A stretch of 61,838 nucleotides of DNA, filler included, from Choristocarpus tenellus KU-1152 (GCA_964200185.2; 8 parts of 8 records of this genome joined end to end with filler, not necessarily neighbours in it); one strand, 5' to 3'. Counted from the first letter of the whole stretch, positions 1-61,838 are shown. Made by a program: numbers and translations. The notes: generated by a model from the sequence alone, not told the origin.

Positions 1-25
1 CGTTTTTTTTTTGGGTGTGAGAGGG

Positions 26-57
<32 letters not shown>

Positions 58-192
58 TGGGGGGGTGAGAGGAAAAGTAAGAGATGTGTTGGTAGTCCTG
101 TCGTGGTGATTGTGGTATTGCCGGTGATTGGAGGTGACAAGGGGATTTGGATGGATGGGGGTAGGAAGGAGTTGCTCCATAATGTCACTCAG

Positions 193-1619
193 CAAGGAGA
201 AGCTCACCTTTGGTGTGCTATGGTGAACTTTGTCTGTGTGAGCCTCTCCCCATGTTTTCAAAGTATCCTCTGTTGCTACCACCCTTGCCCACTTCCAACA
301 ATGGCAGGACATTCCAAGAGGTTGTTGCTGGGACCTGGCCTGCCCTGGATCGCATAGAATCACTCTCCTTTAAGGTGAAGCGAAGGGGATGGAAGCAAAA
401 AGTCACCCACTCCGCTTTGTACCCCCTTTCTGTAGCACTAGTTATAGGTGTACGGGCATGTAGCTGTTCACTTCGAACAATAGATGTGTAGATAGTGGAA
501 CCTTGACATCTGGTGGATGCACTGACAGTTATTTACTGCCCACATAACTGACTTTCAATGTCTCTGCTCCAACTCACAACACCCCTTGAAGGTCCTTGAA
601 TCCACCATGACACGTGCCCCACCCAGGCCGGCCTGGGTGCTCTGATGGGTTGCGCGATGTGCTGGGGAAGTAAGGTGGGCATATACCACCTGGTGTTCCT
701 TCCGATCATTTGTCTTGAACTGCAGGGAGGAGTGCCCTCCATTTGGGGAGCCGTCGATCTATGCGCACTGTGCATGGTGGCTGCAGGTTAGTGATGTGCC
801 ATCACCGTTGAGCGGGAATGAGTCTGGTAGCCTCATGAAGGATACTTGTATGGACTCTGAAGTAGTAGTGAGGGATTGAGGAAGTGACTCTCTGTTTGTT
901 TTGGGAGCATAAACTTGCTCCAAGTTATGGCCCGCTCACCTTGCCCCGTGTAGAGCAATGAGAACCTCTTTGGAGGAGGAGTAAAGAAAATCTGTTGTGT
1001 GTTGTGTACAAAACCGTTGAGTGTATGCTGGTGCATTGTGTTTTATTCAAGTGTATCTCATGGTCGTATCATTTGTGTCTCCTTACTACATATCTCAATT
1101 GTGTCAGAACAACAAGCCGTTGCTTCCCCCCTTCACTCTTCATTGATCTCATAACCATTGCCAACACTTCCACCTCTCTCTCAACTCAAAGGTCTGTGCA
1201 TGGCACATGCCCTGCGTCCAAGGGGGCCGTGGGACCTCAAGCTTGCCCGCCGGGGCTTTCGCACCAATGTCTTGTTTGGAGACTTTGTTGAGGTGGCATA
1301 CCCCTTCATGGAGCGCAGCCCCCTATGTTGCCTTGCTGGGTACATCGGTGCAGCTCTCTCAGGTGTCTTGATTGCCATTTCTGGAGCCCGGTCGTGTGCC
1401 TATTTACCTCTTCCCCTAGCCTTGGCCATCTCAAATCGACCTGTATGGCTTGCTGGGGCAGCGTTGGCCGCGTTCTTGCCCCCCTTCATGGCAGGTTTGT
1501 GCCAAGTTCCATCAAGGTGCCAACCTCAAAATGATACGATCACTCCCTGTTCTTCCTCCACACATGCCTCGCAGTGGTCCTCTCCCAGTGAGGAGGTTGG
1601 TAAGAAGAAAAATGCCTGA
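193..1619 (+). CDS. PTS EIIC-like (PTS_EIIC_2-type) multi-pass membrane protein, 5'-partial; exons ~193-374, 627-786, 1192-1619
   Basis: GT-AG introns join in phase (AAG|gtgaag..ccag|GCC; GCA G|gttagt..aaag|GT CTG). Spliced peptide AGLGALMGCAMCWGSKVGIYHLVFLPIICLELQGGVPSIWGAVDLCALCMVAAGLCMAHALRPR...TNVLFGDFVEVAYPFMERSPLCCLAGYIGAALSGVLIAISGARSCAYLPLPLALAISN follows the motif order I recall for bacterial 'PTS sugar transporter' IIC-like proteins (GxYHxxxLPIxxLE..S.xGAxD..LxMVxAG; FGxFVExAYPFM; AYxP). Ends KKKNA*. The first exon is less certain. Confidence 0.72.
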
Positions 1620-2618
1620 GCGGCAACTTAAGGAGGATATTGGAGGAGGAGAAGGTAGAGGTAGGGCTGGGTGAGAACGATACTTTTGCTTTGTTTCCCA
1701 AGTGATTTTTTACTTTTTTGTACTCCTCTTCCTCAGAGTCACACATCTCAGAAGAGAAATAAATGGAGGCCTGAGGATGGGATAGGCGGAAAGCACCAGC
1801 ATTTGGTAGTGCCAGAAAGTTCTATTCATAGTGCAACAAAGTTGACTTGTATCGATGCTTTTGCATGGCTTAAGAGTTCCTGTTGGAGAGGATGGAGAAC
1901 AGCCACCTTTCTTACGGGGGTCTCTAGCTAGAGTGGCTGGAAAGGAGTACCGTGTATTAGGTTAAGATTTTGTCTCCAGCACGCCCAGCACTTGGTGTGC
2001 AGACTTCCTTCAATGCTGGAATAGACTGGAATAATCAAAAGCAATCGTTGTCCACAAGGACTTGAGAGGGAAATGGAATATTCTCGAGGTGGTTTATGGG
2101 ATAGCCTGCACGTGCTTGCATTAGAAGGAGAGCGTGGTGTGGAGCCTCCTTCCACATTCCATCCTTGCAGCAATTGTATACTCAGTATTGTTAATCGTAA
2201 GTGTATACTCCTGATGTAGTTGTATGGATGGATGGTCTATTATCTTTTTTTTTGTTTTTGTTATACAATGAGGGGGGAAACCCACCAGGTGTATGGAACC
2301 ACTGAAGTGATACGTGAGAGATTGCAACTTGATGAGCTCTCTGTGATTTGTACTCTCGAATACCATGCGCATACTCTCACCTTTAAGTATTCTTGCATGT
2401 GACGTATTTGCTCTCATGAATTAGGGTGTCTCAACATTTAATATCTATGCTAAAGAGGTACCTAGAGACATCCGAGGAGGGGCAGTCCACAAGGGAGGGC
2501 GTATGAGACAAACCACAGTATCTGCTTGCAAGACCGAAAAGGATGACCCTTTTGTCAATACTTGGCAAACGGAACTATGTAGAAAGGAGGTACATATTGA
2601 ACTTGGAGGGAGAGATTG

Positions 2619-2876
2619 GAGTCAAACCAGCTGAGAGGTAGGCAGGGTTGCATTTTTAGGATCCTGAGCAAGGACAAAAAGATACCGTTTTGTACAGCTA
2701 CAGAAAGAGCCTTTGATGAATTGTAGTGTTGTTTTTTGCGTGTGAAGGGGGAATATCGATTTTCCATACACTATTGTCGACATAAGGCAATGACATATCG
2801 TGTATTGGACAAACTAAGAAAGATGGCTTAGAATGCAAATGGTCCAAACTTTCCCACCTCTCAGTTGGTTTGGCTC
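2619..2876. mobile_element. MITE family B (Sola2-like, non-autonomous), 258 bp
   Basis: TIRs GAGTCAAACCAGCTGAGAGGTAGG / CCCACCTCTCAGTTGGTTTGGCTC; flanks ATTG/ATTC (3 of 4 match); homologous to 25969-26552. Confidence 0.8.
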
Positions 2877-3324
2877 ATTCTCAAGAAACCATAGTAGTGG
2901 TTGAAAACGTTCTATGCAGGTAAGCAATGGAATGATTAGACGACACGCCTTACACTCATTGAAATGGAACTTTGTGAGTGGTAGTTAAACACAAGATAGG
3001 CACTTTATGGTGATTTGGTTCTTGATCAAAATCGACTTTACATTGTTTCTACTTAAATACTCGAGGTTGAACATTTCAATGTGCACGGATGAGCACAACA
3101 TGGATCAATGTACATATATGAAGAGTTTGCCTCTCCTGCACACTGTACATACCCTTTCAGTTTCTTGCAATGGGGGGGTTCTGTGGTACTTGGGCTGAGT
3201 ATCAGATACCCTCTAGAATTTTGTGGGGTGTTTGCACACTATGTACAGGAATAAAACATTTAATTGGTACTTTGAATAATAGTGGTGAGTTCATCAAAAG
3301 CAACATTTGTGCTGCACCAAACAA

Positions 3325-4044
3325 TTAGAAATCCAGCCTAGACCTCTTTGTATCCAGTCGGGGAACTGAAGCATTACAAGCTGAAGTAAAGCAAACATCC
3401 TTGTCATCCATGAGACTCGTCAGGATACTGGCAAGCAACACTTCCACCGCCTCATGCCCGATGTTGCTGGTCAATTCATCTTCCATTTTTCTATGTAGGG
3501 ACACATAGGTTGTGACGGTTGTTCTTCATATGTGTAGGCAGAACTTTACTGACACAGCATTCAACAAGTCCAAGTATATTTAATGCACAGAGGTAACGCA
3601 TGCATGCATATATCCTTCCCGTTACTGGACTCCTCCTTGGGATGATGGACCGTAGGCTATGCACTATGTGATGGTTAATACTCGTATTGTTCACTTTGTT
3701 GCACTATTTAGAGCACATCAATACACCAAGCATAGGATGTCCACGCCAGGGCAAGGCCCACTCCACGCAAGATTTTCAAGCTAACTTCTTCATGTACTAG
3801 AACAACAATACTACTTAAAGGCACTGGCCGTATCGACTCTCTTGGCCCTCAGCTTATGTTCTCCAGCACAGTAAAATAAATACTCAATCTGTTCACATCT
3901 CCCTCCTTGAATCCACCGGGGAAGAAGCGAAGATCCAACTATTTCAGCAAGAATATCCCTTCCATCCATATCCTGCACTCCAAATCCACCTGTCTCCTCG
4001 ACTCCAGGTCCATCCCCTCTCACAGGTTTCTTTGCACGCCCCAT
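3325..4044 (-). CDS. Possible extra or alternative 3' exons (~3815-4044 and 3325-3490) of the adjacent minus-strand gene
   Basis: TTT AA|gtagta ... catag|A AAA ATG joins in phase: ..RVDTASAFKKMEDELTSNIGHEAVEVLLASILTSLMDDKD..RLDF*. No homology recognised; overlaps the end of the 4020-4275 exon in another frame. Confidence 0.3.
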
Positions 4045-6113
4045 GAATCTTTGGTTAAATCGTTCCCTTCCCTACCGAGTACCTTCCTTGCCTTCCCCCC
4101 TGCCTGTCTGTTCAGTGGTCCAGGTCCTGGAGCAGAATTTTCGATGACAGGCCAAGGTTTCTCCCTCAGACCCTCTAATGGTTGGCGCAAGCCAGCTAGG
4201 CATGCCTCAATAGGTCTGTCACTGGGTATAGATAGGGCCCTTTGGAGTGTCTTGGCCGACACAACCACCCCAGCGCTTGTGTAGACCAAATATGATAATT
4301 ATGAGATAGAATGCCGTGCATGGGAGACAGGGGTGTGTGGAATTATGTTGAGGGACAGGGAGAGGAGAGAGAATGGATACACGTGGTTGAGAAATTCAGG
4401 CCAGATAACTACCTGACAATGTTCATTATCCAAGAGGCAGAGAATGGGACTTATCACAAATGGCTGCGGTTTGGTTAAAGTTTGAGACCATGTACACAAT
4501 ACCTAGTAGCTCTTATCCTAGACGTGTAGGGGTAATAATTTTTGGTGGCACTCGCCTTCATATGCTTTTTTTGACGAAGAGCCTGATTCTAGATTCGCAA
4601 GTGGAAGGAGTAAAACGTGCTTCTTTTGTTCCACATTATTGTGGAACACTCGATACACCACCTCAAAGTACAACTATTGTAGTCCCTAGGTGGAACAGGT
4701 CAGAGCACAGGAAAAGAGCTCCCCAATATGAAAAGGGTAGCAATATGTGGGGAAACCAAAAGCCTCTCTACTTCGCCCCCTTCCTCGATTTTCTACTCCA
4801 GAAGGCAGAAATTTCTTTGCACTCCCTCAGCTCATCGCCTTTACATTTTTTCAAAATTCTCAGGAGCAGGAAGCACGTACCGGGCCAAGGCGTTGGAGAT
4901 ACTCTGACGCTCCGCTTCTTGTTCTTGCGCCAAGATGCTCTGGACCTGAGGTTGGGGGTGGGCACGAAAAGGAAGCAAAGGCGTCGAGCATAGGCAGCTA
5001 AGGGAGTGCCAAATCAGGCATGTGATGAAAGAAGCCAAAAAAACAAGTGATAAGGCAGCAAACTATCATCCATAAGCTATCTTTTTCCGTGATGTGTTCA
5101 TAGGCAGAAGAGATAGACTGAGGTGCTGGCTTGGGGACCATTGGTCTGCCTGTCTACACCATTTTATAGTATCTGCTCTTTCCCTCAACACTCTGTTCCT
5201 GCTGTTGTAACACAGTACATTCGGGGTGCGTGCCATCCATTGGACCTCCTCTAACCTCAACCTTAGATAGGGCCAATATTGTGTCAGACGGAGCACTCAA
5301 TAGTAAATGCTTAGTTGGGCAAGTTGATGCGAGCCCCAGCCCCCCCTGAGAAATGACTCATCTGATAAAGAGATGTTTCAATCACTGAAAGTCATCGAGG
5401 GTATTCAGGACGAAAATGCTCAATATATATATGTATGTCTAGTGACTGGGTGAGGAGCACACATGACCCCACTATGCCACTTGGCATTAATCATATGTAG
5501 TAGAGTAGGAAATACGTACGCTTTTGAATCAAGCCGCAAGGCCTTCTGTAGTTGGAAAAAATACTTAATTGTGTTCACCGACTACCCTGCCTCAGCGCCC
5601 GATTCTTCATCTGAAACCTTTTTCAGACAGGCAAAAATATTAAAAAAAAAAAGATACCATAGCCGCAAGCCCCTGAGACAAGCAATCAAACAAGCAGCTC
5701 TCTGGTAGGGCAACCTCTATACACTCAGGCGGTGTATGCCCATGAGGACATTTCCCTGCTGAGGCTGAACGTACAAGAAAGGAACTTTGGTGTGTGAAAA
5801 AATATCAAGCCTTTCCGATACATGCTTTTAAAAACAATATTCAAAGCAAAATCACGCCGGGGTAAACAGCAAATAGCAACAATAGCACATACGTACAAAG
5901 ACAACAGCATAGGAAGCCAACGAATTAATGCTATCTTCGCTACACCAGAAAATCGTCGTTAGATCACATAGGTGAGAGCGCGTGTGCAGAAGCATGAGGG
6001 AACAGAACAAACCTTTGAGCCACTGCAACTAGGGAAGTGGGCTTCCACAAAATCCCTTGCCGAAGCATACATGCACACTCTATGAACCGCCTTTCCTCCG
6101 CTGCGTTTCCCCT

Positions 6114-6144
<31 letters not shown>

Positions 6145-9100
6145 TTTCTTGACCTTGCCCCTCTTTTTCCCCTTGGGGCCCTTGCTGGACCCCACAGACC
6201 CCACGCCCCGCTTCGGCGAAGACTTTTTGCCCTCCCTTCCCCGTTTCTCCTGACCCCTTCTGGGGATCCTTTGCCCTCTCTTGCGTGGCGAAGGTTGCTT
6301 TCCTCTCCCTCCTACAGGCTTGCTGGGTATACTGCACTGAACAGCAGCAGAGTAGTGGCCCTCTATCTGTATCGGTGTTCAGTTGATGAGGGCGGTGGTC
6401 AGCGGTGCATATAACCAACCTGATCACAGTGTACGAAACCAACCTCCCCCAGAAGATATCCGTATGGAGTGAAAGTATCTTAGAAGGTACGAGTTTTGCC
6501 CTGTTTTTCCATTTGGGGCTTGGCTTCCCACGGGTTTTTAATGACATTTTAACCACTCCAAAATGTTTTTGAGTAGGTAAAATGCATACGCTATGAAAAG
6601 GTGTGTCCGGATCAAGGATATTGACATCTCCTAACAGACGTGATAGCCAAAATTACATCAAAATTGCATCCTTGGATTTTTGGCCCCCAAATGGACGCAG
6701 CTCTACCCTCTAAGATACTTTGACTCAAGGTTAGTACTGGATGGTCCTCGCCATGCACTCTAGAACAATATCAAACGCATTGTAGAATCGGTCACAACTT
6801 GTCTCTCATGTTTGGTGCCTTTATGCTGAGTGGCAGATGCCACTGCTTTCCAACTATGATCACTTGTTCGGAAGAACTGGAATATGAATGAAGGTTCGGG
6901 CTGAAGTACGTTTTCGCACTGGACTACCAAGGCCGCAGCATATACCATATGCATATGTATTATGATTCTTGTATCATCAGCAACAAAGACCTCTCTGTGA
7001 TACAACCGTGCAGCATGTAGACACCCCAAGCAAACCACTTCATCCTACAGCATTTTACTTCTGCCTGTGTCCTGTATACCCCTATGGTCGACAAAAGTAG
7101 ACCGTAACATGCAATGTATGTATGAGCATGTAGGTCAGGCGGGTACACAGGTTCCTCTTCAAATACGTTAAGCATTCGATAAGGGAGTCGGCAATCTCAA
7201 TGCAGATGATGCAGTCATGCAGGTTTTTGTATGAAATCCAGAGGAAATTATTTTCGCACTCCAGGTTTGAAACCCCCTAACTTGGAGTTACTTGCAGCAC
7301 ATCACTACTATCAAGAATATGCATTTTTGGTTGAATGGAGTGGTGTGTCGGTTCCATTAACCCTGGTTTTGCCCTAGATGCTCATGTGGTACTAGAAGTG
7401 ATAGCAGCGCATTACATTGAACTATCTGCTGCCAAGACTCATTGAATATGGGAGGCACAGCAAGAAGCAGGAAGCCATAGACGATGGTAAGAACGCTATA
7501 GCCCAGGAATTTCCCCTCCCCTAGTACAAATTGCTGAAGTTGAAATCCTGGAACAGCGACTCTGATGTGAGCCACCAAGTGCTTGTCAAGTCTTTGTATT
7601 GTCTAAGTGAGATAGAACATAAAGCACCCCTTTGATTTGCATTTCGACCCTGTAGAAAATCGGGATGGCTGATTATTTCGGTTGCATGGAGTTTGAATCT
7701 ACCTCTAACATAGGGCATGTACTCAACCACAAAAAAGAAAATATACATTTTTATTGTAGTACTCCGAAGTACAAGTTAATTGTTGCTTTTGTCTCCACAC
7801 CTTCATTAGCAAAAGTTCAACCTCCAATAATGAGTGCGCCAGAATAAATATTTCTTGCATTGTTTGTAGTATTTGCGAGAACCTTTGCCATTAGGCAGAT
7901 ACAGAGTACACTTCATGGCTTCCTATTGCTCCCCTGATTGATCATGCTCGGACGGGGCATAAGAGAAGAAACATTTATCATTCGGAATAGAGTGGCACCA
8001 GTATAAATTAGGTGTTCTATTGAACTATACCTTTGAAATAAGATTATTGCAGGTATGTTTTTTTTTAGATCTATGGGCAAGGAGTATCTAGAATATGGTG
8101 GTGGGTATAATCAGATGCCGAAGGGTTTACTTGAAGAGTTTTCCATGTACCAGTACTGCACAGATCTTTTTAGAAACTGATGCTACAAGAGGGCCAGAGC
8201 AACCAGAATCCAGGCACAACAGGTATCCTTACCACCAGTTATTGTGGGAAAATCCTCACAAGCACAAAAAAACGTTAATGCAAACTTGCACTCTCAAGCT
8301 CCCTTCTTCCCTGCATCACTGTGTTTCACCCCAATCTTCCCACTAGACCCATCAATGTAGATTAGAACATTTCAATCTGCACAGAGTACTATTGCCCCAC
8401 CTGGGCCAGAGTCCCTTCAGACAGTACTTCTCTCCTGCTTTCTAACTCCAGCTGCTGGTAGCTTAGCTCAGCATCATCAAGTCCTAGTGTGCGTGCTGAT
8501 GAAACAGCTGAAACTGCTGACTGTATGGTCGGTCGGGTGTCCACCCACCTTTGGAATGCTGCAGAGGATGACCTGGAGAACTGCCCTGCCTCAGGCACAG
8601 TAGTAGCACCTGATGCTGGACGGCTTTTATCATCTTTGTACCCATCCCACTTTGTAATGGCAGTTGTGATCTGTGCTTGCATTTATTAGAGTGTGGGTGA
8701 TTTTGGTAATGAAAGAGTTGGTAGGGAGCGTGAGGTAATGGGAAAAGGAATGGGGCCAATGATGCTACTGAAGCAAAGAGACTGAGTACTGGCATTGAGA
8801 AATAAGGAAGAGAACATTTTCCTCTTCACGCAGAATGCATTGAAATGGGGAAACACTCAGGGGTCCCTCCTTACAAGTTACTTCTGTGTACCAAATACTT
8901 GAAAATGTTTTCAAAAAATATATCAAAGAGGAACCTGCTGTTGATTGGTGTGAAGCATTCTACTCTTTATGGAGAGGCATAGGCATAGATACAGGAAGAA
9001 CTCGAGGTGTTGCTGCAGAATGTGCACTTCGTATGAGGTGTGCTCTGCTACAATCTGGAACATACCACAACTTTTCTCTATTGACATCGTAGTGCAATTC

Positions 9101-10763
9101 CTCAACCAAGATATGAAAGACAGAGACCACTACAGATATACTATCTATTGCGACAAACAACAAAAAACATCAGAGTCTCCACCTACATCTCGTTGGGGCA
9201 CACTATGCCCCATTGTTGAACGTCCCATTGTTGAGCCAGTTCTTCTCACAGCAGCCAAGGTTTTGGCATTATTTGAGGAGGCCACATCACTCGATCTTCT
9301 TTGATTTGCAGCTGATTGTACCTCCGCTCTCCTCCTTTGTGCTGAAGCAACAGCCCTCCTGATATGTGGTGGGATGAAGAGACTATCTGCTGCTCCTTTA
9401 GGAAGTAACCTGTTGGCAGGAGCTGATGATGGTCTGCACTTAATTATCAGTGGCACCCTTGCTGCTACTACTGCTGGTGACCTTTCCCGCATGACCTCTG
9501 TGGCACTCACAATGGTTGAGCCTGTCTGTGTATTCCTCCACTGAGAACCTGCGGTTGAACGAATTGAAATGCCTCTAGCAGAACTGGGCCTTTCCAATTC
9601 CCTAACACCCTTGCGATCCCTGGAGGAATAGCGACGCTCTAGTATAGAAATCCGGTCATCAATGTCATCGTTATCTTCCCCAGGGTCCTCATAGATGTCT
9701 TCACCCATCAATGAGGGATCGTCAGGATGTTGCTGCGAACGAGCATTATTGCCACATTCCACACCCACAATGTCTGCTGCATGCCTTGACGCAGTGTCAT
9801 TGGTCATCTGACTCACCTTGTCATTTGGTTGCCAGGTTCCCAGCCTTGGCACAGCGGAGGCGGGTCTTCCCTCCACACCCATCCCCACACTTACCCTTCT
9901 CTCCACCAGAACCCCCTTCATCCCTGCATGCTCATTCAAAGACCGTGAGTAGTGTGGATAAGCTGATGATGCCCGACTGGGTGCTACCCTTTCTTCTGTG
10001 TAAGATGCAGTAGCCGCAGATATAGGACGAGAGGCTGGATGGCTTATGCTAGGATGATTCGGATGATACCCAATTCTTGATGCTGAGGCAAACCGAGAGC
10101 ATTCATTCCTCCAGAGGGTCCTAGACTCCAGCCGGGATCTGCACTAGCGGTGGGTGACGAGAGGGAAACGTGCAGGCAGTACTACTGCAGTTGGATTAGA
10201 TGAGGGTGAATGGGTTCACGATTTCTGTGACTGATTATGTCACAGTTGTCCAAGGGTGGTTGTTGTTCAACTGATGCCACGATACTTGGCGCCATCCGCA
10301 CATGAAAATGACAATCCAGCACTCACTTTTCCAAAGCCCATTGGTGTATGGCCTTGCGAACCCCAGCCTTTATTTCTTTTGTGACTGAAGAAAAGTTAGT
10401 GTAGTAGTTCTCTACCCTGCGTTCTCCAGTTTCGTCGACTTTGGCATTAGCACTCTCCCTCGCTTCTGGTGGAGTGTGCTCGCTGGGATCACGAACATTG
10501 CCCGACCTGCCCCAACTTCTGAAGAGACAAAAAGGGTTGCTAGGAAGTGGTCTTCGATGAATCCTAGCATTGGCATCGAGGACGGCCTTGTGCGCTTCTC
10601 TGTTGAGGCTGATGACTCCGTATGTGTTCGTCAACACGGTTACCGCTGATTGTGTAAATACCGCTTCATCTTTGCCTGGGAAACTCTTTGTGGTCCTCCC
10701 TCTGCGTCGTCTGGGTGACTTGGACCTTCTCTTTCTAGCGATATTAGGCATTTCTCCTGACAC
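4020..10763 (-). CDS. Uncharacterised multi-exon, largely disordered/basic protein (possibly flagellar/centrosomal); exons include 10327-10763, ~9190-10140, 8401-8670, 6013-6366, 4881-4945, 4020-4275
   Basis: Long ORFs bounded by splice sites (aa|gtgagt at 10326; cag|gtgggg at 8400; aag|gtttgt at 6012; cg|gtacgt at 4880). Recurring RPISA/RPASA/RPSSA/RPASG motifs and a K/R/S-rich block. The last two exons join as VQSILAQEQEAERQSISNALARAGVVVSAKTLQRALSIPSDRPIEACLAGLRQPLEGLREKPW. Several internal exons are unresolved. Confidence 0.6.
6467..6726 (+). mobile_element. MITE family A (Sola2-like), intronic copy
   Basis: ~23-bp TIRs GAGTGAAAGTATCTTAGAAGGTA / TACCCTCTAAGATACTTTGACTC; interior shared with the other full copies; TSD degenerate. 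Confidence 0.85.
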
Positions 10764-11051
10764 TCCTATCCTCTCATTCTGCTCACTTCGCCACCCGACC
10801 TCTCCGTTTTACCAAGTACCTCCGAGCACGTTTTTGGATCCTTTAGCACACAACTGGTGGCGGTTTCACGGAGTAACCGTAGCCCACTCTCTAGAAATAC
10901 CAGTACAATTATTACGTAGTTTGAACTAGTGCGTGAGAGATATAGACCATTAGCTTTGCCTGTGGCAATTGCTTGGAGTCGAACTCGATGTGCCAAAGAG
11001 AGTTGAGAGAAAACCTCAATGTGGGTGAGCAGGAGAGAAAGAGACAATTCG
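10764..11051. promoter_or_regulatory. Putative bidirectional promoter (288 bp between divergent ATGs)
   Basis: ATG at 10763 (-) and ATG at 11052 (+) point away from each other; inferred from gene arrangement only. Confidence 0.45.
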
Positions 11052-12999
11052 ATGGGACCATTGCTTAGAAGACATGATCACTCGGATAGGTTGGAAGAGT
11101 ACCCTGGGAGCCTGAGCGATGAACTTCTGCAAGAGAGATGGCGCCCAAAGCGCCAACTTCGATCGGATAAAATACACCGAAAAATAAGTCCCTTTGACAC
11201 TTTCGGCTCGATGACACGCTCCCAAGCTGACGTGAGGGAGGATTCTATGGTCGCGAGTGAAGTTAAGCAGTGCAACTTGGCAGGAAGAGGGATAGTTGTT
11301 GAGGACCTGGAGAACGCGCTACGCCTCTGGTCGAGCCCGACTGTCCTAATAGCTGCACGCAACCTCCTTGAGCGACTGCCGTCCAACGCCCCGAGCACAA
11401 TCCTATGCCTGGATCTCTCCCGTAACAGGTCAGATATGTAACGCACGCATTTTTTATCATGACGCCAACGAGCGAAAGTATCTTAGAGGGTATGAATTTT
11501 GCCCTGTTTGTCCATTTGGGGCTTGGCTTCCCACCGTTTATTTAATGGCATTTTCCTACTCCAAAATGTTTCGAAGTAGGTTAAATGCTTATGTTATGAA
11601 AATGTGTGTTCGGAACAAGGATAATGGCACTTCCTAACAAAATAATAGCCAAAATTTCATCAAAATCGCCACATTGGACTTTGGCCCCCAGATGGACACG
11701 GCTCTACCCTCTAAGATACTTTGACTCCAACACTTTCTTTCCTCACAGCGAATTCAAATCGTCAGGAACAACCCAATTATCCCTCATATAAGCGTTTTTA
11801 CAAGCGATCAAGAAGGATGGTTTTTCCCTGGGTAAGTTTCGAAATGCCAATTACGAGTCAAATTTGATCCAAGACAAAGGGTCTCACCCATCACATGTTC
11901 AGCTCGTACTCCAAAGTATGTCATGGTACAATTGTGCAGTAGGCAAGTGCTTAGGGGCCTGCATCATGTTCTTTTATCAGGTTCAGCACTGTGCTGCTTG
12001 GAGGCCATGATTTTGTGTTTTTTCCAGACAGTTGTATGCGTGCTAATGCCCTGACTTAATTCATGATTGCCCTACCACTATTATTGCTGTTGATGATACC
12101 AGGTTGCCACAACTCCAAGGGTTTGAAGCACTTCCTCACTTAAGAGAACTCGATGTGAGCCACAATAACCTTACCAGCACATGTGGCCTAGCCACCAACA
12201 CGGAGTTGAGTGTGTTAAAGATGTCTCACAACCGTGCCCGCTGTGTGGAGGCACTTGAACAGCTCAAGAAACTCAAGGAGGTAAGAGTAGCAATTGAACA
12301 GTATCAGATAATGAGGCTCAAATTAGGCAGGTGGAATCACTACTACTATAAATAATGTTTCTAGACAGTACAAGACAAAGAATTCACCACTACACTACTT
12401 CAGTCCTTCGCACCCCCATTGATCTCTCTTCTACTGCATTGGACCAATTTAACAACCTTGACATCATCTGCACAAGCTATCTCACGCTCTATGCCCCCCT
12501 TGAAAGCACATGCAACCCTCCTCCACGTACCAATGCTTAGTTTACCTACAAAATCTTGATTTGACAGGCAGACCTGTCCCACAATCTTTTCCGATTTTCT
12601 ATGGACGTGAGGTCACTGTCTCTCAATGCTGCCCTTCGATCCCTACGTATGGATGGAAACCCACTCTGCTCTGCTGGTGGCACCCGAGACAGCTACCGTT
12701 TGCTCCTTCAACACCTGTTGCCAGCTATCACTCAACTTGATGGTCAACCCAGTCGACCTGTCTGTGGGATTGTCAACCCCAAGTCGAAGGTATCAGGTGC
12801 AGATAAAGACAGCAGGCAACGGAGCAGCTGGCTACCATCTTCCGCTTATGAGCCAAAGTCTGAAGGGTGCACAACCGTGCAACGGGGATCATACACTGCC
12901 CTGTACAAGGCCCGCTCAGGGCGGCAGGAGACACTGTCACAGGAGACAGGGCCACTGGATTCAGGGGCTGCACCACAACAGGCTGTGAGACGAGCCAAG
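11052..12999 (+). CDS. SDS22-like leucine-rich repeat protein with LRRcap, 3'-partial; exons 11052-11428, 12103-12280, 12568-12999
   Basis: In-phase GT-AG joins give LRRs ILCLDLSRNRL, LRELDVSHNNL, LSVLKMSHNRA, LKEADLSHNLF, LRSLRMDGNPLC and an LRRcap-like YRLLLQHLLPAITQLDG; donor aag|gtaaag just before the contig end. Confidence 0.85.
11470..11727 (+). mobile_element. MITE family A in intron 1 of the LRR gene
   Basis: TIRs GAGCGAAAGTATCTTAGAGGGTA / TACCCTCTAAGATACTTTGACTC; perfect 4-bp TSD CAAC/CAAC. Confidence 0.9.
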
Positions 13000-13021
13000 G
13001 TAAAGGGGGGAGAGGGGGTGA

Positions 13022-13121
13022 NNNNNNNNNNNNNNNNNNNNNNNNNNNNNNNNNNNNNNNNNNNNTTAATTAATTAANNNNNNNNNNNNNNNNNNNNNNN
13101 NNNNNNNNNNNNNNNNNNNNN
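13022..13121. other. Artificial contig spacer
   Basis: 44 N + TTAATTAATTAA (stops in all six frames) + 44 N. Confidence 0.97.
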
Positions 13122-13675
13122 AGGCATAATCATTTCCGACTCTTTTAACGGTTCAATCACTCTAATCACTCCACCAAATTCCCTCCGTCAAAATACCTCC
13201 AAAAAAAAAAAAAACTCCCTCTCCCTCCCCCTCCCCCTCCCAGTCCACCCCCCAAAAAGGAAGTTCACAGTGGTGTAGACTAAGCCACACTTTACCACAA
13301 AAAGAGGTACTTCTGAGTAAGAAAGGCAGTAATGATAACTTAGAGAAAGGGGTTCTCAATCACAGTCAGTGGTTCTTTATCACAGTCACTGCAACATTTT
13401 TCATTCTGTAAAAGCCCACTGACTACCATGTACTAGGTGACACAGAATGAAAACACAAGACATCAAGAGTAACACTACAGCCTCAGTTCCTTCAAGTACG
13501 GCTATACCTCCAATATCCACATTGCCTCTGTTTCAATAGACATAACCTCCACTACTACCTATACATACACCCATACTCTCTACATCATACCTTTCCAACT
13601 GACAAACTACTTTGACATATTATCAACATCAGGGGATAACAGGCTGAGAACATAAAACCATAAACAGTTTCTGCG

Positions 13676-13708
<33 letters not shown>

Positions 13709-14446
13709 AAAATGAAAAAAAAAAAACAAAAAAAAATAATAAAAAAAAAAAAAAAAAAAAAAAAGCCAAAATTCAGTGTGTTGTGATGAATACCCTAACC
13801 CTAATATTATTGTGGTAGTATGGGTACTATTAACAAATACCATATATACATTAGTAGTATGTAACAACCATGTGTAACGTAGTATGTATTAAAACCATTT
13901 ATCAATAGTATGTATGATAGGACTCAAAACAAGATCAGCAATGTAAGTATATTATATCACCACAGTATCTCTGCAACACCTGTTTCAACCTATCCAGTAT
14001 TTTCTGAAAATACCAATGGTACATTTGTGGGGAATTTATTTTTATTTGAATAACTGGCAGTTACAAACCATTGTGGCACAGACCTATACCTCTAGTGCTA
14101 TTTGGCATGCGTGCATTCAAGACAGATCAAACTTTTGTACCAACTAACAACCTCCAAAGGATTACAACACCAACCAGTGAATTCATATTTCAACACAACT
14201 AATGCAACAAACATACTCAGTTGAAAAGCTCTTAAAACACATCGACATGATCCATGATCCTACAACTAACACGTTCAAGTACAATAGGATGTAGAAATAC
14301 AATAAAAATAAAACAGCAAGGAAAATAAAAATACATACATGTAAACTGCCAATGGTAATACCAGAGGTATTACCATTACACTATGTACCTACAAGCGAAC
14401 AAAAAATAAACAAGACAAAAATAAGGTGTACCATGCCATGTCACAC

Positions 14447-14844
14447 CTCTTCTACTGGAAGAGACGGCAGCTTTCTTGTGGAGGCCTTTTGCCCATCACA
14501 AACTTCCCGGAACTCGTGCATGAACGACTTAGCCCAAAATGAAGCCGTGTGCTCCATCACATACCTACATCAATACATTAAATACATCAATACATACAAC
14601 AGAGACAAGCATAAAAGAGTCACATCCACAACACACACAACACACACAACACACACAACACACAAAACACACAAAACACACAAAACATGACAGCATTGCA
14701 GGGGGGGGAGGAGCACAGGTCAAGGCAGGACAAAGGACACGAGATTGTACTGGGGATACCACTATACCACTATACCACTATGTCTGATGCTGCAAACACA
14801 GTTCCATCACTAGAAATAGTCAAACCCAACATACGCCAACTGTT

Positions 14845-14891
<47 letters not shown>

Positions 14892-15115
14892 AATGATTTT
14901 TCATCCCTAACCCTTTCCTCACCGATACAGCTTGTGCTGTCGTAGCTCTCGTTCTACCCTACTAAGTGTAAGAGCCTGCAAAATAGCACTGGCCAGCTCC
15001 TCTGTGTTCCAAGGGTTGACACGTATAGCACCACTCAGCGATTGTGCACTGCCAGCAAACTCACTAAGAACCAGTACACCAGGACCATCGTCTCGCTCTA
15101 GAGGCTTCTCCCCCC
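14447..15115 (-). CDS. TPS: Trehalose-6-phosphate synthase (GT20), two internal exons: 14923-15115 and 14447-14564
   Basis: GVLVLSEFAGSAQSLSGAIRVNPWNTEELASAILQALTL..ERELRQHKLYR joined in phase (cg|gtgagg..gtag|g) to YVMEHTASFWAKSFMHEF; canonical C-terminal motifs of the TPS domain. Confidence 0.93.
14845..14887. repeat. (TG)n microsatellite in TPS intron
   Basis: Directly visible. Confidence 0.95.
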
Positions 15116-15269
15116 CTGACAAAGTGTGTGCACAGCAGTGATGGACATGGATGCAACACCCCAGAGTGTGAAGGGGGTACATAATGCATAGGATCAATCG
15201 GTGTGGCGAGGGATATGGACAGTATCAATGCTGTAACCATGGGAAAGTGGACCAGTGGGAGGGGGGTGG

Positions 15270-15430
15270 AATGGACTAGTAATGGACTAGTAATAGACTA
15301 GAAATGGACTAGTAATGGACTAGTAATGGGCTAGTAATGGACTAGTTATGGACTAGTTATGGACTAGTAATGGGCTAGTAATGGGCTAGTAATGGGCTAG
15401 TAATGGACTAGGAATGGACTAGTAATGGAT
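15270..15430. repeat. 11-bp minisatellite (AATGGACTAGT)n, about 14 copies
   Basis: Directly visible tandem array with GGA/GGG variants. Confidence 0.92.
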
Positions 15431-16721
15431 AGGATACTTGAACTCGAGGTATGCTGTACTGTACTAGTATGCAACTCAAGGTATGATATTATTATTATTA
15501 CTGAAAAATGTTATATATATATATATATGACTTGAACCTCAACATACCCATCATCACCATAACCTTTAGATCACTGATTCATTTTTCCTTACAATGCCAC
15601 ATAAATCTTGTCATATCCCAATTTAACTAAGCAGTAGGCATCATTTTTTCTAGTATTATTTTTTACCTACTGGACAGTAAAGTGTAAATAAAAGGCGTGT
15701 ATATTTGAAAAAATAACACCTCACTCTATAAGTACACTATCACACCAATACACACTTTGATCTCTTCCACTCATACATACATACACTCCTTATTCTACAA
15801 CAGGCAACATCAATGCACCAATAATAATAATAATAATAATAATAATAATTACTGTCACATATTAGTAGTACATCATTAATGTCTTGAATTAATAGTACAT
15901 AATTACTGTCATTAAATAAGAGACAAGGGAGCATACTACCAGGTATTGAGCTAACACTGTTGCAAAAAAGTGTTAATATTTTAATATCCATGTCACTAGT
16001 GTTATATTTTAATATACATATTACTAGTGTTATATTATAATATACATATTACTAGTGTTATGACTATTCACCATCAATAGCAAGCAACTCTAAGCTTTAT
16101 AGTAAGAATAATAATAATAATTAATAATGAAATGTACTCCCTAGTATCTATAAGAACTAACCACTTGAGAAAACTGACTTTCAAAGTACAGCCAACACCA
16201 AACCACTGACAGAACCAATAAAAAATAGTAGATATGTTACCCCAACCCTAACCCTCAAAAGAAAAAGTAAAATTAAATTAAATAATTAAACCCTGGTACA
16301 GGCTTGTCTCTCATCAGCAACATACAAATCAAATGAATACTGCACTTATAGTGGCACTTATAGTGGCCACATTGAATGCTGCACTTATAGTGACACTTAT
16401 AGTGACCACATTCAACCTACAACATGAGGTGTCCACAACTATCCAAGCCTTGTCACATTATTTTAAGTGTTGTGGCCTACGGCCTAACAAAAAAAATATC
16501 TAAAAAGAACCCTGTCTTGTACTAATGTAATAACAAAAATATTTGTACTATCAGTACCATGATTTCAAATGCTACTTAGGACCTTTTAAAACAGAAAAAG
16601 CAATTTCACCAATCTTACATTATTTTATTCTTTATAAAAATAAATAATAATTAGTGTACGAAATCAAAAGGGTACAATGGAATAGATCTTCTCACAAAGG
16701 GTGCAATGGTCAGGGACGGCG

Positions 16722-16870
16722 ACGTAATACAATCAACAATGAAATATATATATATATATACTTTTACCGTAATACAATCAACAATGAAATATATATATAT
16801 ATATATACTTTTACCGTAATACAATCAACAATGAAATATATATATATATATACTTTTACCGTAATACAAT
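16722..16870. repeat. ~45-bp tandem repeat with internal (AT)n, 3+ copies at contig end
   Basis: CGTAATACAATCAACAATGAAA(TA)nCTTTTAC repeated. Confidence 0.9.
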
Positions 16871-16874
16871 AGAT

Positions 16875-16974
16875 NNNNNNNNNNNNNNNNNNNNNNNNNN
16901 NNNNNNNNNNNNNNNNNNTTAATTAATTAANNNNNNNNNNNNNNNNNNNNNNNNNNNNNNNNNNNNNNNNNNNN
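16875..16974. other. Artificial contig spacer
   Basis: N44-TTAATTAATTAA-N44. Confidence 0.97.
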
Positions 16975-19122
16975 TCCGGATTATCATGGTGTATTGTTTG
17001 CCACCGATTGAAAGGGTAGCCCTCTTCCCACTTAAGTCGCAAAAAATCCGATCCAGCTTTCTTACCGCCCTTGTAGACATGCTGGACCGAACACCCTTCC
17101 GTATGTCCTTGGACATAGAGCAGCCCGCAGATGGCTCCAGCTCACCCACCAATGTAATACCCATTGAAGTGGTGGTGGACTTGAGCAATGCCTCGTGTGC
17201 GTGGCCATAAGAGCGGTGGAAGAGGTTAATGTCGACGTTGGTGTGGGGAGCGTGGGGTGCAAGCGAGGGGGCTATAGTGGTCTTTATAGCAACTTCAGCA
17301 TGTCGATCTAGTCTCGGCAATATGCATTGACCATGGAGGGTGTAGTGGCAACCAGGATCTGTTGTGAAGTTAAGTATTCCATCTAACAACGAGAATGTAC
17401 TGGCTGTGAAAATGCCTTTCGCACCCTTGTCAGCTGCTGCTTGGCAAGAGAAAAGGTTGAATCCAAGATCAGGGACATGAGCGACATTTTGAAGGAGAAT
17501 TTCTACCTCCTTGTTGTCATGTGATGGAAACAAGATGATTAGATCACCATGACCAGCGATGCAAAAGGAATTTTGGCTGGCAGTGACTACCCTTTCTTTT
17601 CCAACGCAAGGCTTGTAATTTGTCATGTGAGTTATCATATTAGTTACGTGACATCAAGTCGCACGGTCCAAAATCCATTCTTCTCTCTCACGGCTAACCC
17701 AACACTTGACACCAAACATTCGTTTGTCCCACACTTGCCTGGGGCATTGCTGCTCGGAGAGGCCTCAGTGGCGACCAGTAGTGCATATCGCTCGTCGTCG
17801 CCGCAGCTGGTGGTACTTTCCACAGTAATGTGGGAAGGATTCGCCTCAGTCTTGATCTCTTCTTTCCCAGACTGCACCGTAATCAAGAACACCGAAGTGC
17901 ATGTTGTTGCATCATGGGCACGTCCACCACATTTGGTGCAAATGCGATTTGGGCAAGCTGTCTTCTCATGTCCATGCTTACCGCATCTCTCACTAGGAAT
18001 CTTCTCGGAACGTTTTGGGTTGGAATTAGAACCATTTTTATTTCTTCCACCGTTAAATTTACGTTCGGCCCCGCGACTTTGGCCGTTGCGATGAGACTGA
18101 CTCTTCCCTTGCGATGAGCTGCTAACGACCAAAGTATGGCTGTTCTTGTGTCTTGAGTCCTTGTTCTGATGAAGGGAGGCATATCGCTCTCTAGCGGTTT
18201 TCTCTCCGTCTGCTCGACATGGTGTTCTCTGCGAGGCCATCATACGTATCTCGGTATCGTAATCTGATCCGAGAGCACTCAGGAACTGTAGGAGCAGCAG
18301 CTTGTCCGAGATGACCAGGTCCATTGATAGCATCCTCCCCCGTAGCTCTTCCAGGCGGTTTAAGGTGAGGATTGGATTCGCCCCCTTCTCCACCTTTGAA
18401 GTGAAAAACTCATGGAACAAATGTTGGCTATTACCCACTGTGTTAGGCATGAACCAATCATCTATTGCTCGGAAAAGCTCACTCGGGATTTGGTGCGTAT
18501 AGCACTGTGCCCTGGTGGTGGGTGCAACGAGAACAACAGTAAGTGCATGGCAGGCCTCTTCAGCCATCCAGATATCATTTGCACTGAAGCCGTCCGAGAG
18601 AAGTTCCTCGTTGGAGCGTTCTTGATTGACTGGTCTTTCACTTGTCAACGCATCCAAACAGTGAGTATACCTGCAATGCACGATGAAACTCCTCCGCCAG
18701 TCCCGGTAGTCCAAGTCGTCCAATAGTTTTGGTGGTTGGGTTCTCGATCTCTTTGTCATAGAGTGAACAATATGTGCGCCTGACCCCAAGCTCTCCGAAG
18801 AACTGGACCTCCGGCTTGCTCCACTTCTGATGCTCGCAGCATCCAAACTGTTTCCCCTCTCTGGGAAATTTTACCTCAACATGGGTTCCATAGGACCCAC
18901 TTCGACTGGTACGCCCCTTGCTGGAGACCGTGTGCTGGGCACAGCAGCCTGGACGACGGTATGATTTCCGTCGCCTACTCTTTCAGACTGAACCATAAGA
19001 TTGCCAACGTTTCTTGACAACTCCGCTATCATCGCCATAAGCTGTCTGAATTCTTGGACAGATGGGCCCTCGGAAAGAACAGGTTCCCGCAATTCTTGAA
19101 TCGCATCTCCTCGTGTAGACAT
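16975..19122 (-). mobile_element. Ty1/copia LTR retrotransposon, gag-protease-integrase start, inactivated
   Basis: Gag (one in-frame stop at 18871) with tandem knuckles SERCGKHGHEKTAC and CTKCGGRAHDATTC; frameshifted protease WILDRAT*CH; GAG-pre-integrase LFHRSYGH..AGCSMSK; integrase start LDRIFCDLSG..SIGGKQYTMII. Protease-integrase order indicates copia. Confidence 0.92.
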
Positions 19123-19424
19123 GANNNNNNNNNNGAAAACCTAAGGTGCAATATATTGTGTTAAAGTATAGCCAAAATCATCAAAGAGAATAAAGGCGAT
19201 AAACCCAGCGAGATTGTTTGGTGTCTGTAGAGTGAGTGATTAAAGTTAGGTGGGGCATGCAAGGCCCCATAATATGAAAAAATTTCCTTTTACATGAGAA
19301 AAATTCTCATTCAACTAATCACTAGTAAAAGGTTCTGATAACTGAACCACTAATTGATTGTTCTGTTACTCCATACATATCCTACCGTAACTGTCCGATA
19401 GAGTTGGAAGAGTCAAATCGAACA

Positions 19425-19544
19425 TCCGGAACAAGGATATTGACGCTTCCTAACAAACGCGATAGCCAAAATTACATCAAAATCGAAACATTGGATTTTG
19501 GCCCGCAAACGGACACGGCTCTACCCTCTAAGATACTTTCGCTC
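19425..19544 (+). mobile_element. MITE family A, 3' half
   Basis: Matches the right half of family A and ends TACCCTCTAAGATACTTTCGCTC. Confidence 0.8.
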
Positions 19545-19574
19545 TTTGGAGATCACTGACGCTACTGTGGCGTC

Positions 19575-20673
19575 GGAACTGTGTTGCAAGACCTGCAAGG
19601 AATGAAAATCTGAGGCTTTAAGCTATCAACGGGTGGCAGTAACCCCAAGCAGCCTGGCGAGGTAATACACACGGATTTGGCGGGACCCTTTCAACCCGAC
19701 ATAACTGGTCAAAAATATTTTCAGGTGTTTATTGATGAGAGCAGCCGAGACAAGAGGGTTTATGGATTGAAAAAAAAAACGCCGCGACGGATGCAACCGC
19801 TGCCTATATTGACCAGATGGCCAGGGAAGGTATACAAGCCCAATGCATCAGTGGGGATGGTGCTGGTGAGTTTGGAGATCAGTGAAGTTCCAAAGGATGC
19901 TGGCGAACAATGGTACCTGATGGAGGAAATCTCCGCTGAAAACACCACGGAGCAACGGAATCGTGGAAAGGGCGATAAAGCAACTCGTGGGGGCAGTGAG
20001 GAGTCAACTGGCAAAGGCTGGGCTGGGTAACGAGTACTGGTTCTCTGCCATCACGGACTTCACCTTCAAAACTGGAGAGGCATGCCACATGAATACCTCG
20101 GAGGAGAGACGCCGTGCGAGCGTTTAACAGGTGAATCCTTCAATTACGATAGGCTTCAAGCCTGTGGGAGTGAGTGCTACGTCAAACAAGAGAAACAGCA
20201 GAAGGGGGCTGGTTCAAATTTTGATCCATACACTACGCGAGGGATCATCATAGGACATGATTGTACATCGCTGTGTTGGTACATCAAAATAAGCAGGTAC
20301 AAGACTTCGTAGACACTGTGTTGACTAGATGAATGACGTGTGTTAGAGTTGAAGCAATCAGTGTTCTTGTACTGCATTCACAGGATAAATGTGATGTATG
20401 TGAGAGTTTAACCAATCTGTCTTCTTTTACTTCCACTCTCATGGGGAGTGTGTAGAATAAGATATTTTAGGTTTGAAAGTTCCAGCAACCTCTCATTGCC
20501 TGCACTCTCATAGGGGACTGTGCAAGACCCAACAGTTGTGAGGTGTACCTTATTTTGTGTATGATAGATTATCATTTTGATCTAGTCCATATGATGTAAC
20601 TAATGAGATAGGACATCCAGATTATGAATGGGATTATGTATTGGTTTTTATTCAGCATTCAACTACTTTAACA
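19575..20673 (+). mobile_element. Second, internally deleted Ty1/copia element: integrase core, then PPT and probable 3' LTR (~20451-20673)
   Basis: Frameshifted rve motifs PGEVIHTDLAGP, YFQVFIDE, SGDGAGEF, TPRSNGIVERAIK, TPCERLTG..GSECYV; GGGGAG followed by TGTAG...TAACA; RT/RNase H absent. Confidence 0.8.
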
Positions 20674-21569
20674 TAAAGGTTGACTTATGTACGAAGCACA
20701 AAATAATAACAAAACAAGCAATAAGAAGAAACCCCACCAAGGTCACTCTTCTAAATTCAACCATGTAATGAAGTTCAGCAATGGGGACCCGTGCAAGGCT
20801 CCACACCTTCTTGTCTTCCCTACTGATAAATAGCATTACCTCCTAAGGTAAATTGCACACTTGATCTCAAACGACTTTGTTGCTTGTGGAGTTTCGGTGG
20901 GCTCACACCATATTGTTCGGCCGATCTTGGTCGACTGAGCGTCGATGAAGGCTTTGAGGGCCCTTATGGGTGCCCATAGCATCCTGCATCCCGAGGGGGC
21001 GGCGAAAGAAAAGTGAAAAGCTTGGTAGTGAGAGCATTACTCCACAATCCAGTATCTTCTTCAGATTCAAGCATCTTCAATAGTCCATCGGCTGACATTT
21101 GAAGTGTAGAGACGACTTCTTCGGCATGACGAATTTCTACAAGCGTTCTAGATTAGGATCAAGTCAAGGCTTGTTCATGTGAGTCGTGCGCCATCATAAT
21201 GATGTTTCGACTATATCGGTACCTGGAAACACTGGGGAGACAAGTAGGTTAATGATGGCGAGAACCGAGGTCACAGTCGAGAATCACCTGACATTATGAA
21301 GAGTTTATGTTGGTGAGGAAGACAGACTCCTGCCCAGCACTATAATGTAGCGACAATTATCCGAGGGTTATTGATTGTGGTGAAGGTGAGATGTGGTAGA
21401 CATGCCAGTTGAACGGATTGATGGAAAGGCGTTTTGTCGAAATCGTCCTTGTTGAAGTTCATGTAACTAGTATTGTTGTTTGTACTATATTATCAATACA
21501 CAACCTGATTCCATATCCTAACCCTCGAAAACCGTAAATTTTAATCCTGCTAGCATTGTTATTACGGTA

Positions 21570-21680
21570 TTGTTGATGTTGATGTTGATGTTAATGTTAA
21601 TGTTGATGTTAATGTTAATGTTGATGTTGATGTTGATGTTGATGTTGATGTTTATGTTTATGTTGATGTTGATGTTGATA
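21570..21680. repeat. (GATGTT)n hexanucleotide microsatellite
   Basis: Directly visible. Confidence 0.93.
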
Positions 21681-22789
21681 ATGATATTATCTACTACTAT
21701 ATGACAGATCAATATAAAAATGGTGTGGACCATTGACTTCAAGTTGTGTCACTCCTTGACTATCCATAAGATGTAACTCTGGAAGTTATGGGAGTAAAAA
21801 ATAATTATATACGACACTCTACAAACATCACGTATTACATACAATCAATATGTGGGTATTTGGTCCTGTGTGGTTGTGATCTTTTTGCTGCTCTTTCAAT
21901 TATCTCCATTTCATTCATCCAAGTTATTCATCTTGGGTTCTGTATCTCCACTTCCTATTGCTATTCACAACCCTCAACCCATCACCTGCCATGACATACT
22001 ACATATATGTGTGTGCACGTGTCTGGTTAGAAACAGCATCCCTAGGTGGCAACAGAAGTCACACACCCTGGCCATTCAAACCCTATCCCTAAACCCATTA
22101 TAGCAGTAGAAATTGGGTAAGAAGAAGAAAACATCCAGAAAATAGCATGTTCTATTGTTTGTGGCGTTACTGTGTTTGTTTTGTATGTAATACAGTAATC
22201 TTTTTACTTACCACTTTCGGAAGTATATTTATTCTTTACTACCTGAGGGTGTGGTCGAAAGGTACTCAAGAGAAGGCAATATCATACACTCTGCTCGATT
22301 GAGAGATACATAAAGGTACTAGTTTCAGAACAAATGATTAATTCTTCGCGGATTGTGTCTATCTGCCTCGAACGCTATCTGACTAGGTGCTCTAAACACT
22401 TTCATTTCAGCGAGAGCAACAGATTGTCACGCTTGCTAACCAAAATCAAAATCCATGTTCTTAGGGTGACCGTGACGATGTGTACATTCTCTAGGAGGAG
22501 TTGCCTAAGTGATGGAGGGGTGAAGTCGTTAATTGTTGACAGAGGTGATGTCAACACGTTGTATCAATTGCTTACAATAGCAAGTTGTGTTGGCCAATCA
22601 GATTGTATCAACTGCCATGGTATGGAAGGCCTCTGCACTTTGACCCCCTTGACGGATTATTGGCATTGAAATGTCCCATGGGGCCTACTCCTAACAAGGA
22701 GGCCATGGTGACCACCCTCCACTCTGATGAATGGTGGTGGCGGTAGTTGCTTGGGCTGGTTTAGGTGGTGCTTTAGCATGACGTACATG

Positions 22790-23350
22790 TACATACAAGC
22801 CATCAAAGCTTCCTTGTAATGCCACTCTGCCGTGGTGAAGTTCGTCTGTTCCATCAACCACACACCGGTACCACCTGCTGTACTACTGTGTCGGTTGTTT
22901 GTCCTCCCTCCTAGTGGTTCATCCCATCAACACCTGCGATCCCAAACTTATCAAGGTGGTCTCCCAGGCACATCCACCAGTTCTTTCCCACCTTTCCACC
23001 TTATTGCTTCCATTTCCATCTCCAACCTCCCCAAACATCCATGCCTTTGGTCGTAGCTCATGCACCATTCATGCAACGTACTCCCAACCTGCAAATAGTA
23101 ATAGGTAGAATTCTTCTAATGTTTTCGAACAGTTGCCATGATACTCTCACACCCAGTCTTTTTCACACAAAATACAAGGGTATCATATAGATTTTTGGTG
23201 GGACGGGACAGTGTGTGTTCAATGCATTCTTCCCATTCGCAAAATCCTGTGCAGCAGAGTATTTTAGGAGACCTTAGTACTGATTGGAGCAGAGCTTCAC
23301 ATAGTGGACCTGGGAGGAGGAGAATATACATCTCATCATCATTACCACAC
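22790..23350 (-). mobile_element. RTE-clade LINE, decayed 3' end of ORF
   Basis: Across frames: EHTLS..KTGCESIMATVRK..RPKAWMFGE..KNWWMCLGDHLDKFGI..RWYRCVVDG..WH, collinear with RTE C-terminal motifs as recalled (ESIExTVRKRR, RLPKRVMFGEL, EKxWxxCL..DL..FG). Confidence 0.7.
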
Positions 23351-23519
23351 ACACACGTATTCCCAGTGACTTTTCTTCACCGTATTTGTTTGAGAGGTTC
23401 CAGGTCAGGCTGCAGTTCCAACCCATGCAGGTCCAGTCACTGGATAAGTCCTACAAGTAGAACGATAAGTTTGTTTACCTGTTTACCTTGGGGGAACCAT
23501 CAGTGATGTTACCGCTACT

Positions 23520-23579
23520 GGCTCAAAGTATCTGGGAGGGGGTGGCGGCTGTCCATTTGGGGTCAATTTTTTCATATCG
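23520..23579 (+). mobile_element. MITE family C terminus at contig end
   Basis: GGCTCAAAGTATCTGGGAGGGGG..GTCCATTTGGGG matches the TIR of 55435-55610. Confidence 0.65.
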
Positions 23580-23679
23580 NNNNNNNNNNNNNNNNNNNNN
23601 NNNNNNNNNNNNNNNNNNNNNNNTTAATTAATTAANNNNNNNNNNNNNNNNNNNNNNNNNNNNNNNNNNNNNNNNNNNN
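23580..23679. other. Artificial contig spacer
   Basis: N44-TTAATTAATTAA-N44. Confidence 0.97.
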
Positions 23680-23742
23680 GGGGAACCAAGCCCCAAATGG
23701 ACAAACAGGGCAAAACTCGTACCCTCTAAGATACTTTCACTC
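23680..23742 (-). mobile_element. MITE family A terminus at contig start
   Basis: Reverse complement of the family A left end, ending ..TACCCTCTAAGATACTTTCACTC. Confidence 0.85.
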
Positions 23743-24644
23743 AACCAGGTGGAGTCCATAAATATTGAAAGATATAGTACCTTTGCCACAAAAATGTATT
23801 TGATGTGTAGAAGGCAAACTTTTCGATCATCCTCGTCACCATATTGCCACAATTGAGCACTACTTCCTAATGCTGCAAAGGTGGCAATGGGAATAGATAT
23901 AGATCACAAAATTTGCAGTGGTACAAACGAGCAACATTTATACAGAGACTTGGGATTCTCCTCTTGCTCCTCGCCGACCTTCACAGGGCTAAGTTGGAGT
24001 CATGCGTAGTAGTATGGATATTGGTTCATTGGGAATAGTCTTCTTGGGAACCTTGTGTATAGTTCAGTTCCAAATTATATGTCTTTTTGAAAGTGGCTGC
24101 TCTTGTATAATAGCTTCGGCATCATCAGCATATGTAAAAAGGACTGAACAAGGATATACCACCTCAATGGGACATCATAATGACTAAATAATTAAATAGT
24201 CAACAAGTACAAGTATATAAAATCTAGGACTTCAAGGTCATATTGGCGTTTATGTAACCGCCATCAAGAGATATCGCCTGTAACACATACGCAAATATTG
24301 ACCATACTGGTTTGGAAGTTGATACAATACTATGCGGAAAATGGGCACAATGGTTTATAAGTGAATACACGGAAATTGACCCCGTTGGTTGGTGTTTGTG
24401 TACACAGAAATTGGTCGAATTCGTTGGTGATTGGATAGGTGGAGATTGGTCGCATGGTTGGTATTGTAACAAGGGTAATGCAGTGACGGTGGTATGGTAT
24501 GGAGTGAGTAGTATGATATCAGTTCAGGGGGAGTGGAGTGGATGTAAGACTAAGAGGACGCATATAAAATAATCCAGAATTTGTGACCAAAGCAACGAGT
24601 TTGAAGGTGGAGACACGTGGCTTGTGGGCACTACGGGGTCTTAA

Positions 24645-24901
24645 GATTGAAAGTATCTTAGAGGGTATGAGTTTTTCCCTGTTTGTCCATTTGGGGTTTG
24701 GCTTCCCACGGATTTTTAATGACATTTTTCCTACTCCAAAATGGTTTGGTGCAGGTAAAATGTAAACGTTATGAAAAGGATTATCTGGAACAAGGATATT
24801 GACATCTCCTAATAAATATGATAGCCAAAATTACATCAAAATTGCGACATTGAATTTTGGCCCCAAAGGACGCGGCTCTACCCTCTAAGATACTTTCACT
24901 C
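24645..24901 (+). mobile_element. MITE family A
   Basis: Full-length copy with TIRs; flanks TTAA/TAAG. Confidence 0.88.
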
Positions 24902-25968
24902 TAAGTTGCAGGCTCTTGTGATGCTTCCCTTGCTCCTCATCCACTTTTGGAAGGCTATAGCCTGGAGGCATGATAGTAGTAGTAGTATGAACACTGGTTC
25001 GTGTCGGGAACAATTTCCTACAGGATCTTGTACACACATCAAGGTAATTTTTTAGAAAGTAGTCTTTCGAGAGTAGTTACTCCTTTTGAGTAAAATGTTG
25101 TTGTACCCTTGATTTTGATCTTTCCTCTCCTTTCACAGATCACATAATAAAAATACTAGTATGTAAGATAATGTTAATCGAAAATATGGTGTTGATGGTA
25201 CTGTTTGTAGTCATACCAAACTGTCAACAAGATATTTCTTGAAGGTTCTTCGCTTCATTGTTTAATTTCCTATTTTGAAATATTGGGAATTTCACATCCG
25301 AAATTTCGATTAACGTTCTGTGTGTATGTTATTAATTCTAAATTGAAATCATATCATCATTTTGGGATAATTAATGTTAGTTTGTTAGGACTCTAGATCC
25401 TATTAGTAGGAAGATTCAGAAGTAAATTGGTTCTTCATTACTCCAACAATTTAGATATTACAAAATGATAGGGTATAAAGTAATGTGAGTTATGTGAGTT
25501 TTGTGAGTGTGAGAATTCGCCGTGGTAGACAAGGGACTGATGTCGTGACAAAAGAAGGAAAAGATAGGGAGGATGACAGGGGTTTAATGCCTTGAAAGAA
25601 GAACTGGTAGTCGGGACGTTATTTAGAAATGAGAGTCTGAGGATGAGTTGACAGAAAGAAATGTCAAAGTCAAAGGTATGGGGAAGAAGGAATACGGAGG
25701 AAGGATCAAGGTTACCTCCGAGGAACCATTTAAGTAAGTCTTTCCCACTGGCCCGACCTCTCGATTGCTCACGATTGAGTGGGGTGTGGGAGGGAGGGAG
25801 GTCAACTTAGGCGGGGTAGGTGTCTTGTAGTTCAAAGACACTGCATGGGAGTGGATAAAGGTGGATTATTTCGGAAGATTGCGGGGTGTTCTTGGATGAA
25901 CAAGGTTGTTGAGGAATGGAGTGTATGTGAGGTTAAGAGTGGAAAATAAATTACTTCGAAGTAATCCA

Positions 25969-26552
25969 GAGGCAAACCAACTGAGAGGTAGGCAGGGTTG
26001 AACTTAAGTGATCCTGAGAAGAGGGCAAAATGGTGTATTGTACAATTGTGAAAAGAACCTCTGCTGAATTGTGGTCACTTTGTGTGTGGAAAGGGAGTTA
26101 AAGTATCTTAGAGTGTATAGTTTTTCCCTGTTTGTCCATTTGGGGCTTGGCTTCCCACGGGTTTTTAATAACATCTTACCTACTCCAAAATGTTTCAGAT
26201 TAGGTAAAATGTGTTTGTTACGACAAAGTGTGTCTGGAACAAGGATGTTAACATCTCCGAACAAACACGATAGCCAAGATTTCATCAAAATTGCAACATT
26301 GGATATTGTCCCCCAAATGGACGCGACTCTACCCTCTATGATACTTCGACTCAAGGGGGAGTATCAACTTTGTCTACATACTGTTGCGCAAATATACTAT
26401 TGAAATAGAGTGTTTTGTACAAGGGGGAATATCAACTTTGTGTGCACTGTTGCTCAAATAAACAATTGGATAGAGTGTATTATACAGGGTAAGAAAGATG
26501 TCTTAGAATGCAGAAGGGTTCAAATCTGCCCACCTCTCAACCAGTTTGACAC
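25969..26552. mobile_element. MITE family B interrupted by a family A copy
   Basis: TIRs GAGGCAAACCAACTGAGAGGTAGG / CCCACCTCTCAACCAGTTTGACAC; TSD TCCA/TCCA; homologous to 2619-2876; also has a short internal duplication after the insert. Confidence 0.82.
26095..26352 (+). mobile_element. MITE family A nested in family B
   Basis: Full-length 258 bp; perfect TSD AAGG/AAGG. Confidence 0.9.
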
Positions 26553-26679
26553 TCCAGAATTGTGTAGAGAAACAAATAATAATTATCTGGAACACGATAA
26601 TAGTTCCAAACTGTAAAGTGTCGGTCAGTTGTGGATGACCATGGATATATAAATACAGATATAGCAAAGGAGGTACACC

Positions 26680-26875
26680 TTATAACTTGTACTGCCGAAT
26701 TTGATTTACCTCTGAAGGTGATTTCTGTTATCCACCAATTCCATGATGGTATGAGGGCATGTGTTTGCATGGATGATGATGAGTGCACTGACAAGTTCGA
26801 GATTGGAATGGACCTTCGGCAGGAGTGTTCTCACTCCACTCACTTCACCTTCTTCACTGCAGTGCTCAGTGTCAC
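26680..26875 (+). mobile_element. RTE LINE reverse transcriptase remnant
   Basis: FDLPLKVISVIHQFHDGMRACVCMDDDECTDKFEIGMDLRQEC matches RTE RT segment FGVPxKxIxVIRQFHDGMRA..GLRQGC. Confidence 0.85.
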
Positions 26876-29149
26876 AGGCGATGGGTCTATTGGGTGTTGC
26901 ATACACGCCATTATGACCTTTAAGTCCTAGACTTAGTATATTGTGCTTTTGACTATTTATTAATTTGTCGTAGTGATGCTGTACATAGGTCGTGCTTGTT
27001 TGTTCAGTCCTTTTGATATACTTCATTCAAAGTAATAAAGTGAATAATCAAAGTGAGAGATCAAGTATATTTGAACGTGTTTCCACTAGGGCGTCCATCT
27101 TTACCCTACAGGCTTGTGGATTGGATTTAAATATCTCATTATGGTAAGCTTCCAGAGCATTTTATAATATCGAGGTTCTACCTGTCTCTTCATACCGGAG
27201 AGAATACCCAGCTTGCCAGATGGGACTGTTAATTGCTCGTTGGGACGCTGTGGGATCTCATGGTTTTGTTGACTCCTTGGGATGTCCTGGACTCGTCTTC
27301 ATCTCCGCTTCTCTCGAATTGGAGGAAAGGGTCTGCATCATCGCATCTGTGCCGCAGATGCCACAACCCCAGCGAGGAACGAACCTTGCGACTATGAGAG
27401 GGCATTCACTCATGTTCGCATTGATGATCTGCTCTCAAGATAACGGCTTGAGGGTCTCTCTTTATGACCTTGAGGTTGCGTAATAGAGTCGAGGTTGCCT
27501 TACGGGTCTCATCAATGGCCTGTACTCGAGTGCATGGCTTCAGACCTCTCTTTATGACCTTGTAGCTAGGCAAGAGTGCAGGGCGCCTTACTGTGTCTAC
27601 AGGGTCCTACCAATGACCAGTGGGCCAGACCATGAATTCAGAGACTCCCTCTAATGAGGGGAAGATTTCAAGATTATGCATGGGGGTGCTGGCAGCATTA
27701 CTGTTCCGCGTGTCTCAATTTTCTGTAGAGTAGGTTCCACTTTATTCGCATACCAACTCTTGTTGTCCGTTGGTGCTCTCGCTGTCTGCATGCATTATCC
27801 TCCATTGCAATCACTTTCAGGTACACAGGTACCCAGCAGTTCAATCAGTCACAACTCAGGCGCATGTGGCTAGGGGAGCACAAGGTGTGCTTTGCCCGTG
27901 ACCCATAGGTCTGCAAGGAGAAAGGATAGAGGCTGGATGCTCGGGCTGAGCAACTTGAGAAAGAGACAAAATGGAGCGCAGGACGAGTCTGATATTTATA
28001 ATCTTCGTAGAACAGTGAACAAGAGCACACTGGAGATGGCAATAGGGTGGGGGGAGATTGTTACGTGTAGATGAGTGGGCAACAATATATATTGGATTTG
28101 ATTACAACAAGAGGAGAGTCTTTCAATGACAGTACCCTATTACTATATCACCAGACATCAATTTATGTCTTGTAATTATATTTGGTTATAGTAGCTGAAG
28201 GGGAAGAGTCTATGACAGTACCTTACTAGTATGTTGTTGTGAGACATTTTTCTTATTTTTTAATGTTCATTGTTCTTAGGGAAGGAGAGTCTCTCTATGG
28301 CAGTACCCTATTTTGACATGAGTGTGAGACTCTGGTGTAGGATGTTTTCTCTCGAACTTTGAGTCAATTGCAGAGTGAGTGCCTTGAGGTGAGATTGACA
28401 TGCTAGAATATCTGTTGTCATGGCAAACGTTGGAAGGGGGACTTTCCTCCGGGTTTCCTCCTCCATCCCAACGCTGCCTACTGATACATGAGGACCTGGA
28501 AGTGACATTCATTTCGTTTGTGCTATCTAAATTGTAGGATAAGGAATGACATGTTAGTTCCTTCTACAATCACCTGTTCTTCACATTGAAACAGTTATGA
28601 TTCATGCTGGGGGGCATGTCACAGGTGATTGGTCGTAATGGCGGTTTCATAATCGCCATTATGACGTTGAAATCCTAGATTATATATCTTGTACCTCTTG
28701 ACTACTTCCTCCGTTCGGAAGTAGATGCAACATACTTTTGCAAGCTCAAACTCCGTTCTCACACGGGAACGACCCACAAGATAACCCTCTGGACCAGGAT
28801 TAGTTCTCATATAGATTGGGAGAAATGCAAAATTTGATATGGTGGGTAGTCATGACTGTGGAAGATCACCAGTGCAAAGTCGACTAAGTTGCATTTAATG
28901 GGGTTTATTGGGATACTGAGGACAAAGATCCCCATCGTTCGAGCGATTCACTCATCCCTTCATCGCTTATCGGTTCCAATTCATCGGCCCAGAACTCTGT
29001 CCAGGATCTAGACTCGAAAATCCCAATGAAGAATAGCGTGGTGGTGCGATGCCTGTAGGCGATAGGGCGCGAGACTCGAATGACCTGGAGGACGGCAGCA
29101 GCCACCATAGAGAGATTTCTTGAATCACCATGTTCTGTCATCTGAAGGG

Positions 29150-29780
29150 ATATGGCAGCCAGATCGTACGGGGTGAATAATTGGACCTTGTACGACGTCG
29201 CAAGGAGCGATGTAGCCACCGTACAAATAACCGTGTCGTTTGGGATGTCCCGTCGGTACACCGCACATCCTCGCGCAAATGGTCGCCAAACCTGGGGTCT
29301 CCATTGCCCTCATTGTGGGACCTGTACAAGTGCGAGAAGGTGAAGAAGGTCAAGCGAGGGATTAAGCCAGTCCTCTTAGACCAGCAGAAAGTCAACAGGG
29401 TGGGTTTCGTCATCAGCCGCATGCACAGGAAGGAGGGAAGTTGGGTATTAGTGGATGATCTATATGACTGGGTGCATGTGGGCGAGAGTGGTTTTACATC
29501 CTCAAAGATGAGCAAGGTGTGTACCTGCACCTGACTGAGGGTCCACCCACCTCCCATAGGCACAGAATAAGCAGTACAATACGAAGATTGTGTTCTTTGC
29601 AGCTGTGGCCCGCCCTAGGGAGCTCTCCAACTGGGTGTGGTTCAATGGGAAAATCAGGACTTGGCCATTTGCGGACACTAAGGTCGCTCAGCGCTCCACC
29701 AAACACCGCCCCAAGTGCACCTAGGACCTTGTGCCAGCTACGGTGTACGGAGAGAGGTATTAGAAGCTCAGGGATCTAAT
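29150..29780 (+). pseudogene. Mariner-like (DD39D, Soymar/Osmar-type) transposase pseudogene
   Basis: Through two frameshifts: IKPVLLDQQKVNRVGF..DDLYDWVHV / WFYI..YL / KQYNTKIVFFAAVARPR..WFNGKIRTWPF..AQRSTKHRP, the characteristic DD39D motifs (VHVDEKWFY, KVMFLAAVARPR, FDGKIGxWPF, AxRSSKNRP). Confidence 0.85.
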
Positions 29781-30252
29781 ATTGGTATGTACACATTGCC
29801 GAAGGATTCTGGGAATGCAGCTGAAAGTGCATGGTCATTAAGCCTGTCTTCTTGTTGTGTGATGACAACCTGTAAGTGAAGAATCCCACGACTCCGTCAA
29901 GTCTAGTTTAAAAGGAAATGCTCTTCTCGACATTGTTAGTTGAGCAGTAACTGATATATCTCTATTGAGGTTGTTTTCACTGGTTTCTTCCTGTGAAACC
30001 CTCTGCCTGCCACCTATGATCTTCAACAACACCATCAGTTGTTAAGTGATGTAGTGAAGGTTGTGATAAATACGATATCGTATCGAAAATCAAAAACCAG
30101 TCAAATGCCTCCCAATGATCATATATACCTCCTCTCTCAACGGACTCCCTCAAACCAACAAGAGATTTTGCGTTATAGGCAGGGTTGGAAGGCGATCGCT
30201 AGATACAGTTCCATTGCCCGTGGTGTGGTGTGGTGAATTATATTCAATTGTG

Positions 30253-33200
30253 ATGGGGGATGAGAGTAGAGAAGATGGATTGGAAATATCTACAGCGGGC
30301 ACGATGTTGAAATCGATAAGTGCAGATGATCAAGAGGAAGTCAAGCCGAAAGGGAACAGGGGGAGCGTTGAAGGTAGCAGAGGAGACGGATACGTGGGGG
30401 ACAATGTGAAATTTTTTGGTACAAAAAATAGTGTGGATGAAGACAAGGAAGACGAGGATAAAGAGGGGGAGGAGGAAGAGGAGGAAGAGGAAGATCTCAG
30501 TGGGGGACGCCGTAGGAAAGTGACAGAGAGGTTCGCCGACACCTTCCAGGTACCAAATTAGTCGGTTTTGAATTAAGTGGTCGATAGATCAATATGGAGA
30601 TGTCGTAGGCTCTTCTTCTGATGACCTCTCTCTTTTCTTGTCGGATCGTGTCGCCCCAATTCTCATCGCCTCTCTCAAAGACTTCGCTCTTAGCTTACGC
30701 ATTTGCCAAACGATGAAATGTGATTCCCTAGCTGCAGCAATCGACTGCATGAGAATTTCGCTCTGCTATGCGCCTTAGTTCGGGCTCGTTGAAAAATTTC
30801 AGAGGTGGCCAGCGAGTCATCCACGATTCCGCAGTGTTTCAGTTTCAATGTGTTCTACGATTATAGACTACGGCAGATGTTTCAGGAAATGATGCATATC
30901 TGGCAAGAAAGGATCGTTCTGAAGACAGGTATGCCGAGAATGCTCGTTAGTTTTGGTCGGTGTCGTACCCAACTAGTCTGTTCAATTGAAACGCTCAACT
31001 TTTTTTGCTGGCAAGACATGGGGAGGTCACCTGGGCATTGATGCAATGGTGTGAATTGCATGCATGGCTTTCGTCAGGACGTGAGAATAGATGTGCGATC
31101 AAGGCTTAAGAGAAGATAAATTATGCAAAACCAACCACGACCAAATCATGAGACAGGTCCTTATCCCCTCATCGTATCCCGCACCCCAACTGTTTCTTGT
31201 AACCCCTCTCTCCCACACGATACCGATATGGTCCCAACAAAGAGGCCATCGGAGGCAAAGAAAGTGGAGGTGGTGATGGGGAAGGGTGTCAAGTTGGAGG
31301 ACATGCCCAATGTCATGGAACGACTGTTGAATATCCCTCGTACAGCTCCAGTGCTGACAAACCTCCATCACGTTATATTCGGAAGGGTGGGAAAGGTCAG
31401 CCAATCTTGTGTGAATGGTTGGGAGGAATGGCATCTGTTTCACATAGATCCACAGACAGACTCTGTTGGCTCTTTATTTAGATTTTACAAATCACTTTTG
31501 CTTCAACTCTAGGCATGTCAGCAAATCACAGCAGTATTCTAATTGCCCAAGTTTTTAAGGCTGCCTCAGAGCATCTGTTTGAATGGTGGGCACTTTGCCG
31601 GAGTACCATGTTATATTTTGTTATTACCATGCATGAATGTCATGGTAGTATTTCTTGTGCGTTGTGTGGACTTCTTGCCGCTTTGCACCCCTCAACCAAA
31701 GCCGAGTCATTGACTCTTCCTCTGTCTATAAATCCTTGTTCAATGGCACCAATGTTGCTGTCATCACCACCTCAATTACATTCTTGCAGAAATCAGAGCT
31801 GAAGGGAAATTTTAGATTATTCTCTGGTGTTGTTCTCTCGGACCAGTCGGATCGAACCAAGCTCAAGGCAAGGTTGGAAAGCAAGAAGTGGACACTGCCC
31901 ATGCTTAAGGAAGGGATGGACTTACTAGAGGTTTGTACGTGATTGATGTAGGATGGAATGGAAAGGTCAGTGCTTCAGGAAATGGAAATTCTGTATGTGT
32001 GTGGAGAAGGGGGGTGGGGGGCAAGGAGGAGGGGGGCATAGTGTAGGGGATTGGTTGAGTTGTGATTTGGACAGGTGGGATGTGGGTGGGAGTGTGCAAG
32101 CTATAGTGTGAGGGTTGCCAATGTGCACAGGAGCTGCACCATTGGAAACTGGACCAAATCTATGACTGCTGTGCATGCCGTTGATTGAGCACCATGGTGA
32201 ACTATTGGTTGTATTTGTCAAAAGCGGTAAATATTTTTGTGATGGTAGTCCTTACTGTCCTGAGGTCCTCTTGGGAGGTAACGACTTTTTCTTAGGTAGT
32301 GATAGGTGGTGCATTCCTCACCTTGAAGTTTCATTGTGTACCTTGCAGAAGAACGAGTCCACCTCTAACACTGAACAGTGATTGCAACTGAGCATGATGC
32401 TTCATCAAGTATTTTGTGGTTAGCTCTTGTGCCCTGTACCATTTTTTCTTGTAACTACTATGGTAGGATAGGGCTATCCCTATCTGTACACTTAAAACTA
32501 CCCCAAAACTAGCCCACATCCTTAGTTCAGTCCTTCACCCTGATACCTGCTAGGTGCCACGCTTTGGATCATCATTTGAGGGTAAAACCCCCGACAAGAG
32601 CAAGCTCATTGAAAGGTTTATGGAATGGCTGGAGAATCCTCAGCCCTCAGGCAAGAAGGTATGCCCCCATTCCCATCCCCTTCCCTTAGCAACCTTTTAT
32701 TGTTCTTCTGGTTGGAGTCGTTTTTGCTTCTTGGATGGGCTTTTGTTTGGTTGATGTGCTCTAGTGGCATCATTCTTGTACTACGCATCATGTTTTTACC
32801 ATGGTGTAAATTATTACTGATGCAATACAATGGAGATTTAGTTGTGAAAATATTACTAGAGTAGGACAGAAGAACTCCCTTGATTGATTGGTCTCTTGAA
32901 GAGTTTCAGGAAGTCATCCTCTTCTGTACCTTGGCCGGTGTGTGGCGTGCCTGTCCTATGACTACACCGCTGATGTGAAGTAGGACCTCATCAACCTTAC
33001 CTACCCTGTATGTTTGTAAGTGAGCAATTGCCATGGGCATGCTGTGTGCACAAAAAGTCCAGCTGTCTGGTGTTAACTTTTTGAAACCTGGAAGGATCCA
33101 AGGGAATGAGGTATATGAGTGTTGACAATCCTAAGTGTTTTTTTTCAGGTTTCTTTTTTTTATAGTGGCAATCTCTAGGCGCATAATGCAATTTTAGCTG

Positions 33201-34445
33201 GAGACAACAGGTTAGTAGACTCTACGGGACTTGACTGACTCATGGGACCCTTGCCTTGTTTTGAGAACGCCTTCATAGCACCAGTTCAAATATACGTTCG
33301 GTGCCTCTTGGAGCCCATGGGACAAGCAGTGTAGTGCGGTTTATTTGCTTCAAGTTCCATTAAACATACTACATCTACTGGCTGTTTCAGCAGGGAGTAA
33401 CTGGGGGGGTGGGCAGGGTGGGTGTGTTGGGGGGGGGGTGATGATACGTTAACAGAGCTTTGCAAGGGTCGGGAGTAGTGTTGTGAATCAGAAGCACTTG
33501 CTTCACAAAAATATATGTAAAAAATGGTCCAAAAAAGGCTTGATAGACTCGATTTTTGTCCAGTTGTGCGAAAGCGGGGAGCACTGTAGGGTTAGGGTTA
33601 GTATATACAGTACCAATCAGCACCAATGCACAAAAGAAACCCCCCCCGACCAGGGCCTTATACTGGACCAGGTAACTTTCGACAAGTCTGGGTTGCAAGC
33701 CGACTTAGTGAGAATTGCTTCTGAAAGGACTGGACCTGGTCCACAGAACTTCTAGCCAGGGCTGGGTCGCAGGCTGGGTTAGGGTTAGGGTTAGGGTTAG
33801 AGTCTTTCACGGGTGTAATGTGGTCAAGCCGTAGACCAGTTCATGCATGATGTATATTTTGAAAGGATTGATTGCTGTGTCCTAGTTTTAGCTGGGTCCA
33901 GTTTCAGGTTGGTTGGATTGGATAAGATGGTTTGTGTGTGAATTATAATGTCATTGAATGTTCAATGTCTTAGGTTGTAGAGCGCTCACGGTAGCACTCT
34001 CGTACATTTAACATGAACCCCCCAGCCCGAAGAAGAGAATGTTTTCGAAAGGATTAGCGTGCGAAAATTGTCATTTGCCCTGGACAGGCTAGAGTATATG
34101 ACAAGTGCTAACCCAGGGCGAACCAGCTATTTGCCGATCCAATGCAACTGCGGGTTGGAAACTGTCCTCAAGAGTGTCCGTTCTTCTACCGATTCTGAAA
34201 ACTAGCTGGGAGCTGTAAGTACTGGGGGAATATACGGTGTGTTGATGTTGATGTTGATGTTGATGCTTGGTCCCTACCACTGTTGCACGGTGATATTACT
34301 GGTTTTTGATACACATCGGTAGTTGTTTGTGGAACTGTATGATACGTGCTGGCATTCTCACTCTGAGTCAAAGTACATGAGAGGTATCCATGGTTTCGTC
34401 TTTAAGGATGCTGATAGATACGTACAAAATTGTACCTTTTTTTTT

Positions 34446-34477
<32 letters not shown>

Positions 34478-37400
34478 AGTAAGTGTTTGTAGGATATTTT
34501 CCGAATTGTGTCCGAGTGTTTAAAACGATGGAGAAATGAACCCTATCAAGACAAGCGGCGGACCCTATCAAGACAAGCGTAACGCTTCATCCGCGTGATG
34601 TGGGCGAATTGTGAAAGATTGAAAATATGCTACAATGTACAATGGCAAAAGACTGGGCACCTCTTTTTTATTTTGGATCTCTACCACATAGTTTTTTGGA
34701 GAGCTATACATGTCAGTACTCCCTATTTCAAAGTATGAATTATCTGGTGCCATTGATGCTTTCTAAGCAGCTATGTAACTCTATCGATAGCAGAATAAGT
34801 AATGTCTGAGGGTGGTCCAGTACACCTGGTAATGTCATAGAGATTTCTGCTGCATTTGTGGTATGCTGACCCAGTCGGTAAGCTATGTCTGTAGATCACC
34901 TTTGAATATTTGAGGCTAAAGATACAGAACTCAGTGATCGAGTGTTTTAATCTGGGCTGTGACAGCTGCCACAAGTGAAGAAGTGTTTTTTTCAATATTT
35001 ACTGTCCTACAGGACACCACGTATCTCTCAGGCTTATCGTATCAACTTCAAAGTGAAGACAGTGTGCTGTTATGATACATACATATCGTGTGTGTTAACC
35101 TGGAGACACTGTTCCTGTGGGTTGGACAGATTGCGACACTCGTGAGGTTCTTTCCGCATCCTAGACCACCTTCATAGCGCTAATCTAGAAGGGCAGCTGC
35201 ATCTTCTTGTTACGGTACTTCTCACGGTACTTGTCAGGGAATGAAACAACCATCGTTGCACAGGAAGATTTTCATTGTAAGCAATGGTGACCTGACATGC
35301 CAGCAAACTAGGCCATTGAACTATTTTAATAGTCCATTGAGCTTGTGTTTTCTTTGCAGAACTTTTGAGTAGGCTGACTCTGGTGAACTATTCCCGACCA
35401 GCTTGGTCCACCCACGATGGATTAAAACAGGGCCAGGTGCCACATCCAACCCTCTTGAAATAGGTTTGTATGGGGTCGCCCCAGTTGGATGACAGAAAAT
35501 TTGTAATTCTAAGGTCGATGTACCTCTCACTAGAAGTAAGAATTTTTGGTGGTTGTAACTGTCATTGGAACAAAACTCGTGCGTAGAAGGTGAAGATGGC
35601 CGTAGGCCGTTCAAAGTTAATACTATTTTTTATTTTTGCCTTGGTTGACTCGGCCGACCTATATGCTCGACAACTGTACTTGTTTTATTATCGCTGAACC
35701 ACCATACCCAGATACCCAGATAGGTACATCTATTCTGAGGAGGTCAAACTAGAGTTGAGTTTCCAGTAGGAAGTATGCTAAGAAAAGTGCAAAGAGGAGT
35801 TCCACTTTCCTTCACAACGATACAGATTTAGAACAATTCCCTACGATTCAGGCTGACGTGTGTTTGGGATGTTTCAGGGATCTACTCGATATATTTTGAC
35901 TCGACAGGCCTGACGCACGTTTTTGACTAGACTGTGCCAAGGTAGACCTTCTCTAGCAGGGCCAGTCTGCGAGCAAGCCTCCAAACCCGGGCTGGTCAAA
36001 AGTGCCCTGTTTTATATATATGACTTGGGTGCATCATGAGCTTTCTTTTTGTACGTTCTGTGGTGGCAGTCCCAAGATGGCACAACATAGCCTATGTGAA
36101 CAAGTAATCTGACGTAATCGACCTAATGTTACCAAGCATTGATTCTCCTTGCCATGCCCTGCCCCTTCCTGCCCTCCACTGCATTCAACTAAATCCAAGC
36201 TGCCCGGTAAGACAAAGGCAAAAGGAAAGCGCAAGGCTCCAGGCAAGGTGGGACTGTCAAGGGTCAATAAAGTTGGAGTTGTCAGGGTCCTTGTGTTTGG
36301 CTCCTGTGTCAAACTCACATCAAACCAAAGTAGTGCAAATCCTGAGTAGGGTTGTAGTGCGTGTCTGTATGTATTGCACATTTGTATGTTATCTGGTCAG
36401 TGTAGATGTTATGACATGACAGGAGTTGCCTACTTGTTTGTGCCCTCCAAATATTTTCAACCACACCATGGTTAGTTTGCACTGTGAATCCGTAGTAACA
36501 ATGCCCTGTGCTGTCTTTGTTGTGTCATGTAATGATCAATTACATAGTTGTAAGAAACAAGAGTAGCTCTACCGTAGAGTTGACAATGCTGATGTCCTTT
36601 TTGGGAACAAGGAGATGGTAAACACTATGGAAGAGGATGGTCAATGAGTTGTGTGTGTGTGCATGTAGGTACAGTATTGTTGTGCAGTCTGTGCGAAAAG
36701 TACCACCTACCATTAAAGCAATGGATGAGGTATTCTCGAATACTGGCATATAATAGATTTTGTTTTGCAGCCACTTTGTTCCCACCACACCCGAATTTGA
36801 GAAGACAGAAGCATGGACTCATGATCCAATGAGGAATGTTACCTTACTCCCCACCCAAGAATGTAGCTCCCTCAGATCTTTGATCTTAGATATCTCCTGC
36901 CCAGATTCAGCAAGACTGATATGTAGCCCTCATCCCCACCTAACCAGTACTTTTCAACGCCATTGCCTCATTACCCTCTCATACCTGTGGATTTTCTATT
37001 CAAGTACCTTGATCCTTGTTCCCTCTTGAAAACTTCACTATGTACATGAAATTGTATTGTGTATGTGTGTACATGAAACTGTATTTGTGTATGTGTGTAC
37101 ATGTATTCCCGTTGCTTGGAAAGGGGGCAAAAAGAGTGCAAAAGGTTGCCAAGGTGATCAATAACACAAGTGCAGAAGGCAACAAAGGTGGGAAGGGGCA
37201 TGCAGAGGATGGGGAGAGGACAGAGAGCGAAGAGGATGGGGAAGGGGAGGGGGAAGGGAAGGGGGAGCAAAGAGAAGATGAAGAGGGTACAAGTAGCAAT
37301 GGAAAAGAGGATGCCGCGAAGAAGACACCTCCAAAAAAGAGAATAACCACCAAGGCAAAAGCCAAGACCACGAACAAGACTAAACGGAAGAAGGGTAAGT

Positions 37401-40400
37401 TCCACACACTTCTCACCCCCAATTGCTTCGAAGGGAGTCAATACAATAAATTTATTTCTTATGTTTTTCCCTGCTTCAATTCAAGGCTGTACTTTTTAAC
37501 TCCAGAATTTTTCCATAGGATCTCTTGGATGCCGAAAATATGTCTGACTGAATCTGTTTTCTGGTTTGAGGTTTGTGTGTGTATGGCGTTACTGGAACTA
37601 GTGCTTTCAAGAACAAATAATCTTAATGGTTCTGTGCAGTGCATATTGAAAAAATGACAAAACGCCCTTCATGCATGGTGGTAGAGATGACTTCAAGCAC
37701 AAGTGTGCATGACATTGTGGGTGTTTCAAAACAGCACTCCCTATGTTTGAGATGGTGTCCCCTCTTTGATGCAGTAGTTTGGTGATGTCTCAGAAAAAAA
37801 CCTTGCTATCTGTCCCACTTCTACCTGCTATCATACATGGCTCCTTTTGCTAAAATGGCAACAGTCGGTCTATTTCCTACATCACAAATTTGCGGAACGA
37901 TTGCACTGGCGATGTGTTTGTGAAACAGTGCCCTTCTCATGCAGAGTGGCTTGAGAACCTTCCACACCTTGGACTAATTATGGCTCGGGTCGCTTAGCAC
38001 AACTTGATTTTATTTTTGTATCCATGACAAAAAGCATTGCCTGGACAACGTACGTTGCAAATCAAACGGACTTTTGAGCGTTTTGTTTTTTCCTGAAGAG
38101 TGACCAATAGTGAGAGGTCAAATGAACCCAAGCATATTGCATTGGCAACGGGCGTTGCAAGCTAGTGGACAGTCTTGGACAAGAAGAGCTGTGTATGTTG
38201 CTCGGATGTATTATTTCCAGGGTTTCTCATCAGTTTTGAGTAGATGGTGTGGTCAGATGATGGGCGCAGGTCAGCCCCTGGTCTGAACATATCGGGAAAT
38301 AGAAGAACCTGTTCGTTTTGTGCAGACTGGACAGGTTCCAATATTTGGTGGACTTGGTCTGGACGTATCCGAAAATTGGAACATTTTGACGTGTGGACTG
38401 GTCCTGTGACATTTACCGGTCTAATGAAATGTTTGATTATTAACTGTTTGACTGTTTGGACTATTCATCACAACCTTTGCATCACAACCTCTGACCATGG
38501 GTCTGAGAAGATCAAACCAGTACGTGATTTGATAGTAGAAATCGAGCAAATAATGGTGATAGGTGTTGCTCTGTACAAGATTTGTTACAGGGCAAGTGGG
38601 CCCAAGCATTTCCTCGATGCCAGATATTAATTGCAATTGTAGAGCTAGAAATCGGACAGCATATAGCAAACGTGTGCTCAATCAATACAGGGATGACAGA
38701 CATTATACAACGAGTGACCACAAACACCGTTCTGGTAACAGGCACTGCAGAGAGAGTTGACCCTAGTGTTGTGACGGATGCCAGTTGTTACAGGTTGATT
38801 ATGACTGAAAGTTCGAGGGCAATATTAGCATTGGGAATTTTGTTGTCTGAGGTGTACTAAGTTTGTTCTCACCCACAGCACTGGTGTGTATTTAAAAAGG
38901 CTACCATGGGTGAAGTACTGTGTGACCTGAGAACCCGCCGCCCTTTGAGGACACCATGCAATCGTGGGTCGTTCAACATGAAATTTCTCCAATCAGAAGT
39001 CTTGCATCTGAATAATAATAAATGCTCTGGACCCCCGCAATGGGGAAAAAGAACAGAGGGAGGTTGTATCCATAGTGATGTCCGCTCCAGAGTGTGTGAC
39101 ACAGTTTACATTGTACATCAAAATATTGGAGCATCGAAGTATATTTTCTTGATCTCACTGGTTACAATAGTTATGTGCACATTGTCTGTCCCCTTCCTGT
39201 AGCGTGCAATACCCTTCCCCACCCCCCACAAACGATACGAGATAAGCTGCACTGTAAATTTCTATGTATTACACATGAGCAGGGGGACTGTTTGGGGCAT
39301 CATCCAACATGCTGAAGAAGCGTGGAAGTACAGGGACCGCTGGCGCAGGCACCAAAGAAGAGCCTGCAAGAAAAAAGGCACGGAAGTCCCCAGCCAAGAA
39401 AGAGCCAACCAAGGTGATAATGATGGTGATCCTATACTTTTTAATTCAAGTGCATGGGGGGACAGTGGGAATGGTGAGTAGAATGTGTTCTACACTTTTC
39501 TGGAAATGGTAGTTGAGTGTCACGGCTGCTATGCCAAGATGGAGGGGGTTAGGACAGGTTTGATGGTGACAGTAAACTTTTGATGCGGTGTGAAAATAGG
39601 ACCCTTCTGTCATTTGGCATGAATGGCTGCTTTGTTTGGCGTGTCCTGATGCAAATTGTTGTGCTGTTTATAGTGGGTAGTAAAGTGAGTTTGCTGCTCT
39701 GTGTTGAAGCATCTACTACTCCTGCTGATATTTTAATAGTATCTATACTTCGAAGATGGTATGTTGTTTGGGGACTAGTGTTTGCAATGCAATCGTGAAG
39801 ATGTATTGGCAAGCTCGTTTCATTCTTCAGTCCCGGGAGAACACTGCTTTGGAAAGGAGATTTTGAAATGAATGGTAAACTTTGGGCCTTCTGCCCGGCT
39901 GCTTACCTCGCAGTACAAGAAAGGGAGATCACCTTTCTACATTTCGATCAACGCCTGTTTTGAAATTCAATTGCTGTCAATGATGCACAGGCTCTTAGCC
40001 TGAGAATGAATTTTAATGTTTTGAAATGAATAATTAACTCGGTGGCCTTCTGCCTGCCTGGCTTCCCCACAATCCAAGAGAGATCATCTTTCCACAATTC
40101 TATCAATATTATTTCGATTGTGTCAATCACTGTCAATGATGCACCGAATCTTAGCCTGAGAATGAATTTTAATGGTGTCAGCAAGTGGGTGCAGTTTGGA
40201 AACTGTGATCCCCTTGAGCCTAAGAAATATTCGAGTCGATAATGTACCCACACCATTATCCTACTGTCCAGCAGTGTTGTGAATCAAAAGGATTGATGCG
40301 TTTAAGTTAAATCAGTAAGAAAATTGTGCTGTACTAGATCATAATTGAAACGTGCAAAATGATTTGAGGCACATCAGTTTGCTGAGCTCTATGTGTGTAT

Positions 40401-41368
40401 TGTGCTCAGCTCCCATTCACTCGGAAAAATTACCAAACAAAAAGCACCTCTAAATATTCAGTTTCAATTTCATCCTGATTTAATCAAAAACTGTAGCAAC
40501 TGCACAACACTACTACAATAGCGCCCCACATGTGTGCATACACACCAACAAACCTGGTTTGTATCTGTAGGTTACATGATGTGCGCTGACTAACTCATGA
40601 CCCGATCCCACTGCCCATCTGCAAATCGAAGTAGAAGACTGAAGGGAAGAAAGAGGCATCAACTGCCAAAGATGGTGGTGGAGAGACTGAAGATGAGGAT
40701 GAAGATGAGGATGAGGATACGGAGGAGGGTGAGGGTGAGGAGGAGGGTGAGGAGGAGGGTGAGGGTGAGGAGGAGTTGGAGGAAGAACAAGATGAGGGAG
40801 TAAATGGGGAACAGGGAGAAGATGAACCAGCAAAGCCCTCTGGCCCCACTGCAGCTGAGCTGCGGAAGAAGGTATTTTGATAGACCTCTTCTAGATAATC
40901 AAAACTATTATGGCTAACAGATCCCTTTGATTTTTCAGTATGTTCAAGCACCATGGATTCTATCTAAACCTTGATCTTGCCCTGTCCTCTTGGGTCTATG
41001 GTGTAAGTATGGGCAGCATCTTTCTCAGCGAATATAGGTTTGTTTGGTTTCTTCCTTTATAAAGACATCCTTTGTAAATGGTATGATCAGTGTTCACTGC
41101 TCACATCCCCAGCACCCACACAAAAATGCCCTCCATGCAATCTGTGCCTTAGTCTTTTCTTGTTTCGAAGGGATTTGGACATCTCAAGCATCTCCTGTGT
41201 ATGCCATTGTATGCCCTCTGAAAGGTGGATGAGCTCATTGGTCTGGCAGAGAATGTGGAGAACGTCACCTTCAAGCAAATCAGAGGTCAGCTGGAAGAGC
41301 ATTTCCAGTGCCAACTTACGGACAGGAAGGCAGAGCTAATCCAGATTGTATCTGAGAGCATGCAATAA
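30253..41368 (+). CDS. DEK: DEK chromatin protein, ~508 aa; exons 30253-30549, 31243-31395, 31790-31930, 32554-32658, 36200-36247, 37124-37394, 39283-39413, 40635-40871, 41225-41368
   Basis: All eight introns GT-AG with consistent phases (1527 nt including stop). Acidic N-terminus and RRRKVTERF; GKGVKLEDMPNV..LTNLHHVIFGRVGK..LKGNFRLFSG; SAP-like LKEGMDLLEV..KSKLIERFMEWLENP; K/E-rich linker; DEK_C PTAAELRKKVDELI..VTFKQIRGQLEEHFQCQLTDRKAELIQIV. Confidence 0.9.
33588..33800. repeat. Interstitial (TTAGGG)n tracts bracketing a ~170-bp segment in DEK intron 4
   Basis: TAGGGTTAGGGTTAG at 33588 and GGGTTAGGGTTAGGGTTAGGGTTAG at ~33776. Confidence 0.75.
38420..38535 (+). pseudogene. Possible hAT transposase remnant
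   Basis: IINCLTVWTIHHNLCITTSDHGSEKIKPVRDL resembles hAT ..L.EW.I..K...ITTDNxSN..KA...L; single weak motif. Confidence 0.25.
39860..40176. repeat. Diverged ~158-bp tandem duplication in DEK intron 7
   Basis: Both units share TTTGAAATGAAT..GGCCTTCTGCC..GAGATCAyCTTTC..TGTCAATGATGCAC..CTTAGCCTGAGAATGAATTTTAATG. Confidence 0.85.
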
Positions 41369-43224
41369 TGTTGAGAATGATGCTGTGATAAGTCACACTT
41401 GGAGCAAGTACAAAAGCAAAAACACATCAGTGCAAAAATTCGTGCTCTCAGAAACAATCTGGAGAGTGATTTAATTTTGGGTAGAGGAGATCAGGTATTG
41501 TAGAGATAAGGGTATGGCAAAGATTTGCAGAAAAGTCATTTCGAGAATACCCATGTGTAACAAATTGTTTGTGTGTGTTGAGCGTAGAGGACAGTCTGCA
41601 AATGCTTCTCTCTTTTTTTGCTATTGAATGAACTAAATTGTACAATGGTGTCGAGCATGTCCACCTTGTGGTATTGCCTGCCTTGCGAAGACCAAGAACA
41701 GAAGAGGATGGGGCTCAGATCTACATGTGAGAGAGAGAGAGTAGCCGGATGTGCCAGTCTATTCTGACACTTGCCTCAAATGGGAGGGTGAGCAGTTGAC
41801 TTTTACTCACAGAACATTCATGCTTCAATTATGTTTTTCAGCAATGAAACAGAGAGGATTGGGGGATGTCAGGGGGTGGAGAGCAAATTTCTGAAACATG
41901 ATCCTCTTTCTGGAGGAGTTTTTTGCTATGGAGGCAACTTGCCCTCCCATGATACATCAAACAGGGTGCGCCTGCTGTGATATTGAGCACGTCTAGCTGT
42001 GGTCTGTTTTACATGTCACCCAAGTGTGTGGGTAGATCGTCTGGCAACCATTCCCCTCTGCCCTACATAACTTCTATTGGAATAATTGTCGAGGTTTTAA
42101 GGTTAGTAGCACTCACAGTATATGCTGGAGGTCACTGTAGTATATACAATGTCTCATGCTTGATGACAGACACAAACACAAAAAACAACCCTTCACACAC
42201 ATGTTGACATGGCAAGTAGGGTGCCATTGTTTGTGATGATTGGTGAGTGCAAAGTTCTCGTTCTCCATGTTATTACATTCGCTCAAGAACATAGTGCACC
42301 AAGGACAACCCTAACAACGTATGCTTCAAGATTTAACCTCTTTGCCACAGGAGAACATAGAACTGTTCTTCCAATAAAAAATCAACAGGGAACGTGGAGA
42401 GATTGTTCTCACAGCGTTCACTGAAAAAACAGAAGCTACTCCATACTAAAACTTGAGTGCTAGATAATATGTATTAATGCAACAGGATGCCTGACCATTT
42501 AAGGCTCTATGATAACTCTTGTACACGGCTATGTTTTTTCTGAGTCTAGTCTGAGTTTTACACTTGTGGCATGCCCTCTGTGGGAACTGTAGATAGCACG
42601 TTATATTTGTGACGTACATAACACTTCTTTTACTTGTGAGTTATGTCTGGTTCTCCGCATTCCTTAGTTGCCCATTGCAACATTTTCCTTACTCATGCAC
42701 CGTTCCCAATCTCCACCCATTCAGTAACCCCATATTTCTATGATGCTCGAAAACGCGGTCCCTTAAGATTCACCCTTCCTATTGTCTACAAAAGGTATCA
42801 GAATGCCGTACCCCCATATCACATAAAGGGAGTAGTACAGGCGCTTCCAACACCAAATATACTCTTCTTCTTTTACATATTTGTGGGGATCAAACACACA
42901 ACCCGCACAAAACAAGCGCACAAGGCACTCATGATACTCTCAGGTACCCTGTGAATATACCCTTCTGCTGCCTACGATGCGAACCACAGAAAAAAAACAT
43001 AAAACATACCTGAATTGACTCAAGTGAGCACCGCCGGCTAATCCTCCCTCATACGAGAACAGCTTGCGCAAAAGTATGACCTTGCACTCACTTGCAGCTA
43101 TGCATGCCTATCGATTCATTAGCAGCAATACTTCAGATGCCAACTGACATGCAACCAAGTAGGAAGACTGCAAGAAGAGCTCTGATGACCCGAACTTGCA
43201 GAGTCATCTCCAGTTGCCGGCAAG

Positions 43225-45329
43225 TTAGTTGAGCATGGCCTTGTCAGCTTCATCTGCCAGGATAAGGCCAATGGCGTTCTTCTCCTGTCTGCAAGGAGAG
43301 GAAAAAAGAGGAACAGGGGGGGGGCAATGCATACAAGGCACCAATCAACAACAATGCCATCAACAAACCAATTCCACGAGTACAACAGTTCCACAACAAG
43401 CAACCTTGTGTGTTTGGCTCTGCACCTTTGGCAAAGATGCTCGTTCTTTACTAAGTAGATGTAAGCAGACGGCAGGGAGAGCCTATTCGTCTACAGAGTG
43501 ACCCCTACTTTACTTTCACCCCACAAATAATAAAGGGTAAACAGTCATGACCTCTGCTGACAAGTACAACGTTCAAAATCCATAGGTTGAAACAAAAATG
43601 ATATTAGTACCTGCAACAGTCACTGGGTCTGTTTTCCACTAATTTACACTTGCACTCCTTTGTCAAATACAAATATCACCTCGAACATCAATGGTTTATT
43701 GCATCATCTTGTAGATTACCTGAGTAGATACTTTATATGATGAGAACTGCAGTTCACATTGCACGACACCCACAGGGCCTATCAATACTCTGGCACAAGT
43801 ATTAGACTGCTATTTCTCCACCTACATTTGTCAAACTCTTGAAAAAGGACTGCAAACTAGGCACAATAATAAACATACCATGCTGCACACTTTCCCCAAT
43901 ATTGCAGTAACTTCCAACATACACTAGAAACAGCATCACACAAGGATTTCACTTCTAGAGCAGCATGTAGAGCAACGCTGCATCATATCATGCTGCCTGC
44001 ATCCTCTAAACACAATAAAATACCCACCTCCTAACAAAAGCAACTTCTCATAAGAGCACATCAAAACAACGGCCATAAGCTAGAGTCACCTCCACACCAG
44101 AAACTCAACCACACACAAAAAAAGCAATATCATTGCAACCAGTCATTCAAGAAAACCTCCAAGCAAAAGCTTGGGTAAAATCAGTTCTTCATCCCTCTTC
44201 AGTATCACCTGTCTGGGGACGGGAGTGATTCTGGCTCCACCTCACCAGACGCACGAGCATACAGGGTCGCCACCATGGTCCAGTCCACCACCTCCCAAAA
44301 CCGTGAGATGTACATATCCTTGCGATTTTCATACTGCACAACACAATAGTCCCATTGCAGTGGTACAACACACAAGGTGGAGTCGTCAAGCAAGACTAAC
44401 AAGCTTTCCACCTACACGGTACTGGCATTGGTTCACATACAAACACCTCCAGCTTTGCTTCAAACGGAAAAATGATATTAGCTCATGCGTTTGTACGGTG
44501 TGGTCCTAACAAGGCGCATTCCACCTCCCTAGTGCACTCAAAAAGGTGTCTATCTTGCGGGTGTTCGCAGCTGCGTGCTAGTTGGTGTTCCCGAAAGGCC
44601 AAGTAGTAAGTTGGGACACAGATTTTGAAAAAAAAAGAAGTATGAAGTTAAAAAGAGCTGCAGTAACAGCGCCGATATACCTTGCACCAAATCAGCAAAA
44701 GCAGTGAACAAACCCACTCAACACAGGACTTGTGAAACGCACGTTACATCTCCAACAGCTGAAACAAACTACCTCCAACTGTATCAATAGATACCTCCAA
44801 TTTCCAAACATCGACATACCACTGCCCCACCAGAGCAGCAAATGCCGGGTAGTACCCCAGCCTCTGGTTTTGTCAAATGCCACTATTCCACTATTCCACT
44901 ATTTCGCCAGACTCAGCAGCACTATTTCAATATTTTGACACAATCAACTGCACTCATCGGAGTCGAAACCCTGGTCAGTTACCACAGTTCAAATCTACAT
45001 TCCCTATGCCCCAGATGAAATACCATGAAGATGTAACACTCTACAAACACACAATAGTCTTAAGGCCTTCCGTCACCAACAGATCTTTCCACACACACGC
45101 ACGCACGCACGCACACAAAACAAAATAAAATAAAACCCCACTGATTAAAAACGAGCATGCGTAGAAAACAAAATACGGAGGCGTGCTCACATCCACGTAA
45201 TAAGCGTGCTCCCACAGATCAAGAGGAAGGAGGGGAACCTTGGAGGCGTTCATGGCCGGGGTGTCCTCCCCCTCGGTAATCTCAAATTCCAGAGACTTTC
45301 CAGCTTTGTCGTAGTATAAAAATGCCCAC
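43225..45329 (-). CDS. SOD: Fe/Mn superoxide dismutase, 5'-partial; exons 45191-45329, 44209-44333, 43225-43288
   Basis: (G)WAFL..PLLPLDLWEHAYYVD|YENRKDMYISRFWEVVDW carries the DxWEHAYY metal-ligand motif; gat|gtgagc and gcag|TAT join in phase 0; the last exon (RQEKNAIGLILADEADKAMLN*) is less certain. Confidence 0.9.
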
Positions 45330-45440
45330 CTCCAGACAGAACGTAACGCACGAACACAAAGAGGCATAGGTCAGACGGGGGTGGTAACATAAGTGAACAC
45401 AACCGGATGCCCCTGCTCGAGAGAGTCTTCGGGGGGGGGG

Positions 45441-45540
45441 NNNNNNNNNNNNNNNNNNNNNNNNNNNNNNNNNNNNNNNNNNNNTTAATTAATTAANNNN
45501 NNNNNNNNNNNNNNNNNNNNNNNNNNNNNNNNNNNNNNNN
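45441..45540. other. Artificial contig spacer
   Basis: N44-TTAATTAATTAA-N44. Confidence 0.97.
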
Positions 45541-48127
45541 AGGGAGAGGGGGGCGTCGGGGTTCAAAGGAGACCCCACAGCTTGGGGGGGGGGGGGGGGA
45601 GGGGGGGGGGGGGGGGGAGGGGGGGGGGAAGGGGTCCAGGGGTGCCAAGTGTAAGGGGAAAATGTCAAGGTCAGGCATCAGCGGGACGGACGGGAGATGC
45701 TGTTGTGAAGCACACCGAGGGTGGTAGTCAGGATGAGCCGGAGAGGATGTTTACCGAGAGTCGTAAATCGAAGCAGCACAGTCATGAAAGGTGCGTAGAT
45801 ATTCTAATCGCGTAGGATGACGTGTAGTAGCCCGTGCTGGCACATACCCAAAATAGATTTCATTTTCTTGTTCAGGATATGTGATTGCTGGAATGATCAT
45901 GTGCACTTCAGATTGGAGGGTCGCGGAGGGTTGAAATTGACATCTAACCCAACTATGTGTACCTTCTCTTGCCCTTCAGCTTGGGTATTTCTTTTTAATA
46001 TTTGGCAGTTTCGTGTCACTGCCCAACAGGAGATTATTTTTTGGACTGGGAGGAGCCAAGGACTAGCCACCGAATAAATGGATCAATATTGTTGACGTTC
46101 CCACAGAAGCCCACCCATGAAGTAGTCACAGAGATGACCTCAACTTATCAGAGAGGCAAGGAAAAATCGTGCCTCCATTTATCTGATACCTGTTGATCCT
46201 TACCATCTTGACCAGTCATGGACTCATTGGGCGATGCAGCCCCCTTGCCTCTCTAATGTATTGCCAAGTTTTGACGCTGCTGTTGGGGTTCGAAGCACTG
46301 TGTAACGAGCTGTTCTGTGGTAGCCACCGGAGTGGAAGTGTTTTGAAGGGACCCTAGCCTTTTCGTTGTCGTGTTTTGAAGATGGATACAACAAACATTT
46401 GAAGCCCCCGCCGCATATCAGCTAAGGCTGTGGATGTGAAAATAATGACTCAAGTAGAGGACCGGGAAGGGATGGGGAGGTTGAGATATGTTGTATATGT
46501 GATATGATATCCTTGCATCGTGGGGATATGTTCCATTCATCTCCATTCTGCCATACTAGCAAGCAGCAGGGAAAACTACTACCCCACAGTAGATGTTTCT
46601 ATGCGGATGCAGGTATTGGTATGCAAAGGGGTATGTAGCTGTATGTGTAATCTTGGCTCCGATGTGATCTCTACATTTTGGGTGGGTTTGGATTGTTCTG
46701 AAGTTGCAGTAGTGCTTACTGTGTCCATTTGTTGTGGTCCAATCGAACACATAAATATTTGGTTGTTTCTGTGTAGAGCCTCCCCAACTGTATAGGACAG
46801 ACTACTGCTATTGTCGACGCTAATGGCTGTAATTAAGAACACGATCCAACATTCACCAGTCAGGATGCAATGAGTTCAACAATGCACGTATTTATTAGTG
46901 TATCGTGTTGTCTCACACACGCACAATGCGAATCTGTGCGCATATCCACCACAAAGATTATCCAGAACCCCGCTGAATTTTCCATTCAGTGTTCATCCAG
47001 AATAACCAACTTAAACACTGGCCCGCTGGGCTTGTTGCAGGATGGGGGGGGGCGTATCATGAAGTCTCCTCCATTGGAGTATTTTCTCCCCTGTGCTCTG
47101 TGCTAATCCCAACCCTAACCCTAACCCTAAGCCAAGGTAATGAACGCCTTTATCAAGAGATCTTTCTTGGTTGAAAGTCACCAACATCATTTTTTTTTTA
47201 AGTTATGAGGTGTACGTTTGTTGTTGGTACATACTTTTTACATTTTTTGTTGACAAAGTTTCTAACCCTAACCCTAACCCATGCAAATACTGTTTGCATT
47301 TTACAGCTAAGACATTGCCTAAATGCTGTAATTTGGCTTATGGGTGAGAAAGAATGGAACAACCCAACGATAGACTGGGGTGACCTCAAGTTTTCCAGGC
47401 TTCCTCAACCTATCCTGCTTCACTTTTAGCCCCATCCCCTATGAGCCAAAGTATCTCAGAGGGTAGAGCCGCGTCCATTTGGGGGTCAAAATCCAATATT
47501 ACGATTTTGATGTTATTTTGGCTATTGTGTTTGTTAGGAAGTGTCAATATCTATGTTTCGGACACACCTTTTCATAAGGTATACCTTTTACCTACTCCTA
47601 AACATGTTGGAGTAGGAAAATGTCACAAAAAAAACATGGGAAGCCAAGCCCCAAATGGACAAACAGGGCAAAATTCGTACCCTCTAAGATACTTTCACTC
47701 CTATCCCTAACCCTGTCCCTAACTTCCACTCTACAACTAGGTAATACATGATTGTTACCCTGATCTTATTCCAAGGGACTGACTACATTAATCAGTACTT
47801 CACTTTTGTTTCACCCTGACTCCCTAACCCTAATGCTAATCTCTATCCCTGCCCTATAGTTTCACCTCTACAGATAAATCATCCTCAGCTACCAAGTTAT
47901 TTTTGACCCAGGCCATCCCCTAAGCCTCACCCAAGTGGCCGACTGAATTTCCCCCAATATTGACTCTTGACTCTGTGTATGACCATATACTTGACCCTGA
48001 CCCTAGCCCTAGCCCCAGCCCTAACCCTAACCCTAACCCTGATCACGCCTTGAAGTGTGAAGAAGAGGAGAGCCAGGAAAGGGGGGATGGACCAGACCAA
48101 GTATGACCTGCAGGCGAACGTTGTCAA
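45541..48127 (+). CDS. Two internal exons (to 45790; 48056-48127) of an unknown gene, possibly a ubiquitin-specific protease
   Basis: GAA AG|gtgcgt ... ttgaag|T GTG joins in phase: ..KSKQHSHESVKKRRARKGGMDQTKYDLQANVV, donor aa|gtgaga. KYDLQANVV resembles the USP pre-His-box YDLxAxxxH. Confidence 0.4.
47443..47700 (-). mobile_element. MITE family A, reverse orientation
   Basis: Full-length 258 bp; perfect TSD CTAT/CTAT. Confidence 0.9.
47991..48042. repeat. Telomere-like (CCCTAA)n/(CCCTAG)n tract; others at ~47108-47130, 47262-47280, 47702-47722
   Basis: Directly visible. Confidence 0.8.
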
Positions 48128-48130
48128 GTG

Positions 48131-48244
48131 AGACATGATATGTGACCATAAGACATGATATGTGACCATAAGACATGATATGTGACCATAAGACATGATA
48201 TGTGACCATAAGACATGATATGTGACCATAAGACATGATATGTG
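48131..48244. repeat. Perfect 20-bp minisatellite AGACATGATATGTGACCATA running into contig end
   Basis: About 5.7 identical head-to-tail units, no spacers. Confidence 0.95.
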
Positions 48245-48344
48245 NNNNNNNNNNNNNNNNNNNNNNNNNNNNNNNNNNNNNNNNNNNNTTAATTAATTAA
48301 NNNNNNNNNNNNNNNNNNNNNNNNNNNNNNNNNNNNNNNNNNNN
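48245..48344. other. Artificial contig spacer
   Basis: N44-TTAATTAATTAA-N44. Confidence 0.97.
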
Positions 48345-48400
48345 TTCCCCAAATGGACACCCTGATGTAGACCCCCCCTCCCCCCCAGATACTTTGGGTC
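48345..48400 (-). mobile_element. MITE family C terminus at contig start
   Basis: CCCCAAATGGAC..CCCCCCAGATACTTTG. Confidence 0.6.
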
Positions 48401-48942
48401 ATATATTATTATTATTATTGTTATTATTATTATACCCACTGATGTACTGCAGATAGGTGATGTCATGAAGTAAAAACAGAATGCACCAAAAGCAGCAACC
48501 AAGACCATTGCTTACAGTGAAGGTCTTCTCATACGCCAATCAGACGTAGCATACTAGAAAGTTAAATAAATATATATATCTACGGAGACAAATAGAGCTG
48601 AAACTACTCCTAAACTGGTCTCATGAGGCATAAATACATGCACACATAGACACATTCATAAACATGTAGGTACAAATACAAATATAGATACACATACGGG
48701 CATTCATACATTATACACACATACAAATATACATAAAAATAACTAGATACATACATATTATGTAACATACATTAATAACCACAATTTTTGACACAATTAG
48801 AGTACTATTTCAAATCGCAAACGTCAAACATTTCGAAAATACCCATCCCCCTTTTTTTTCACACCATGGTAAAAAAAATAAAATAAAACTATAAACCAAT
48901 CAGGCCACAAAAACCATACCAATATAAAAGAAATACTAGTAC

Positions 48943-48971
<29 letters not shown>

Positions 48972-48973
<2 letters not shown>

Positions 48974-50858
48974 CAAGCCTAGCAAAGAATGCAGGAACTA
49001 CATCCTGAGGGGGCCTCTTCAGCGACACTGCAAGCTCCGTGATGTTTGACAGGATCTGACTTTGTCTTGTGACAAGCTTCATTCGTTCATGCTTACCGTT
49101 CATCTCATCCTCAAGACACCTACACAGACACAGACACAGACACAGGCACAGACACAGACACAGACACAGGCACAGACACAGACACAGACACAGACACAGA
49201 CACAGACACAGACACAGACACAGACACAGACACAGACACAGACACAGACACAGACACAGACACAGACACAGACACAGAGGGGGAGAGAGAGAGAGGGACG
49301 TACATCTCTTTTCTGTTTCTTGTTTATTTTTTTAAACATGAGAAAAAATAAAAAAAATGTGCTTCTCTTCTAAGCCCTTCCCCTAAACACTTCACTCGCA
49401 CGGGAGCAGAGGAATCTTTTTCTTTTTTTGTAACAAGAAAAAAAAGAATTATAAAAAGTCATTACACTTCAAACTCTACCTCTCCCCCCCTTTTCCCCTT
49501 CCACCTGCCCCCAGAATCTCAAGCACACAAAACAAGAAAAAAGAAAAGAATAGTAATAAAAATAAATATGTTTCCTCCATCTCCCCAATTGCGCATATGT
49601 GCACACAAACAGGATACACAATAAAAAAAGGGATTTGTTTGTATATTGTCACTAAGTATGACGAGAGACTGTTCAAGCATCTGTAAGAGATCATTTCAAG
49701 CATCTGTAAGAGATCATTTCCATCATAAAGCAACAAGAATAAAAATAAATAAAATACACTTCCTGTACTTAGCATCAGTTGTACTACTTCATGGGACAAT
49801 TTACTTCTGAAAAAAAAAAAGGATCAAAATCATATACCAAAAACATATACCAAAATCATATATCAAAATCATGTACCAAAATCATGTACTAAAATCATAC
49901 ACCAAAACCATATACCAAAACCATATACCAAAATCATATACCAAAATCATATATCAAAATAATGTATCAAAATCACACAACAAAATCATATATCAAAATC
50001 ATGTATCAAAATCACACAACAAAATCATATGTCAAAATCATGTATCAAAATCACACACCAAAATCAAATATCAAAATCATATACCATAACCATATATCAA
50101 AATCTATAGAGTGGGGATCTGTTAATCTTGAACTCAGTTAAATTTATCCGAGATGTTTAGGTAACCTCATCACAACGGGCTTTTTTGCAAGATCCTCAAA
50201 AAAAATAAAAATCTGATGTCATCTTGTGCATTTACATTAAAAAAATAAAACAAGCGACTTGACCCACAAACTGTTCTAACTGATGCTGAACAGAGGAAGT
50301 TTTTTTTTTAATCTTTGGGTACACCATCTTGCTCACTCCTTGATCGTTCATTAACACTAACAAAAAACAAAAAAATATATATATAATTTTTTTTTTCTTG
50401 TCAGTACTTGGCATCTATCGTACGTACACTACCACCAAACTCTTCTTTTTTAAGTGCATTAATACATTCATTCGTTCTACTTACCACAATAACCGACACT
50501 CTTTTGATACACTGAATTACTCATTCTCATAATCAGTATGCATTTAACACCATCTGGGTACTGACCCAAACAATCAGTAACCCAAGTCCATTGATTTGCT
50601 CACCCTAGCAACAACTGTCATTATAAACGTTTTTTTTGTTTACTCATCAGAACACTCAGATCAGTTACACCAATAGCAGAGAGAGAGAGAGAGAGAGGCA
50701 AGCAGTCTCTCATCCTCCAATCAAAATCAGACACAAACACACACACGCATTTAGAGCCAGTGCAACACTCACGACAGCAGGAGGTAGCTCTGAGAGTGAT
50801 CCGCGAATAGTATGTTACCATACATCATCAACATAGACTTTGTCTCCTCCATAGAGTG
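48972..50858 (-). CDS. CDC37: Hsp90 co-chaperone Cdc37, two internal exons (50773-50858, 48972-49119)
   Basis: tc|gtgagt..gtag|g joins HSMEETKSMLMMYGNILFADHSQSYLLLS to CLEDEMNGKHERMKLVTRQSQILSNITELAVSLKRPPQDVVPAFFARLE, matching the Cdc37 Hsp90-binding domain (..YLVIWC..E..K...M..VAHQ...Q.I.ELAKSL..DP....FF). The second exon is absent from the ORF track. Confidence 0.85.
49123..49277. repeat. (CACAGA)n microsatellite directly before the CDC37 splice acceptor
   Basis: Directly visible; reads (TCTGTG)n on the coding strand. Confidence 0.95.
49825..50103. repeat. 13-bp minisatellite (AAAATCATATACC)n, about 21 degenerate copies, CDC37 intron
   Basis: Directly visible. Confidence 0.9.
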
Positions 50859-51085
50859 CTGATACACCAGACATAAAGAGAGGTGAGAATGAGGGGAAAG
50901 AGGAGGGAGGGGAGGAGAGGTGAGGAGAGGAGAGGAGAGGGAGTAATATATATATATATATATATTCAAGAGTTCTTTCTTGATTTTGGGGTGAAAAATA
51001 GGGTTATAGGGTTGAGGATAGTTCTAGTACCGTTCCTAACAACGAAATATGTTTTATGCCAAAAATCTCCAAAATTTCTGTGGGG

Positions 51086-51185
51086 NNNNNNNNNNNNNNN
51101 NNNNNNNNNNNNNNNNNNNNNNNNNNNNNTTAATTAATTAANNNNNNNNNNNNNNNNNNNNNNNNNNNNNNNNNNNNNNNNNNNN
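51086..51185. other. Artificial contig spacer
   Basis: N44-TTAATTAATTAA-N44. Confidence 0.97.
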
Positions 51186-51276
51186 CAAGCGACACACTCA
51201 CACCAAAAAAGTAAAAACCAAAAAAAGGATGAACACACGACACCACCCCCCCCCCCCCCCCCAGATACTTTGACCC
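51186..51276 (+). mobile_element. MITE family C right end at contig start
   Basis: CACCAAAAAAGTAAAAA..CCCCCCAGATACTTTGACCC aligns with 55540-55610. Confidence 0.75.
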
Positions 51277-51475
51277 TGCGACTCAGTTGAAGTACCGAGT
51301 GGTAAGTGCAAACGAATGATCTCTCTTTCATTGCCATGTCCCTTACATACCATCCCCATTCCCGGTTTCTTTTGTGTGTAGACCATACAAAGATACACAG
51401 GCTTTCAGCTGAGTCGTGTGTTGGAGTTACGGGACCTGTTCTATTTGTTGTCCTTTGTTGCCCTTCCTAACCTCC

Positions 51476-54400
51476 TCAAAGAGTATTATCTTCGATTGCC
51501 TCCTCCTCTGTCTCTCTGCCGAATGAGTCCCTCTTGCTTTGATCCAGACAGCGCAGCACACAGTTGGGTGAGGGTGACAGGGTGCATTATGTTTCTCAAT
51601 GCACCTGACTCCCCCTCATCCATCACTCAACCCTCCTCAACAACCAGCCTGATCCCCCCCTTGCTGCCTCCCTGTTGTAACTCATGTGCTCTATGGTCTT
51701 CCCTACCTCTTTCGTGCCTTGTCACAACATAGGAGACTGTTGACTGGTTCCGGAAGAATATCAACCCCTTTGAGCGATGATTCTGACCAAAGAATGGTGT
51801 AATCACCATGCAAGTACTATATCGCGATGCAATGGCGAAGCCCTTCAAGAGTCTATGCATATGCGTGTGTGTGTATGTGTGCTTGTTGACCAACCAGCAA
51901 CTAAGGGAGACATGCAATGTGCCTATGAATAGAATAGTTTGACTTGCTAATATGCACACTTGTATTTTCCGTACATGCACAAATGACTGCTGTGGAGTAT
52001 TTTCGACCATACAGGATCGATCATGCAGTCTAAGGAACCCATGTGGTCTGGAGTAGGTGTAAAGTATTGACGCTATAGACTGGTAAGTAAATGGGATGTG
52101 CTTCGAGAGGACAACAACCATTTTCTGTTGTCTCCGCCTCCATCTGTGTTGATCCACACGACAATGTAGTGTGTGCTTCTGGTTTGTACTGAGTAAAATG
52201 TATTTATGCATATGTATTCGCATGTGAAGAACAGATATTAATTGACGCACTTGATTGTTGAGTGATGGGTTGTAGTGTACGGTTCTGATCTTAATGTGCA
52301 ACAAAGGTGTGACAGCATCATATAGCAAGGTGTGCCAATGGTTTAAATATTTGTTCCCATGCAGTAGGACAGCATTCTTGTGTTGAGCAGGGACCTGCAG
52401 GCAAGGAGAAGAAACATATCCACATAAAGTGAAGCAAGTAGAGCTCTAGGAGAAGTCTATCGGTTTGGAAATGAGTATTTAGTCTATGAAAGGATATTTT
52501 TGTGACTTGATGACAAGTTAAAGGCAGCGTGGGGAGTAGGTGGTTGATCGGAAAGTGGGGCACATTGCCCTCCATATCCTCCTCTCTCCATACTCTATTT
52601 CTATAACAACGGTGTATTTTTGGTCTTATTGTCGAAAATACAGATATTTTCATATCAAGCCTGTTCAAAAAAGTGCACATCAATCAGCCACCCCTGCATG
52701 CTTATATATCGTACCTGATTCATTCATCATACCCTGGAGTATCAAATATACCAAATTGCCTTTTGTGTCCATCACACCAGGTAGCAATATGAGCCAGTAT
52801 TGAGATTCCATACGGCTTGGGTTGTTGGTACTACTACACTGTACTACTGTTCCTGCTTCAGCCAGCAGTGGTTGAAACACGATGTCTTTTCCTCCATCAA
52901 AATACTTGGTGCTCACTGCCCTCATACCAATTACTCCTACAGAAAAATAGTACATTGTGTGGGTTATTGTGCGCCAGCTCTATAATAAACTTGAACTAAT
53001 CCCTTTTAACGAGTCTCCTCCATGTCACAAAATTTCAATTCATCATCTTGGGCCCCATGTTTTCACCTCACAGGTACCAGCTCTTGATACCGTGCGTGTT
53101 GTGCTGTCCAACTGTACACATTTCCTATGCTATCCGTCGACTCTATCTTGCACTTACTCTAACCAGCTCTACGCCACTACTTCGCATCTTGGAAAAAGTA
53201 GCGCTCAATACTAGAACTGCCCTGGAACGTTTAGGCATTTTTTACATTTTCTATCCATTGCAACATTGTTTGGTCCGATTTATTCTGTAACGTCCATTAC
53301 CAGAACAATGTTCGGGAGTCATTTGCAGTATAACGCCGGATGCCCATAAAAAGCCCAAGTCCCTTTGCTCCTCTATTATTATATTATTTTCTGGCACAAG
53401 GCTTGTACATAACGTCCACTGTCAGGACAAAGTTTGGTGGCCTCTGTCCTGTATCTTCTGTCGTCTCCCAAACGTTCGACCCCATTTGCTCAAAAACGTT
53501 CGTTGTCCAGAAAATGTTTGGTTCTGTTTTGCAAAAATATTATTCCGTGAAGTGGGATTCGTTCGTACTAATTGTTCTCTTAGTACACTACTAGTCTGAT
53601 CTTTCAAAAAAGTAGAAAAGTAACACGTAGTGGAGAAATTTGGTATAGGGATGAAGAAATAAATCGAAGGTCAAGTATGTGTTGCGCTCGCTTGAAGTAA
53701 TGTCTGTTTTCCAGCAAATAATCGGACCCGTTTGCTGCTCTCGGTGACATCCGTTATCCTGGATAACGCTTGGGATCATTTGCTTCTTTAAAGTCTGCTG
53801 TCCAGAACAGTGTTCACGACCATTTCTTGAGCAATGCCTATTGATCAGCAATTGCTTGACTCAGTTTGGTCCGTGACGTTGGTATCCAGGACAACCCTTG
53901 AGTTACTTGATTTTCAGCGTCATTGTACAGACAAAGACTTCGAATATAATATTATTATGCCCTCTGACATTTTGCAGAAGTGTCAAGGGGAAAAACCGAT
54001 GAAAAGTCAATTCAATATCAAAATAACCCCCGAAAAAGCAACAGTTGTCGTAAATGTTAAATATATTATTCTATAATCTGTTTACTATTTTACTACCAGC
54101 TATGCTACACCACTCCCATCCTATGCCTTCAACCTACCTAATAAGTAGCTGTCACATATTTCAACATGACCAGGCTATGCTCTAACATGGTGGAATATTT
54201 TGGTAATTAGGGGTTCCAGACGTGTGGTCAAAACAAACTCAGAACAAATCAATACAAACTACTCGAGAAAATGTAAATGATATATTAGCTCATTAGTTTT
54301 TCCCCTGGCACATCTGGAAAATGTCAGAGGGCATAATAATGAATATATATAGATACAAATGAGAGAAAATTAGGGAAAGAAAAAGAAAAAAGAAAAAGAA

Positions 54401-55019
54401 AAAAGGAAAGAGGTAAATATATAAAGGTAAAGTATGAATCGACATTATCTTTATCTTAAGCTTTATTTTTTCTTTAGCTTTACATCTTTTTCTAACACAT
54501 CCTACAACAACTATCATAACCCTGCCATGGTCAGAGGCACTACACTATTCACTACTTCTCATGTTAACTACAGTTGTAGTAGTAAACTAAATGTTGACTC
54601 AGTTAGCTATATTTGTACTATTTCTTTTTTGCTGCCTCGGTTTGTGCCTTGCTTCTTGAGTTTTGGGTTCAGCCATACTACAATACCGCTTGTTGCTCCA
54701 TCTCCTTCCTCAAATCTTTTGTTGGAACCACCTGGCCAACTGTCAGGAATGGAACTTTGCCACCTTGTTCTTGGTCCAAAGTTTTGTGGTGTGATATATA
54801 GGGGCAATTGGAAAATGGATAGTACATAAAGTTGCACGATCTGTGTAAGTAGCGCTTGCCACATGTACCTTTAAAAACCGAGACCAGATTCTCATGGGAA
54901 CCTGTGCAGCATTGATGAGGTTTGAACCAGAAAATTGACATAGGAAGCTACCTACTTCCTTAACCGCTGAGCCTCAAGGACGCTGGAGGTGGCTGAATGG
55001 GTAGCATCTTTATCATGCA
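51476..55019 (-). CDS. Possible last two exons (54956-55019, 51476-51536) of an unknown gene
   Basis: In-phase join HDKDATHSATSSVLEAQRLR-N-KRDSFGRETEEEAIEDNTL*; supported only by splice sites and phase, no homology. Confidence 0.25.
52240..52345 (-). mobile_element. RTE LINE remnant
   Basis: TLLYDAVT..KIRTVHY resembles RTE ETLLYGCxTW..KLRTVHH. Confidence 0.4.
53945..54350. repeat. Inverted pair of ~50-bp hairpin repeats (53945-53999 +, 54293-54350 -); third copy 59981-60030
   Basis: ATTATTATGCCCTCTGACATTTT.CAGA.GTG.CA.GGGAAAAAC shared by the pair; third copy similar. Confidence 0.8.
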
Positions 55020-55434
55020 CTACACCGCCTGACAGCATGCTGCACAAATGATCAATTTACTATATTTCCAGAAAACTATACTCAAGTAGAGAGAGGCAAC
55101 GCTGGGAGGAACTTGCCACTGACTCAACCCGATGCCACACATGAGGCAGGCAAGTATCCCTTAGGGATATTGGCTTGGTTTGCATTCACTACCCTCAGCA
55201 ACCTATTTCCATTAGCGCTCTTGCACTGTTTGCTCCCACTGTTCACAGTCGCTTGATATTCTTGGTGAAATGAGGCTGATGACCAAAGGTAGGACTTGTA
55301 GGCAATTGACTAGACAAAAAGTACTTCAGTGATTTGCAACCCACTTCCTGAGAGACTCCAAATGGGTAAGTTGAGGGTGCCATTCAACAGGTCAATGTGG
55401 GCATATGGGGAAAAGGACTTTCGTTCATTGCACT

Positions 55435-55610
55435 GGGTCAAAGTATCTGGGGGGGGGTGGTGGTTTGTGAGGGAGCGTCCGTTTCGGTCAAACTCTTTTA
55501 TTTTCTGACATTTCAAATCCGATACGTGCGACCAAATCACACCAAAAAGTGAAAATCGAAAAAAGGGTGAAAACGGACGCCGACTCTCCCCCCCCCAGAT
55601 ACTTTGACCC
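55435..55610 (+). mobile_element. MITE family C (GGG..CCC termini), 176 bp
   Basis: TIRs GGGTCAAAGTATCTGGGGGGGG / CCCCCCCCAGATACTTTGACCC; TSD imperfect. Confidence 0.82.
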
Positions 55611-55811
55611 ATTGTGTCTGCCTAATCTAAATATGTTTTTTTTGTCTCGAACTTTAGGATAACAAAAAGGAGAAAATAAGAGAATCTCAAAAATAAAACA
55701 ACAGAAGAATGTATCCTATATAACAACGTTTACTACAATTGATTGTTACTGGTGAAGACAATAGACGTTTAATCGTCTCAAATCATCTTGTAGCAGGGAG
55801 AAGGAAGAGCA

Positions 55812-56108
55812 GAAACATATGTCAAACTTCTACTAGGCCTAAACATGTATCCTTATCCTACTTTGGGGTAATCTGTCTGTGTCTAGCCTAATTCTGAGGA
55901 TATATTCAATCTATCTAAGGTACAGCTTTCCTAGAGCGCCAAGTATCATCTGGTTATTGCCGAAAATATGCCCAACTCCTACTAGGCCTAAACATGTATC
56001 CCTATCTTACTTGGGGGAATCTGTCTGCGTCTAGCCTAATATGAGTATACCTTTGCTCTTTCTAAAATACAGCTTCCTTAAAGTGCTGAGTATCATCTGA
56101 TTATTGCC
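55812..56108. repeat. ~150-bp tandem duplication
   Basis: CTACTAGGCCTAAACATGTATCC..AATCTGTCTG.GTCTAGCCTAAT..AGTATCATCTG.TTATTGCC twice. Confidence 0.88.
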
Positions 56109-56466
56109 TGCCTCATGCCCTCCAGCACAAAGCATTCTGATGACTGCTAGTGCGTAAAACAGGCAATAACATCAACGTCAGCACCCCAAATAAATAATAA
56201 ATGATAAAATAAAATAGAGGATACAAGGGACAGAAAAGAAAGAGTTGAAGGTAGAGCATAGTAAGGGCGCAAGGGGGTAGCTGGTCTGACAGAAAGGGAG
56301 AAAGAAAAAATGAAATAAAAATGAAAATAGCAAAGAAGTAAAATGAAAATTAAAAAAAGAGGAAAATAAAATGAAGTAAAAGCATCCTATGAAAGTTACT
56401 GTCTGGTCTGATACGAGTTACTTCATAGTTCTGACTTCTGCTACCCTATGTTCCATGCAGGGATTA

Positions 56467-56533
56467 GAGTGAAAGTATCTTAGAGGGTACAAGTTTTGCC
56501 CTGTCTGTCCATTTGGGGTTTGGCTTCCGATGG
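56467..56533 (+). mobile_element. MITE family A left end at contig end
   Basis: GAGTGAAAGTATCTTAGAGGGTAC.. Confidence 0.85.
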
Positions 56534-56633
56534 NNNNNNNNNNNNNNNNNNNNNNNNNNNNNNNNNNNNNNNNNNNNTTAATTAATTAANNNNNNNNNNN
56601 NNNNNNNNNNNNNNNNNNNNNNNNNNNNNNNNN
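56534..56633. other. Artificial contig spacer
   Basis: N44-TTAATTAATTAA-N44. Confidence 0.97.
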
Positions 56634-56744
56634 AGGGGCTTGTTACCTTGGCTGGCAAGGGTTTCCGTGGATGGTTTTAACTCTGATTATATTACATCCA
56701 TGTGTATGTTTGGTAGACAGTTTGCAGAGTGGGTTTTGGTGCAA

Positions 56745-57570
56745 TTTGAGGCATCAATTGCAGTTACGAAAGAAATAATAATCAACCATCAATATACAAC
56801 TGTCATCTTCTGGTGAAGAAAGAGTGAAAGAAAAACAAACAACAGAAAAACAGAAACAATTGGAACAATATGTATGTGATGCAACTCAAGTGACGTACAC
56901 TATACTATACCATTTGTGTGGAGCGTAGAGCGACTGACTGTTCTGTACTAAGATGTTCTGATTTGTAGTTGATGTGGTGATGACGAACTAGTGAAAGTAA
57001 CATCCAGAACGTAACAGATCAATCAACAGTCAGTGTTGACTGGTGGAACTGTATCGTATCAAGGAACAAACAGATGAGTAGCCTATGTTTTAACACCCTC
57101 CCCCGACTGAAAGAAGCGGAACACCATTGAAGGAGTGTGACGTACGGCTACGATAGGAAAAAAATATCCAAAATGTTGAAGAAAAGAGAATGCAGTTCAA
57201 AATAGGGGGAATTACAGAATATTAAGAGAATTGCGAAGTCGAATTAAGATAAAATCCAATACTTCCAAAGAGAAAATAGCATAAAACATATCCAGATATG
57301 TCTAGTGAAGACATAATAAAAAACGATTCGAACAAAAACTACAAATGTAAGACCGTGCTAAGTAAGAGTCGAATTCCTATGCTTGGAGAATAAGTAGAAA
57401 TCGAAGATCTTGATGGTCTGTTTCAAAATCGTCACCTAGTTGGTGTTGTGGGTGAAGGTTATTGCCAGCGATGTCCATTCTATCTGCATACAGGGAACGA
57501 AGTATGCGCTTAAGGTGTTGTAAGTGATGTCCATGACGTTCTGCATACATGAACGATGTGAAGTTCTTGG
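56745..57570 (-). mobile_element. Decayed copia 3' end: RT remnant, PPT (57096-57104), LTR starting at 57095
   Basis: FTSFMYAERHGHHLQHLKRILRSL resembles copia RT SQFM..P...H..A.KRILRYL; GGGGGAGGG|TGTTAAAACATAG; LTR-like segment homologous to 60558-60921. Confidence 0.55.
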
Positions 57571-57579
57571 GTGGAGTCA

Positions 57580-58060
57580 AGGTGTGTAGGGGTGGGTCTT
57601 GAGCAGGGTCTGTGATGTGTTCGGGGGTCTTGAGCTGTTGCTGTGATGTGTTATGGTTGGTCTTGAGCAGGTTCAATGGTGTGTGTGTAGGGATCTTGGG
57701 CAAGATATGTGGTGGGTGGTGGTCTTGGACGGGGATTGTGGTGGGTAGTGGAAGTCTTGAGCAGGATGTGTGGTGGGTGGTGGTCTTGAACGGGGATTGT
57801 GGTGGTCTTGAGCAGGAGATTTGGTTGGTATGAAGGTGTTTCTTGGGCATTCTGTGGAATAGAGATCTTGACCAGGTTCAGTGGTGTGTGTGGTCGTGGG
57901 TAGTCGGAATCTTGGGCAGGAGATGTGGTTGGTATGAAGTTTTTTCTTGAGCATTCTGTGGTATGGGTCTTGACCAGGTTCAGTGGTGTGTGTGGTGAGT
58001 GACTTGGACCGGAGTTGTGGTGTGTAGATGGGGGGGGATCTTAAACAGGTGCTGTGGAGT
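57580..58060. repeat. Degenerate tandem array built on a TCTTGAGCAGG core
   Basis: Core variants (TCTTGAGCAGG, TCTTGGGCA, TCTTGACCAGG) recur every ~25-45 bp. Confidence 0.75.
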
Positions 58061-60557
58061 GTCGGAACTTGTGAACACTTGGTCGATGTGTATTGATAGT
58101 CAAGTATTAAAAGTAGTACAATGTCTTGTACCTGTGGTCACGGGTCTGTCAGGATAGTCCCTAGACTAATATGTCACATATAGTATGAATAATAAATATT
58201 CCCCTCATAAGGTGTGGGTGGATAACCACCTGTGGTTCGAGGACAGCCTTCAGAACATACCACTAACCAAACTACAACACCGGTACGCATTTATGGTTTC
58301 ATAACTGCAAAATATTAGTGGTCGTATCACAGTATTATCATTAGGAGGAACAAAGAGAGCTGGAAATTGCTTGTAACTCATGGACAATGTACATCCTAGA
58401 ATGTGGAGTGATATACAATTTGTCCGACCACTGTAACACTTGACTAATCTATCTACTATTAATATCTAGATCAGTGATTGTATTACAATGTTGTGGAAAA
58501 ACAAACGACCTGATACTATAGAAGAGAAGGAGCTGGAGTTGATTTTTCAAGCCAAAAGTCGAATTGATGGATTTATCGACTTCACCAAATTAAATTTGGT
58601 ATTGTTGGTGAAGTGCTGGAGGAAGTAGGAAGGGGATCGAGGGTTTCAATAATTCATCTGTTGAGGAAGGTAATGGAAAACTCCGCACACATCAATACTC
58701 ATTGGACCCTAGCAACTTCAATTATTGGGAACAAACTCAAGTCTCAGTCAACTGTCAACTTTCAGGGAGTCGAAAAAGGTTGAAGAGTGTCTAACAAAAC
58801 GGTGCTGAAACAACTGCATCGGTACGCGATGAGATGACCTTGTCCTAGATAGGTGGAGCTAGACGCCATCCTCAGGCAGTGGCTAGGAAAGGCAAGGCAA
58901 GTGTGGTTGAAGCTATTACCAAGCTTTGCCAGACCACTCACTGTATTGGCCATGACGGTTGGGTAAGAAGCACAGACTGCCACTTGCCGCAAAAGCATAG
59001 CAGCAAACTGAGCCTAAAGGCAAGTTGGAACAGGTCAAGAAGCAGGTGCACGCAAATAACTCTCACTTCGTCGAAAATGTGATCTAAGAGCGAGAGAGGT
59101 TGAACCAAAAAAGGTGATAAACCTTCAGCAAGAGGTACCAAGTCACGAATGCGGAGAATTTTCTTCTCGGAAATAATGGAGAATGTGTGGTGTGACAAAC
59201 TTGGTGAGTGTACAACGGTTTTGTGCGAAAAATAGCCTTACAGACAAGGTGGACTGCCTAGAGAAGACTGCAAAATTCTAGGCAAATAATCTCAACGATC
59301 CAAAGCAGTATCTCGGAGGATAGACAGGAGGGAAAGAAAGAGCTAGATGCTCAGGTAATCTGTTGAAACTAGAGGCCAAATATGGACGAAGGCATCCAAG
59401 GCGAATCGAGGTGAGCAATCAGTGATACACCACCCTCCAGGGTTTTTGCCATGCCAACCGTCGATGTACAAATACTCCTCGTGCCACTTTTGTTTGAGGT
59501 GGAATAATTACCTTTAGGAATGATATGCTTTGGTGGCTGAAGTCCCCCAAAAGCTTGGAGTTCTTGGTTGCACGTTCCAATACAGAGTCGAAGTAAACGA
59601 GAGGTGCGCAGTTTTTGGTCGTTTTGCATTTTAATTCTGTTTTTCGATCTTGTATAATTCACTATTACTTTTTGTGGATATAGTTCTACTTTGGTTTTAG
59701 AGGGTTTATTTATATATTTTTATTTACAAACACAATTTTGAAATTATTCGCATTTATTACAAAAAAGGCTGAATTTTCACTATTTCTTAACATCCTTATA
59801 ATGCAGCTTTGACTACCTCTCCTTTCCTTTGATTCACCATTCACCATTCATTTCAAATTCCTTGTACCTGTCAAAGTTTTGAGTTTCAATAGAAAGAAAC
59901 AAATTGTGAGGTGTAGATATAGAAAACACTATCATTTTTTTTTTCACTATCATCGGTAAGACCCACTGTTCCTCTCATCTTTATTATTAAACCCTCTGAC
60001 GTTTTGGAGATGTGTCAGGGGGAAAACAAGGAGAACTATTCACACGTCAGTATAAGCCCTAAGAAATAAGATGTCCTCTCATCCTGTGTTGATAGTAAAG
60101 TGATGCAACCCTTTATAAACTCCTGTAAAAAGTTTTTAGATTCTAATACAAAAAAAATACTACTTTTACTGTGTAGGACAATAGGGGTGCCATTTTAAGG
60201 CATGATTAAACATTTTATGTCAGACCTGAAGAAATGGTTCCTCACTAATGTCAAATCAAAATCATATGTCCAATCAGCCACGTATACCCCTAGAAAAATG
60301 GTACTATTTTATACCATTAGTTGGCACTTCTGAAGAACACTTCTAGATTGTCAATAAGCCCAAAAAGAGAGGTGAAGTTTTGAGCAATGCTGGTTAGACA
60401 TGTCTTACATTGGAAAGTTTGGGAGGTGAAAGGGGGCAAGAACCTAGTTTGTGGTAATATAGACAAGGGTTTCTGTGGATATTTAAACTCTGAACAAATG
60501 GCATATAGATAGGTGTGCATCAGATACACTTTACGGAGAGTGAGCATGATGGATTAT

Positions 60558-61335
60558 GAAGAGGCAATGCCAGTCAAGAAAAATAAAAATCAACATATGA
60601 TATGCAACTGACAACTTCTTGCGTGAAGAAGGAGAAGGGAGGGAAAACAAAGAAAGAAACAAGGAGATAAACTTGAATCGATATATGAGGAAACTGGTGT
60701 GACAGATAGTATAACTGTATGTGTGATAGGTAGCGCCTGTTCTTATGCTTCCTACGTAGTGTGGTGTCGTGAAGGTGATTGATGATGTTGTAATAATGAG
60801 GAACTAATAATGAGGTAAGTGAAAAGTTAGTATTACAATGATAGACAAATCAACATTCAGTATGGATTGAGGATACTGTATCGTATCAAAACAAATCAAA
60901 TGAGGAATCTATGTTTTAACATACCCTTCCCATGTGTATCGTGCACACTTTCACCATGTTGTGTACATTGAAAGGCCACTCTCTCGTTCCTGCTGTTGCA
61001 TTGGGACCACCGCACTTTACTGTGTATAAATGTCTGTATCATGGACACTACCTTAATAGAATTGTGTTACCGTGGATCCGGACGGGGACAATAAAATGAA
61101 GAGACTGTGCAGTGCTGAGGTACTTCATAGAGGAAGGTTGTGCTAGTGTAGCTCTTCAATAACAATATTTCTCCAGGTTGTACAGTTCTAGTAGAGAGAA
61201 CTGAAACTATGACACTTCACTGTGGTTTTGAGAATATGTGGGTGCAAGAGTCCATGCAGATTCTGACAGGAGTTAGGACGAGGAGCCCATTCATGATCAG
61301 CATCAGTGAGTGAATACGAATACTGTTGGTAATAT
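60558..61335 (-). mobile_element. Second decayed copia 3' end: RNase H remnant, PPT, LTR starting at 60921
   Basis: SIRIHSLMLIMNGLLVLTPV..THIFSKP resembles copia RNase H IDIR.HF.RE....G...L..V...ADIFTKP; GGGAAGGGTA|TGTTAAAACATAG. Confidence 0.5.
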
Positions 61336-61838
61336 TCTCGACCAGAGATGTGTCACAGGATATGTCTTCAGGCTCGGAAACTAGGAAAGACTCTCGAGCT
61401 AATGTACATGTCTCTTGGACTTGGCAAACCGGAAAGACCTTTAATGAGACTTTCAACTTGAGTGGTGCCACTGGAGGTATTTAATCAGTCCTTGTCTCCA
61501 CACTGCTGTTATTGTTATAAAAAAATACGAATAATAGTAACAAATAATACTAATATACTCGGAGTATATATTATTGTGAATCGTATGATTCTGTGGCGGG
61601 AAGGTTCACACAGGCAGAGGTGGTGAAGAGAATCACCGGGCAAGATGGGCCAGATGGTCCAAGTCGAACCGTAACCGAGAGGGTGAGGTTAAGGTTGGAC
61701 AAGTGCGAAGACTGCAGAGAACTGCAAACGATTCCAGAGCGACGAGAATCTCATGAGAGGGGGGTCTGTTACAGGCGCCCCTCAATGCTCACCTTCCAGG
61801 ATGTACAACTCAAATCCAACGACCTTAAAACGATGCTA

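What the first reader, a model, noticed from the sequence alone, without database searches (positions are those of the whole stretch)
193..1619. Intron-containing eukaryotic gene for a bacterial PTS-EIIC-like permease
Seen: spliced exons encode a very hydrophobic multi-pass protein with GIYHLVFLPIICLE, SIWGAVDL..LCMVAAG, NVLFGDFVEVAYPFM and AYLP. The ORF track shows only the last exon. Recalled knowledge: this motif series belongs to a bacterial family annotated as PTS sugar transporter IIC-like, and eukaryotes generally lack the PEP:sugar PTS relay (EI, HPr, EIIA/B). Inference: a horizontally acquired, domesticated EIIC fold working as a stand-alone sugar/polyol carrier or sensor. That would be of interest in brown algae, which store mannitol. 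The spliceosomal introns and neighbouring host MITEs argue against bacterial contamination.
Basis: partly seen in the sequence, partly recalled or inferred. Interest (0 to 1): 0.8.

Follow-up and report, generated by a model that had tools for sequence, protein, structure and literature searches.

The report
Algal gene with bacterial EIIC-type transporter fold
The window holds the last two exons of a real brown-alga nuclear gene for a membrane protein with the fold of the bacterial sugar-PTS permease (EIIC); it belongs to an unstudied family found in many eukaryotic microbes and algae that have none of the other PTS proteins.

Summary
Exons 627-786 and 1192-1619 (+) are real. They match NCBI's own partial model for Choristocarpus tenellus, are conserved exon by exon in another alga, and run colinear with the Ectocarpus protein across the junction.

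They form only the C-terminal third of the gene. The contig begins inside an intron, and the 5' exons lie on contig C9415. No exon is supported in 193-626.

- No Pfam model, PF13303 included, matches the eukaryotic proteins.
- The Ectocarpus orthologue's membrane domain models at pLDDT 93 and matches only PTS EIIC structures over its whole length (E. coli IICB-Glc, Z 18, 311 residues).
- A profile-profile comparison with canonical EIIC gives 95.9% probability and aligns the family's YH and GDFVE motifs with the canonical His and GITE.
- No HPr, EI, EIIA, EIIB or canonical EIIC was found in the genome.
- Introns and a high-copy MITE exclude bacterial contamination.

This is not a brown-alga-specific acquisition. 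The family is a two-domain protein, a new N-terminal alpha/beta domain plus EIIC. It occurs in ochrophytes, haptophytes, chromerids, chlorarachniophytes and picoeukaryotes as one clade beside bacterial members. The mannitol link is untested.

The parts
1..73 (.). G-rich low-complexity tract at the contig's first bases; the assembly breaks here, inside an intron of the gene
   Evidence: sequence; window place 1 is contig C1612 place 1; contigs of the runs are cut at 1-73, and one X2 contig runs about 160 bases further upstream.
74..626 (+). 3' part of an intron, ending in an AG acceptor at 625-626; no exon supported by homology
   Evidence: no significant match to orthologues or to the family profile. 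Family profile positions 84-162 are missing from both this stretch and the end of contig C9415.
627..786 (+). Penultimate coding exon (53 codons plus 1 base); encodes the invariant G-x-Y-H...P...E...G..D motif block of the EIIC-like domain
787..1191 (+). Spliceosomal intron, 405 nt, GT..AG; its position is conserved in contig L002 of another alga
1192..1619 (+). Last coding exon with TGA stop at 1617-1619; holds the FGDFVE..YPF (GITE-like) and AYLP motifs. Conserved up to about 1499; the hydrophilic tail 1500-1616 is not conserved.
6467..6726 (.). 260-bp MITE with 23-nt terminal inverted repeats; context evidence that the contig is host nuclear DNA
   Evidence: inverted repeat I2; 5597 first-look candidates in the genome, and all 40 scored are full length at 89-93% identity.
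11470..11727 (.). Second copy of the same MITE family
   Evidence: I3, same terminal repeats.

Best explanation
The window carries the last two exons of a single-copy nuclear gene of the brown alga Choristocarpus tenellus. The assembly splits the gene over contigs C9415 (5' exons) and C1612 (this window). The full protein, about 520-560 aa in relatives, has two parts. The first is an N-terminal cytosolic alpha/beta domain with glycine-rich loops (VGSSGGG, GTGGSS, GGSVATTN) that matches no known family. The second is a C-terminal membrane domain with the complete fold of the PTS enzyme IIC of the glucose/fructose/lactose superfamily. The window encodes the C-terminal half of that EIIC-like domain, with every invariant residue of the family intact. 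These include the His and Glu that align with the canonical sugar-site His and the GITE Glu. The most likely mechanism is inferred, not shown: a dimeric elevator-type carrier, or possibly a receptor, for a sugar-like hydroxylated solute. It would work without the PEP-dependent phosphorelay, with the N-terminal domain taking the cytosolic place that EIIB holds in bacteria. The eukaryotic genes form one ancient clade next to bacterial members of the same two-domain family. The brown-alga copy is therefore inherited, not newly acquired.
For: Gene and exons. The rest of the gene lies on C9415, with a start codon directly before VALVGSSGGG. It is the only copy in the genome. Family: phmmer against 1.84 billion representatives gave 253 hits, with full-length proteins of 470-600 aa and the query matching their C-terminal 140 aa. 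Bacterial and eukaryotic members are colinear over both domains. Fold: AF2 model of Ectocarpus P0003:139-470 has pLDDT 93 and pTM 0.88. The top 8 Foldseek hits are all PTS EIIC, then noise. VIA-align gives Z 18.0, 311 of 332 residues and 4.1 A to E. coli IICB-Glc 8qsr_A, 16.6 to bcMalT and 15.8 to ChbC; the next unrelated hit has Z 9 over 92 residues. Sequence homology: hhalign of the family alignment against PtsG plus 28 canonical EIIC stretches gives probability 95.9% and E 5.6e-9 over 306 columns, with YH aligned to the canonical His and GDF(V/I)E to GITE. Rubrobacter member P0071 hits TIGR01995/TIGR01996 at E 2.7e-11 and 5.3e-8. All 18 invariant or near-invariant positions that fall in the window's exons are kept. 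PTS independence: no HPr, EI-N, EIIA_1, EIIA_2, EIIB, PTS_IIB or PF02378 was found in the 164-Mb assembly. Among 24 bacterial carriers, two Brevibacterium genomes and one MAG also lack HPr and EI. The gene is not in PTS operons. Host origin: conserved introns and a high-copy MITE on the same contig. Phylogeny: named bacteria and named eukaryotes are split by one branch (99). Rooted with canonical EIIC, the eukaryotes form one clade (97) sister to bacterial P0068.
Against: No transport or binding data exist for any member, bacterial or eukaryotic. The eukaryotic proteins pass no Pfam or NCBIfam threshold, and the family profile finds no PDB chain by sequence. The structure was predicted for the Ectocarpus orthologue (62% identical over the window's part), not for the incomplete Choristocarpus protein. 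About 80 family positions, including the conserved P-A-T motif, lie in the unassembled gap, so intactness of the whole gene is not shown. No RNA data are available. 21 of 24 bacterial carriers do have HPr, so a PTS link in bacteria is not excluded. The genome is fragmented and was searched exon by exon, so absence of short PTS genes is not proof. Both trees are quick searches, and the outgroup is very distant.
Confidence: 0.6

Rival explanations
1. The EIIC fold is right, but the protein is not a plain carrier. One option is that the N-terminal domain chemically modifies or traps the incoming substrate, giving a non-PEP kind of group translocation. The other is that the protein is a membrane sensor whose N-terminal domain signals occupancy.
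For: The N-terminal domain is as conserved as the membrane domain, with invariant glycine-rich loops typical of phosphate or ligand binding. It always precedes the EIIC domain, as IIB does in fructose-type IIBC proteins. A stand-alone 185-aa version (TM 0.75) and a membrane-only 405-aa version exist in Bacillota, recalling PTS modularity. It weakly resembles one lobe of sugar-binding PBP/LacI proteins (Z 9-10; Peripla_BP_4 in 4 of 35 members).
Against: No match to any kinase, EIIB or signalling domain. The structural matches are in the range common for any Rossmann-like domain. No conserved Cys or His stands out as a phospho-acceptor among the invariant columns.
Confidence: 0.2
2. The gene is a decaying relic (pseudogene) of an old transfer and has no function in Choristocarpus.
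For: The gene is incompletely assembled, its C-terminal tail is not conserved, and no transcripts could be examined.
Against: Both exons are open. All family-invariant residues are kept. Splice sites are canonical and the intron position is conserved. The N-terminal exons on C9415 are also open and conserved. Orthologues persist in Ectocarpus, Discosporangium and Phaeothamnion.
Confidence: 0.04
3. This is a recent, brown-alga-specific horizontal acquisition tied to mannitol metabolism.
For: Brown algae store mannitol, and canonical EIIC families include mannitol permeases (established knowledge). E. coli MtlA is among the structural hits.
Against: The family is present in haptophytes, diatoms, chromerids, chlorarachniophytes, picoeukaryote contigs and a choanoflagellate transcriptome. 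The Ectocarpus sequence groups with Phaeothamnion inside one eukaryotic clade. Most of these lineages do not store mannitol. MtlA is a weaker match than the PtsG, MalT and ChbC structures.
Confidence: 0.03
4. The contig is bacterial contamination of the algal assembly.
For: The closest named relatives outside eukaryotes are bacterial.
Against: The gene has GT..AG introns at positions shared with another alga. A MITE present in thousands of copies across the assembly sits on the same contig. GC content is 42-52%, with no bacterial gene density. No canonical PTS gene occurs anywhere in the assembly.
Confidence: 0.01

Closest known systems
PTS enzyme IIC of the glucose/fructose/lactose superfamily (Pfam PF02378; solved examples E. 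coli IICB-Glc 8qsr, B. cereus MalT 6bvg, ChbC 3qnq)
   Same: The whole-domain fold matches (Z 16-18 over about 311 of 332 residues). Profile-profile homology is supported (95.9%). The family's YH and GDFVE motifs align with the canonical His and the GITE Glu of the sugar site.
   Different: About 10-13% identity, and below Pfam's threshold for all eukaryotic members. There is no EIIB or EIIA domain and no EI or HPr in the genome. A different N-terminal alpha/beta domain is fused in front. The gene is nuclear, eukaryotic and contains introns.
Uncharacterised bacterial two-domain proteins annotated 'PTS sugar transporter' / 'fructose-specific PTS IIC component' (e.g. Rubrobacter MBA2692351.1, Sporolactobacillus RYL97418.1, Paenibacillus, Saccharopolyspora, Brevibacterium)
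   Same: Same family: colinear over both domains, the same invariant residues, and about 30-36% identity to the eukaryotic proteins.
   Different: The bacterial members form the other side of the tree. They lack introns and the loop insertions seen in many eukaryotic members. None has been studied experimentally as far as the searchable literature shows.
   Same: It is also an EIIC-type membrane family.
   Different: No match in the genome or in any family member scanned. This is not the right family.

Membership tests
PTS EIIC superfamily (Glc/Fru/Lac type, PF02378 clan) | EIIC membrane fold over the whole domain | tested here: met
   AF2 model of orthologue P0003:139-470 (pLDDT 93). Foldseek's top 8 hits are all EIIC. 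VIA gives Z 18.0 over 311 residues to 8qsr_A, 16.6 to 6bvg_A and 15.8 to 3qnq_A. Tested on the Ectocarpus orthologue, not on the incomplete window protein.
PTS EIIC superfamily (Glc/Fru/Lac type, PF02378 clan) | Sequence match to the Pfam/NCBIfam EIIC models above the curated threshold | tested here: not met
   No hit for P0001 or for the eukaryotic full-length proteins. PF02378 matches 2 of 48 members, best E 1.3e-5. Bacterial P0071 reaches 42.7 bits against a cut-off of 614.7 for TIGR01995.
PTS EIIC superfamily (Glc/Fru/Lac type, PF02378 clan) | Remote homology by profile-profile comparison, with the sugar-site His and the GITE Glu conserved | tested here: met
   hhalign of A1 against PtsG plus 28 canonical EIIC stretches: probability 95.9%, E 5.6e-9, 306 columns; His and Glu are aligned. 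Both are present in the window's exons. Their role in binding is inferred.
PTS EIIC superfamily (Glc/Fru/Lac type, PF02378 clan) | Works with EIIB/EIIA, HPr and EI (PEP-dependent phosphorylation of the substrate) | tested here: not met
   No PF00381, PF05524, PF00358, PF00359, PF00367 or PF02302 in the Choristocarpus assembly, while the control genomes were positive. The assembly is fragmented, so absence is strong but not absolute.
PTS_EIIC_2 (PF13303) | Match to the PF13303 profile | tested here: not met
   Zero candidates in the genome. No hit.
Unnamed two-domain family (N-terminal alpha/beta domain + EIIC-like domain; bacterial 'PTS sugar transporter' of about 525 aa) | Both domains present and colinear | tested here: met
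   The window exons match the C-terminal 140-165 residues of 470-600-aa proteins. The N-terminal-domain and first membrane exons lie on C9415 in the same genome, same strand order. The middle, family profile positions 84-162, lies in the assembly gap.
Unnamed two-domain family (N-terminal alpha/beta domain + EIIC-like domain; bacterial 'PTS sugar transporter' of about 525 aa) | Family-invariant residues of the membrane domain | tested here: met
   All 10 invariant positions, and 8 of the 12 near-invariant ones, fall in the window's exons, and all 18 are kept.
Unnamed two-domain family (N-terminal alpha/beta domain + EIIC-like domain; bacterial 'PTS sugar transporter' of about 525 aa) | Transport or binding of a defined substrate | not testable with these tools
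   No experimental data were found for any member.

The most novel reading that the evidence does not exclude
The family is a previously unrecognised, PTS-independent transport system. In it, a new cytosolic alpha/beta domain replaces EIIB as the partner of an EIIC elevator, for example by binding or modifying the substrate with a donor other than PEP. A eukaryote acquired the family once from bacteria, and it has been kept in many algal and protist lineages as their only EIIC-type transporter.
Probability: 0.15. Interest if true: 0.85.

Novelty: new variant of a known kind. Interest (0 to 1): 0.62.

Why it matters
The PEP:sugar phosphotransferase system and its EIIC permeases are textbook bacterial features, regarded as absent from eukaryotes. 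The evidence here shows an EIIC-fold protein as a conserved, intron-bearing nuclear gene across ochrophytes, haptophytes, chromerids, chlorarachniophytes and marine picoeukaryotes, in a genome with no other PTS part. Some bacteria also keep the same protein without EI or HPr.

This makes three questions directly testable:
- Can an EIIC elevator work as a stand-alone carrier in nature?
- What does the new N-terminal partner domain do?
- Which solute do abundant marine algae move with it?

Nothing about the family appears in the searchable literature. For this particular window the result is narrower: it adds one incomplete member in an early-diverging brown alga.

Tried and rejected
- **Family scans.** Pfam and NCBIfam scans of each exon, of NCBI's spliced model P0001 and of ten full-length relatives gave no usable family.
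- **PF13303.** Rejected: no hit in the genome or in any member.
- **Family profile against PDB sequences.** Only noise.
- **Family profile against the single PtsG sequence.** Not significant by hmmsearch and marginal by hhalign (E 0.044). Only the comparison with an alignment of canonical EIICs was significant.
- **RNA evidence.** The only runs holding the stretch are DNA-like contigs that span the introns, so there were no joints to read.
- **Exon in 193-626 or in the tail of C9415.** None found.
- **Alternative donor at 1493|1494.** Considered and rejected, because conservation with Ectocarpus and L002 continues past it to about 1499.
- **Bacterial gene neighbourhoods.** No partner recurs in more than 4 of 26 loci.
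- **N-terminal domain as EIIB.** No EIIB appears among the top 50 structural matches. There are only generic Rossmann/PBP-lobe similarities, so this is left open.
- **Other ORFs of the window.** No Pfam family.
- **Joined spliced protein.** Exons were searched by reference, and the joined form was used only as NCBI's stored model P0001.

Full report
**1. What is in the window**

The piece is the whole of contig C1612 (13,021 bases) of a 164-Mb, 27,310-contig assembly. The word search returned NCBI's own model for this contig: P0001, 142 aa, 'unnamed protein product, partial [Choristocarpus tenellus]'. The organism is therefore an early-diverging brown alga.

One exon is 627-786. It is preceded by an AG at 625-626 and followed by GT at 787-788. 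The next exon starts at 1192, after an AG at 1190-1191, and runs to a TGA at 1617-1619. P0001 uses exactly the 786|1192 junction.

They were searched by reference, and the joined form was used only as the stored protein P0001.

**2. Are the exons real?**

A genomic contig from another alga (L002, Logan run SRR23272287) carries the same two exons at 76% and 56% identity. Similarity begins and ends at the splice sites, and the introns and upstream DNA are not conserved. The Ectocarpus protein P0003 (470 aa) aligns with P0001 across the junction, with only a single-residue gap earlier in the first exon (62% identity, E 5e-58).

No RNA run was available. The two runs that hold the stretch are DNA-like and span the introns. 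The junctions therefore rest on comparative evidence, and the non-conserved tail 1500-1616 is unverified. A GT at 1494 could be a donor. However, conservation with Ectocarpus and L002 runs past it to about 1499, so I keep the read-through.

**3. The gene is cut by the contig's edge**

Relatives are 470-600 aa long, and the window's product matches only their last 140-165 residues. Searching the genome with P0003 found the remaining exons on contig C9415, on one strand and in order. The start codon sits directly before VALVGSSGGG, and further exons follow up to C9415:5239.

Family profile positions 84-162, which include a near-invariant P-A-T stretch, are in neither the tail of C9415 nor window 1-626. 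At least one exon therefore lies in the unassembled gap. The gap is flanked by G-runs on both contigs, and one read-contig extends about 160 bases beyond the window's first base. Nothing in 193-626 is supported as coding. One search found no second copy of the gene.

**4. Host or contaminant?**

The contig is host DNA.
- The intron position is shared with another alga.
- The contig carries two copies of a 260-bp MITE (6467-6726 and 11470-11727). The genome search gave 5597 first-look candidates for this element. All 40 that were scored are full length at 89-93% identity.

**5. What family?**

No Pfam or NCBIfam model matches the exons, P0001 or ten full-length relatives.

The exhaustive phmmer search gave 253 relatives. 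The named ones fall in two groups.
- Bacterial members are called 'PTS sugar transporter' or 'fructose-specific PTS IIC component'. They include Rubrobacter, Sporolactobacillus, Paenibacillus, Saccharopolyspora, Rothia, Spirochaetaceae, Pseudomonadota and a Planctomycetota MAG.
- Eukaryotic members are unnamed. They come from Ectocarpus, Discosporangium, Phaeothamnion, Cyclotella/Stephanocyclus, Diacronema, Vitrella, Amorphochlora, MMETSP and EukProt transcriptomes including the choanoflagellate Helgoeca nana, and metagenomic contigs whose neighbours carry RRM, C2, VHP and LRR domains.

Bacterial and eukaryotic proteins are colinear over two domains: an N-terminal part of about 180 aa and a membrane part of about 340 aa (alignments A2 and A1).

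**6. Is the membrane domain an EIIC?**

Yes, by fold and by remote homology.

- **Fold.** The AF2 model of P0003:139-470 with alignment A1 has pLDDT 93.0 and pTM 0.88. Foldseek's eight best PDB matches are all PTS EIIC proteins: TreB and PtsG models, V. cholerae and E. coli glucose IIC, ChbC, bcMalT and MtlA. Probabilities are 0.98-1.00, and the list then falls to noise.
- **Structural alignment.** VIA-align gives the values below. The next unrelated entry has Z 9.1 over 92 residues.

| Chain | Protein | Z | Aligned residues | rmsd |
|---|---|---|---|---|
| 8qsr_A | E. coli IICB-Glc | 18.0 | 311 of 332 | 4.1 A |
| 6bvg_A | bcMalT | 16.6 | 315 | 4.6 A |
| 9lgt_A | V. cholerae glucose IIC | 16.6 | 312 | 4.3 A |
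| 3qnq_A | ChbC | 15.8 | 311 | 4.2 A |

- **Sequence homology.** I collected 28 canonical PF02378 stretches from bacterial genomes that also carry the family and aligned them with E. coli PtsG. hhalign against A1 gave probability 95.9% and E 5.6e-9 over 306 columns. The family's G-x-Y-H...P aligns with the canonical G-L-H...P, and G-D-F-(V/I)-E with G-I-T-E.
- **Weaker support.** The Rubrobacter member hits TIGR01995 and TIGR01996, 2 of 48 members hit PF02378, and the ESM Atlas lists canonical EIIC clusters as the next neighbours.

All ten invariant positions of the membrane domain, and eight of its twelve near-invariant positions, fall in the part the window encodes. All eighteen are kept in Choristocarpus.

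**7. The N-terminal domain**

This domain lies on C9415, not in the window. It models confidently (pLDDT 93) as a three-layer alpha/beta domain. Its only strong structural relatives are the same family and a stand-alone 185-aa protein of Bacillota (TM 0.75). Other matches are generic: type II dehydroquinase, one lobe of sugar-binding PBP/LacI proteins at Z 9-10, and GT4 glycosyltransferase halves.

No EIIB appears in the top 50. A weak Peripla_BP_4 signal occurs in 4 of 35 members. A membrane-only 405-aa relative also exists in Bacillota. The two parts therefore occur split as well as fused, as PTS IIB and IIC do. That the N-terminal domain plays an EIIB-like partner role is my inference.

Most eukaryotic members, Choristocarpus included, start within a few residues of the first strand. 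There is thus no room for a signal or transit peptide. This suggests, but does not prove, a cytosolic N-terminal domain and a non-plastid membrane.

**8. Is there a PTS?**

No PTS part was found in the Choristocarpus assembly. The profiles searched were HPr, EI N-terminal domain, EIIA_1, EIIA_2, EIIB, PTS_IIB and canonical PTS_EIIC, and each one matched in several of the 14 control genomes (5 to 7, depending on the profile). The assembly is fragmented and is read exon by exon, so this is strong rather than absolute evidence.

Among 24 bacterial genomes that carry the family, 21 have HPr. Two Brevibacterium species and one MAG have neither HPr nor EI. In bacteria the gene is not in PTS operons, and no neighbour recurs in more than 4 of 26 loci. 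Together with established knowledge that eukaryotes lack the PTS relay, this supports PTS-independent operation.

**9. Origin**

A quick maximum-likelihood tree of 80 full-length proteins separates all named bacteria from all named eukaryotes by one branch (SH-aLRT 99). Ectocarpus groups with Phaeothamnion, another ochrophyte (85).

I then rooted a tree of the membrane domain with canonical EIIC. The eukaryotes form one clade (97), and its sister is P0068. P0068 is bacterial: it sits in an operon with overlapping genes for an NMT1-type ABC transporter.

Both trees are quick searches, and the outgroup is very distant. The direction (bacterium to eukaryote, once) is therefore the best reading, not a settled one. 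What is clear is that the brown-alga gene is not a recent or lineage-specific acquisition.

**10. Mechanism**

- **Shown:** the gene structure, family membership, the EIIC fold of the orthologue, conservation of the aligned His and Glu, and the absence of PTS partners.
- **Inferred:** the protein is a dimeric elevator-type carrier, or a receptor, for a sugar-like solute. It would work by facilitated or ion-coupled transport without phosphorylation by EIIB, with the N-terminal domain as its cytosolic partner.

The substrate is unknown. The mannitol idea is neither supported nor excluded, and the family's spread over lineages that do not store mannitol argues against a mannitol-specific origin.

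**11. Novelty and verdict**

Five full-text searches found no paper that treats EIIC-type proteins in algae or this bacterial family. One apparent hit was an author's first name.

I rate it a new variant of a known kind: the EIIC fold, a new fused domain, PTS-independent, and eukaryotic. Its interpretation is partly supported: the fold, the missing relay and the host origin hold, while PF13303, the brown-alga-specific transfer and the mannitol link do not. Interest is 0.62.

Noticed in passing
window 6467-6726 and 11470-11727: Two copies of a 260-bp MITE with 23-nt terminal inverted repeats. The genome search gave 5597 first-look candidates, and all 40 scored are full length at 89-93% identity, so this is a very abundant and fairly young element in Choristocarpus.
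   Followed up: partly
window 2619-2876 and 3976-4249: Two further inverted-repeat pairs (51-nt arms at 73% and 20-nt arms at 75%), possibly other MITE-like elements. Copy number not checked.
   Followed up: no
window 1-73 and L009 (C9415) 5820-5860: G-runs lie at the facing ends of the two contigs that hold the gene's halves. The assembly probably broke on a G-rich intron tract, and one contig of run X2 extends about 160 bases upstream of window place 1.
   Followed up: partly
L009 (G000:C9415) 4739-5239: Relative to the family profile, the Choristocarpus reading frame has an insertion of about 55 residues between the first membrane helix and the next conserved block. It could be a lineage-specific loop or an unrecognised intron.
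   Followed up: no
L032 and L038 (Brevibacterium yomogidense, B. jeotgali) and L045 (Mycobacteriales MAG): These bacterial genomes carry the two-domain EIIC-like gene but have no detectable HPr or EI N-terminal domain. The other 21 carriers checked have HPr.
   Followed up: yes
L076 4665-6254: P0068 is the bacterial protein nearest to the eukaryotic clade. It sits in an operon with overlapping genes for an NMT1-type ABC transporter (binding protein, permease, ATPase) and a zinc alcohol dehydrogenase. This may be a functional hint, but it was seen only once.
   Followed up: no
P0109 (EukProt EP00037 Helgoeca nana): A complete family member occurs in a choanoflagellate transcriptome and groups inside the eukaryotic clade. 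It is either a non-photosynthetic carrier or contamination of that culture's data.
   Followed up: no
P0156, P0159, P0160 (Ectocarpus spp., 790-812 aa): Some Ectocarpus gene models carry an extra N-terminal region of about 260 residues before the VALVGSSGGG start. It is absent from all other members. It may be a fused neighbouring gene model or a true lineage-specific extension.
   Followed up: no
ESM Atlas clusters seen: In Bacillota the two domains also exist as separate proteins: a stand-alone N-terminal-domain-like protein of 185 aa (TM 0.75) and a membrane-only protein of 405 aa.
   Followed up: no
window 1700-13021: Seven of the longest ORFs in the rest of the contig have no Pfam match. 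An ORF at 12601 onward runs off the piece's end. No neighbouring gene could be named.
   Followed up: partly
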